Shown: in pieces, positions 1 to 64,000 of the stretch | How positions within the stretch are numbered: position 1 is the stretch's first letter | Layout: each line of letters opens with the position of its first letter | Source of the DNA: Eutreptiella sp. 'Long Island Sound 2002' | Lineage: Eukaryota; Protista; Euglenida | Direction of reading: 5' to 3' | Assembly: GCA_964036045.1 (NCBI GenBank) | Contig: OZ038379.1 | Coordinates: 25,730,001-25,794,000 of the forward strand | Length of the DNA stretch: 64,000 nucleotides | Notes under the pieces: generated by a model | Seen by the model: only the letters and a program-made list of their open reading frames with translations | What the model was told of the DNA's origin: nothing | Databases searched by the model: none | Program-made: the position numbers and the translations under genes

Positions 1-489
1 GTCGGGCAGCTCTGGAGGGCGACCCGCGGGTTCTTTGGTTGTGGCACCACGGAGGAAGTGGTGACGGCGCGGTGGGGGCTGGGGGTAATGCAGCTTGACA
101 GAGTGTGGGAAATGTGGGTGCGCTTGCCACCGTCCCTATGCTGGACGCGGCAGAGGGGGTGGCACCTGAGAAGCAGTGCCCTCTTGGCCTGAGTGTGCGG
201 TACTGGCAGATGACGTATGACGGCCAACGCGATGTGACAGGTGGTGCCGGCCTGATGGTGAGCCGTACTGCCCCCGTGCATGAGGATCCGACAGGGTGCT
301 TCGCCCGCCTGCCCCGGGCCGCCGCGTACAACAGTGAGGTGTCAGGGGTCGTCCCGACCAGGGTAATAAGGCCCAATCCCCTGTAGAGTATTCCCATGAC
401 ACCGGCGTCTCTACTAGCAGCCCGGCTACGGCAGCTCCGGAGGTAGTTGCTCGGGATACTCCGGGGGTTCACGGGTTTGTGTGGAGGCA

Positions 490-521
490 CTCCTGTCTCA
501 TGCATGTGTGTGCCCATTACA
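490..521 (-). repeat. Proximal 32 bp of the 3' LTR, preceded by a polypurine tract
   Basis: tcctgtctcatgcatgtgtgtgcccattaca at 491-521 equals 2522-2552. The purine run GAGGGGGG lies immediately 5' of it on the minus strand. Confidence 0.8.
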
Positions 522-1313
522 CCCCCCTCGCAAAACCCGATATACCCATGGAGGGATTGACAAAAAAATCAATGGGCACAAAACGTGCGGAGAGTTGCAA
601 CCTCACTGCAACCTCACACACATCCAAAACTGAAACCTTGTGTGCAGCGCAGTGCACACAAACAGAAACCTCACCAAGTGCCTTGTGCATCCACAGTGAA
701 CCATGAAACAGTGCCAGAAACCAACCCAAAAAAGAGATTGCATCGGCAGATAAGTCACCTGCTGTACCTCACTCAGATTTGCAGGGAGAATGTGACCTCT
801 GATTGCGCGAACAGCCTTCATTTAAAAATGCCTCCAACTGACTTCTGGCTTATGACTCAAACCTCTAGTCAAGCCAAGCTCACCTCCACTACAGAACTAC
901 AATCAAAGAGGCAGGCTGATGCTCATGCAAGATGAGACGAAGCACGCTGACGCAGGATGACATGATTCGGATCAAGGAGAGACAAGTGCTGACAGTGCAA
1001 CAAGTCTGTACTGAACTGCAGGACAAAAGAACGCGCAGTGAATAAGGAGTGCTGACAGTGAGACCGGCAGACAGACGAAAACTGTCCTGGGTGCACAGGC
1101 ACCTGGCGCCAGAAGCATGGCAAAATGGCAAAATAAAACAGCTCTCTAGCTGCTGGTCCACAGACCTAGCAGGATGCTCGAGCGCAGCTTTGTAATCACA
1201 AAGAGCAACACGCTGAGGGTATCTCAGCGTGAACGGAAACAAAGACAGAAAGCTTATACAGCGCCCTTAGCGCGAAGGCGCTGCCGTGCCCGTCGCTGAG
1301 CCCTGGAAGGGCG

Positions 1314-2276
1314 CTATGCTGTCGTAAAAAAGGATGATGGCCAGGACAGCGGCGTCGCAGAACTTGTGGACGGCTCTGACGATGGCATCGTGGATGATGG
1401 CGCAACCAGTGGCGTCTCGGATGATGGTGCTGACAGCGGCGCCACAGAACTTGATGATGGCGCTGACAGTGGCATCGCAGAACTTGATGACTCCTGCGGC
1501 GACTCTGCCATGACTGAAAGACGGGCTTCTCCGACACACACGCCGCAGCGCAGCTGTCCGTCATACCGCAACATACACAAAGGATGGCGGTCCAAGTTCG
1601 ACGGATTCTCAGCAAGCCCGGCCTCGGTAGCTGACAGCACACAAACTGAGCGCTTCGGGGCCGTCCCTTGTACTGCCTCCACAGCATCAGCGCACTCAGC
1701 ATAAGAGAGGAGGCTGAGCATTCGAGTCCCCCTGTTCCAAAGCTCCACATCGTACTTCGAGGGCCAGGGGGTTGAAAACTGTCTCCGGACTCGCAACACG
1801 CCCGCGACATACTGAGCTAGCTGATCCCAAGTCCCGTGCAGCACGTACCAGGCATACTCTTGAAGGCTCTCACGGATCTCACTCTCCAGCTCGCTGATGT
1901 AGGACGGCCTGCTCTGCTGAGCTCGCTGAACAGCTTCCAAACTATCCCACGACCCCAGCGGCACGTGATCGAAACTGTCCCAGGAAACAACACGCAGAGA
2001 ATATACAGGAGATGAGTGCTTTTGCGATGGAGGATCTGATGAATGCTCCAGCTGAACCAGCTCATTGTAAACCGGCGACCCTTGATGCGGCCGGCAACGC
2101 TGCATCAGCCGAAGGGCCCGTGGGATGACAGACTCTTGCCCATGACCTGAGCTCTGGGAAGATGTGATCTGCTCGGGTGTCGTAATCTCTGACGAGTAGA
2201 ACATAACCATAAATCTCACCACAGTACTAGGGGCTTGAAATGCACGTTGTAACTCAACGACGGGACTCTGAGGCAA
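1314..2276 (-). CDS. Internal ORF of the LTR element, unknown function (possibly degenerate Gag-like)
   Basis: 320-codon open frame starting 12 nt after the LTR (TTG start; first ATG at 2210). It has a helical-looking segment SELESEIRESLQEYAWYVLHGTWDQLAQY, a partial PHD-like HPLC..CGVC and a Ser/Pro-rich tail from a degenerate tandem repeat at about 1350-1500. No recognisable catalytic motif. Confidence 0.35.
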   Translation of the reverse strand: MPQSPVVELQRAFQAPSTVVRFMVMFYSSEITTPEQITSSQSSGHGQESVIPRALRLMQRCRPHQGSPVYNELVQLEHSSDPPSQKHSSPVYSLRVVSWDSFDHVPLGSWDSLEAVQRAQQSRPSYISELESEIRESLQEYAWYVLHGTWDQLAQYVAGVLRVRRQFSTPWPSKYDVELWNRGTRMLSLLSYAECADAVEAVQGTAPKRSVCVLSATEAGLAENPSNLDRHPLCMLRYDGQLRCGVCVGEARLSVMAESPQESSSSAMPLSAPSSSSVAPLSAPSSETPLVAPSSTMPSSEPSTSSATPLSWPSSFFTTA

Positions 2277-2287
2277 GCGTTTGTAAA

Positions 2288-2552
2288 TGTATTGGTAATC
2301 CTAGAGGTACACCAACCCAATGCCAGCACCATGCAGACGATGAGCACAATCCAAATCGTTGAAGACGTGATTTACAAAAGCGATCCCTTGTGTACCATTG
2401 TCTAAAGTACAAAGGAATGATAATGTAATTGTTAGATAATAATCAATCACCAAGACAAACAATACACAATCTGCGAGTGATACTGTTGTGTGCGCGCGCT
2501 GTGCGTGGTCTGCTTGTGGGCTCCTGTCTCATGCATGTGTGTGCCCATTACA
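2288..2552 (-). repeat. 5' LTR (265 bp)
   Basis: TG...CA ends with an 8-bp imperfect terminal inverted repeat. 2288-2520 matches the reverse complement of 3597-3829 with 8 mismatches in 233 bp. 2522-2552 is identical to 491-521. Confidence 0.85.
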
Positions 2553-3596
2553 GTACCCAATCAGCCTCGAGGCATCTGCTTGCCCACGTATAATATAACT
2601 AGAGGGTCTACAGGAGGGGACGCCGGCCACCCCGCGACGGGAGTGGCGCAACCCGTGAATATCGCTGGCTGGGATTTGGGCTGGTGGGTGCCGTAGCTTG
2701 GTTATCGACCCCATGTGGGGGTACCCACCAGAGGCTTGCCCCAGGCCGTGGTAACAAGGTCCACCTCATCTGGCCCACATACGTTGCCCTGGCGCCTACC
2801 CTTGACCCTTAACTGCACTGATTGGCCAGCTCCCGTGGTTGCGCCTCTTCCGCCACAGCGGCGGCCAGGCCGCAGGTTCGGCCCCCACCGACGACGTGGC
2901 GAGCTTACTTATAGCATTGGCCTGCGCGTCACCCCCTGGACCACTCTGCATGTCGCCTCTAGCCGACCGGACAGGCACCCCCCAGGGTTTAGTGGTTGAT
3001 GTGAAGACCAACTGGATTACACGCATATAGAGGCGACCGCACACTCGGTGCTACGCCGCCGTGTAGTAACGCCGTCGCTATGCCGTTGCCACCTGCGAGC
3101 CGCCACCGCACGCACCACCGCTACCGCAAGGCCATGGTCAGACGGTTAGACTATGTACATGCCCTCAGGCACGGTCTCTCTAGTTTGTTAACGGGGCCAG
3201 GGGATGCCCCTGCAATCCCCCTGAGTTGTTAGAGGGGTCAGGGGGACACCCCAGTACCGCCATGCAACTCCGCGTTGCCCCCACAGTACGGCTCCCCAGT
3301 ACCGCCACGCGGCCTCGGTATTCCCGCTATACGGACCCGAGTACCGCCGCGCATAACTCCGTGACGCCAGTACACCGACACCTGCAACTCCGCGTACCCC
3401 TCATGACAGCACCTCCCAGATCGCCACGCCATCCTCGGTACGCCCACCATACAGTCCACCTGACCATCACACCGTCGCAATCCTCTATGCACACTTCGCC
3501 GCTTCCGGGGTCTGCAGGCTGCTCCCGCAACCCCGTGTAACGCGCCAAGGGGGCGTCGCAACGCATGCACCGCAGCGCCGGTAGCAATGCCGCTTG

Positions 3597-3829
3597 CCCA
3601 CAAGCAGACCACGCACAGCCCGCGCACACAACAGTGGCACTCGCAGATTGTGTATTGTTTGTCTTGGTGATTGATTATTATCTAACAATTACATTATCAT
3701 TCCTTTGTACTTTAGACAATGGTACACAAGGGATCGCTTTTGTAAATTACGTCTTGAACAATTTGGATTGTGCTCATTGTCTGCATGGTGCTGGCATTGG
3801 GCTGGTGTACCTCTAGGATTACCAATACA
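3597..3829 (+). repeat. Displaced distal 233 bp of the 3' LTR
   Basis: Inverted copy of 2288-2520 (about 96.5% identical), ending in ...CCAATACA followed by GGTAC. Confidence 0.85.
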
Positions 3830-4551
3830 GGTACTGGCCCCTGACATGGAGTGCCGGCACGGTATGTATCTGGGGTGCGGGTGCAGCTCAGGGCCATGGA
3901 GAAGCTAGAGTTGCTACCATGTTTCAGTACTATACTAGGGGACTGGTGCGGTGGGTCGGCGGCGTACATTATGGGGACATGGAGGCGATGAAGGCTGAGG
4001 GCCAGGCTAGGCTGGAACCTCCCAGAAATCCTGGCTATGCATCTACGGGTTATTGCATGCTGGCAGTGGGTTACGCGGGGTCAGGGGTGGTGGGCAATTA
4101 CGAGTACGCGGCTAGCAATGGATTAGGTGAGGTCATGGGTGGTGGTCGTCTCCACGGTGGCGAGGGTACGCGAACAACGAGGGGTCTGCTCTTGCTTCGC
4201 CGCATGCGTGCTGCTTTGTACCTTGGTTGCTGCTTTGCGCCCGTAGGAGAAGCCCTTGCTTTCTGCTTGTTGCTGTGCTGCTGCGTTGTTGTGCCTTGCC
4301 CCTTTTACCCCCGGCGAACAAACGGGCCAGCGTCCGTCGCCATTGCTAATGCTAATGCTTTGCGGTCGCCACTGCCCCAAAAGCCTGGTTGGCCGGTATC
4401 CCCGGTCCTCTGGGTCCTCCGTCATGCTGTGGGCCACCTCAGGCAGCCCTGGGACCCAGGGGATCGAGCGAGGCAGGAACCACCTGTCGGCGCGAGATGC
4501 CCGGTAACTCCAGTAGACGGCATGATAAGTGGTTATGACTATGGCTATGAC

Positions 4552-4828
4552 TATGTATGTATGTATGTATGTATGTATGTATGTATGTATGTATGTATGT
4601 ATGTATGTATGTATGTATGTATGTATGTATGTATGTATGTATGTATGTATGTATGTATGTATGTATGTATGTATGTATGTATGTATGTATGTATGTATGT
4701 ATGTATGTATGTATGTATGTATGTATGTATGTATGTATGTATGTATGTATGTATGTATGTATGTATGTATGTACGTATGTATGTATGTATGTATTTATGT
4801 ATGTATGTATGTATGTATGTATGTATGT
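4552..4828 (+). repeat. (TATG)n microsatellite, about 69 units
   Basis: Directly visible, with two single-base interruptions near 4773 and 4796. Confidence 0.99.
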
Positions 4829-6215
4829 TTTCCCGGGGGTGGGGGGGGGGGGGCAACTGGGGATTTTTGGGGGACTGGCGAGTTTTTGCACTGTTGGTTG
4901 TTTTCTCGGAATATGGTGTCCCGGAAGGGGGAGGGGGTATATCATACCTTCTTGGAAAGCCCTTGAAAAGGGCATTTCGGCGATGTATGGGTTGGGGGAG
5001 GGCAAGTGTTTGGGAAATTTGCCCGAAACTGTCAACAGTTTCGGTGTCTAATGTAAGCCAATTTCCTGGTACCAGTATTTGCTATTGTCTTGCGCCACAC
5101 CCCCTTGGCTCTCCCATTTGGGTTTTCATGTGGAGACGGAGCGGGAAACCAGACCAACAAACAAACCGTTTTGAAGCCACGTGTATGGGTTGCCCGAACT
5201 TGCATTTCAACATATCGATGAGTTAGACCCCAAATCAAAATGCATTAGAAAGCCCTTTTTGTTTACTTTTCAAAAAGGTATCACATTGCATAGCACCAAG
5301 ACACAGAGCGGTGAAACCTCCATTAGTTCCCTGGTTGCCCCCACCCCCCACGAAAACAGACATATATACACAATGATGCATCCATATATGGCGTAGATCC
5401 ACTAATGTATCTACCGGTGCGGGGTCACTGGGTGGGGTCTGGGACGGAAGTACGGACCCCCCCCCATTTTGGGGTCGGGAAAAAAAGACATGTCTTAGAA
5501 GTGAATTGGATGATTGTTAGTGGGTATTTGCCCCTGTGAAGGACTCACAATGGCTAAAAAATGGGTATGCTGTCACTACTATTAGGATCCTTACCAGATT
5601 ATATGGTATATACCATCCTTCCCCCCCCCTTTGCCCTCCCCCCCCTGGGGCTCCGAGGGACTTGCATATTGGGGGCCGATATGCAAGAATGCCATCCCTT
5701 AACACCCCGTTTACCCGGGTACCCTCCCGCTTACCCGTGGATCAAAGGAATTGCCGCCCGTAGTCTGTAGACACTGCTTGCCCCATGTAGACACTGTTTG
5801 TAAATTGTAGACGCTGTCAGCATGTTGCAGAAGGCGGTGCACAGACCAGACGGTGCACAAAAAGGCAGTCTATAGCCACCGCAAGAGTCTTGTCATTTAA
5901 GGGGGGGGTGCAGGAGCCGGCCCCCGCGTCAAGCGCAGCGAGCCACAGCGTGGTAAGGATTGGCGGTGCACACAGAAGGCGGTGCATACAAAAGTGAGAA
6001 TATTTGGGACAGGGGCCAAAGGCCTCCATCCGGAAAACGAGATGCTAAGGGTGTTTACCCGTGCTAAAATAAGGTATTTGGGGCTGCAAAGCACCCCTGG
6101 GCCGGCGCCAAAGGCGCTAGACCGAGTTCCGGACCCCCAAGGGGGGCGGCAGAGAGGGGGGAGGGGTCAAGGATCGTATAAGCCACATACATACATGCTA
6201 TGGCTATTGATTATT

Positions 6216-7712
6216 GAGCAGCAGAGGATTGGTAGCGGGACACAAGAAAACTTGTCAAAGAAAAGACATGTCAATTCCAACCTGTGCACAGTTGCATACC
6301 GCGTGAAATAAACTTGGTGATGTTCACTTCAGCACAATGTGGTCCTATGTACAGTGGGTTTCGTTCCTGTGTCTTATTGGGAGAGGAGCTACAATTATTT
6401 TCATGCAATGTCTAAGTTCAAGGGGGCACTGCGGTGCCCCCCACAGGGTACAAACAGGTATAGCGCACGTGGGCGACCAAATGGGCAGCCACTAGTCAAC
6501 CGAGGAGTCAGACTCAGGCGTGGTCATGGCCTGCAGGTTCAGCCACGCGATAGCATCAGGGCAGTCCATGGTTAGGATGCCCTGCTGCCACATAGCCTGA
6601 GTGGGCGGTGTGGTGTGCCGGTAGTGATGGTGCACATCATACCTGTACTTTTGGTACAGCCACAGATCGTCAGCAAGCAGGCTGTCCAGTTGGCGCGCTT
6701 CGTGGTGGCCTAGTATTAACCCCTTGTATGGTTCGATTTCCTGCTGCCACCAGTGCTGCACCAGCGCAGTCTGCTCCAGAGATGCCGTCGCACCGACGGG
6801 AGCAAGGGTGGACGGGGGCGAGGAGGAAGTGGAACTACTAACGCTAGGGCATACACTTTCGGCATCGGTTAGGGCGTGTGGCAGATCATCCAGAGGTAGC
6901 GGCATGGGGTCTGGGGTATGGGGGGGGGGGGGTTCTCGTGGCCTGGGGGGCGCGCGGGGCCTCACGACTGTGGCAGTGCGTGGTGGCCTACCTCGCCGTT
7001 TCGTCGGCACTGTGGACTGCTGTGCATCCGGGGGTGGGGGAGGGTAACCCAGCCTTCTGGTCAACCGTGGGCGCTGTGAGTTTGGTGGCAGGGGGGCTGG
7101 CTGGCGCTGCTTTCTCGCTGGGCGTTTGCGCACAGTGAGTCTGCGTGTCCTACGGCGCGCTGGTCGTGCCCGTTTGCGGGCCGTGGGCGCTGGTGTGCCA
7201 TGTTTTCGGGTGTGGTGCCGCATTTCTGGTGGCACGTGTTGGACAGGCAACGTGACAGCTTCCTTCAGGGGGATCAGGGGGACTCCCGCAGTGGCCAAGT
7301 GGCGGATGGTCGCACGGCAGTCACTGTCCTGGGGGAGGGCAATAGGGCAGGGGGTGTATTGGGGGCACAGAAGACACTGTTTTGCAGGCACTGGGGGTAT
7401 CCATCTGGGGTCCTTCTTTAACTTCGCCCATGGGGTAATGGCATCGGACCTGAGGTATGCTTTTCGTACAGGGCTCACCCACCAGGACATGGGATACCCG
7501 CGGTGTATCAGTTCCCATACCACCTGGGAGAAGTTGGACTCGGTGAAAGGCGGGTCAGTAGTGATACTCGCGGCCTTCTTGGACAGTGCAATTGCCAGGC
7601 CGTGCACTGTGTCGCGGGCTGTGCTCGTGTGGGGGTCGGGGAAACGGAGGATGGTGGGGTTGTCGGTGAGGTAGCCAGCCAGGACTTTATTTTTCATGCC
7701 CCAGCGGATGTT
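6216..7712 (-). repeat. 3' pseudo-LTR copy (about 1.5 kb)
   Basis: Matches 13166-14663. On reading I saw only 2 substitutions (13982, about 14170) and one extra G in a poly-G run. Confidence 0.95.
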
Positions 7713-10700
7713 CGGGCCCTCGCACTGCACTTGGACTTCCAAAAACGTGAGGGACCGTCCCATTTGCTCAAAATCAAGGTCTAACTCGTACAAGTCCGTA
7801 AAAAACTTTTTCAGGTGGTGGGTCCAATATGGGACGAACTGCAGAGGACAGAAAAACATGAGGTTATCGCGAAAGCGGGCCAATCGTAGGCTGAGCGGGA
7901 AGGTACTGCCCCAGCGGACCTCAGACTCAGGCAACATCAAGCATAGGTCGGCGTCTTGCGCACTGAGGAGGCCCCCAATGGCGGCCCCTTCTGTTTGGCG
8001 CCTGAGCTCCGAACCCGTAACGAAAAAATCGTTTAAGAAGAGATTCAGGAGCGCAAGCTCTAAACACTCCTGCGCAGTGTACACGTGCCAGAGGTTTGCG
8101 CCCTTGGCTCCTACCTCGTCCAGTTTCTTGTTGGCTGACTTGCTGATGCTGAAATTTACCTCCTTTGTACCTCTCTGTAGGTCCAACATGGGTTTCCACC
8201 GTTCGTACAGTTTTTTCCTAGCGGCAATGATCTTTTGTTTTTTGAGGGAGGGGAACATACGCACAACGTCCAGTTCCCCCCCCCCGACTGGTATCCCTTG
8301 GGCGCTGTAGAACTCTCGCGCGGGTTTCAGGAACCCTTCAATCAGGTGCTCCTGATTTAGCACGTTCAGGGTGAAGAAGGAGCAAGTGTAGCGGCGTTCA
8401 AGGAGTGAGCTGATTCTTGAGGCATGGCGGAACTGGGGGTTGAGGGGGTGGCCGGCGTGCGAGAAAACTTCACGGGTGGCCACATCGCGCGAGGGCTTCA
8501 CGGGGATACTTTTTTGTTTTGCCAGGCCCTCGGTAGTTGGCACTTTCCACTTTCCATGGCGCGCCGGCAGGTGTAGGGAATCGGGGGGACCCAGGCCCAG
8601 GTCACGTGCGCGGGCAGACGTGTGCTGAAATACCTGCTCCGCATGGGAGACGAGCAGGTCTCGAGCTTTGGCAGCCTCAGCCTCGGAGGTGGGGACAATC
8701 GTGCACATCTTGGGCGGGGGGGGGAGGCGGGCAGCCTTGAGCCAGGGCATGTTTAGGGTGAGGTTGCGGCGGAGCCTTCGGGGTGGTACGTACTTGCGCA
8801 GGACGGGGAAAGTCAGCGCCAAGTAGTAGTAGTACAACAGGAGGATGGAGCGGCATGCCTCCGGGGAAGAGTACGTGCGGTACAGGGTGTACTCAGGGCG
8901 GTCATAAGCGTTTAGGATGATCTGGACCCAAAACCTCCAACAAAACAAGACATAGCACAAACAGTTTTTGTCAAGGAATATCACTCTTAACCGGGGGTGG
9001 TCCTTTTTAAACCGGCGGGTGAGCGGTACCGTGGGGGGTGTGGCATGTGGAGTTGGGTTGTGGGTGCAAGCTAGCTTGATCTGGTCCTGGACAGCATCAG
9101 CAAACTTGGGAAAGGGGAATGGGCGACGTTTGGGCAGGGCGGAGTGTAGTGTCCTGAGCGCTTCGCTTGTTGCACGGCATAACTCCCGAGGGGTTTTAGA
9201 CAGGACAAAGTCACTGCCCACGTCGAAGACCGAGGAGAATCGGGGGCTTGTCACGTGGCGTATCTCCTCCCTGGTGAACCACGCAGGCGTAGGGCAGGCG
9301 CATTCAAGCTGTGGGGCCGTGCATGGGGTGGTCGTGGCTATGTTGGGTTGTGTGTGTAACTGGCTGGCACACGGGGTACTATGTGTCAGGGACTGTCTGA
9401 GGTCAGCCAGAGAGGACGTAACCCGTCCATCGGAAAGGAGGCGGGACAGCTTGCAGGGAGAGCAAAGTACAACTGAGAAAATAGAAGCCAAGTATGTACA
9501 CATGACGGCCGGCAACTTTGTGGATCGCAGGAAGTCACGGAACAGACGTTTCACAGGCTTTTTCACAGCGGGGTCCTGAACGGGCAGGCGCAGGGGGAGG
9601 GATTTCGGCAGGCGGACCCCAGTTTGTCTCTGGATGTAAGGGAGCAGTTTCCCCTGTAGGGCAGAGAACTGGTGTGGCGCCATGTCACGGCGGGCCAGGG
9701 AAAGAATTTTCAGGGCGTCCTGGGGCCGCACTGTCGCGCGGCTGGACTGCTGAAGCTTGGTCCACACATCAGGGTCACGCAGTGTGGCAAGAGGCAGGGC
9801 CTTTGACATGTTGCCGCGCACCAGCCACCGAAAATAGGATCGTCGCCGATGACGCTGCTCGTTCAGGTTGGGCGTGACGTTTTGAATAAAACGGCGCTCT
9901 ATGAGATCGGTATTGCATATGTCAGTGGGGAGGAGGGGAATGGGATTGAAATTCCACGGGCCCAACGCGTGCATGGCTCTGATGTAGAGCGGTCCTTGGG
10001 ACATCTTTCCCTGGTACATCACGACCCACGACTGGGCGCTGCCAATTTCCTCGAGTACCCTGTCCGTGACGGATCGGGGCTGGGAGATAGCACCAGTCTG
10101 GCCAAAGTACTGGCGGGGGTCCAGCGGTGTCCATACAGCATACACCCACTGGGCTTTCGTGTCGATGTCATGGGCAGTGGGCCAGTGGACGAGCTGTGCC
10201 AATCGGCGGAGCCAATGCTGGGGTGCCAGGGGGAGGACCTCGTTGCAGCGGCGCCATGACGCGACCAGGTGTTGTCGGCAGACTGGCCGGGTACCGAGTG
10301 TGGTCTTCCGGGATGTCCACTCTGCATTCCAGGTGTGCCAGAACAATGCCTTGCCACTAGTGTCCAGTGGCACATAGTAGTACGGGCTGGATGCCTGGTA
10401 CGGGTTGGGCAGTGTGGTCTGGGTACACAGGACACGACCCGCAGGTTCCGGTTTGTCGCGTGGGGCTCTGGGGATGTGGATCTTCAGGGCCCGTAGGATA
10501 GGACCCAGGTGCGCAACAATGAGCTGGAAGTGGACAGGGCCCAGAGCTGCAGCAGCAGGATTTTGGAGGAGGAAGCCACGGAGACGGAAGCTCCCTCCGC
10601 ATACGGGTCCATCCATGAAAGTATAGTGGTGGTACGCCGCGTGTGTCGCATGCCACAAGGGGGGATCGTGCATCCAGTGTTCCGGAATGATACATGCTAC

Positions 10701-11615
10701 ACGCACTGGGCAGGGTAGGCGGAGGGTACGCAGGATGTCGGCAGCGGGCCCATGGATGGCCATTGGGGTATCCCAGGACAGTGGGATGTACAACGCGCAA
10801 CAATATTGTCGCTTGCGGGCGAAAGCGTAGGTGGTGGACCAAGAGCCAAAGTCGATGGCCGCTTGGTTCGGGAACTGGCTAAATGGCAGTTCAGTACGTA
10901 TGTGGGGCGGGACGTCGACAGCCAGGTCAACGCCAAATACGAGACGGGCGGCACGCTCAAATTTCCGTCTGTGGCGGGGGTGCATGGCACGTGGTGTGGA
11001 GGTGGCATATGGGCGGCTGGGGGGGGAATGCATGGCAGTAACTTGTTGACGAACACGTTCAGCTGCCGAGGGATGGGGCAGATGCAGGCTGGGGTTCGGT
11101 AGTTCACTGGCGTTGACGAGTTGCAGGGGGAAAGTCGTCAGGACCCATTCGAGCAGGCACCGATAGAAGAGGACGCAGTGCATAGCAGTACATTGCAGCC
11201 ACGTCGTGAGTGGTACAGATGCGGCGTACCCGAGCCATAGCCGGCGTACAGCCCCGAAGCGGTATGCGAGTGACCCAATTTGGGGCACCAGTGGTACATT
11301 CTGCGGGTACGGGCTCTGTAAATCAAAGGCGGCGGGTGTACTCGCTGACGACTGCTGCATGTGGAGTTCTGTGACCCTAAGTTCCTGAAGGAGCTTGTGG
11401 CGTAGTCTTTCCGCGTCCACCAGGGGCTGAAGGCAGTGTAGTGTACTGCGGGGGACGCGACCTCGGGACAGGGCTTCCTGGACAGGACAGTGAGTCAGCG
11501 GTACGCAAGCCGTCATGCCCTCTAGACACGTCCAGCGGCACGTGGGTACCGTCCAGCGAGTTAAGAACGTCCAGAGATCGGGGCTATTCGCTGGGAGGTC
11601 ACCCACTAAGCGCAT
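6492..11615 (-). CDS. PLE polyprotein: PCIF1-like domain, GIY-YIG endonuclease, CxC linker, reverse transcriptase, thumb, AT-hook (1707 aa)
   Basis: GIY-YIG: WVYAVW...QYFGQTG...DRVLEE...IERRFIQNVTPNLN (about 10150-9860), with no CCHH insert. CxC: ECACP (9294-9305). RT: FLDKN, REVFSH..HP, ELDVVRMFPSL, RQTEGAAIGGLLS, RFRDN, TFLEV. PLE thumb: ELIHRGYP. AT-hook: KRRGRPPR (6978-7001). No frameshift. Confidence 0.92.
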   Translation of the reverse strand: MRLVGDLPANSPDLWTFLTRWTVPTCRWTCLEGMTACVPLTHCPVQEALSRGRVPRSTLHCLQPLVDAERLRHKLLQELRVTELHMQQSSASTPAAFDLQSPYPQNVPLVPQIGSLAYRFGAVRRLWLGYAASVPLTTWLQCTAMHCVLFYRCLLEWVLTTFPLQLVNASELPNPSLHLPHPSAAERVRQQVTAMHSPPSRPYATSTPRAMHPRHRRKFERAARLVFGVDLAVDVPPHIRTELPFSQFPNQAAIDFGSWSTTYAFARKRQYCCALYIPLSWDTPMAIHGPAADILRTLRLPCPVRVACIIPEHWMHDPPLWHATHAAYHHYTFMDGPVCGGSFRLRGFLLQNPAAAALGPVHFQLIVAHLGPILRALKIHIPRAPRDKPEPAGRVLCTQTTLPNPYQASSPYYYVPLDTSGKALFWHTWNAEWTSRKTTLGTRPVCRQHLVASWRRCNEVLPLAPQHWLRRLAQLVHWPTAHDIDTKAQWVYAVWTPLDPRQYFGQTGAISQPRSVTDRVLEEIGSAQSWVVMYQGKMSQGPLYIRAMHALGPWNFNPIPLLPTDICNTDLIERRFIQNVTPNLNEQRHRRRSYFRWLVRGNMSKALPLATLRDPDVWTKLQQSSRATVRPQDALKILSLARRDMAPHQFSALQGKLLPYIQRQTGVRLPKSLPLRLPVQDPAVKKPVKRLFRDFLRSTKLPAVMCTYLASIFSVVLCSPCKLSRLLSDGRVTSSLADLRQSLTHSTPCASQLHTQPNIATTTPCTAPQLECACPTPAWFTREEIRHVTSPRFSSVFDVGSDFVLSKTPRELCRATSEALRTLHSALPKRRPFPFPKFADAVQDQIKLACTHNPTPHATPPTVPLTRRFKKDHPRLRVIFLDKNCLCYVLFCWRFWVQIILNAYDRPEYTLYRTYSSPEACRSILLLYYYYLALTFPVLRKYVPPRRLRRNLTLNMPWLKAARLPPPPKMCTIVPTSEAEAAKARDLLVSHAEQVFQHTSARARDLGLGPPDSLHLPARHGKWKVPTTEGLAKQKSIPVKPSRDVATREVFSHAGHPLNPQFRHASRISSLLERRYTCSFFTLNVLNQEHLIEGFLKPAREFYSAQGIPVGGGELDVVRMFPSLKKQKIIAARKKLYERWKPMLDLQRGTKEVNFSISKSANKKLDEVGAKGANLWHVYTAQECLELALLNLFLNDFFVTGSELRRQTEGAAIGGLLSAQDADLCLMLPESEVRWGSTFPLSLRLARFRDNLMFFCPLQFVPYWTHHLKKFFTDLYELDLDFEQMGRSLTFLEVQVQCEGPNIRWGMKNKVLAGYLTDNPTILRFPDPHTSTARDTVHGLAIALSKKAASITTDPPFTESNFSQVVWELIHRGYPMSWWVSPVRKAYLRSDAITPWAKLKKDPRWIPPVPAKQCLLCPQYTPCPIALPQDSDCRATIRHLATAGVPLIPLKEAVTLPVQHVPPEMRHHTRKHGTPAPTARKRARPARRRTRRLTVRKRPARKQRQPAPLPPNSQRPRLTRRLGYPPPPPDAQQSTVPTKRRGRPPRTATVVRPRAPPRPREPPPPHTPDPMPLPLDDLPHALTDAESVCPSVSSSTSSSPPSTLAPVGATASLEQTALVQHWWQQEIEPYKGLILGHHEARQLDSLLADDLWLYQKYRYDVHHHYRHTTPPTQAMWQQGILTMDCPDAIAWLNLQAMTTPESDSSVD

Positions 11616-11681
11616 CTGGCTGCAGCTGCAGAAGTGCAGTGTGGTCGGGTGGGCAAAAATTGCATTGTCCCCATGCCGCTC

Positions 11682-12983
11682 CTAGCTGGCAGTGGCCAGG
11701 TTGAGTGCAGCCACTTCGTCCATGAATGAGTCAAAGGGGCATGTGGTGTGGCTATCGAAACACAGCTGCCCGTCAGCACCATAAGGGATCACCCGGGGTG
11801 TTGCTTTACTCTGGGCGCTCTTATCGGTGGGGAGGGCTGGGATCATGACCTTAACGGCACGGCGTTGTCTGCCATCGTCGCCTTCCTTCACCACAACCCA
11901 TGCATCAACCGGGGCAGGGCCCATGTCGAAGGGGATGTCTTTAGGGCGCCTCATGAATATGTACGAGGGGCTGGCAGTGGGCGTCGTAGTTGTCCCAAAG
12001 GCAGGTTGCGTACCCGTGGAAGGTGTCGATCCAGACGAGGCTTCGGCAGATTGCTCGGCCGCACGATCGGCCCGTAGCGCATTGATGATGTCGCCCGTCA
12101 TGGTGCCCATGCGCGTGTTGATACTAGTGATGTCCGTGCGGATGCCCTGCACATCGCCTTCGATTTTCTGGAACCGGGCCTCGTACGGGTCGTCAGTGGG
12201 TGCGGCGTCGAGCACCATTGCGTCCGGGGTATTCGGCGCCGTGGCGGTCTGTGGTTTCGCTGGTGTAGTGGGTGCCGTGAGGTTGAGGCCAATCGGCTCC
12301 TCAGGGTCATCGGCGATATGCAGGCCTTCAGGTTCAGCCACGGGTTGGGCATTGATCGCCGTGACGATGACCTTCGACTTGCCGTCTTTCAGTCCACCCA
12401 GTCGTTTTGCCACGGCCTGTTGCGCTGCCGGCGAAGCTGTACCAAAGACCAGGGCACGTGAGTTTTGCCGATATATCTTCATGGCCTCCGGGATGTTCTT
12501 GGTGACCCACTTCTCATCGGAGTCGGTGACGTCACGGTTGAACACGAGCGAGATGCCGTTCGCCGTGTTCTGCTTCTGCAGCGCCTCGGCTTTCTCCGGG
12601 AAGATGGAGGCCAGGAGATCGCGTAACTCAACCTGGACGTTGATGTCGGAGGCACTGGGCGCGTTGTGCTGCGCGGGACTCCGACCAGTAGATCCGGCAG
12701 ACGAGCGTGGGGCATTACGGCACTCGTGTGGTTCATGGCCCACCCAGCGGCCTTCCTTGTCGTGATAAGGACACCAGATGCGGGGGCCTCCGGTAGGCCA
12801 CGTGCCATCGCGAGTGCCCGGGGTTGGTACTGGGGAGTTGGAGCGTCGGGAGCGTTCAGGGCGGTAGCCGCCCTCGGATCGTTGCGAGCCTTCGCCGTCG
12901 CGTCTCTCGCCGTTCCGCTTGTTGGGGCAGTCGTAGGACAGGTGGCCATAGCCTTTACACTCGTAGCATTGTCGTTGGGACAT
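11682..12983 (-). CDS. PLE upstream ORF, nucleic-acid-binding (CCHC zinc knuckle, RRM-like segment, coiled coil), 433 aa
   Basis: CYECKGYGHLSYDC is CX2CX4HX4C at the N-terminus, followed by a second Cys/His cluster WCPYH..GHEPHEC. RRM-like segment ISLVF..ALVFGTASPAAQQAVAKRLGGLKDGKSKVIVTA (about 12560-12350). Heptad-like EARFQKIEGDVQGIRTDITSINTRM. It lies between the pseudo-LTR and the RT ORF. Confidence 0.85.
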   Translation of the reverse strand: MSQRQCYECKGYGHLSYDCPNKRNGERRDGEGSQRSEGGYRPERSRRSNSPVPTPGTRDGTWPTGGPRIWCPYHDKEGRWVGHEPHECRNAPRSSAGSTGRSPAQHNAPSASDINVQVELRDLLASIFPEKAEALQKQNTANGISLVFNRDVTDSDEKWVTKNIPEAMKIYRQNSRALVFGTASPAAQQAVAKRLGGLKDGKSKVIVTAINAQPVAEPEGLHIADDPEEPIGLNLTAPTTPAKPQTATAPNTPDAMVLDAAPTDDPYEARFQKIEGDVQGIRTDITSINTRMGTMTGDIINALRADRAAEQSAEASSGSTPSTGTQPAFGTTTTPTASPSYIFMRRPKDIPFDMGPAPVDAWVVVKEGDDGRQRRAVKVMIPALPTDKSAQSKATPRVIPYGADGQLCFDSHTTCPFDSFMDEVAALNLATAS

Positions 12984-13020
12984 AGCGAATAGAGTAGGCG
13001 CTGGAAGGAAAAAATAGGCA
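12984..13020 (-). promoter_or_regulatory. Candidate 3' splice acceptor / spliced-leader trans-splice acceptor upstream of PLE ORF1
   Basis: Minus strand reads TGCCTATTTTTTCCTTCCAG|CGCCTACTCTATTCGCT-ATG: a pyrimidine tract plus CAG, 17 nt before the ORF1 ATG. Confidence 0.5.
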
Positions 13021-13165
13021 AAATACCCAGGGGCGAACTAGGCGATGGAGATGTCTGAGTGTCGGTACGTTGATGTCACTGTACCCAAATACGTGCTGTA
13101 ACTCAATGCCAGGATAATGCGTATTGTCAACGCTGCAGAACACGCAGCTCGGTACGCCGGTCGAA

Positions 13166-14663
13166 GAGCAGCAGAGGATTGGTAGCGGGACACAAGAAAA
13201 CTTGTCAAAGAAAAGACATGTCAATTCCAACCTGTGCACAGTTGCATACCGCGTGAAATAAACTTGGTGATGTTCACTTCAGCACAATGTGGTCCTATGT
13301 ACAGTGGGTTTCGTTCCTGTGTCTTATTGGGAGAGGAGCTACAATTATTTTCATGCAATGTCTAAGTTCAAGGGGGCACTGCGGTGCCCCCCACAGGGTA
13401 CAAACAGGTATAGCGCACGTGGGCGACCAAATGGGCAGCCACTAGTCAACCGAGGAGTCAGACTCAGGCGTGGTCATGGCCTGCAGGTTCAGCCACGCGA
13501 TAGCATCAGGGCAGTCCATGGTTAGGATGCCCTGCTGCCACATAGCCTGAGTGGGCGGTGTGGTGTGCCGGTAGTGATGGTGCACATCATACCTGTACTT
13601 TTGGTACAGCCACAGATCGTCAGCAAGCAGGCTGTCCAGTTGGCGCGCTTCGTGGTGGCCTAGTATTAACCCCTTGTATGGTTCGATTTCCTGCTGCCAC
13701 CAGTGCTGCACCAGCGCAGTCTGCTCCAGAGATGCCGTCGCACCGACGGGAGCAAGGGTGGACGGGGGCGAGGAGGAAGTGGAACTACTAACGCTAGGGC
13801 ATACACTTTCGGCATCGGTTAGGGCGTGTGGCAGATCATCCAGAGGTAGCGGCATGGGGTCTGGGGTATGGGGGGGGGGGGGGTTCTCGTGGCCTGGGGG
13901 GCGCGCGGGGCCTCACGACTGTGGCAGTGCGTGGTGGCCTACCTCGCCGTTTCGTCGGCACTGTGGACTGCTGTGCATCCGAGGGTGGGGGAGGGTAACC
14001 CAGCCTTCTGGTCAACCGTGGGCGCTGTGAGTTTGGTGGCAGGGGGGCTGGCTGGCGCTGCTTTCTCGCTGGGCGTTTGCGCACAGTGAGTCTGCGTGTC
14101 CTACGGCGCGCTGGTCGTGCCCGTTTGCGGGCCGTGGGCGCTGGTGTGCCATGTTTTCGGGTGTGGTGCTGCATTTCTGGTGGCACGTGTTGGACAGGCA
14201 ACGTGACAGCTTCCTTCAGGGGGATCAGGGGGACTCCCGCAGTGGCCAAGTGGCGGATGGTCGCACGGCAGTCACTGTCCTGGGGGAGGGCAATAGGGCA
14301 GGGGGTGTATTGGGGGCACAGAAGACACTGTTTTGCAGGCACTGGGGGTATCCATCTGGGGTCCTTCTTTAACTTCGCCCATGGGGTAATGGCATCGGAC
14401 CTGAGGTATGCTTTTCGTACAGGGCTCACCCACCAGGACATGGGATACCCGCGGTGTATCAGTTCCCATACCACCTGGGAGAAGTTGGACTCGGTGAAAG
14501 GCGGGTCAGTAGTGATACTCGCGGCCTTCTTGGACAGTGCAATTGCCAGGCCGTGCACTGTGTCGCGGGCTGTGCTCGTGTGGGGGTCGGGGAAACGGAG
14601 GATGGTGGGGTTGTCGGTGAGGTAGCCAGCCAGGACTTTATTTTTCATGCCCCAGCGGATGTT
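13166..14663 (-). repeat. 5' pseudo-LTR (5'-truncated tandem copy of the element's 3' end)
   Basis: Begins inside the RT/thumb coding sequence (NIRWGMKNK) and runs through the stop and 3' UTR into the unique 5' region. The poly-G indel frameshifts this copy. Confidence 0.95.
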
Positions 14664-15780
14664 GGTTTCTAGGTCCTTTCGATGTACTGTTTGGATTACT
14701 GTGACGGGGAACAGACACTGTGTTGATGATGATTGTTTCTTTGGATTCCTGTCCTACCCTCATTTCGTGTTTCAACAACGACCACCCCATTACTTGGGTG
14801 GTCTGTACATTGGTTGACCACCCACGCACCAGCACCAGGGTGGTCATGGGATAAATCTAGCGGTGTAGCAAAATGTGAAAAGTAGGAAAGTGTTTGTATG
14901 TGGATACTTTTCATCCTTGTAGTACAACACGAAGAGTCAGTGTGCAATGTAATTTTTCAGCAAGAATATCAAGGGCACAGGTCGTTAGCAATTCCCGCAA
15001 TTGTTGCGGAAGTGGACAACCACCCAGGTACCTGGGTGTCCAAATTCATAAAAAAGGAAAAACCATCAAAATTTCAAAATGCAAAAATAGAAAAAAACAT
15101 ATTTTCAAAAAAAAGCCCGGCACCTAGGTGGTCCAACTTTTCAAGTTTTTGCAAAACATATCACTGAATGAAGAAAAAAAAACTCATGCACTATGTGCAC
15201 CCCCAAGTGAAAAGCTAGGTTGCCCAAGTGGAGGGAAAACAGGGGGTAGGTAGCCTCCAGAGATTCAAGCAAAGAGAACATGTGCGAAGCGACTTTTGCG
15301 TTGATGCGGTGCCAATGTGATCCATCCAACACACCAGGGCATATGTACCGAAGGTGGCAAAACTGTGGCCCATTTGGTGAAGGGCCCATGACAGTGGCCA
15401 ACAGATGTGCACCTAGTGTGTGTGAGTGGTACCGTACACGGTCACCGGGAGAAAACATCTTGGGTCTGAAATAGCAACACAACACACCCATACAGCACCT
15501 TTGGAGACAGAATACCACTGAACACACACAGGTGCTTGATTTGAAGTAATGGGAAAGCAATGCAAGGCCATGCGGAAAGCAGATGGGCAACACAAACGAG
15601 CGCAATACATGTTCACCAGAAAAACATGGAAGTGACAGCCTGCCGGCGGGGGGGGATTGCAAGGGGTGGGAGATTGCAAGGGGGGGGGGGGGGCGGGGTA
15701 CTATCCGACTTTCTGCACGGCACCATCCAACTCACTGCATGTACCGCATGGTACACTTGCAGTAAGTTGGTGGACATTAC

Positions 15781-17189
15781 TTGCGTTTCCTTGGCTCCAT
15801 CTGTGAAAAGCCAGCAGATGGGCAATCCTTTGCTGACGTACTTTTGGTAGTTGGTGGGGCCAATCTCATCCACTGCCCGCATGGAATTGGTCACCAAAAA
15901 CTCATGCAATGTGTCGTGCACCTCTGGTCCTTCGTAGACATTCTCGAGATCATCATAGGGTTTGAACATCACGATAGTACCCATGGAATGATCTCCTGCA
16001 ACTTCTAGGGACTGGACCATCCCGAACGAGAACTCATCACGGTATTGCTCAGCAAACTCTTCCAGGAATTGGGCTTTCTCAGAGCCAGCTTCCAAAAACC
16101 CAACAACCACAGCTTCTGCAGTCTCTTTCACAAGGATAAACGCTTTCAAAGCATCAGCAGAGTCCAACAGCTGAATATCGGGCCCTAAGTTTTTGGATAT
16201 CAGCCTACTATACTACTGGAGCAATTAACCTCTGTGCTAAAGCCCGAGTACCCACTGTTACATCCACGAGCAGTTGACTCACCCTCATTCAGTAGCACAA
16301 ATCCCCCCAACCTCAATAAACAATACCTTACAATGTTTCCCTGGCCACACCATGCCCGACGCAAGAGGCATGGATCTTGTGGGCTGCACGCAAGCCGCAC
16401 CCTGTATATGCCACATGTGTTCGCCACCCAAAGCCCACCTAGTGACCCCGCACCGTGGTACATACTTGAGGATGTAATCCAGTGTGTGCATTAGCTCAAT
16501 CTACACCTGGAGGGAGGCTGACTCACACTCAGACTCATCAGTATTTTTTTTCTTTGTGTAGTTTGGCCCGCACCATGTGTCCTAGTGTGATGTGCAGAAA
16601 CTCTCAATTCAAAGGATAGGGCATATCCATCTGTCAGCAGGTGTCTGGCCTCACTCAGAGTCATCACTATGACATTCGAAGGGGAAAGACAAATAGTAAT
16701 GTGGACAGGTAGAGGGCAGGGACACCGAGAGGAGGAGGGTGGCAGGGATGTAGGAAGACTGAGAGAAAGGGCTACAAAGAGGCAACGAGGGAGCGAGGCA
16801 CAGGGACCTAATTGCTTTCTCATGTAGTTAACGAAGTTCTTTGCAGAAAGGCCTCCATCGTAGGGACCTAGGCGGCCCTTGCGGAACACGAAAAACGAAG
16901 GGTACCCTGAGATGTTGTACCTCTCAACCAACAAGGTCTCCTTTGCACCGTCCACCTTTGCCAGAATGACCCCCGTGCCCTGCAGCTCCTCTGCAGGCGT
17001 TTCATAATCTGGTGCCAGCTGCAGACAAGGCCCACACCATTGGGCGTAGAACTCAACAAGCACTAAGTCGTTCTTCATGACAAAATCACCAAACTCTGCA
17101 CTTGTCAACTCCTTGACCACTGCTCCCGAGGCCCATTTGGCCAGGCATACGAATAGGAGGAATTGGAGATGCAATCCAACCCACGGCAT
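15781..17189 (-). CDS. PDI: Protein disulfide isomerase, 5' part only (signal peptide, a domain, b domain, start of b'); exons 17189-16808 and 16184-15781
   Basis: Hydrophobic signal peptide; LVEFYAQWCGPC..LAPDYE; LAKVDG..YNISGYPS; b-domain VVVGFL..FAEQYRDEFSFG..IVMFKPYD; DEIGPTNYQKY..KGLP. The GT-AG intron 16807-16185 joins the exons in frame, and there is a GTAATG donor at 15780. No a' domain (second CxxC) was found further along the minus strand in this window. Confidence 0.85.
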
Positions 17190-20100
17190 CTCTGCTGGAG
17201 ATTCACATAATGTTGGAGCTTGGGACTCACTCCGGAAAGGCACCTCTACCACACTGCACTGCGGCTCTATCCCACGGTACTTAGCAATAGCTTTAGGTGT
17301 TGCAACTGCAACTGTGGGACGGCATTGCACATTTCAAGGCAAGCCCAAAGATGTTTGAGAAGGTTTTGGGAAAATCGGGGAGTGGGTTTGCGACATTTGT
17401 TCACTCCCTTTCCGGCTTATGCTATCTGCCTGAGGAGGAGGAGATGGTGGTGGTGGTGGTCAGGGACCTGAGACCCAACCCTTGCCGCCCACCTGGTCAC
17501 AAGAAAAGCGCCAGCCTAGACTGGACACTGTCAGTTCCGGCTGTTGTAGGAAAAGGATACCGTCTTAGGGCCGTAAGATATAAATAAGTGATTTGCATGC
17601 AATTGGCGAGAGTGGAATGGGTAAAGCAACCACCCTATACCATCCCCCATAGGGTGGAATCATGCGACACCACGTTGGCAAACATCTTTGAGTGCAAGTT
17701 GGTGGAAATATTCGGGCTTTTGTTCCACAACTGACTCAAGCAAAGGGTGCTGATACCGACTTGACGGCAAAATTGTTGCACTGCCCTAGGGTTACCCCCA
17801 TTTGAACCTCTGGATCAACATCTTTCTATCTTACTAACACAGGCAACAAGCACCTGATCGCCAGCGACAAATGGCAGAGCCCGGACACAGGGGATGCCAA
17901 CGAAGCCCTGATGTTTGCAATGCGCGAGACACAAATGCAGAGAAATCTAGCGTCTGTGGTGCGTGGCTGTGCGTACAATGAACATGCCAGAAGTTGGTGG
18001 TGGCCCCCGCTGTGCTCTGCCCTGTCGGTGGTAGGCAAACTGCATTTGATCCCAGCGCACCTCGTCACCAAGTGGGTAGGGGAGGGAGGGGAGGGAATTC
18101 AGGAGAACCCTCGGGCAGGCTCGTGCTGCGCACTTTGCACCGGCCCTCGAGCCTCCTGAGCACACAAATACATAGGCAGTGGGTGCGAATATTGATTTCG
18201 GCACTGTTGGCACATTCGGAGATTGCTTATCTACCCACCGATCCCAAATCACCAGGTCAGACTGTGGGTGGGGAGTATCTGGGGGCTGGAAATGCACACC
18301 TCGGATACGCGGTATCCGAGTGTTGAAAAGCCTCTTGCTGCAATGATTTCCAACACCAAGCCACGAAAATGGGGTTTCCATCCCGGTCCTTCCCACAAAC
18401 CCCTTTTCATGAAGCTCACGCACAACCGTCCATGTACCCATCCGTATTGTACCTTATTTGTGCTAGAGTAACTTAAAAACATACACTGGAGCTGTCATTT
18501 TTAGCACTTTTTTGCTACATATGTTTGTGTTTGAATGCACGGTTCTGTGTGCGATTTCATTCTCAAGGGGGGGTCGGCCACATTCTATCGTTGTATGCCC
18601 AAGAGCATGTTCTGCCCATCTACCAACCCAATCTTCATGGGGTGAACCTAGCCATGGCGGCTGGTGGCTGGTGGGTTGAGAAAAGGGAGACACCCACCCC
18701 CCCCCCCCCCTCTAGACACGGCTAGCCGCGGCTGGGGGGGTGAATTGCGCCGAGGCCCCGTGTGGACAAAAATATTGAACAAACGCTTACCGTAGGGCCC
18801 TCCTAGGGAAGTCAAGCAACTCAATCGGATGGAACACAATGCAATTGGACGTGCATGCAAAGGAGGTGCAATCACAAAGGCAAATGGACCACGACTGCTC
18901 ACCATATCCCATCGTGATAGCCCAGGATAGCGGGCCACATGTTGGAATGTTGGAATGTTGGATGATTGGAAATTCCAATGAAAGTGTGAGGTAATGGTTC
19001 AAGGGGCAACCCATTGTTTGAAGTACTGAAAAAGAAAATTGCAAATGGCTTTGCAAAGGCCGAGAGGGGTGGTGTTTGCAATGTCATATCAAAGAGCATC
19101 TGCCCATAATTATGAGGGTGGGTGTGTCTACTTATGCTCCTCATCCCCATCCCCATCCGCATCCCCATCCTCATCATTGCACTCAAACGAGGCCGCGTAC
19201 GAATCCATCTCCTCGCAGACATTCTCATGCACACAATAACAACCATCTGGCCTTAACTCATGGGAAACTTGCTCCGCGAAAACCCGGTTGTACTGGATGA
19301 CCTGTGGTTGCCCATCCCACTCCAAGCCCACAAAGGGAGGCGCCTGCAACTCTGCCTGCCACGGCCGCAAGTTGCGGACCGTGAGGAACTTTTCCTTGCC
19401 CTTGCCTTCACTACAACCAATCATCAATTGATCAACTAGTTGATGAAGTGAATTCAATTAAAAGAGGCACAACTCGTAATTATGCAACCTACCATTGCAT
19501 AATGCCATGGTCACCATTGTCTAAAACTTTTGCAGCAGGAGCATTGCAAGTAATTGTCAATGAGACAAACAATTTCCAACATATGTTGTTCAAAAAGAAT
19601 TGTTCCATTAGCATACCATGCGCTATGTGGGGCTCTGTGGCATGCAAACACAAAGCAAGACAAGGTCTGCACCAGCCGGCCGGCCGGCCAGAAGATCGAG
19701 AATAGGAGGAGACCCCCCCCCTCCCCCCCCCCATGGTCGGTTTCACTCCTATGCGTATAACGGTCTTTTATCATGGTGTACTCTCAACGGTATTAATTGG
19801 TGCATGGTTGGCAACCCCATGTTGCCAACAAAGGATGCAATCATCCAGATTACCACAAATTAAAAATGTTTGAGCAACACGTGGAGGATCTTGTTGGAAC
19901 ATTCGGCTATGTTGCCCATAGTGTTATCATTGACAACATTGGACACACCAACTATCAGCTATCGACGCCAGTGTGCCACCTCACCTCAATTGAATTGCAT
20001 TGAAGAATGACACGTTGAAATCCCGTGTGTGCTCATCCTAACTAAAACTCTCCATTCCATTATTCGGCTTTGTACATGTGCATGTGCACACCTTCTCCTT

Positions 20101-22430
20101 GCATGTTGCAACAAATAATGCAACCATCCACTTTCCCACAAGGTATCAATGTTCAAGCACCACATGGAATTTCTTGTTTGAGAGCTCTAACCCAATATTG
20201 AGCTTGACTCAAACTCTACATCCGAGCTTGAGTTCAAATGTTGCTTCAATTGACAAATCATTGCAATGCCCATATGTTGCTACATGTGCAATCACCTCAA
20301 AGTAGCATTGCTACTAGCAAAGTGCACTGCAAAAGCTCTAAGCCCCTCTCACCGTAACCAGAACACACACGGCTGAGATCCGCGAATGTAAAGCAACTGA
20401 AATGTTCTGGCAACCGAAAAAAATCCGGAAAAATTTTTGGGGTTCTGGCTAATCAGGAATACCAGGTACTACAGCAATGTCAGCATCGCAGTTCGGTTGG
20501 GACCCATCGTGTTGGGGGTCCCCGGCCCTGCCGGGGCCAAGTGAAAAATTTTGCGACGAATTCGCCTAGGCCGAAGATATTGCATTGTCACGATTACAAT
20601 ACCAGAAATTCCACTCCCAGACGCAGCTATGTCCCAACGAGCCTTGCGACCAACAACACTAGCCAAAAGCCGGCCTGTGGAACAAAACGTCAAGGTGCAA
20701 CAATGTGAACCAGTCAAAATGTGATCTTTTTTGCAAAGGTTTGACGTTGCGTTTTGCTACACCATTCGTAATTTGTTACTGGCAAATGTGTGATGTGGAG
20801 CTTTCGTGCGAGCTACGGCATCTACATTCCACACATGGTGTTGGTGTCGGTCAGGCTATCGAAGCAATGGGACACCAAATTACAGTGGTCGCCCAACAAA
20901 GTGGTTGGGATCCGAACACTTGTTTGGGGAAGATGTTTGCTTCTTTGGAGATGAGTTTTGCCAGTGAGCATGACATTCTAGGCATCCACGCATCTGGTGA
21001 GCGCATAGGTGAAGATTTGTACATGGCAGTTGAAGAACGTGAGGCATGGGGTCGGCGAATTGCTCCCGCCATAAGGAAGAGGAAGTTCTCTTCATCCCGA
21101 AAGGAATAATACCTCATCATTCTTCCGCTTGTATGGTGATATACCGGTGTTCTGCTGCATATTGTGCTTGTGGGATCAAAGGGTTGTCACTTGGATTGTG
21201 ACAAGTCTCCAGAAGGAATATGAGGCCCAACCATGGTTCTTTTTGGATCTAGCACCCTCGAAATAGGGGGGGGGTCATGGTGAAAGAGACGCGCTCAACA
21301 CCCACGTGCCCCCCCACCTCCCTCCCGAACAGACAGCTGCTCAGAAGTGCAAAATGCGTGCGTCCTTAAAAATTGGAACTTCTCCAACATATCGATGAAT
21401 CAGCAAAAACCAAGGGAGGCTCTTCGTGCCCCAGTGTTGCTCTTTAAGGAGAAAAAAACTAGTCCTTCACGAGACTGTGATGTCACGTTATGAATTTAGC
21501 CATTGGTCCGCGCACTAGGATCTGCCCCTGCTACCGTAGTGGAGCCGGGATGGACTCCTCAGCAAGCAAACCAAGCACATTTAGTTGCAAAGATCCAAGG
21601 AAAAGGGAATTTGTCCGTCATGCAACCACGATGCAACCGAGATGCATGCAACCACAATTATCAAAATTGTTGGACCCCTTAGCCTCATACCGAAGTATCA
21701 AGCGGTGAATCGTGCCCTACACCATTGGCGTAGAGAACAAGAAAAGAGTATAAGCAGCAGAACCGAGTTGTATGCGACTAGCATTGTTAACAACACACCC
21801 TCCGCTATGATCCTGGTTGGTGGGGTGATGCCCCCTTTTTGTTGCAGCGTTTGTGAATGAGCCGGAAGTACCATGTTGGCTCGGGTCTCACCTCGACATC
21901 TCGGCATGAAAAGCACCCGTAGGATTGTCATTTCGGGAGGTAGAGTCGGTGGGTATGGTCCGGTGTTGTTGTGTCCCATTGTTCCTTGTTGACCAACGCC
22001 TATTAATATCAATCTACGAGTGGTGTCCGGTTGAATGGCATGTCAATTCTCCCGAGCATCGGGGTATGCTTTTTTTTGCAATTCCATGGCGTGTTCTTCG
22101 GCCGAAGTTTCCCTTTGTTTCTTTAAACCTCGGATCATGTTTCCGTGGCCCTCGGTTTCATGTGTCGGATCATTGATTTCTTTGAATTTTGTTCTTTCCT
22201 CTATGCCACTTGTCATGTTACTTCGGTGTTGCGTTGTGGTGCCATCCCCTTTAAACACGTCGGATGGGTCGGTGCAGAGGCATTGGACATTGGCCCAATC
22301 ATCTTGACGTTGAGGAATTTTTTGCCCTGTGTGTGCTTGTTCACGTTGTCGTGGCGCACTTCACACCATTATACCGCTCAATGTGGGGCAAACGGCAACG
22401 GTCCTGGCGTGGAGGACGGGTGCCTGGTGT

Positions 22431-22488
22431 TGCGAGTTTTGGCACAAGGAGAAGCAATGCGAGTTTTGGCACAAGGAGAAGCAATGCG
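22431..22488 (+). repeat. 27-bp tandem duplication
   Basis: tgcgagttttggcacaaggagaagcaa twice, plus tgcg. Confidence 0.95.
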
Positions 22489-22579
22489 GGGTCGGTGTAC
22501 CCCTCAACACCGAAATTCTACGAATCATAGTTGGCAAAGCACTTGTTGCTTTTGGGGGGTTTGTCACCAAACATGGAAA

Positions 22580-22643
22580 AAATTTTCTTGTAGGCTATTG
22601 TCTTCTCTTGTGTCTACGACTTGGTGTGGGTACAAGTTGTGCC
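22580..22643 (+). promoter_or_regulatory. Candidate trans-splice or 5' UTR acceptor for PKAR
   Basis: TTTTCTTGTAG ends at 22593, 50 nt before the ATG at 22644. Confidence 0.4.
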
Positions 22644-22981
22644 ATGACTCCACCAATCGTCAATGAGTACCTCACTAAGTGCAAGGAGCACAACATCAAA
22701 AAGCCAAACAAGGAGGTCATCGATCAACTTGAAGAAGCACAAGGTTTCGAGGTATGGTCGCTACGATGCCATTGTGCATGATGGGAAAGCAGTCGTGCCT
22801 TCTACATTGTTATGATTTTAGGAGTTGGAGTCTCTTGACCTATCAAGAAATTATGTCGGCAACAAGGGCATGCTAGCAATCATGGAAGTAATTGCCAAAT
22901 GCAAGAATTTCTCAACGTTGGTTGTGGGTCAACACAATGCGGAGCTTAGTAGTGACAACGAGTTTGTGGACAAAATCATGC

Positions 22982-23019
<38 letters not shown>

Positions 23020-26000
23020 TCAACATTTGTTAGTAGACACAGAATTACACACACGCACGCGTGCACTTCCGAGAGCAAGGGTGGGGTTCGGAACCGTTGC
23101 GTTTATGGGCCTGGTCACCAATGCCGGTGGAATGGGCCTCCGCGTTTACAAATCCTTTTGAAAGTAGCAAGGGAACAAGTCCACGCCAAAACCATGTTCT
23201 AAACCACTTACACACCTTGACAAGATGGTATCATTTGTTCCACCATTAGGGGTGTATCCACGCTTCATTATCATAACTCCTCCCACCTCGAACCCAAAGG
23301 AGAGGGAGAGAAAAAGATGTGGAGCCCACAAACAATTTATACCCGTGGCATAAGCACAAGGATATCCGCGGATATCTGTGGTATATGCCACAGGATATCG
23401 CAGCGGATATGGCAGCCCCAAGCGCAAGACGCGCTTCGCAACTCGTCCACCAAACGGCACAACGTACACATCGCATTTCCCCCTTCAATTTAGATGGTAA
23501 ATTGAAGATATCCTAATTGGCCTACCACGAAAAATTCGGTTTCCATCCCATGTGAATATTTTTGAACCTGAAAAGTGTGCCATGGCTCTACACAATATTT
23601 GTGCCCATGCCACGGATATCTGCGCTGTATATCTGCCACGGATATCTCCCTCCGGTCGATGGCCTGTGGTTATGCCACAGGATACAGCGCAAATATCCGT
23701 GGCATTCGGCACAAATCTGAGATCCGTGGCATGTAGGCACAAGGATTTCCACAGATATCCGTGGTATATGCCACAACATATCAGTGCACAACATTGCACA
23801 TTCCCAATGAACCCCTTGCATGGGAGACACATGCAGAACACATTTGTGAACACCACTTGGTGTGGAACAAATCCGAAACAAGTTTTCTCTCACAGAGCTT
23901 CAACCAAGCTCTCCACCAACATGGAACATTTTGGCACATACAGACGGCACATATGATAGATAGAGGGCAATTGTGCGTAATTTTGTTGTCTTCCCTGAGT
24001 ACAACATATTCATCAATGCATGTTTTGGAAGGGGGCACGTGTCCTTACCTGCCATACACGAGCTTCAGACACCCTTCTTGCAACCCGGCACACTCCTAGA
24101 TTTTCAGGAAGTTGATATCCATCGTATCCTATGGCTATGCCACAAGATATCACCACGTCGCGTACGTAGGACCGTATGTTTCGTACATTACCAAGTGGCG
24201 GTGATGAAATCACCTTGGCGTAGTGACCTAACAAAGCAAAAACCCCACAATTTCCCCACCTCCAAGCATGCATTAGAAGTCAAACCCTTCTTGCCACTTC
24301 CGTGCTCCGTGCAGTCTACAATGGTCCCGGAAGCAAAACAATGCTTTTTCTAGTTTACTAGTATTGATGTGCCTTTGCCGCCTCTCTCTTGTCCTTACCT
24401 CTCCGCTAGGCAAGTTTGGTTTTGTAGATGCAAGAGCAGGAGGGAACGGGGGACAATGCTATGCCTTTTGGAACGCAGGTTGCTGCTGCGCACCCGTCGA
24501 TGACAAGCATCGATTTCATGGGAAACCCGGTGACTGCCTACGGTGCCAAGAAACTGCTTGACTTGGCGCGGGAAAACGAGCAGATCTTGTATTTGCACTT
24601 GGATGATGATGAATTGGATCAAAAGTTGAAGATCAGGTTGGTGTCCGTCGCAATCCGAGCCCGTGTGGCCGTGCTTTGGGCAACTACCTGAGAAAAGTCT
24701 CCTGCTTGTTGCCCTTTGCCTGGCCCACCTATAAACACAAAGCAAAAGGAAGCCGGAGACATATCCCAGTGCTACCTCTTGCCATGCATTGGACACACTT
24801 CGTTCGCCACCCAAGGCCAGCTAGACCATGGGGTATGAGCGCACGGAGGGCTACCTACAAATTCTCCGACACCTCATCACCATGGAACAAAATCTGAGAG
24901 AAGTGATGGAAAGACATTGGAAACCAGTCGTGTGGGCCGGACCGGGGTGCCTTTCTTTTGCGCCGCTCATCATGGACCCACCCGCGCCTCAATAAAGGCA
25001 TAAATAGAGAATAAATAGAGGCCGGGCTTGGCTGACATGCAGAGGCACCCGTGACGGTTCGTCGTGAAAGCATTGGGATTTGAACGTGCGGGTTCACGCC
25101 GCCTCGTTAGCCAACTCAAAGGCATCGCAATTAGGAGCATGGTGAGGGGACTCCCTGTTCCAAAGAGAACGAATGGAGAGCTCCGATGCACTGTACGGGG
25201 GGTGGGGCGGGGCGGGGCGGGCCGGGGTGGGGTCCCCGCTGACGCCGGCACCAAAGTCTCGGTATGGCCCATGGTCGAGTGGGTCCTACCGTTATCCATT
25301 TGACACAGCCTTGACACCACTTGACACAACCTTCACATGTGCAGTCCATGATTGTGTCATTGCTCTCTCAGAATCAGGGAAGCCCTGGAAGCAAACCTGC
25401 ACAAAATGTGGGCGCAGGATGCTGAGGACAGTGGCGAGGCAGCCGAGGGTGTGAAGTTTGTCAGTTTCCACGTTCCAGGTGCACAACAAGGGCGAGGTGG
25501 CCACGGTCAGGGCCTGAGCGCACTGCTCTTCGGTGCTCACCGCGCGGCCACGCGTGCCCGTAACCCTTCGTCTGCCTTGGTTTCACTACAGAGCGTAGCG
25601 CCAAAGCAAACGTAGCAAGAATTGCTGTAGCGTGCAACCCTGAATTCAGTACATGGGATAGCATATGGAGGGCCTGACAGTCTTGTGCCACAAGTAAACA
25701 ACCTGACAGTTACCAAGCTGATTCATCCATACAGCCTGAGCACCGTCGTTCACAGGCAAACCAACGGTTGTATCACCACCGAAATGCAGCACCAAATCAA
25801 CCAATCAACACATAGCAAACTCTTATTGTTGTCTTGGGTCATCTGTGACTCGCACATAAACACACACGGGCGCACTCGGGTTGCAATTATGGGCCCAAAG
25901 ACCGTGCTGTTGCACAATTTGGCAATTGGCAAAGGTTGGTTTGGAGGCCACTGTGTGTCGATCCGCACCCAAGACCAAGACAATTTTATGAGCACGCAAA

Positions 26001-29000
26001 ACTTGGTGGCCCAAATAACACGATCTACACACCCCTCACCCCTCGAACGGCCAAGTTTTTGGTTGGATTTTGGAAGTTGTGCACTGTTGTGGACACGCAA
26101 GCTTCCGTAGCCCAACAGAGGAACACAAACATGACAAACAACAGCCACAACAACATTCACAACAACAACGTACAAAGCGCACACGGTTTACCCAAGCATC
26201 CGGTGCTATCACCGGACTGCTTGATAAATGCACGGCAACAAAGATTCGAAATCCGTAGTGCAGCAGCAGAGGGGCAGGAATTGCCAAAAACTCCCCGAAC
26301 ACGCTGGATCACGGAACACTCCGAGCGCAGCTTCCGATGTTACAATCCCAACAAATGGCGCGGGTTTTTATCATGTTTGCTCTTCTTTATTATTGCAGAC
26401 GTGAAGAGTGACGATAGTGCCAACCTCCTGCAGAAGCCTGATACTGCGGACAGTGGTAGCTCCTCTTTGTTCCTGGGTCAGGGCACGAGAGGAATGTCTC
26501 GTGCTCAAACGGAGCCTTCCACAGACAAGCCACGTACCACCCCCCAAACATGGCGCCGGCATGGGAGGGACGCCAAGAGGCAGAAGCAGCACCTGTGAGC
26601 AGAGGGACACCTGTCCCACTCTCACCTAGTAAAAATAATTTTCCCCGGCTGTTGGGGTTAGCCGAGCAGACTGCCTTCACATAGGCTCGACTAATGGCCT
26701 TATAACTTACAGGACATGGCCGGCGGTGAAAGCAGATCCGACGACTAAGTCAATCCCAATTGATACATGGTGTAATCACATCAACGTAATCGCGGCATTC
26801 CCTTCGGATTCAGCAGTCGGATGACAGTCATGCGTTGCGTCATTCACGAGGCCCACCCGTAGCTTAAGAATATCAGCGGCAATGCACTTCATCAGTCTCC
26901 TCTTTTGCCAGAATTTTTGACGTCACCAGTACAAAGGCCCAACCGTCAATTATCCCCCTGCCCCCTATGGAACACCGTGCTGGCCACCACCAACCAAGAC
27001 CACCACCATGTGCTCACTTTCCTTTTGCTTCCCGAGCATACCTTTTGGCCCCGCCCCCGTACCATGTACCATCATGGCCCAACTGAACGCGGCGAGCTCA
27101 AATTTTTGTGATTGCGAGTCAAGGTGGAAGAACGCCCTTAAGATTGCAGAAATGAATTTGAATGTGGACTTTGGATTGAACTTTGGACCCGACCGCCAGG
27201 GCAATGCAATGCCTGATGCCCCTCCAACTGCAAGGGTGGCATGACACACCAACACTCATGGTGGCTCTTGGCCGGTGGGGCCGCCATACAACCCAACGTA
27301 CTCAGCTGAAAGCTATCGGCGGCGGGGGGGCATGGTGGTGATGGGGGGTGCCATAAAGGCTGAACGAGTATGCCAGTTGGTATTTCTGGGTGTACGTGCG
27401 TGCGCCTTTTGAGGAAGGTCGTGGATAGGTGGGTTGATCGCCCACCCGTTGGGTTGGGGGTGAAGAGGGTGGGTTCTAAAAACTGCGAGAGATGCAGATT
27501 CTATGCATGTTCGTCTTGACAGCCTCATTCACGTCACACATAAGGTTATACATGTGGTTTGTTTGTTGTTGCAAAATCTTTCAGTGGCACCAATGCCCTG
27601 CGCCTGCCTGTCTCTCTGTGCTCTGCCTTCCCAATTTGTTGAGCTCATGAGCTATCATTTTGCTGTCAGCCAAGGGCAGAAGGCGGACTGGGATCAGTGC
27701 CGAACTGATGCGCGGCGCAGACTCAGAAGAACACACCCCGGTGTATGTGGAGAAGAGCCACGCTGTGAAGGTCTGTGGCTCTCGTTTTGCCATTCCCTTG
27801 CGAGAGCCTGAGCACACGGTGCAATGACATTGGGTGTGGGTACACGGACGTAACGCGGCGGAACCATGAAGTGCAGATTCACGAGGGCCCCAGACGGACA
27901 GGCTGCAACCTTCTTTGTGTTGTGCTTCTCCATCGTCGTTGCCAAGTGTTGAGCTGATAATTACAGGCTTCCATTGTTTTGGGGTGGCATTTGTACCCCG
28001 TATTGCGTCACGGACCGGTGCCCGCGACGTATGCGCGGGGGCGTGTGAGGGGTTTGCCCGTCATATCTTGAGGTTAACCAGACAAACGGCCTCAAGAAAC
28101 ACATGACGTGACAGGGTTGCAAAAGGGGGTGGTTTCAGCGAATTGTTTTTTAATTAAGTGGCAGATTCCGTGCAGGACCCACAGGCTGGTTTTCGTGGTG
28201 AATACAACGAAAGAACACTCCTGCACATATGAAGTGCTCCCCGGTAAAAGTAAGGTGAAGACAAAAATTCCTGCACCGAATCCAAATTGCCCCCCGATAA
28301 ATGGGTAGATAGGGCAGGCGGAGCATATCTGAAATCAAGGAATCAGGTGTGCTAAGCGCCTAATCAGCCGCACTAACTGACGCATGAGTGCAGTTTTTTT
28401 TTTTTGTGAATGAAAACGCACTGTGTTCTCCCGCTGAGCTGCATCCTACCCAGCTCCCGCATTTGGCGCTCTGGGAAACCGCGCGCTCTCAACGCTGTAC
28501 TATGATTTGAGGTTGAGGCAGTTCTGCAGCTCAGAAGAAAGAATGCACCCGGTGCATGTTGTGGGGTGCATTGCCTCAGTCCTTCATACCACCGAGTTCC
28601 GCACCTAAACAGCCCCCCCCCCGCCCTGCCCTCGCCCCAATCGTTTCGAAGATTTGTGCGACCGTCTGGTCGAAGAAAATAGGAAAGGTGTGCACTCCCC
28701 AGAACCCCTCATGGACGGAAAAAGTGCATTATGCACCAGGGCATGAGCGTGACAGCAAAGGAGGCACGGCATGCAGGACTTTGGACACCCTTGATCGCAC
28801 AAAAAGCATCGTGCTGCACGCACAAGTATCCTTCAATCCAATGCCACCTCCATCCACTGCATGAGGAAGCATGCATTTTGCAAACAACAGTGATCCATAA
28901 TCACGTTCTGGGGCTCAGAGACAACCTGGTGCTTTGATTGTGTCGCATACCCCTGGTGGTCAGAAATCCCTGAAGCTTGCAGGGGTACAGGAATCAAGAT

Positions 29001-32000
29001 CGTGATAGCGGTGGAACCCGGGATACAGCGGGTGGCTGTCGAATCCGTGTAGATATGTGATTGCATCGCATCGCATGCAGCACGAAACTGTGGAACACTT
29101 GATGGCACACAGCATGGCAGCATGGGACACAGTTCTATCGCATGACATATTCCAAACAAGCACCACAATATTGCCCTACCCACGACCTTGAACCACGGCA
29201 GATAGCGGAATCATACCAAGTGGCGTATTTCACCCATCATGTAGACACGAGAAAACAAAAACTACAATGCCCCACGGGTCTGCTGTATCCACTGGGGCAA
29301 GCAAAGGAGGGATGGCATTCAGGAGTTCGGACACCAGTGATCCAGGCCACATACACAAGCATCCTTTGATTTTACGGCCACTTCCATCCACTGCACAAGT
29401 TAAGTCACGCAATTTTGCACAAAGCAATGATCCATGATCTTGTCCCACAGGACCAGATCCGTCCCATTCTGCTGAAGAATCCCTTGTTCAACCATTTGGC
29501 CAAATCCGAACTAAAGACGTTCCTGGAAGTGATGTTCCCCAACACATGGGAGGCTGGCACTGAAATCATGCAAGTGGGCACCCCTGGGAAGGTACGTCTG
29601 CATGCCTGGCATGGGTATGCCATTCTAGCAGCGCACCAACCAAAGGTGTTTTGTTGAAGGCTTTGTGATCCGCTTCTGGTCTGTACCCAGCACGAATTCT
29701 ATTCTTATTGTGGCACGCCATATGTATCCACCATCCACCACCCACCCACCCACCCACCCACCCACCCTGCCTCCTTCGCTGCCCCCCTCCCCGCCCCCTC
29801 CACGGCAAGCCATAAAGGCGTCAGCTCGGTAGTACTAGGGGTACAGCAGGGGTTTAGCGGCATTTGGGCATGCAGGCCGGGCAGGAAAGACCGCTCGGGC
29901 GGGGGGGCAGGGGGGAACATTGGAAACAGGAAATCTGTTCCTGCATTTTTCCGCACCTCTTCCTGTTCTTTCTATTTTTCCTATTTCTATTGTTCTTGCT
30001 TCCCCGCAGTGCTCTCCAAGGCGATGGGTGCCCCCACACTCCCAGCTTTTCCATACACGCCCCATACGCTCCACAGTTTTAAATATTTTCTATGTATCGG
30101 GTGAGGCTCCGGATGTAAGCGGCATTTTGGGACTGTGCTTGTGTCAATGTCTGGGCTGTGGGCAGCCTCCCTCCCTTATGACCCCCCTCCCTCCCTTGCT
30201 CCCTCCTTCCCCGGAGGCTGTGGTCACCCCGAGACGTACTTTTGAATATTAAGATCCGGGTGGTGTGCCAAGCAGACACCCCGAGTCACTGGTGCCGCAA
30301 GCTCGCTATGAGTCAGGTCGGGATATAAATTCCCCATACCCCACCACCCGGCGACTGAGCGTTGCTAAAAGGCAGAGGCCTGCTCTTGCGGTCACCGTTT
30401 CGGGCCAATATATGCAAGATTTGGTCCTCCTGCTGGTCACCCCCAGGTTCTAGCCCACCTCGTGCCAAGGTGGTAAGCTGCTTTTCTCACGGTCGTGATT
30501 TGGTGCCGTGACCACTTGTCCACTACGTTGACCATCGATGGCTGCCGATGCCACCACTGCCAACGGGGCCCACCCTCCGCCCCCTCTTGCTGCATACCTG
30601 GTTGCCTGCTGAATGCCCAGTCTCTTGTCACCTGCTCGGTCCCTCGGTTGCCAGGTTCACTGCTCAAGGCGGTCTCGGCCATAGGATGGCTCGAGCTTGG
30701 GAAGGTGCTTGAGGGCTGATCCACACAACTCCTGAGATAGGAGCATCGGTGACCGGCTCAATGGTATACTGCTACCGCCAGCACTGTGGCTATGGATCTT
30801 GAAACCCCCTGGCCGGCTCCTCCTCCTCCTCCCTCCCTCCCTCCCTCCCTCCGCCAACAGTATAGGCAATGGAGGCTGCATAAAGTTTACACCACGGTGG
30901 CGTCGTATGGGGTGGGGTCACATACTTTGGCAGCCATAAACCCGCGGCCAGCGTAAGCTGTGTATCTATCTGCTTTTATTTATGTCACCCTGTACAGGTG
31001 GCAAAGGTCTAGGAAAAAGCCCAGGCCGTTTGTATCGTAAGGACAAGTTAGCGCCGCGGCATGACCAGGGGTGGCAGCCATGACAGCCGATGTTTAGCGG
31101 CAAAGGGAAAGGGATTTGGGGAATCACACAACACACACAAAGTGCAGTGGGATAACAAGATCTAGATAAGTCAATGAGTGCATTACATACCCATGTGTGT
31201 GCCTGTTCGTGCTGCTCACAGGGCATGAAAGGGTATGGCATAGGGAGGGGAGTGTCGTGGGAGGGTGACTAGAGCGAGACCGGGTATACGGCAACAAAGG
31301 CAAATAAAGTTAAAGTGGAAACAGGCGACCATGTTACGGTATGAGTCCAAACAACAGTCACACGAACGTTCTCTGGGCAGGCATCCTGCACACCGCATAT
31401 TCTGATATCTCCAACACCCAACTTCCCCGCCCCTTCCCACTCCCTCCTTGTGCACGCTGTGGCAGGGATACAAGAACAAGGGATGTGGGGCAATCAGCCC
31501 TAACCTGAAGGCCAAAGAGCGTCCACAGACACGGAGGCACCAGAGGAAAGAGTTGGTAGGTCGGGGCACGAGGAAGCAACAGAGCGGAGAGGCAAACAAG
31601 ATCTGATTAGCAGGCAGTGTGTGTGATGTGCAGAACCGAACGGCAGCCGCACAGACGGTCCCTAGGCAGGCGGTTTGAGGCGCCGTGTAACGTGCTTTGC
31701 TCCCACTCGAACACCCTACCTCCCTCCTTTCCTCTACTCTCTCCAGCAATTTCGATTTAACCAGCGTTCGTCTGCCTTGCGGCAGGGATTTGCATAAGCC
31801 TGGTGGCCAAACTACTGCCAAACACATCATTTTCCCAGCAAGCCCACCCCCGACGGCACGGCTGGGCGGCACAACAGCTCCGGTCGGAACCTCACCAATG
31901 GCGGTTGGCATTCAACCGATACTAGTGCATGGTCTACCTCGTGCACTGCCCTCGTCCTCAGAATTTCTACATGATCACGAAGGGCGCTGTGGACATCATC

Positions 32001-35000
32001 AAAGAAGGCAACGTTGTAGCCGTCAAGAAGGAGTCGGAGGTGTTCGGTGAGCTGGAGCTCATGTACAACACAAACGCAGTGGCCACGGTGAAGGTATGGG
32101 GTGTGGATGACGCGTCGGCCCCTGGCTTCCCCCGACTTAGACAACCCTGCCCCCTCCCAGAGTCCCTCATCCCAAGAGCCACCTCTCAAGCCACGTCCGA
32201 GGCCAGGGATGCAGGTCAACAACGCATTGGAGCATTGCAGCTCACCAAGATTCTCACCATCAACTGACAAGATGCAGGCAAGGAGAGGGGGCGTTGCCTC
32301 CCAGCCCCTCTGCCTCCTTAGGTTTGGTCTGGCCCGGGGGATTCAAGGTGTTCGGCCCACTGATGAGGAGCGCCGGAGCCCCCATCCGAGATCACCTGAC
32401 ACAAGGCCAAACGAGACACGCTGGCATACTGACCCGCCCTCCTCGGCCCTCCTCGGGAGATGCGAGCTGACATGCCACGACGCCAGCAGCACGCTCTGAT
32501 GTGTGCCCACGAGTCCGGTCAGCACAGAAACGAAAAGAGACTCGATAAACGGTGAGAAGCAGACACACTGCACCGCCAGAGGACGCGCCCAAGTGTGCTA
32601 AACCGCAAGTGCCAAACGGTAACACTGATCCACTTTACTGATGGTTCACCCACTGTGCACAACTCCAGACACAACCCAGAAACACGGTCTACCCCGCGGA
32701 GGGTGGAGCAAAAAAGCAGTGAAACACAGCACCGCGTGCGGCGCCAGATGCTCTGTTTCATGAAGGCACTTGGACCTCCCACAGTTGGTGCGCCTCGGTT
32801 AGTGGCAATGGCAGTTGGTCCCAAAAACACAATCACGTGGGCAAAAGGAGGAATCGTGTCGGGTTGCGACTGGTCGGTGCCGTTTCTGCAGGCCCAGGGC
32901 GAGGTGGAGACCTGGGCCATTAGTCGTAAGGATTACCAATATTTGATGATGGACGAGATGGTGAACCGCCGCAAGACGTACACCGAGATCTTGTCCCGCA
33001 TCCCCATCACACAACACTTGAGCAGCTACGAGAAGCTTCAGGTGCTGTTGTGGGCGCTTCCTTAAGGTGTTGGCAACGGATATTTCCCAGCCATTGTCCT
33101 TCAGAGTCACAATTAGCGAATGGAGACCATAGAGTGCCAGAGGCTTCTGCGGCGGCCTCTTGTTTTTGGTTCCCGACAATCAGTGGTGGCATACTCCCCA
33201 TGCAAACACATGGGCGCAGCAGCAGTATCAGCAGGGAGCAGGGACTCCGCGTGGAAGCCACGTGCCACGGTGTTGTACATGCGTTGTCTTTGGTTGTCGC
33301 ATCGGGCTGGTGTTTGAGGTCATTGGACTGCCATGGGCCGGGAAAGAAGTCATCTTCAGAAGTGTGTGGGCAGTTCTATCTGCCAATTACCTATTCATGG
33401 GATTGATGGTGGGTCCAGCTTGCGCGACTCGGACACTTCCCTTCCAAAAAAAAATGCAGCAAAACTCGCGAACATATGCGCTGTGATAAAAACCAAACAC
33501 CAAAGAACCGACACCGCTCAAAGCATATTGGTTTTTGTGGGGCAAGTCAGACCAAAACAACACCAAAGGGGGATGATTGGGTTGCAGCAACTGTCACATG
33601 GAGCCGTACTCAAGCCCAACTGTCAGTGGCCGTTACTCACCGGACGTCGAGGAACAGTGGACAACATCTCCAAAAGAGACCACGAATGCCTCTCCATCAG
33701 CAGCCCAATTATCCACAAAACCTGCACCCTCGGGCCAGGGGATAGAGGCCTCAGAATCAAAAAATCCATTGGGGGATTGTCTTATTGGGCAAAATAATGA
33801 TTTTACAAGGGGTTGGACATCAAATATCATGCCTTGGGGTATGCTACGCGAATGACCCCAAAAAAGGGGGGTATACGACGCCCGCGCCTGCACTTGATCT
33901 AACAACCTCTCTTCGAGGTGATTTTGGTTGCCAGGAGGTCTGCCCCCATGGGGTGCTCTGCTGCTGCTCCGGCTCTGCGCACTGCTTCGCACAGTGCGGC
34001 CACTGTGATTTCTGTGTGTGGCAGTCATTGGGGGTGATGTGTGGGCTGGTGTGTGTGTGCGGTTGGGTAGTATGGGTGTCCCCCTGGGTGCATGAGCCTG
34101 TGCTGTGGTTGGGGGGGGGGGGTGTCGTGTCGCCCAGAAAGAAGGCCAGCAGAATGCCTGTGAGGGTTTGAGTCGACACCCCAGGCTCCACTTCTGCCCG
34201 CCTGCTTTCCTGTCCTTTGCGGCCCACCACATCCGTGATGTCCAATCGCTGTGTGTGTCCCAGATTGCGGATGCTTTGGATACTGCAACTTTTGAACCGG
34301 GGCAGAAAGTCATCTCGCAAGGTGAACAGGGGGACGTCATGTACATGATTCTAGGTGTGCTTTGAAGTCTGCTGTGGGGGAGTAGGCAGACTGACCAGGG
34401 TCACAAACGTGGCTGCAGATGCGGGTGGCGATGGGGATGACAGCCGCCAGTTGCGGACCAGTGCATGCGTTGCCTGTCGTGCTGGTCGTGCCCTCTGCGA
34501 TCTCTGGTGACGGGCCCCGGTGTGCGATCATACCTCTGGCTGGCGCAACCAAGTCTTGGGGAAGGCAGTAGCGGGTGGCGCCCACTGACGACAAGTGTTG
34601 AAGGGGGGTGCAGGTGGAGAAACCCGAGGGCTTGTGTGGTAGGGCTTCATGGCGTCTGCTCCTGGCAGAGGCAGTGGTGGTCCTTCGCCGCGAGTCCAAT
34701 GCGGGGCAGCCTGCGGTGATCTGCATGGTCAGTTGCCTGCCGCACAGGCTGGCGATGCATCGGTGTGCGCTGATCTGGTGTTGGGCATACTCTCATCCCA
34801 TCCCCCCGACCCCCCTGCCGGGCCCTGTCGGTGGCAACCCACAGACACAAGAAGGGGGTTGCGGAAGCGGGGCCTCAGCCCCTCCCCCCCTTGCAGAGGG
34901 GCTGAGGGGCTGGCCCAGCGGGGGGGGGGGGCCTCCCCTGCGAGCCCGATGTGCACAGAACGCTGCATTGCGCTGATCATACAACCCTGACGATGATTTT

Positions 35001-36304
35001 GGATGGTCGGCGGTCTGAGTGTTGGCTGTGCAAAACGGGACCGCGGCAGCGCGTCGCAGTGCGATTCTTTGCCCCCCCCCCCCCCTTCGTATTTGCGCGC
35101 GCAGGGGGGGGGATGGGTACGCCGCGCAGCGCCTGCATCCCGTTTGCTGTCCATTGCAGTGAAAAGGCGATCCGCTTTTCGTCTTCACGGCGTACACCCC
35201 TCGGTGTCGGCAAATGCCTTGTGCAAGTGCACGCGTACATCGGTCCGTAGCTGTTGGCTGACGCCTCATGTGCCATCCGCCGTCCGCAGAGGGCTCTGTG
35301 GACATCCGCCGCACTACGGAGGACGGTGAAGTTGCGGACCTGGGCGGCCGCGGTGTTGGCGAATACTTCGGGGAGTTCGAGTTTCTGTTCAACGTCCCCC
35401 GCTTCTGCGACGTCATCGCCAAGGACCATTTGCGGGCGGCCTTCGTATGTCTTTGGGTCGGGTACCAAGTCCCCATTATTTCTGATTGCACCCTGGGTTT
35501 CCCCAGATTTTCCTGGTTGTGCCCCAGTTTTCCACCATCTCTCGCCAAACTGCGACACATGGCACCGTTTTCTCAGTCTGCTAATGGCAACGCCAGGTCA
35601 ATTACTCGGCCGTGCCAAAGCGCCCAGATTTGGCACCCATGGAGGCCCGACAGACATGGATACAACAAGATGCACTGCGTCACGCAACCGCATCGCATGC
35701 ATCAACGGAGGTGGCTGCTCTTGAAGCCCTCACCATCCGACACCCGTGGCAGGAAACTCAGCGGAAAGTTGCAAAATTGGGCTGTTGGGGCAGAGAAGGC
35801 AGGGCCCCTAGGAGAGCGCTGTCACAGCAGTCTGACACTATCTGATTTCGTTGGAGACGACAGCAACACGCATGGGCCATGCGCTTGTGCGGTATCGTTG
35901 CTGGCGTGGACGCTGCGCAGGTACTGTGCATTGGTAGCTCTCGGCTGGCAGATGCCGAGTGGGTATCGATTGTGCCATGTGGGTATCAATTGGGTGGCTA
36001 CTCACGTTCAGCGATGGGTATGGCTGCCTCCAAGTGAATGGATTCCATTAACCGGTGAACCCCACTGCTGAACAGGCGGAGTCTGCCTTAGGCTTTGTCT
36101 GCCACACTGCCATTGTGTGTGTCCCAATAGTTTTTGCGGGAACCCACAAACTTGTTGCTGATGTGCATGTCTTTGACACAGATTAAGAAGAAGGATTTTG
36201 AACTGTCCATGGGCCCCACGATGGATATCTTGAAGAGGAATGCGGCCGTGTACCGGTTCTACGTCTCAGAAGATGGCTCTCCGGCCGACCGCAATAAGGC
36301 ATAG
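22644..36304 (+). CDS. PKAR: PKA regulatory subunit, kinetoplastid-type (N-terminal LRR region, inhibitor site, two CNB domains), 494 aa; exons 22644-22751, 22822-22983, 24479-24636, 25372-25478, 26399-26455, 27670-27770, 29451-29591, 31962-32093, 32892-33041, 34264-34354, 35290-35444, 36182-36304
   Basis: All 11 introns are GT-AG and the phases join to 1485 nt ending in TAG. LRR-like LESLDLSRNYVGNKG and MTSIDFMGNPVT; inhibitor motif RRRTGISAE; CNB-A FGELELMYNTNAVATV; CNB-B FGEFEFLFNVPRFCDV; C-terminal KDFELSMGPTMDILKRNAAVYRFY. Exons 4 and 5 (linker) are the least certain. Confidence 0.92.
22984..23018 (+). repeat. (GT)n microsatellite starting at the PKAR intron 2 donor
   Basis: CAG|gtgtgtgt..., directly visible. 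Confidence 0.95.
23341..23790. repeat. Degenerate GATATC/GTGGTATATGCCAC repeat cluster in PKAR intron 2
   Basis: An approximately 65-bp block at 23341 recurs at about 23720, with multiple gatatc(c/t)gtgg..gccac sub-units between. It resembles TE subterminal repeats. Confidence 0.6.
26560..26625 (+). repeat. Dispersed repeat of about 65 bp, second copy at 40841-40906
   Basis: tgtgagcagagggacacctgtcccactctcac is shared exactly and contains the palindrome GGGACA-CC-TGTCCC. The flanks are similar but diverged. Confidence 0.8.
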
Positions 36305-39300
36305 AGGCGACGAATCTCGGACGTCGCCTCTCCTTTCACTGTGCGTGAAGGAGGAAGGAAGCACCGGGTGCATACACCGAGGCCCAAAAGCCAGTAAAGC
36401 GTTGGCGCGGGTGTCGATTAAATGCACGCGTACGTTTGCATGTGTGGGTGCATGTGGGTTTGCGATCATGGACAATCCTGGCCCCAGCCAGCGATAGAGG
36501 CAACCCGCCCAATCAGAAATCTAGATACATGTGCAGTTTTGGTGCTCTGGGTTCTCCTTTTTTTTTGTGTGCCCCGAGAGGCGATAGCACAGTGCCAGAA
36601 TGTTCGTATACATGTTTCTTCTCTTCAGTAATGTCCCACATGAATATGGTTCCTGGAAGTGGATCACGTGTTTCGCGTCCCGTCTGCTGTCATGGTGTGC
36701 TTCCATTCGGGTTGCAGCACTATGTTGATAACCTAATCTAACCCGGATGTTGGTCTGAGGCATTAGTTGTGTGTGGTATGTGCGCGAACGTCCGTTGTCT
36801 TTGCGTGTGCGTGCGTGTCTGCGTGTGCATGTGTTCCGTGTGTGTGTTTGCGTGAGCGTCGGTGTATGCCATGATTGTGTTTTGGTGCGACGGCATTTTG
36901 AAGCCCCGCATGATATATTCTTTGAAATTTCAACCCGTCATCACACCAGATCACTGTTTGTCAGATGCTACACAGACCTGATCTTTCCGCAGCAGCACAG
37001 TGAATTACTCGCCTGGCAGTATGTGATGGTACGGTCCGGCAGTGTGCCAGGGAGTGGGATGTGCGAGTCCCAGGTGTGGTGCGTCATGTCGCACGGTATG
37101 AGGCGCGGCAGGGCTACGCCAAAACACGGAGCTGAACCCTGACTCAAGACTCACGAGGGTCCAGCCCCGGGTCAGGCCTGAAAGGGCTTCGCTCTCCAAG
37201 AGCCAGAATGAGCGCTGTGGGGAAATGTGCGTTGGTGCTGCAGTCGGTGGTCCAGGTATCTGCGGCGAAGTGTCGTTGGCGTGTCAGCAGGGCCTGCTCT
37301 GCTGCCAGGTCTGGGCGGCGAGGGTGTGCGGAAGATTGTACGCCATGCAGACATTCATACAAATGCTAGGCATTGGTTTTGTACAGTGTGATTGTATGTG
37401 AGCCCCCGTTTTAGACCGTTATGCACTGCTGTTGTGTTGTGCATTGCTGCTCCTGTGCCGTGCATGGAAAGAAATACGATCGAGAGAGGAAGTGTGCTGT
37501 TTGATTGGCGCACCCGAGCCACTTCTACTGTCCTCAGGCAGCAGATAAAGGTGCGCTAACAAGAACCATTGCCCAGGGTCGTGGGGCCGCACAGGTGGGA
37601 GGATACCGCTGCTCCATTGGGCATTTTTTTGAAGTACACCCTATCTATCGCAGATCCTTCTAAAAGGGGTAGGATTTCCTGTGTACACCTGAAGTGTGGA
37701 AAATCCAGAATGGCATCCGTGAACTGCCAGTCACAGAAGGCGGTGGTCTGGCAGCCTAGCTGCTCTTTGCTGACCCATGCTGGGTTCGCTTAGTAGCATG
37801 ACCGGAGCAGCAGCATTGGCTCCCTTCTCCGGAAGGCCTCCTTGTCCGCCTCCTTCTCCGCCGGTAGGCCAAAGAAGGGCATTCATCTATTGTGGAAGTG
37901 TTGCATGGGCAAAAGCACAGCACTCAATGCTGTGGCTGATCATCAAGTGGCCTGGGTTGCAGCTCTGGCAGTCCCAGAGGCATAGCTGATGTACTTCAGG
38001 TATTGGGTCTGCTGCTGGTAGCATTGGTGCCCTGGATATATTTGCAGCAGCAGCCCAAAGACTTGAAACATTGGGTCTCAATATTGCATATTACTTGTTT
38101 TTTTGAGGCAGTACAACATTCGAAACAGTGGCAGGCTGGGTAGGAGGCATTAGGTACTGTTTTTGGTATTGGCTGAACCTGCAGCTGTCTACCATTGCAG
38201 CCCCTTGTAGGCCAGCTCTCAGCCCTATTTTAGCAAGGGCTCAGGGTGTCACCACCAATCTGTCGTGTCGCGGGGGCACCTGCAGACACCCTGCCTGCAG
38301 GTCTCAAGAGGTGTACTTGTGTCTGCTCTTTGAGCCCTGCCGCCCAGCCAGCCGTTTGGGGACTACTCCCTTGCAGTGCCTGCGGTGCACCCCGCAGTGT
38401 GCCTGTGCACCTATGGTGCACATTCAGAATGAGTTAGCAAGCAGAATAGTTGTGTAGTTCAGTTTCATATCATGCACTGCTTTCTTGCAACCCCACGTCT
38501 TAGCATTGGGAACTGGGAATTTTTTTCTGAGTAGAGTTGGGTGCAGTTCCTAACTTGGAAATGTGCCCCAACAGTGCCCAAAATCAATCATAGTAAGGAG
38601 TGCCATGCCTGGTGCGCGTGTGGTGTGTGCCTTGGGGTTCTTTTATCGACACACACACACACATACTTTACAAGGCATTGCATGCATTTGAGGGCTCTAA
38701 ATGGTGTGAATATTGCACATAATTCTGTCCCCATACAACATCAACAATATTCCTTGCATGGCAAGCTACCTACAGGCAGCATGTCACCTACATCTGATCA
38801 AATGGAGACGGGGTGCCTGCCACCGGTACCTCCTTTTTGGCATGTGTGTGGGTGTGGGGGTGGTCACCATTTTGCCACTGCTTTAGTACTGTGACCCGCA
38901 TTGCACCCCACAGAAAAGGCTTTTTCGGACTGGGCTGTGACACCATTCCCAACCCCCTTCCCTTCAACTTGTTAAAGTGCATCTGTCGGAGCGAAACAAT
39001 TACCCTAACCTGGAGAATTTTCATTCCAATTGCGCGATATTTTGGAGAAAACATCACCCTAAGTACCCCACATTCCACATTTCCACCAATTCTGGTTCAA
39101 ATCTTTGCAATCCTAGGGGGGCGCACCGGAAAGTCTGCTGTTTTCCACCACCGGCAGCTATGGGTCCCAGGGTCCTGAATTCTGCACCCCACAGCCCCTG
39201 CTGGTACACCAGGGATTTTTTTTTGTCTGATGCTTGCCACAGGTCCCAGGTTCCCAAATTCTGCACCCCATGCTGTTTTGAATTGATCGTCCATGCTTCG

Positions 39301-39699
39301 ATAGGTGGGTGGTTTTCAGGGGTGTTCCCGGGATAGACAAGCAGTAATTGGTGCTGTGCGAAAACGACCCCTAGGAGAAGCGATGGTTGAGGTCCTGTTG
39401 AGCGATCCTCAACGGCGCCTAAGGAGTGTTGGGTAGCTTTGGCACAGGCCGCCAAATTCCTAGATCACTTCCCGTGTGGGTGAAAATTTGCCATGTAGCC
39501 CCCACCTCCACACATGATTTACATGTTGTTGTTTTTTTCCATGTTTGGTATATGGTTTCTATAGGGCAGGCAGCGCACACTCAGGCGGGGTGATGACAAA
39601 GGCACTGGAGGGTAGGAAATGGCTTCGTCTCTCTCAAGCCTTGGCAAGGGGGACACTGTTGACTTTTGGAACCCACCACGTCCATGTGTTGGTGTAGGA

Positions 39700-41010
39700 G
39701 AAGTGGTAGAAAGGCAGGACACACCAAGGAGGAAGGGTGGGTCCCCATTCTACCCCTCAACACCCAGACCATGGTCATGGCAACCGAGCACCTGAGCACA
39801 CGAGCATGTGGGTTTCCGGGGTTCCAGGTTTGACCCCTCCCACACAAGGGGCCAGTGCCCCTTCCCACATACCACAGCCAAGCCAAGCCCAAAAGGCAAA
39901 ATATCTATTATTGTACACTGCGCACTGTGGATGTGTACCATGTGCACCGCTGATGTGCAACACTTTGGGCCAGGGGGTTCCGGGTCAGCTAGTTACATTT
40001 CCCACATTAGTGGTAGTGAGCACCCTCCAAACTTCACTGTCTTGGGAAAGACTTTGTATGAAGCATGCCAGGCTGGCATGTGAGGGATGCCAAGCGGGCT
40101 GGCACAGCAGCTCTGAGTAGAGGGACAAATGCCTCACTCTCACTACGAAATTGCTTTTCCCAACTGGTGGACAAGCAGTAGACAATTCCCTCCATACACG
40201 TAGAAGGACCAACCGGCACACTGACCAAATTAAAAGCTAAAAAACAACATAGAAGCGAAAGCAAATGTAGTGAGTGTTGAGGTTGCTAGGGTAGGCGGGT
40301 ACTAATGTGCAATGTCGTTCCGGTGGATCGTTAAGCGCGGTCAGTCTAGACTTGAGGGTTCTGTGTTGCAGGGGACCTCCCATTCATTAGGGTCCTGGTG
40401 TGTTTTGTGTCAACACGGAACACATGGGGGACGAGTCATGAGCTGAATCCCGTATGTAGACCCAGGCTTCGCCGAAATCTGTACTTACATTGCACTTGCC
40501 CTCAGGGCCCTGGCACTTTTGATTTGGCCTATTTGATCAAAAATAAAAAAGAAAGCATAGGTAGTGAGTGCTATCATGAACAAATTAATTATCACCAATA
40601 CCATGAACTGTGAGAGTCTCAACTTTCTATCTCTGACAAAAACAATGCCTGGTGGTGTAGCTTCATGGTTTGGCCTCATGGTATGGGATAAGCTATGCAG
40701 GTAATTAGGGAGAGGGCAAGAGCCCCCCCCCCCCCACCCCGACCCTGTGTGGCCGTGCTGTACCTTTCCCACATGTGTGCTGGTGAGCACCAAACTTTAC
40801 TGTCTTGGGAATGATTGAATGTGAAGCACGCTGGCACCGCCCTAGGAGGGGCGCAAAGGGGCAGAAGGGGCACTTGTGAGCAGAGGGACACCTGTCCCAC
40901 TCTCACACACTAAGACCAGTGGCTTGCGACAAGCAATGTAGACAATTTCCTCCTAAAAACTCAAACCACTTCCTACACCTAGAAATACCAACCAGCACAC
41001 TCACTCAGCC
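39700..41010. repeat. Old duplicated repeat family (diverged direct copies)
   Basis: About 40010-40080 resembles 40770-40830 (gagcacc..aaactt.actgtcttgggaa), and about 40170-40230 resembles 40930-41005 (gacaagca..gtagacaatt..ctacac.tagaa..accaacc.gcacact). Confidence 0.55.
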
Positions 41011-41784
41011 TTTATGGCAGCTGCCTCCCCGCCCCCTGCCTGCACACTCACAGGTTCCAAGAGTTGGTTTCCAAGAAATGGCCTACTTGTAGCACCAAGG
41101 GAGGTACAGAAATATTTGCTTGGCCCAAGCCAATCCTGGCCACTTACGGTTGGCCAGTCACTTTCAGATCCAAGCCCACAGCTATACCACATTTGATGGC
41201 TCTTTGGGCAAGTCAGGCCAATATTTGGTTCTCCATTATGGTTTTAGAACATTACGCCAGTGGTAACTTGATTGGACGAGCATATTTGCATAAGCTCACT
41301 CCACTCTGCACTCCGTCAACCAGCCTCAGCCACCCCCTCCTTATATCGCAGTAAGTGGAGGTCGGAGGTGAAGATGCCCACTTGTTTTGCACCACATTTA
41401 CCCCAATTGTTTCCCATTCCCCACACCCATGTCAAGTTCCTCCTGTTCCACACTCACATCAAGTGCACCACCGAGGCTGTTGGACAACCACTTGCACCTC
41501 CCATGGTGATGCCCTGCTTCTGCCTCCTTCTGCTCAAGGGCTTCTTGCAGCCTCCAAACACCATGAGTCCTGGGGTATGTCCCACTTTTGATGCATTCAA
41601 TCAATATCCACAACTTTGGTTGCGTCAGGGCACAAGGCCCCTACAGTGAGGCCATTGTATGAAGTCACATGCGCTCTTAGCTACGTCACCAAAACATTGT
41701 AGAACGAAATTCTTGCTGAAAGGATGCGTGTTGTATCAGCGTGTGTTCCTGATTTTGGTCACAACGGTGCTGGGAAGGCTGCAG

Positions 41785-42641
41785 CAGGGCGTTGCTTGAG
41801 CGGGGGGGGGGGAGGGGGGGAGGGGGTCCAGGGGAGGGGGGGAGGGGGTCCAGGGGGGAGGGGTCCCCCCCCCCCCCCGGTCGGAATGCAACAAACACCC
41901 AAGGAATTGCAAAATTGTATCACAATGACCCGGTCAGCATATACTTTTGTCATAATGTCGGAAGAAAAGGTAATGCAACTCATCTTTCTGGGTCCATACT
42001 TGCTTTTTGTTTGCGTTTGGCTGGGACCTCAGGTGCAGGACAGTGCAGTTTTGTTGGGGCTGTGAAAGACAAAAAATACGCATGTTGCAACTGAGCGCGT
42101 GTTCATGGCAGTTGTGCTGCCCAGCGTGCGCACAAAACGGGCTGCATGAGCAGGAACTCATACGGCAGGCAGCACACCTCGCAGTCTTGTTGCGCCATTA
42201 TGGCTGCTTGTTGTACAAACTCGCACAGAGTTGCCATTGGAGTGTTCAGAAAAAGTGTGGAACATGCTTTCTGTGCAGCATTGTATGCCTCTTGCCTTTT
42301 CTTCCCAGTCCATCTATCTTGAAAACGAAAATAGAGGATCGCGGTTATAACGTCGTTGCGTTTTGCGCGGGGGCACGGTTGGACCGGGGAGCCAAAGAAC
42401 GCACTTATGGACCTTTGTGACATGATATCTGTGGGACAGGGGACAAAGGATACAAGCGGAATGACCAAAGAACCCTGGTACAGGTGCGCCGAAGGCACAG
42501 GAGAATTTTTTTGTGCACAAGCGAAAAAAGTTCCCAGAACCTTGATTTTTAGGTGATTTAGAGCGAGGGGGGGAGGGGGGGAGGGGTCCAGGGGGGAGCC
42601 CCCCCCCCCCCGGTCGGAATGAAAATTAAAGCAACGCCCTG
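41785..42641. mobile_element. Non-autonomous TIR element (857 bp)
   Basis: Perfect 13-bp terminal inverted repeat CAGGGCGTTGCTT...AAGCAACGCCCTG. A G/C-run block ending ccggtcggaatg is repeated in direct orientation just inside both ends. No TSD seen. Confidence 0.6.
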
Positions 42642-43150
42642 GGGGTGCCCCCTCCCCTTGTCCAACGACCTGCTTTTTCCACCACACCAACCTTTCGGAC
42701 AGCGCTCTCTGTCACCACAGTTCCCACGACGGTGGGTTTCAACAAGAGCGCCGCGCGCGCGGTGCGCAATTGGCGACGTGCTTGTCCAGCGAATGGGACC
42801 GCGTTGGACTGCGCTTTGGAGGTTCGGCCAAGTATTTTGACCCACCGACAGAGGGGGGGGGGCTCTCCTTCGGAATCTGGACTGCGGCTGAACTGCAGGA
42901 CTGAGCAGGGCCTATGAAGCCCTGTGCATATGGGCTCTGATGTGTCGCATGGCTTTGCGCTTCCTTGCAGCCACGTGCATTTCAGTGAGGCTATGCCTGG
43001 CACACGGGAGGGCAGGGCGGCTTCATGGAGAGTTGATGTTTAGCCTCACGCACATTTCCACAGCAATGCATGTGTAGGTCCGCGGGGCACCTGCACCTCT
43101 TTGTCCTGAAAACCCGTGGGCTGCCGGCTCCCTGAGCCTGTGCAGCAGCC

Positions 43151-46100
43151 ATGACTGTGGGTGGCCAGCCCCGCTTTCACGCCAAGCCCCCGCCAAAGCT
43201 GATGCTGACCCGGCGTCTGCCCCTGCCCCCACCTCAGCCCGTGGACCTTCCTGAGCTGGTGATGGAGCTGACGGAGGCAGTCAAGGCCAGCCAGCCCCCA
43301 CCCGGCGTCTGGAAGCCCCCGAAGGTGATAGGGTTAGGGCATGGCTGAGGGTAGGGGTGAGGGTGAGGGTCACTGAGCCGGTGCACCCAGGACGGTTTGA
43401 AAGCCTCGTTTAGCGGTGTAGGCTGGAGCACGGGTTGCTGACAGCCACAGCAGCGGCAGCAGCGAGCACGTGCGATGTGCCAAAACCTCAGAATTTGCCC
43501 TGGTGCTTCGTGCTTTGTACATTGACATGTGGAGTTGAATCCCATCTCCCGGCGAATACGCTGACGGCCTGGCAGGGGTGCAGCAAGGTAAAGTGGAGGG
43601 TCCCTGGCAGCTCCGTTGTATGGTGGTGAGGTGAACGTGAGGGCACAGGTGAGGGCGGGGGCGAGGGTTGGGGCGATGGTAAGGGGTGAGGGCAAGGCCG
43701 ACGGCAAGGGCCTGGGCGAGGGGCAGGTTGGACGAGGGCGTGTAGGCGAGGGTGAGGGCGGAGGGGAGGGCTGAGGCCGGGGTGCTAGGCCCAGGCCGAG
43801 GACTTGGGGGCCAGCACAGCGGTGATGGGGTGCGACTGCGGACGGTGTGCGCACTGCAGGTGACCCCGCACCGGCGGCTGCTGCGGGTGCGGCACGAGCC
43901 CCGGGAGCCCCGCCACGGCACCACGCACGTCCGGATCCCGCGGCTGCTGAACACGATGCACCGGCTGGAGGACCCCGGGGCCGGGGGCGCGTTGGGGGGC
44001 GTGGACGACGACGGCCCGGCCGTCAAGCGCCGGCGGCGGAGCCTCTCGGTGCCCAAGGCCCCCACCCTCCACAGCGACGTGGCGCCCGGCAACCCCCTGT
44101 CGACCCCGGACCCGTTCGCGGCCCCGGCGCTGCCGGGCCCCCAGAAGCACGGCGCATCGTTCCGCAGGTTCGTGGGGGCGGAGCCCACTGCCCCGACACA
44201 GCGCTCGCCTGCCACGGCCCCTCCCACAACCGGTTTGAGCCCCCAGCCCGTCCAGGAGCCCGTGGTCGAGGCCTGGGGGGGTGCCGGGCCGTTGCTGCCG
44301 GACGCGGTGGATCCGGACAAGCCCAAGGTCACCCGCAGCCTCCGGGTCATGCCCCCGGCCTTCAACCGCTACACTGTGAAGGTCCCGGAGCGCTTGGAGT
44401 TGCACTGGGACGTTCCCTCCTCCGGGATTGCCCGCACAGGTCTGTGCCTGTGCGCTGTGCCGATTGATGGTGCCCACACCACCACGTGGGGGTGTATTTT
44501 GGGGTCAATCTTTTGGAGGGGGTGCGGGTAGAAACCAAATTCACCACTGCACATCTGATTTTCAATGAGTATTGTGTACCCTCGTCCCTTCCTGTGGATC
44601 TTGGATCAGGGGTCCTCTGTTCCTCTGGATCTCCAAGCATGGAACCCATCCCATGACACAGCCACTGCAGTGGCGACCAGCGGGATGACCCACTTAGACC
44701 CACGTCACTGCACTTTCCCTTCCCCACTCCCAATAGACACAATTGACATCCACCACCAACTGTAGGCGATACCACAGACATGGCGCTGGACATCGTTGGG
44801 ATAACTGCGCCGGAAATCATGTGCTGTGGCTACTGGGCACAACAGATCATTCAAGCGACAAGAACGGACAGGACGACGGCCACGGAGTGTTGCAAAATGG
44901 GTGAATTGGGCGGGAAGGTTCAATGCAGTTCAGTTGATGGGAAGATGGCAGTAAAGCCGCAGTTGCATAAGGCTCTGGATAGGCCGTACTACACAGTGCC
45001 CCGCCCAGAACTACGCAGAACCCCCTTCCCCCTCCACCCGCTGTCATAAAACAGGAGAAGGAAAGAGGGGGAAAAGACAAAGGGGCGGCAACTTCCTCCG
45101 AGTGAACCGGTTCCAGAAGCTCCCGGTGGACGGCTCTGTTGAACAGGGGTCAGCCTTCTGGAGGCCCTGTCCACACTGTCTATCCTCTGGTCATGTGTAG
45201 CCCCCCCCCCCCCCTGTCCAACGAATGCATTGCCCAACAAATACTTCCGTTTGGACCGTACTTCTTTGGGACGTAATGAATTAGGTACCGGGTTTAGGTA
45301 CCGAATGAATTGGGTACCGAGCTGCATGTCCAACGAACACTCTTGCCTGACCGTATTTTTTGAGGATTTCATTGTTCGCTGGACATGTGGTGTGGGGGGT
45401 AACTTTGTGCCCGTATCCCCCCCCCCCCTAAATAGTAACCGCCCTTGCATGTGCATGCACCGCCCTTTGATGCACTCATCGTGCAGTGCCAGAAAAAGCC
45501 TGCCAAGGGGCGTTGTAAAGGGTGCGACAGATTCTGATGTTTCATTGCTGACATCTGTTGAAAGTCAAGTGGTGTTGAAAAAGACAGCGATAGTGCATCA
45601 GACACTGAGATTGTGTGGTCAACAAGTGCGCGTGGTGTATGGGGACTGGCAAATGTTTTTGCCAACGGGAAATTGTATTTCGCGTGCGATGTTCCTGAGT
45701 CAGACTGCTCGTCACAGGGGCTGGAGCCCCCTGCCAAGCCTCCTCCCAAAGCTGCCAAACCTCATGCCACACCCTCAACCAAGAGTGCAGCCAAACCTGC
45801 TGCCCAGGTGGCAGCCAAGCCTGCAGCCACGCCTGCAACTGGAGAGCCCATTCCAGTGGTCCCTGTTGAGCATGTGCAGCTCTTCAAAGTCAAATACTCC
45901 CGCTCGAAAAAGTGGCACACAGAGCCTGTCCCTCAGTAGACCTGATCATGCATCCCAACAGGCAGTTTCCTGTTCATTTTGTGGTTCATATGCCCTCATG
46001 TTTGCATGTCTTGTTTCGTGTCGTGCGTCCTTTGCATAGTAATCGGGGGGACCAGGGGACCGTCACTTGGGGTATGTTCCCTCGGGGGTGCGAGGATACC

Positions 46101-49100
46101 GTCGCACGCAGGTGGTTATTGTACAAGGGGGGGGGGTGTACCGTCGTTTGCTTTGTGCCAAGGGTTGTGTGCATCTCATTTGCGTGTTATGGCCCGATGA
46201 GCTGACTCCCCTGCCCGCCCGACTGGTACAGAAGCCCTGAAAGCGGAGGATTTCGACGAGGGGTTCGAGAGTGTGGACCCCCGTGCGCTGCTGGAGGCCC
46301 GATGCCCTGCGCCGGCCCGGGCCCTGACCCACGAGGAGGACGGGGAGCCCGTCTGGCGGCGCTGTGAAGTGCTGTCGTACAACCGCCCCCGCAGCACTCT
46401 GGAGGTGCGGTGGGGGGCGGCCGACTGCATGGTCAAGTGCATGCGAAGGCTCGACGTGGTCTTTGACGGTGAGGACGAGGTATTGTTCATGCAGCGGCGG
46501 GCCATCGCTCACGCCTGGAAGCGGCTGGCGGAGGCGGATATGAGGTGTGGTCCAGGCCCTCCCGACGCACCCACACGCCACGGGCCCACAGGCCCACACA
46601 CCTCCCACATACCTGGCGCGCGAAGGGGCTGCCCTCAGTCAGTCTGTGGGATGCCGGGCATTTTTCAGCGGATATGCCTTTGGGAGAAAACTGCTCATCT
46701 GGAGGAATTTGCTCCTGTTGCGCGCAAGAGGGTGATGCCCGCCCGTGTCACATTCACAGCTCATTATGAACCGGCTGTGTCCAGTACAGGGCTCAGTACG
46801 ATTGGCCTGTGCCTGGCATTGTTTGGGGTGGCGGACGTGGCGAGTAACAGTCGAGTCAAGTCCGAAGCAAAGAGCTGAAGGAGTGAGTCAAAGTCGAGCA
46901 TCCGCCACACAGACGGGCTGTGCACTGGTGATTTGGGGTCCTGGCGAACCCCAGCCAACCCAATCGGACCCCACGAGAAAGTTTGTCCTCAAGAACAGGC
47001 CCGCAGGCAACCAGAAATGTGAGGCTTTCAGGGGCACAAACTGCTTTGGGGGGTCTAAACGCTTCTGCCGCCGCCGCTCCGGTGGTGGTGGGGCGTTGTT
47101 GTCACTCAGCAATGGTCCCACCTCCACGTGCAGCCTGAGACATACCGCTCGCATCCGGAAGGGCTGCGGATCACATGTCCCCAGTTCGATCCTCACGTGA
47201 GGGGGAGCGGTAGGCTGTGCATCAAAAGGGTGTGTGGGGGCGTCCCCTTTTAATTTGCCTCTTGCGGTCATGAATGTGCTGCCCCATGCCCTTGGGCTGA
47301 TGTGGTGCCCTCTGCCACAACGGTAGTGGGGGGCACGGAAAATTTCAGGTCTGGAACCGACGGAATGGAAGCCTGTCAGCGTGGGCCGGGGAGTTGTAGA
47401 GCTTGAGAATACCCAAATGGAATGGCCCCCTCACCCTCCGTGCGCAAGTGTCCACCGACTGGGGCAGCACGACACGTCGCATCATTGGCTGGCAGCACTT
47501 GTGCACTCTACAGACCTTTACACGTGTGCATCACCCGTCCCCTTGTGTTCAGGGTGTAAACCCTGAATGGATGCCCGCATTCCCTACGCAACCCAGTAGC
47601 TCTTGGTGGGTGGCGGAGTTATTAAGCACGGCGTACCAAATGTCCCACCCACACCTCCGCTTAGCTCACTAATTAGGCTTTACCCCCCCCCCCCGACTGC
47701 CCACCACAATAGTAACAGCGACAACAATGATGTGCAGCAGTTCTGGCCCTCCTGCGCTGCCCTGCCCCCAGCTCCTACCCTCCGCTACCCGCCTCCTGCC
47801 CCCGCTCCCCCCGCCGTACCTCCTCCTGGCCTGTTCCCCTGCGCCCTCCCCTCCTGCCCCAAGGTACAACAAATGGGTGTCGGAGCTTCCGGAGGTGCCC
47901 ATGCCCCTCAACGACGCGTGGCTGCGGGCCATCCTCGAGCGCGTGCCGCTGGCGGGCCCCTTGTCGCCGAAAGCCCACAAGTACGTGCAGCAGGTCCAGG
48001 ACAGCCACGCCTGGGGCGTTAAGCGCAGCATGGCCCACCGCCACGTATCCGACGCAGCCGCCCAAGGCGTTGCCATCGCGCACGCCCCCACGGCTCCGCT
48101 GGACTACCCCCTGCGTGCCACTGTCGCCGCCGCTCCCTACGACTACAGGGGTGCACGCGACGTGGTGGGGGCCACGCTGTTCCTGAACCAGGCGTGTCAC
48201 GAACCCCCCCTCCCCCTTGGTGTCCCTCGCCCCGTGTGTGGCCCTGCGTTGGAATGCCCACCTCAGTGGGGCAGAGCACCCTCCAAACTCTATGGCCGGG
48301 AATGAATGAGTGTGAAGCCTGCCAGCGCTGGCAGGGGACTGGATGCCATGGGAGCTGTGATGCTGCGAGCATGAACAGCGGGACAAGCAATCGAGGCAGG
48401 GCAATCCCCCCCCCCCCCCCTGTGGGGGAAGTGGCCCCGCAAGTGGACATCCTGGGGCTCAAAAGGCGCCGCTGGGGAGGGGTCCTCCACCGCCGGTATG
48501 GGGGTCCACTTGGACGCACTTGGCCAACGGGAGGGCCGTTGCCCTCCGCTGTGTGGACCTGACACGGAGCAGTGAAACAGGGCAGCCTGGGGGCTCCGTT
48601 GGCACAACCTCCCAAGGGAAAGGAAGGGTGTGTAGGGAGGTAAGGATAGGCCAGACAGGGAGAGGGAGGGCACAAGGTGGTGAGAGGCCGATGGACACCG
48701 GCGCCTATGGAGGCAAAGGGTTCAAGGGAAGGGCAGCGGTAAGTGGCGAGAGGCCAATGGGCACCGCCAGCTGCAGATAGCCACACAACCAAGTGTCATG
48801 CCAACCCCCCCCCCCCCAAGAAGTGACCTCGACCAACAAGCAGGTCATACCAAAGACATGGCACTGGAAACCGACTGTGCCACACGGCTCCCACCGGCTT
48901 TTGCTCACCTACCGACGGAGTCACTGAGCAATAAGGTGCTGTGACCTTGCGAGCCAGACGTGGTGTGGGTGACCAAGTGCTCCGCTATAAAATGGGTCGC
49001 CAGAACGGGAAGCAGTCAATGAATGGATAACAGTCCGCCGGTGGCAAAGGAAACTGAACATCTTTTTCGTGCCGCCCTTTGGTTTTTTGCCAGTCCACTG

Positions 49101-52100
49101 GTGGTGGTTTGCGGAAAAGGCGTTCCCGCATCAAAACGGCGTGGCCGTCTTGAAGGATCTCTGCACTCATCGCTGCGGCTGTACTTGCTTCACTGCCTCA
49201 TTGACCTGTACGTAGTCTGCACATCAGGCGCCGCCCCACCGACACAAGGTGCATAGGTGCTGGGACAAGGGAGTCTGTGCCCCCGTGTCGGGGGTTTGGG
49301 GATAGACTGGGTTGCGTCGAGGCAGGGCCATGCACATGTCCTGTGATGCGCATGGACTACTCATTGCAGGGGCCATTTCAGGACTGCTTCCGCTTCGCGC
49401 GCACGGCCTGGGAGCGGTGGGACCGGTTTGCCCTCTGGGAGCGGCACGTGGCGATGCCGGGCGGCGGGACGGAGTTCGGGAAGCAGCAGCTGAAGGCGCG
49501 GCGGGAGTGGTACACGGAGGTGGAATTGCGGTGGGTGCAGGAGATCGTGGTCCACATTTCGGGCACGCTGGGCGGGCACTTCAATTTTATGGTGCGTCTC
49601 TGCTGCCGTGGCATTCCCCTGCTTGGTGCCTGCTGCCCATCCACAAGGGGGACGGAAGTGGTGGTGGGGGGGGCACCTTCAAGTCTTAGGACCGTCCCAC
49701 AGCAGCCGTTGACCGGGCGGTTGGTGCACAATTGCCAATGCGGTGGGAGCGTCATATGAAGCTGCGACTCTCCAGAAACAAGCGATGTTTGGGCCATTTT
49801 GGGGTGTGGTCCACGGACTCATGGGCGTAGTCCTGATTCCTTCGGCCATGGGCCGTCCCCGTGAAGAAGCGGGTGCACGCCGAATATCGGGGGCATGGCC
49901 CATCGGGTGTGGCCAGGGACCCGACGGACCTGAGAAGGCAGGTAGAGCTGCAGGTGGCCGGCACAACCGGCGCCTGTCCGAGGAATTCAGGACTGCCCCG
50001 CGCCCGGAGACCCTCCGTGTGCACGAGCCAAAGAAGGGCAGAGTGCACGGCGGATCATGCCTTTGCTTCAGGGTGCGTGTACCCCCCCAGGGGGGGGAGG
50101 CGTCAGATGGGGAAAAGCAGGCTTTTTATGCCTTAAATTGGTCTCAAATTCTGGACCCTTTTCGTAAACTCCATCACGAACCCCCCCCCCCCCCCCCATA
50201 CCCACTGCAATCCCCCCCACCCCACGCTCTCAGGACTGACCTCCATTATCAGAAACAGGGCACACAACGGACATCCCACTGGACACCGCCTGCACTACAC
50301 GGCACCCAGCCTTTATGGAACCCAGCCCCCAACCCCCACTTCAGCCGTAGCCCCCCAACACCAGGCCCCAGGAGCTGATTCCATGTTTGCCTCTGGTGCT
50401 GTCCCCGGGTGCATGCGATTGTGTACGGGTCGGGGGGCTGGGGGACACGCCAAGCACCACTGACAATCACTCCCCAGTGTCTCTCTGTGAACCCCCCCCC
50501 CCCCGCCCCCCGCCTGTTCATGAGCCCCTGTTGCCCCTGTCCCCCCCTGTGCCCACAGCTGATGGACCACAACGGGCGCATCCCGCCGCTCTGCATGCGC
50601 TTCCTCCAATGGATGACCTATGCCATGGTCGCGTGGCTGCGGGACAAGCTCCAGTCCACCATCGATGACTTCATGGCCTTCCTGCGAGGCTTCGACCCCG
50701 CGCACCTCCCGGCCTTCGCCAGCCCCTCCGCCCCCCCCCAGACCCCCACGTGGCTGCACACCCCCACGGGGCACCGGCCCCTCTTCAGCACGCAGCTGGT
50801 CCTGGACGACGCCACCCACAGCGTCGCGTACGAGCCCCCGCTGCAGGAGCTCGAGGCGGCCGTGGCAGCGGTGCTTACGGACATCTACGGGGACCTCAAG
50901 CGGCTTCCGGCGCTGCTGCACCAGCTCTTCCCAATCCTGCTGCTGCCCTGGCAGAGCCTGTGTGTCGACGCGCCCCCCCCTTCTGCCTCAGGCCCTGCGC
51001 GTGCGGCCGCCGCCTCCCGCCCCTTCGCCGACGCCCTCGTCGCGGCGTACGCGCCGCATACGCGCGTCACCACGATGGTGTGTGTGCCTGTGGAGGAGGT
51101 GCACTGATGCCGAGGGGTAGGGGAGATGCAGTGATGAACCAGACACCAGCGGTTGGAGGGTGACTGACGGCGGTTGGATGCAGTTTTGGAGAGCCCATGG
51201 ACGGCTGACGTCCCCCGTGTGCTTGGCATCCGCTGTATCCGGTGCTGTCGGTTGGTCAAACCCGTCTGAGGCACGCACCTGCGCGCACGTGCTGTTGGGT
51301 GTGTAGGGGTAGCCCTTGTGCTGAAGTGTCTGCCCTGAGCGGGTCACCGTACAATCCCGCGCAAACGGTATGGGGCTTGAAGCAATCCTGGGGCCATGCG
51401 GCCTCTCACTGATGTCACCGTCAGGGGATGGCATCCCTACCCCATACCACACCCTCCCACGCTGTGCAAAGGGCTGGGGCTGCAGTCCTCGTTTTGTAGA
51501 GAGCAATGGTGTCAACTGCTCCATGTACAGGCTGTTTCCTTGCCACAGTCTCCGCTACGGCTCACCACCTGCGGCGGCGGGAGAGGGGCAGGGGCAAGAG
51601 GCCCCAAGCACCATTGGTGATCCCCCCCGGCTGCACTCATCCAGAGCATTTCAAGTAGAGGGGGAGGTGCCATGGTTCCCATAGAACCCCTACCCCATGC
51701 TGCGGTGTGTGTGTGGGTGGGGGGGGCGCGTTTCACGCTCAAGGTACTGACACCCGACAGCATGAGCATAGCCCTGCCCAACAAGAAGAAGCCCCGTGTC
51801 CCCCATGTCGTATGGGGCTTCCCCCCCTGCCACCACCTTACTGCATTGGCTGCTTTGAAGAGGCTCGTGGCTCACAATTGGGTTGTTTTTTTTTTGTGGG
51901 GGAGGGGTGAAGAGGAGGGAAGGGGGTGCCCCCAAGAGATATCCGGCTTTCAAGTGGTGGGTTAGGGAACATGCATTGAAATAGGGTTGTTGCGCTGCAG
52001 TTGTGTGTCGGGTGGTGAGTGTGTGTATTTGTGTATATGCGTGGCCCACGGGACCACCGAGTGAAGTGTTGGCTTCAGATACCCAATGAGTCAGGGCCAC

Positions 52101-55100
52101 CAAGTGGAATGCTGGAATGTTGGAATTGTTCTACACCAGGTCTACTTTGCTTCGGGTACCCGCGGAGGTGATTGGCCTTTTGCACGATGGGCATGTGGAG
52201 TTGGAGTATGATCAAGGCGGTGTGCAAGCCGTCAATCATCGATGCCCTATGGACTCCATCTCCTTTGGTATCCCCAGTCTCGAGTCTTCACCACCATCCC
52301 CATCAGTTCCCGCAGTTGACGACCCTCCAAACGTTCCTTTGGACCCCCTTGTTGATGGAAGCCCCGTTAGCGGTTGCTCCCCAACACGACTGTCATCACA
52401 TTCCGTAACCTGAGCCTTCATTGGGTAATGGTGAACTTAGGGACTGACTCTGGGAAAGTCATAATAAAAGTAGCGTGCAGGGCGCGCGCAGGGCAAACAC
52501 TCCCCCTTTGTGGTCATGCCCTGCTCCGAAACATGTCATGTGGTGGCAGCAGTGGTGGCATGCAATAGGAGCGAAAGCACACCTGACAACCCTCCACAAC
52601 AGAGTGCAAGGGGATAGGGCTCGTTGGATACAGGCAGTCTGCGGACTACAAGTGTTTTGTGCCAAGGCACCACGAGGACCAAAGTCCCCACCAACAATGC
52701 AGAACAAGCCGAGCGATGATGTTTCTGCCCCCAGCCCCTGTTTCCTACGTCTTGTTTTTTGTGAGCGAGTGTTGGCTGCTGTGCTCCAAAGTGGAAGCAT
52801 CTCGCGCTCAAACGCCCGTCGCCCTCCCCTGCAACATGATCGCCAAGAACAGCGTCCTTGCCTGACATCTTCATTGTTTAATGCCATTTCCAGGCACATT
52901 TTCCATCCGTCACCTCTTGCGCTGGGGAGGGCGGGGGAGCCCAGAGTTTTGTTTAACAACTCAGCACCTCCCGGGGGGGGGGGGGGGGGGAGGGGGGGGG
53001 TCCGACCCCACCCCCCCAACCCCCTAGAGCCCCCCGTAAGCTAAACTCTGGGGGAGCCGCCCGATGTAGGCCTTCAACGGCGGGGCCAAGTCTGACAAAT
53101 ATGTTGCAGCTTGCACAGCCTGCACAGCCTCCACGCCAGGTCCGATTGGGTCTGTGTAGGCTAGGCTGTGTAGCCTGTGTAGCCTGTGTAGCCTGTGTAG
53201 CCTGTGTAGCCTGTGTAGCCTGTGTAGCCTGTGTAGGCTGTGTAGCCTGTGTAGCCTGTGTAGCCTGTGTAGCCTGTGTAGCCTGTGTAGCCTGTGTAAC
53301 CTGTGTAGGCTGTGTAGGCTGTGTAGGCTGTGTAGCCTGTGTAGGCTGTGTAGCCTGTGTAGGCTGTGTAGGCTGTGTAGCCTGTGTAGCCTGTGTAGCC
53401 TGTGTAGCCTGTGTAGCCTGTGTAGCCTGTGTAGCCTGTGTAGCCTGTGTAGCCTGTGTAACCTGTGTAGCCTGTGTAGGCACTAGTGGCATACTAGAAG
53501 GTCCGCACCCATGCCTCTGCCTGGAAACACCCCAAGAGGAGCAACACAGCGATATATACCGGATGCAGCGCCAGCACATGCATCACCCAGCCTTCATTGC
53601 CAATGGTGTGGAGGGTTCCACCATAACACGCAAACAAGTGCGCCATACCGGACATATTGACCAGTCCATTTTGTCATAACTCTTATGGCTCACCCCCTCC
53701 GCCGCCATCGCCTCCTTTTTGGTCGCCCCTCCGTCCCATTCCCCTCCCCTGACACGCGGGAAAGGCTGAGGATCCTGGGGCGGGCCTCAGGTCAGCAGAG
53801 CTCTGGGGTAAACCCCAGAACACCTGTGCACCCGTACACCGTGTGTTGCAGAGCGCCGATGACATCATCAACTCCTGTTCTTCAACCGCCGACGTCGCCG
53901 ACGCAATCCGCGACCTCACGGACCTCATCGCCGGAGTGGAGAGCGCGTCGATGAGTGAAGTTGTGTTGCCGTTGTACCACGTGGATTGCCGCCCCCTGCG
54001 CAAGGCCCTGATAACGCGTGCGCGCACCATCGTCGTGGCGCTGCTGGAGGGCCTTCGCGCACAATGCATCCTGCAGCTGCAGCAGACCGACGCGCGCGCG
54101 CAGGAGCTGCTGCAGCAGCTGCAGTCCGTGCCCACTGGGCCTGAGGAGCTGTTGGCGCTTCGGGCAACCGTGGCGGCCAATCCTGAGCACCAGCAGGCGA
54201 TTGCAGGTCCGGGGGTTTGGGGGGTGTTGTTAGGACTTTGCTGTGTGTGCACCCACCACCCGGATCCCTGGACTTGGTCGTCAACCCCCCGCCCGCTACC
54301 GCACCCCCGCCCTCTTGTGTCCGCTGATTTGCCGTTTTGTGCCCATCGTCGATTTCCTGTCCTCTGTCTTCTGTCTTCTTCTTCTTCTGTCTGAAGCGCC
54401 GAGTTTCTGTGGTCACCCATTTCAAGTTTCGAGTTCAGCTGATGCGTCCAGATTTGCAACAGCGGAATGTGGGATTTACAGACAGCGTCATAAAGGAGTT
54501 CGAGATGATGGCAGGGCCACAACCCCACAGGCACTTCCAAACCATTTTCTTTAAACGACTGCCTCTTAAGGGAGGGGGGGAGGCGCTGCAGTGACGGGGG
54601 CCAACATGGGGACCAGGGCACTGTGTCATAGAGGTCAAGAATGATAGAACAGGTGTGACCTGCGGCATCACACACTTTGTGCGGGTTTTCGTGGATCTCG
54701 TGACGGGGGCCTGTGGGTGAGCAGGTCTTCCCTCAGGTCTACAAGAAGCCACAATGGACTGCACTGAACCACTAAATCATGGCACCACAAAAGGGTTCGG
54801 TCAGGCCCCTGGATTGGGGACTTGCATTTGGGTCGCTTGCGCCCCAGGGGCTTGTGGGGTGGGGGTTGTGCTGGGGAGCTGTGCTGACCTGTGTCCTTTT
54901 CAGGGGACCGCCTCTTCAGATGTGACAGGCAGGCAGGCAGGCAGGCAGACCCTTTTTCCACAGAGCGCACTCACTGCAGGATTACGCGCATACCCACAAC
55001 AACTGTTAGTGGGACCCTGCCACACGGCATCATCACCATATGGCAACCCTCGGCCAAAACATGGCAATGGGGGCTAACTTTCATGATAGATGTGCTGTGC

Positions 55101-58100
55101 CAGCTACGTGCACTCATGTGGCCACACACACTAAGCGCAGGCACATTTATTGAACTGGCCTTAGATTTTGAGGAGTTTGCAGAACGCACCATCTCCATAG
55201 CGCTACAAGCAAAGTTTAGAGGAAATGCACTCCCACTGCAAGAGAGGGCCAGAGGTTGCACTTGGCACAAAACGCATTGCGAAAGCTACTTACTAAAGGC
55301 ACACCGTACCCATTGCAAGCGATCAACAGATGTGGTTCCTCAATTCAGTTAGGTGGCCCGACATTGTGTGGACTCAACAGACAGCCATCCTTTGCACGTT
55401 GCTCAGCCATGATAACCACGTCCAAGAGCTCGCCAAGTATTGTGAAAGCACATGGACGCACACTTGCAAACACGCTCCCGGGACACAGCATGCACGCACT
55501 AGCGCTGCACACTTGATACCACGAATTCCGCAGCAGGGGGGGTGGGGGAGCCAAGCCCAGGAGGGAGCGTCCTCCCCTGGAGGTGCTGAGCAAGCACAAG
55601 TGCCTCGTGGGGTGCCTGGTGGAGCGGATGCCCCGCTGGAACGGACTGCTTATAATCGTCTCCCTCACTGAGGCCCTGGCCTAGGTGAGGGGACAGCTGC
55701 AGCGGGGCACCTTTTTCGCATGATGTGGCAGTGAAGACATGGGAGGTCTCCACCGTGTCAGCTAACCTGTAGACCCACGCAGATATTCCTCTATAATATG
55801 GTGTTCCCCTTTTGCAAGCACACACATACACAGGCCATATGCGTATCATGCTCACTGCACAGCGGAAGTAGTAGAAGAAGCATGTCTCCGGCGTGCTCTC
55901 ACAGGAACACTCAATATAGTGTTTATGCCCGTGTCCGGTTTCACCACCCCACCAGTGAAAGCCTCCCCCGTTCCTCCGTCGCCCCTAGCCACCCGGCCAC
56001 AAGGTATGGAGGTAGATGACGTGAACTAGCCAGTATTGCCCGACCTTTTCGCAGGGTAGGGCAGGGCATCTTCCGAATCACTTCGTCTCCTGCTCCCCCT
56101 TTGAGTTTTTGATTTAGCCAATCACGTAGACTGGCCATAAGGCAACCACACTCCGGGGTGTGACCTAATATGGTTGGTACTCCACTGCAGCATGTGGGTC
56201 CAGGGGGGGGGTTCTTCGAAATCCGATACCCCTTTGCTGGTGACCCCTAAGAATGCAAGGGTTACGTAGCATTTCTGCCCACTTGTGGGCCCCCGAGAAG
56301 GCAGGGTTGAGGTAGCCACTTCTGATTTTGTCCCCTTTGTTGGGGACCCCTGAGAATGAGAATGCAGTGGTGACGTAGCATTTCTGCCCACTTGTGGGCC
56401 CCCGAGAAGGCAGGGTCGAGGCAGCCAATTCTGACTTTGCTCCCCTTTGTTGGGGACCCCCGAGAATGCAGGGGTGACGTAGCACTTCAGCCCACTTTTG
56501 GGCCCCCAAGAAGGCATGGCTGAGGCAGCCAGTTCTGATTTTGTTCCCTTTTGGGAATGCCGTGCTATTGAGGAAACCGGGCCAATTATCCAGTCCACGC
56601 TTTGTTGCGTGGCCCCTTGAGTTGGGGTTAGGGACTGGCAATCCACGCTTTGTTGCGTGGCCCCTTGAGTTGGGGTTAGGGACTGGCAATCCACGCTTTG
56701 TTGTGTGGCCCCTTGAGTTGGGGTTAGGGACTCGCAATCCACGCTTTGTTGCGTGGACCCTTGAGATGGGGTTAGGGACTCGCAATCCACGCTTTGTTGT
56801 GTGGACCCTTGAGTTGGGGTCAGGGACTCGCAATCCACGCTTTGTTGCGTGGACCCTTGAGATGGGGTTAGGGACTCGCAATCCACGCTTTGTTGCGTGG
56901 ACCCTTGAGATGGGGTTAGGGACTCGCAATCCACGCTTTGTTGCGTGGACCCTTGAGTTGGGGTTAGGGACTGGCAATCCACGCTTTGTTGCGTGGCCCC
57001 TTGAGTTGGGGTTAGGGACTCGCAATCCACGCTTTGTTGTGTGGCCCCTTGAGTTGGGGTTAGGGACTCGCAATCTATGCTTTGTTGTGTGGACCCTTGA
57101 GTTGGGGTTAGGGACTCGCAATCCACGCTTTGTTGTGTGGCCCCTTGAGTTGGGGTCAGGGACTCGCAATCCACGCTTTGTTGTGTGGACCCTTGAGTTG
57201 GGGTTAGGGACTCGCAATCCACGCTTTGTTGCGTGGACCCTTGAGTTGGGGTTAGGGACTCACAATCCACGCTTATCTGCCTTTGTGAAAACTGCTCAGG
57301 TGCCAAACTGTCCTTAGTTGCGTCCAGAGCCCTATGCTAGTGTGGCACATACAGGTGTGCGACCCGTAGAAGCTACAGAATTCTGTTTGTTTTGTGGGGT
57401 GGCCATTGCTTTGGCAAGGATGCGCAATCATGTGGCCGTGCACTTGCAAAGGGGAGAGGTGATAGTTGACCCCAGGATGCGGGGTGAGGCAGAACCTTGT
57501 GCATTTTGTGGTCGTAGTAGAGGGACGTGCACGACGAGTATTGTGCGGAAGAAAATCAGCAGCACGTGCCCGTTCGTAGTCCCGCTGAAGCCACCACTGG
57601 CCATGCGCAAGCAGGAAAATATGCCCCGTGAATGTCCCATTCCCGGGTGCAGTGCCACCCCGTGGGTTTTGAACATTAAAAATCTCTTGGCACGGTGCCA
57701 TCCCACGGTGCCACCAAACCAGGGGCGCATCGACTGCCGAGTTTCGGACACAGGGCTAGTTTTGCCAATGTGGGGGGTTGTTTCCGAGGGCTGATTTTTG
57801 GTGTTTTTTGGCAATTTGCCACTTTTCTAACCCCCCCCCCCTTTTTCAAACCCCCCAAGTTACCAACCCCAGGGAAGAGTGGAACCGGTCGGTTGTTGTT
57901 GCCTAGGTAGTTCCCCATTTCTTATTTGCATAATTACCATTGTGTTGCAGCCTCATGAAAAATCATTGTGAATTGCGCTCTACTATTGTTGGGGACATTC
58001 GTTGTCGTCCAACATTTTGCAGCCATGGGGCTCAGACACCATCTGTGTTTGGCCGCCCTTTGGGTGTGCCTGTGTCTACAACCTTGTTGGCGGTATGCGC

Positions 58101-61100
58101 AGCTTCCGGGCAGCTTCCACTCACACAATACTCCTTGTTTCGTGGCCTTTTGGTGGGTAGTGCCGCTGCAGGCTTGTGGGTTGCAAGAAAGGACACTTGC
58201 ACCATTCACATGAACGATGTGCCTCACATCTTGCAGCTGCCGTTGTCTTGTCGGACCCACAACATGATGTGGTCGCAAGGGTTGCGCACACTGTGTGACC
58301 ACATTACGGCAACCACCACTGTTGACACACACATCATCCATGTGGTGCATTATGGTTCCACGTGCATAGCCCTTGGCTGCTATGGCGGTAAATTCTTCTA
58401 CATTGACGTCGAGGGATCTACCCGTCTTCCTTCTATGTGCAGTTCAACAACTTGGAAGATGTGGTGAACCATGGTCTCTTTGCAGAGGCCAAATTACGCA
58501 AAGCATATTGCAAGTGTGCTACCGAGGGCTGTGAACTATGCCATTTCTGGCTTCACACGCTCTCATTTTCGCAGCCCACAACAGGGGGTGTGGGCAACTT
58601 GAGGCACCCATATTTTCTTGGGTGAGGGCCTAGAGTGGAGGGACCCGTTCCTCAAGTGGACCCCTTAAGCCACCGCCCTTGGCGATGTAAAATCATTGCA
58701 CCGTGTTGCCTTTGTCCGCGTTTTCTGCGAAAATTTTCAAGCATAAGAACCCCCCCCCTTTTTTCCAAGCGCCCAATTTTAAGGTGCATTTCTTAAACCC
58801 CCCCCCTTTTTCAGACCCCTTGAAAATTGATGAAACTGGCCCCATGTCCGCAATTTGAGAATCGATGCGCCCCTGCACCAAACACCCTTGATTTGACGGA
58901 ACGGGTTGTAGTTAGCAGGGATGATGCGAAAAAAAAGGAGCGTGCCAAAAAAATCCCTGCGGTGATGAAACCAAAGGTCACTTTGAAGGTGGCACAGGCG
59001 GTTGCTAGCAAGGCTACGTTTTACAGCGAAGCCTCGCTTGGACACTCGGATTGGGCATGGAAGCCAGAAAAGGATGCAAGCTCCGCGGCCGATTCTGATT
59101 CGTCTCGTGGAAGCGAGACCTTGGCATCTTCCAAAGATGCTAATACCTCTTCTTCTTCCTCGTCAGCTTCCTCTTCTTCCTCTTCTTCGGGGGTGGAAGT
59201 TCTCCCCAAAAGGAAGGCAGCGAAGGCCAAGGGCACAAAGCGGCCCACTACCACTGCCATGCTGAGTGCTAAAAAGCGATGCCCGCCTGGGCGCAAGAAG
59301 TAGGGTGCCCTCTCCTTCCCCTTCCCTTGCAGCAGCATGCGCGTTAGGGATGGAAGGCCCACACAATGGCGCGGGGAGGGAGGCTTGGCCCGCCATAGCC
59401 TTAAGGGCCTTCCGAGTTGCGTCAGCCGACCAGTATAGTATCACACACACACGAAACCTTCCTTTACCCCCCCCCCCCCCCGCCGGCCAGATAGCATTTC
59501 TCACCCCTTGGTGTATTTCTAACCCCATGACCGCCTCGGTGACCCACAGTCCCGAGATTTCCGGTACCCATGGCCGGAAATACCCAAGCCGATGAAACCC
59601 TACCCAACAAATGGGTAGGGGCGGTGCGAATTGTCAGATCACACCTGGGCCGCATACCCAACCATTCGGAGGTGCCCGACACTATGTGAGAATGGTAATG
59701 TATTCGATTTCGTGTGCATATATGCTAAAATCTGAGGCCACCGGGTCCATTTTGGGCCTGCCAAGGGGGCTATGGGGGCTAGGGTGCCCTTCTCGTGGAC
59801 AATACCCCCGCGCAGCGAAAAACCCCCTTAACCCCCCCCCCCCCAAACCCCCCCGCCTTGTTTAATTTTGGCTCTGGGGGGTTTTTTAATCACCCCCCCC
59901 CCCTGGGTGGGTCTCCCTTGTAAATGGTTGAGGCCACAGGGCGTAAAGGGGTAGGGAAACCTTCAATGAGCGGGTGCATTATATTGCAGCCTATGAAGGC
60001 CCGGGGAGCGCAGTGCGGCGCTTCAAGTGGGCGCAAGGATCTGCCATGAAGACCAACAAGGCGACAACGCAACAACGGATGTGCTGGGACGGAGGCCACA
60101 TTCACCGAGGGAAGTTCTCGTCAAGGTGAGGGGCCAGGTCCAAGGATCTGGGTCTTCTGGGGACCTGCTGCCAGACTCAGTGTTGCCAGTAACCCCCCCC
60201 CCCCTCCCCCATCCACGTTTTGTTAGCACTAACGAAACGTGAGCCAGTTGTTTGGGGCATTGAACCGTTAACAAAAACCGGGGCATTAACAAAATGCATG
60301 AGTTGGTCATGTGTGCTACTATGCTGCAGTTCTTATTTGTTGCATTGTTTCATTTGTGCCTCATGGCCAGCTCAAGTGATCAAGTGCAGCAGCAGCAGTA
60401 AGCAACTTTCTTTGAAGACAATCCTTAAGCCCAGCAACACAAACTACTGGTGCTGTGACGTGACAGATTGCTCCGGAATGTGTTGCTGCACCGTTGTATG
60501 AAGTTGACGTGTTGGGTGGTCACCAATTGTGGGTCAATTGTTTGGGCAGCCACAGTGTTAACAAAATTGGGGTGTTAACAAAGTTTGGGTGTTAACAAAA
60601 CCTGGGAGGGGGTTTAGCAGGCAGCGTACAATAGTTGAGAGAGCTGTGAACCCTGCCTTCAGGGGTTGGCTTGCAACAGTGGCCTGACACTACGTCCAAA
60701 GGGCCACGGCACACTCTGCAAGTAAAAACACGGCCCCTCTCCACTCAACCGTCAGCAGGGCTGGCATACCACAGCCCAGCAGGCTCTATGTCGCCGGCAG
60801 AACCTCCGCCACCCCCGCCTTCACTGCGCCTTCTGCGCCGCCATTGTCCCTAAGCAAAAGCTGCACCATTTTCCCGTGTTTTGCAGCGGAGGTCGAGCAG
60901 ATCACCGCCAAGTTTCAGGTGTTGGAGGAGTTCCACTTCGTCGTCCCCCAGTCGACATGGCGCAGATATTTCGTCGTGTACAATTGGCCGGATGTGTTGG
61001 AGGTGGGGCGGCTCACGGCGATTGACAAAGTGCAAGGCGACCTGCTGCGGTTTAAATTCGAGCACGAGCGCAATGTGCAGCACCTGCAGAAGGAGATTGA

Positions 61101-61499
61101 GCACGTGAGCACGCAAATTGCGCTGCTGTTGCAGTGCGATCAATTTGGAGATGTAGACTTGCACTACAAATCTGTGAAGGAGATTAAGAAGAGGCTGCAG
61201 GTGCGTGCGTGCGTGCGTGCGTGCGTGCGTCTGTCTGTGGGTGTGCGTACGTTTGCGTGCGCGTGTATGTGATTGTGTGTGAGTGAGTGTGGGATCCATC
61301 TGAGGAGCAGCTGGGCGTGCATTTGTTCGTAGCGATCCTCGTGTGTTTCTGTGTGTCCATGGGTTCGTACAGAAAGGTGCCTAGCCTTCAATGACTTCCT
61401 CTGATTGTTGGCCTGACGAGTTGTTCCGACCAGTGCACTTCTGCCTGTCTGTATATCTGCAGTGGGTTGGTTCTCTTGGTCTCCTCACGCCGTGTGTGT

Positions 61500-61543
<44 letters not shown>

Positions 61544-61876
61544 CTGTTGGTCGAAACACAGCGTACCACACTCCTTGGGGGGCTGAAGTAGTGCAGGGGG
61601 CAGGGAGGTGAGGGCTCCAAGTTGTACCCCAAATCCACAGGCGGCTCTGAAGCTGCCATCTGGTCATCCTTTGCTGCAGGCCTCTGGCTGGGTCCGGAAC
61701 GCCAGAGGCTATGTCGGTGTACTGACCATCGCCTGGGGTCTGGGAATCCTCGTCTCCGCTCCCTGTACTGCAGAAAGGCGCCTATTGGCGCCGGACATGC
61801 TCTGTTTGTCTTGTCTGATGACCAACTGATGAGGATTTTTCAGTCAGCCAACAACGCTTTGTGCTGTGCATCGCAA

Positions 61877-61947
<71 letters not shown>

Positions 61948-63916
61948 CACTGGAAGCACTTGTGGCCTTTTCCCAAACATCTCAGATACAAACACAGGGC
62001 ACCCACTCGCTGTTATAGAGGGAACCGATAAGAGGCTGATATGGAATGGGGTGGACAGTGGGGGCACAGGACACCTGTGACACTGCAAGCAGCAATCAGA
62101 ATGTAGAGAATGAGCCTGGTGGTTTGTTGTACCGGTGTCAGGGTGCGTACTGAAACCAAATCCGTGAAGTCTGCCAGATCAGTGGGGCCCCACTGGAGTG
62201 CGGAAGGGGGGGGGGGGGTGGACGGGGGGATGGGTCAGAGAGCCGACCGCTTTTGGTGCCTTTCATTATTCCCCCGGGCCCACGTTTTCGGTTGTGGGTG
62301 GGCCAATCCGCCCCAGGCCAAATGACCCTCAGCCAGGGCCTCAAAGTGACCTCCTGGACAGGCTGTACTCGCAACAGTCTTTCATGCACAGCAAAAGCTT
62401 TGTTTGCTTCATGCTGCGTCGTGCACATCATCGGCTTTACTATTTTTTACGATATATTTCATCATTATGGCATACCCCCCCCGCCCCCACCGCCGCCGGG
62501 TCAGTGGCCAGGCAACGGTCTGTGCCAGATATGATACGCATAGCATTACCTGGGAAGGCTGCGCTCGTGCCTTTTCCGGTCCTTAAGGCAGGGACTGTGC
62601 TGTGCTGTGCTAGCTCCGTCATGCGGCTAAGGCGCTGGGCCAAGTGGCCGGGGGGGGGTCGTGCAAGCAGACGACATCCAGTTGCCCGTCTTCTCGCTGC
62701 AGAAAGGCGTCTCGTCCATGTGGGCGGGAGGTCACTTCCCTCGCCACTGGGGTCTGTGTGCGTGAGGGCGGTTGTCGACTGTTGGCGGTCGGGGCATATG
62801 ATGCGCATGTGCTGTTGGAGGCCAGAGGGATCAGAAAGAAGAGCAACCAACTGCCCCGGGACATCGTGAGCAGTGGAATTCCTATGAACAGGGGGTAGAC
62901 ACATATGGCCATTTATCGAAGGCAGACCGATGCTTAGGTGCGTCCCACTGGAGTGCAAGGAGTGGGGGGGGGGGGTCGGTGATTGGGTGGGCTACTCCCA
63001 TAGCTCAATGGTCTGAGGTATTGGCACCAGGCATAACAAATCGGACAGGTCTGGGATTCGATTCCTGCCGGCCCCATTGAGTGACAGGCCGAGGAGGTCC
63101 TGAGATGGGTGGTGTCCGAAACCGGAGGGGCAGGGTAAACCCCACCATTGAGCTCCTAACATAGACAACAGGCTGGAAGGGTTCAAACCTGACTGACCAC
63201 ACTGTTACTGAAGGAGCTACCCTGCGGCACGGCCCTGGAGCATACTGCAACGGAGGCAAGCACAAGGATTGCCACACTGGAATCTGTTGCTCGGAAGTAA
63301 CCGGCAACCGCCGTTGGTCAGCCGCCAACTGCCGTCAGTCAACTGCGAACTGACTTGGCAACTGACTTGGCAGCCGTTCTGGAGACCCCCGCCCCGCTAA
63401 GCAATCGTCTGATCAAAGGAGGACCACCGGTCACCAATTGCCTGGTAGAAGAGGGTGCCCATAGGCCCACAACCCCACACCACAAACGTTCTGGGAAGCA
63501 CTGTCCACATGTCGACGTCATTAGGGGTGCTCAGTTCCTCGCACATTCTCGCCGATTGTCGCCCCACAGCTCTGTTGAGAAGCGTCCGGCAAGTGGCACT
63601 GCAGGTGCCGAAAATCACCCCCGGCGCAGCCGGTGACCTTGGTGACCTCTAGAAACTATGCTCCCTCCGCAATTTTTTTGGGTCTGATGTCGGCAGGCCT
63701 TTGTCATGCCCTCAGGAGTTGAGCGCACTGCAAAAGCTGTACGCTTCACGAGAGGAGGCGTTAAATTGGGAGGGCCTGGTGCCAAACGCCGTGGAGAAGC
63801 TGATGCCACAGTTTGAGCCCCACTACGCGCTCTGGTTCAACGCCTACAGCTTTGTCAATGCCCACGGCGGCTGGATGGAAGGCGCCTTCTCAGAGCTGGA
63901 TCCCATCGATGTGCAG
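43151..63916 (+). CDS. Axonemal inner-arm (single-headed, DNAH1-like) dynein heavy chain, N-terminal tail, incomplete at the window end; exons 43151-43324, 43860-44439, (44766-44900 possible), 45055-45140, 46219-46544, 47864-48191, 49370-49591, 50559-51077, 53852-54206, 60887-61200, 63716-63916
   Basis: Motifs recalled from the DNAH1-family tail, in order: EDFD..WRRCEVLSYN..VRW..RLDVVFDGED..F.QR...EADMRYNKWVSELP; LPLYHVDCRPLRKAL..PTGPEELLALR; FQVLEEFHF..YNWP; LYASREEAL..FEPHYALW..WMEGAFSELDP. Splice phases join consistently from 46232 onward. The first three or four exons are less certain. Confidence 0.85.
45141..46218 (+). other. Candidate non-canonical (euglenid-type) intron in the dynein gene
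   Basis: CAG at +4..+6 and CTG at -8..-6. 45144-45154 pairs with 46201-46213 (11 bp plus a 2-nt bulge). Excision joins GTT|CCG in frame. I found no nearby GT donor that fits the phase of the next AG. Confidence 0.5.
48192..49369 (+). other. Probable GC-AG intron in the dynein gene
   Basis: CAG|GCGTGT donor resembles the GTGTGT/GTGCGT donors of neighbouring introns and gives phase 0, matching the acceptor ttgcag|GGG at 49369. Confidence 0.55.
53153..53481 (+). repeat. 9-bp minisatellite (TGTAGCCTG)n, about 36 units
   Basis: Directly visible, with variants TGTAGGCTG and TGTAACCTG. Lies in a dynein intron. Confidence 0.98.
54975..55440 (+). mobile_element. Possible decayed 3' fragment of a non-LTR retrotransposon ORF
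   Basis: WQWGLTFMIDVLCQLRALMWP...TFIELALDFEEFAERT resembles the W..W..EL..DF motif I associate with LINE C-termini, and a frameshift continues it (HLAQNALRKL). Recognition is from memory only. Confidence 0.35.
56255..56560. repeat. Degenerate tandem repeat of about 105-110 bp, about 3 units
   Basis: acgtagca(t/c)ttc.gcccactt.tgggccccc.agaaggca.gg..gagg.agcca.ttctga recurs at about 56264, 56373 and 56477. Confidence 0.85.
56594..57274 (+). repeat. 48-bp minisatellite, about 14 units, each with a hairpin and a TTAGGG motif
   Basis: Unit ccacgctttgttgcgtggacccttgagttggggttagggactcgcaat; period 48 confirmed at 56641, 56689 and 56737. Confidence 0.97.
57318..57794 (+). pseudogene. Cys/His-rich zinc-binding ORF fragment, probably TE-derived
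   Basis: CLFC..MRNHVAVH, then EPCAFCGRSRGTC..SSTC, then NMPRECPIPGC..W..N..L..H. No ATG start, and it lies inside a dynein intron. Confidence 0.45.
58827..59303 (+). other. Lys/Ser-rich low-complexity ORF fragment, likely TE-associated
   Basis: Open frame with KKKERAKK, poly-Ser and a basic C-terminus, intronic, 1 kb from the Cys/His ORF. No recognised domain. Confidence 0.25.
61201..61230 (+). repeat. (GTGC)n microsatellite starting at a dynein intron donor
   Basis: CAG|gtgcgtgcgtgc..., directly visible. Confidence 0.9.
61495..61540 (+). repeat. (GT)n microsatellite
   Basis: Directly visible. Confidence 0.95.
61879..61944 (+). repeat. (GT)n microsatellite, about 33 units
   Basis: Directly visible. 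Confidence 0.97.
62994..63076 (+). mobile_element. tRNA-derived SINE-like head or tRNA pseudogene
   Basis: Pol III A box TAGCTCAATGG (63001) and B-box-like GATTCGATTCC (63055) at tRNA-like spacing. The acceptor and T stems do not pair, so it is not a functional tRNA. Confidence 0.5.
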
Positions 63917-64000
63917 GTTGGAGTTTGTGTGCTCTTCTGTCATTCATTGAACGATTGCAAACCGCCAAGCAATACATTTGGTGCAGAGAATTCTATTGCC

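Follow-up and report, generated by a model that had tools for sequence, protein, structure and literature searches.

Penelope-like elements (PLEs) are the least understood class of retrotransposons. The accessory domains described in them include PHD, SAP and Josephin-like domains and no methyltransferase fold, the Chlamys and Naiad elements share DK and CxC motifs, and zinc fingers, present in the nucleases of other PLEs, are missing from those of Chlamys (PMC8557442). In other retroelements, adenine-methyltransferase domains of the Dam type (PF05869) are found in DIRS and DAM-LTR elements (PMC3266345; bioRxiv 10.64898/2026.05.21.726589). The cap-specific m6Am methyltransferase PCIF1/CAPAM (PF12237; PDB 6IRV-6IS0), which acts on the first adenosine of capped mRNAs, is by comparison the product of a host gene. 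A literature search for PCIF1 together with Penelope-like elements found no paper, and a PCIF1-type fold in such an element is without earlier report in that search.

The window (the whole stretch of 64,000 nucleotides analysed, from a euglenid genome) contains a multi-copy retroelement with two ORFs, the features of which are listed in Table 1. The frame of ORF2 is open (1729 codons) in at least six near-identical copies. Direct repeats pair positions 6216-6515 with 13166-13465 and 6920-7219 with 13871-14170, at a period of ~6950 bp. The element is a young retrotransposon carrying a PCIF1-like module just ahead of its nuclease, the arrangement in which the original prediction had placed the domain N-terminal to the GIY-YIG-like region.

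Table 1. Positions of the element and its parts in the window.
Feature	Position	Strand	Description or basis
ORF1	11682..12983	-	433 aa; N-terminal CCHC zinc knuckle; TAG stop; frame shared with ORF2
ORF2	6492..11615	-	1707 aa
ORF2 N-terminal region, residues 1-190	11046..11615	-	predicted helical; AF2 pLDDT 30-70
Conserved W-x-V-P-x-C-x-W-x-C motif (ORF2 N-terminal region)	11526-11549		alignment
PCIF1/CAPAM-like methyltransferase-fold domain, ORF2 residues 208-375	10491..10994	-	AF2 models, VIA-align, hhalign
SAM-binding motif remnant, AVDVPPHI (PCIF1 ExFASPLN)	10899..10922	-	hhalign mapping
Strand 4 and catalytic-loop equivalent, CCALYIPLSW (PCIF1 GSFEANPPF)	10773..10802	-	hhalign mapping
C-terminal signature LLQNPAAAALGP (PCIF1 LQNxAGAxxWP)	10536..10571	-	common with PCIF1
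Three-helix linker (FW..W..E...R, APQxWLRRL), methyltransferase-like domain to nuclease	10191..10355	-	
GIY-YIG-like endonuclease region (VYAVW...YFGQTG...R...ERRF...PNLN)	9846..10154	-	Atlas matches, conserved pattern
FLDKNCLC, DK and CxC motifs, upstream of polymerase core	8955..8978	-	invariant in alignment
Putative reverse transcriptase core	7596..8498	-	read from motifs only
Motif A, ELDVVRMFPS	8247-8276	-	motif reading
Motif B', RQTEGAAIGG	7971-8000	-	motif reading
Motif C, RFRDN	7863-7877	-	motif reading
Motif E, LTFLE	7737-7751	-	motif reading
Pseudo-LTR: 3' part of the element in a partial tandem copy, upstream	13166..14663	-	direct repeats and duplicated ORF2 C-terminus

The organization of the element resembles that of the Chlamys and Naiad PLEs (Craig et al. 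2021, PMC8557442), with which it has in common an N-terminal GIY-YIG-like region, the block with the DK and CxC motifs, a long gap between polymerase motifs A and B' (~85 residues) and pseudo-LTRs made of partial tandem copies. An upstream zinc-knuckle ORF is also present in Chlamys-2_cBra (PMC8557442). In contrast to these elements, ORF2 has ~480 extra N-terminal residues, which include the PCIF1-like domain, its polymerase motif C reads D-N, and its host is a euglenid, a group not listed in PMC8557442. The assignment of the nuclease region to the GIY-YIG family is tentative and has moderate support. The pattern Y...Y-x-G...R...E...N is conserved in this region, with Y, Y-G and N invariant. 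The top three Atlas feature matches of the region carry PF01541 with scores of 0.85-0.86, to be read as a lead only; one of eight members matches PF01541, at an E-value of 0.024, and a PDB profile search of the region was blank. The polymerase expected of endonuclease-first PLEs is a TERT-like reverse transcriptase with an insertion-in-fingers domain. The core found here is a putative reverse transcriptase, in which motifs A, B', C and E are readable. Profile searches of this core in Pfam, NCBIfam and the PDB gave no match, nor did hhalign with RVT_1, and PADLOC gave two reverse transcriptase matches in relatives, both below threshold. The sequence FLDKNxxC...C is invariant in four families, and the three-helix linker is also found in more distant elements that have no methyltransferase-like domain. 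It is probable that this is a euglenid, endonuclease-first, Penelope-like retroelement of the Chlamys type, whose polyprotein holds a PCIF1/CAPAM-fold domain.

The fold of the domain was assessed on two template-free AF2 models of residues 208-375, built from different alignments. Their cores reach a pLDDT of 80-90 (first model) and 70-90 (second), with means of 73 and 62. With these models, CAPAM/PCIF1 came first in four libraries. The top six Foldseek matches in the PDB are all CAPAM (E-value 1.7e-4), the top rows of the ESM Atlas are PCIF1_WW clusters, and the top matches in BFVD are PCIF1_WW proteins of giant viruses. Against zebrafish CAPAM (residues 493-673), VIA-align gave Z scores of 13.5 (rmsd of 3.1 Å over 156 residues) and 12.8, with the next class I methyltransferases at Z ~8. 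When 48,161 chains were scanned exhaustively, CAPAM scored Z 13.0 and just one other chain reached Z 8. As modelled, the domain is a class I methyltransferase fold nearest to the methyltransferase domain of CAPAM, as the original prediction had proposed. Full-length comparisons and structural alignments cover the methyltransferase domain only, and the element protein has neither a WW domain nor a detectable helical domain, unlike PCIF1.

The same relationship is seen when profiles are compared. The alignment by hhalign of 14 element domains with 30 PCIF1 domains has a probability of 95.3% and an E-value of 2.3e-8, and its 148 collinear columns span nearly all of the Pfam PCIF1 domain. The score of 54.5 compares with at most 18 for the controls (40 column-shuffled and one reversed), the shuffled ones having a probability of at most 0.6%. 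Identity between the element domain and PCIF1 is 14-16%. No PF12237 match was obtained by hmmscan for 12 members at E-values up to 10, the HMMER profile of the element family, run on 1.84 billion proteins, did not retrieve any PCIF1, and a six-frame PF12237 search of the genome returned host genes only and no element domain. Since HMMER alone gives no link, the case for homology is built on profile-profile comparison and predicted structures. The proposed comparison with PCIF1 was thus borne out by hhalign and by the AF2 models against CAPAM, whereas its Pfam part gave no match.

The strings quoted in the original prediction from about 10500-10945 of the minus strand (ORF2 residues 224-372) are exact in the translation: LVFGVDLAVDVPP, PFSQFP, DFGS, CALYIPL, DILRTL, PVRVACIIPEHWMHDPPLWH, HHYTFMDG and GFLLQNPAAA. 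The PCIF1 motifs with which it had paired them also agree with the alignment to real PCIF1 sequences. In this alignment, DFGS pairs with FGS, VDVPP with FASP, the YIPL loop with NPPF, PVRVACIIPE with PLSFxVVVP and LLQN with LQN. Among the collinear blocks are FGS, the P-x-x-x-x-x-P of strand 5 and the C-terminal LQNxAAxxWP. Residue 352 of ORF2 is an Asn in nearly all members of the family.

The motifs for cofactor binding and catalysis, ExFASPLN, SAFxD and NPPF, are all replaced in the element domain. All 30 true PCIF1 domains carry FASPLN, and 28 of the 30 carry NPPF. FASPLN is missing from every element domain, and no element domain has [DN]PP[FYW] at the catalytic loop. The predicted loss of FASP(LN) and NPPF holds for the present copy and for every sister family, in which NPPF had been singled out for checking; the SAFxD cofactor motif is likewise replaced in all lineages. 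The present copy keeps three of 17 PCIF1-invariant positions. The family loop follows the pattern N-[AG]-x-[YW]-x-P-x-x-[WYH], with Cys instead of Asn in the present subfamily, and three hhalign runs put the equivalent of NPPF at slightly shifted registers, always within the loop. From these sequences, we infer that the SAM pocket has been lost.

Despite the loss of its motifs, the domain is kept by selection. The stretch is no chance product: it is conserved at 25-37% identity in at least eight divergent sister families of the same genome, and two other samples contain an element that has it too. Against a sister subfamily, its Ka/Ks is 0.11-0.13 (about 0.12), close to the values of the nuclease (0.07-0.10) and polymerase regions, and by this sequence measure the domain is under strong purifying selection. 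It is also basic: its pI is 7.3-10.5, whereas PCIF1 domains are acidic and have a median pI of 6.1.

METTL14, which partners METTL3 and is itself catalytically dead, has a degenerate motif and serves as an RNA-binding scaffold. Because its motifs are lost and it is nevertheless maintained, the element domain probably acts as a binding module. Judging from the sequences and models, residues 208-375 of ORF2 are a diverged member of the PCIF1/CAPAM cap-adenosine N6-methyltransferase fold family, probably non-catalytic and with a nucleic-acid-binding or scaffolding role. The domain would no longer transfer methyl groups and would act as METTL14 does for METTL3. This is a functional analogy between methyltransferase folds with degenerate catalytic motifs; METTL14 belongs to another fold subclass (MT-A70), works as one half of a heterodimer whose other half is an active paralogue, and lies outside any mobile element. 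The conserved aromatic-x-Pro-x-x-aromatic of the loop would be compatible with a pocket in which a flipped base is still held. The likeliest job would be a grip on template RNA or target DNA for the zinc-finger-less nuclease/polymerase of the Chlamys type.

It is unlikely that the domain has remained an active adenine methyltransferase by means of an unorthodox active site. Such an enzyme would mark the target DNA or the RNA or cDNA of the element, a role that has been proposed for Dam domains in DIRS and DAM-LTR elements (PMC3266345; bioRxiv 10.64898/2026.05.21.726589). Strong purifying selection and the repeated retention of adenine-methyltransferase domains by retroelements (same references) speak for it, and several sister families retain the Asn and the aromatic residue of the loop (N-[AG]-x-[YW]), which makes residual chemistry conceivable. 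However, both prolines of NPPF and the whole of FASPLN and SAFxD are gone in all lineages, and the present subfamily has lost the Asn too. Dam domains of transposable elements, by contrast, keep the Asn-Pro-Pro triplet (bioRxiv 10.64898/2026.05.21.726589). Dam-type DIRS and LTR elements are abundant in the same genome. Like the present element, they carry a selection-kept adenine-methyltransferase fold in their polyprotein (PMC3266345; bioRxiv 10.64898/2026.05.21.726589). An N-x-P-F or NPP catalytic motif persists in their domains, for which activity has been proposed, whereas the element domain has lost its motif and sits in a PLE. The original prediction correctly held the DIRS methyltransferase to be unrelated: the element domain has no Pfam match to PF05869, hhalign against the PF05869 domains of the genome gave a probability of 0.1%, and the structural resemblance to the Dam type (Atlas row 2) is less than that to PCIF1.

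Equally unlikely is a module for recognition of the cap or 5' end, which would bind the element RNA at its modified spliced-leader cap or at the adenosine next to the cap. The nearest relatives of the domain are cap-specific enzymes, and the host trans-splices, as anticipated: the Euglena spliced-leader 24-mer occurs at ~7,480 sites, which marks the host as a euglenid. CAPAM, however, clamps the cap between its helical and methyltransferase domains (PMC8287941), and no helical-domain homologue was detected in ORF2 residues 1-205. Compared by hhalign with the PCIF1 region upstream of the methyltransferase domain, these residues gave a probability of 0.2%, and the N-terminal model is of low confidence. 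With the helical part of the CAPAM cap pocket undetected here, the cap-binding module that had been suggested is unsupported. No spliced-leader sequence is present in the window or the copies examined. It is quite improbable that the PCIF1-like domain and the N-terminal helical region together read the modified 5' terminus of RNA with a spliced-leader cap. If true, the element would recognise in cis which full-length, trans-spliced transcript is its own and take it into target-primed reverse transcription, and a retroelement would be using the captured fold of a cap-modifying enzyme as a cap sensor.

Pseudo-enzymes are often scaffolds, and the host carries its own canonical PCIF1 genes (three PCIF1_WW loci), so that a protein-protein scaffold for ORF2 oligomerisation, or a decoy titrating host factors that meet the host PCIF1, has also been considered. 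This is unlikely, as it has no known partner, the protein lacks the WW domain by which PCIF1 connects with RNA polymerase II, and its basic charge points to nucleic acid instead. A resemblance limited to the generic Rossmann-type fold of methyltransferases, or produced by the modelling, without particular kinship to PCIF1, would agree with the low identity, the blank HMMER and Pfam searches and the mean pLDDT values, and is very improbable given the 5 Z units between CAPAM and all other methyltransferases in the exhaustive scan, the first rank of PCIF1 in four separate libraries and an hhalign score far above the shuffled controls over nearly the whole Pfam domain.

A non-catalytic PCIF1/CAPAM-fold module in a Penelope-like element would add to the accessory domains that hint at how PLEs find their template and target. 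Adenine-methyltransferase folds would have been co-opted at least twice by retroelements of one genome, the PCIF1-like and the Dam-type, with the catalytic motif kept in the latter and lost in the former. This may serve as a natural experiment on the capacities of a methyltransferase fold without its chemistry, and the conserved Y-x-P-x-x-W loop would provide a mutable handle on the engagement of nucleic acid by zinc-finger-less GIY-YIG elements.

The domain that precedes the nuclease region in ORF2 of this Penelope-like element (PLE) is a diverged PCIF1-type fold, and it is under selection. The peptide strings quoted in the original prediction were reproduced by minus-strand translation of window 10500-10946, which corresponds to ORF2 residues 224-372. 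A template-free AF2 model of residues 190-480, based on a 12-sequence alignment, has a mean pLDDT of 73, with a core at 80-90. When compared with the PDB by Foldseek, its top six matches are human or zebrafish CAPAM (best E 1.7e-4). VIA-align superimposed 156 residues on zebrafish CAPAM 493-673 (Z 13.5, rmsd 3.1 Å); the class I methyltransferases KsgA and RlmJ come next, at Z ~8. A second AF2 model (residues 1-480, different alignment) gives a Z of 12.8 to CAPAM for ORF2 residues 208-375. An exhaustive alignment that did not depend on Foldseek, against 48,161 representative chains, placed CAPAM alone at Z 13.0; a single other chain reached Z 8. PCIF1_WW clusters lead the ESM Atlas shape search and giant-virus PCIF1_WW proteins lead the search of the viral library; the Atlas feature search with the domain was uninformative (scores ≤0.79). 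The predicted structures rank CAPAM first, in agreement with the fold that had been proposed.

At the sequence level, the proposed kinship is recovered by hhalign, but Pfam PF12237 and HMMER find nothing. The comparison set consisted of 30 PCIF1 domains, gathered with one host PF12237 locus (490 aa, FASPLN and NPPF present) as the starting point. Against it, a 12-sequence alignment of element domains reached a probability of 69%, and 14 more diverse element sequences reached 95.3% (E 2.3e-8), with 148 collinear columns over positions 30-201 of 214. Forty column-shuffled controls and one reversed control on the match columns scored at most 18, versus 54.5 for the real alignment. No methyltransferase match, PF12237 included, was obtained in Pfam for ORF2, its pieces, 12 domain members or six relatives; NCBIfam returned no family at all for ORF2. 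Neither phmmer nor profile searches matched any PDB sequence, whether the query was the domain, ORF2, the nuclease region or the polymerase region. The host assembly itself has three PF12237 loci (L043, L044 and L045/L046); the intronless gene of L044 (ORF 835-2307) encodes 490 aa with canonical FASPLN and NPPF motifs and without a WW domain.

The domain is retained across families. Many divergent sister families in the same genome share 25-45% identity over ORF2 and keep the N-terminal region in open frames. The Ka/Ks of the domain is 0.11-0.13 (against a sister subfamily, Ks ~0.75), compared with 0.07-0.10 in the nuclease-like region, 0.05-0.09 where the polymerase region begins and 0.21-0.23 in the linker. 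When a profile was run with HMMER against 1.84 billion representative proteins, there were 30 matches, each of them a relative of the element and not one a PCIF1; one is a full two-ORF element with 32% identity, from two other samples. A word-based protein search found nothing outside the element's own family, and more distant relatives carry the helical linker and nuclease region only, without the domain. At the extreme N-terminus of ORF2, a W-x-V-P-x-C-x-W-x-C motif, which may bind metal, is conserved in all families keeping that region.

ORF1 and ORF2 lie in one frame with a single TAG between them, an arrangement compatible with stop-codon readthrough or reinitiation. A partial tandem copy upstream of the element forms a pseudo-LTR (direct repeats, period ~6950 bp). 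The 2.28-Gb genome contains at least 19 copies with 96-100% protein identity across the domain. The full 1729-codon frame is open in six of these, so the element has been recently active. Microsatellites are reportedly favored as targets by Penelope-like elements, and a long one lies beyond the 3' end. Neither a hammerhead nor any other Rfam family was detected in window 5800-14900 at E up to 1.

Features of the element and its surroundings (window coordinates)
Feature	Position	Strand	Remarks
ORF1	11682-12983	-	433 aa; CCHC zinc knuckle at N-terminus; precedes ORF2
ORF1-ORF2 junction	11615-11684	-	ORF1 stop is TAG; ORF2 ATG 22 sense codons downstream, same frame
ORF2	6492-11615	-	1707 aa
W-x-V-P-x-C-x-W-x-C motif	11526-11549	-	putative metal binding
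PCIF1/CAPAM-like domain	10491-10994	-	ORF2 residues 208-375
Nuclease region	9846-10154	-	GIY-YIG-like
Polymerase motif C	7863-7877	-	R-F-R-D-N; second catalytic Asp replaced by Asn
Microsatellite	4484-4860		8-bp period; ~1.4 kb past the element's 3' end

The domain had been described as fused in front of a GIY-YIG nuclease. It does lie N-terminal to a GIY-YIG-like region, an assignment with moderate support: the top three Atlas matches of this region carry PF01541, one family member matches PF01541 at E 0.024 (no GIY-YIG match in Pfam was significant), and the pattern Y...YxG...R...E...N is conserved. The reverse transcriptase identity is a motif reading only; every profile test of the polymerase region was blank or below threshold for RT, and hhalign against the genome's RVT_1 set gave 0.1%. 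Motif C, as R-[FY]-[RV]-D-N, is invariant across six lineages, the most distant at 37% identity; the element is nonetheless young and multi-copy.

In three estuary metagenome DNA runs, contigs contain at least half of the sampled words of window 10176-11615, and those of one of the three (X7) match the element (window 10000-13200) at ≥95% identity. In an estuary metatranscriptome, three short contigs match ORF1 and the beginning of ORF2. The contigs of four runs hint at environmental presence of the element and perhaps at its expression, short contigs being no proof of transcription.

Both the pseudo-LTR and the block with DK and CxC agree with the published description of Chlamys/Naiad elements, which lists PHD, SAP and Josephin-like accessory domains, with no methyltransferase fold and no mention of euglenids (PMC8557442). 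DAM-LTR/DIRS elements have been described in Euglena in a 2026 preprint that does not cover PLEs or PCIF1 (bioRxiv 10.64898/2026.05.21.726589). Kinship with the Dam-type (PF05869) retroelement methyltransferases was rejected, as hhalign against this genome's own domains gave 0.1%. These domains are numerous in the host assembly (3,814 first-look candidates, in long open frames), and an N-A-P-F motif is present in all six loci examined (L055-L057, L060-L062). Our literature search turned up no paper that connects PCIF1 to Penelope-like elements.

The element domain is basic, with a pI of 7.3-10.5 versus a PCIF1-domain median of 6.1. Protein scaffolding stands as one rival account of its role. 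Residual catalysis is another. FASPLN is present in 30 of 30 true PCIF1 domains and NPPF in 28 of them, and neither is found in any element domain, sister elements included, which bears out the proposed replacement of the SAM-binding and catalytic motifs. This copy keeps three of 17 PCIF1-invariant positions in the best alignment (P237, F256 and P278). The equivalent of the catalytic loop nevertheless has a conserved pattern, N-[AG]-x-[YW]-x-P-x-x-[WYH], with Cys replacing Asn in this subfamily; three alignments disagree on its exact register relative to NPPF. DPPL (ORF2 residues 317-320) was discarded as a catalytic motif: it follows strand 5, off the motif IV site, and is unconserved there. 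Judged from its sequence, the domain is very probably non-catalytic.

The original prediction also saw a cap- or RNA-binding module here; cap reading is a further rival. CAPAM holds m7Gpp between its helical and methyltransferase domains (PMC8287941). ORF2 residues 1-190 are helical by prediction, at low confidence. A CAPAM-like helical domain in residues 1-205 was rejected: the N-terminal residues gave no structural alignment to CAPAM, and hhalign against the sequence that precedes the methyltransferase domain in PCIF1 gave 0.2%, no similarity. The 24-mer of the Euglena spliced leader occurs ~7,480 times in the genome (reversed control, 0). Its sites are dispersed on both strands (as in L052-L054), and their number far exceeds that expected from a few tandem gene arrays. 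The dinoflagellate leader (DinoSL) is absent from the genome, so a dinoflagellate host was rejected; the host is a euglenid. Neither the window nor the element copies retrieved contain a spliced-leader sequence. The cap-specific reading is therefore a possible but unsupported one.

The reading that we favor is a role in nucleic-acid binding or scaffolding. Chlamys-type nucleases are without the usual zinc fingers (PMC8557442), and the diverged PCIF1-type domain would serve such a role beside the nuclease of this element.
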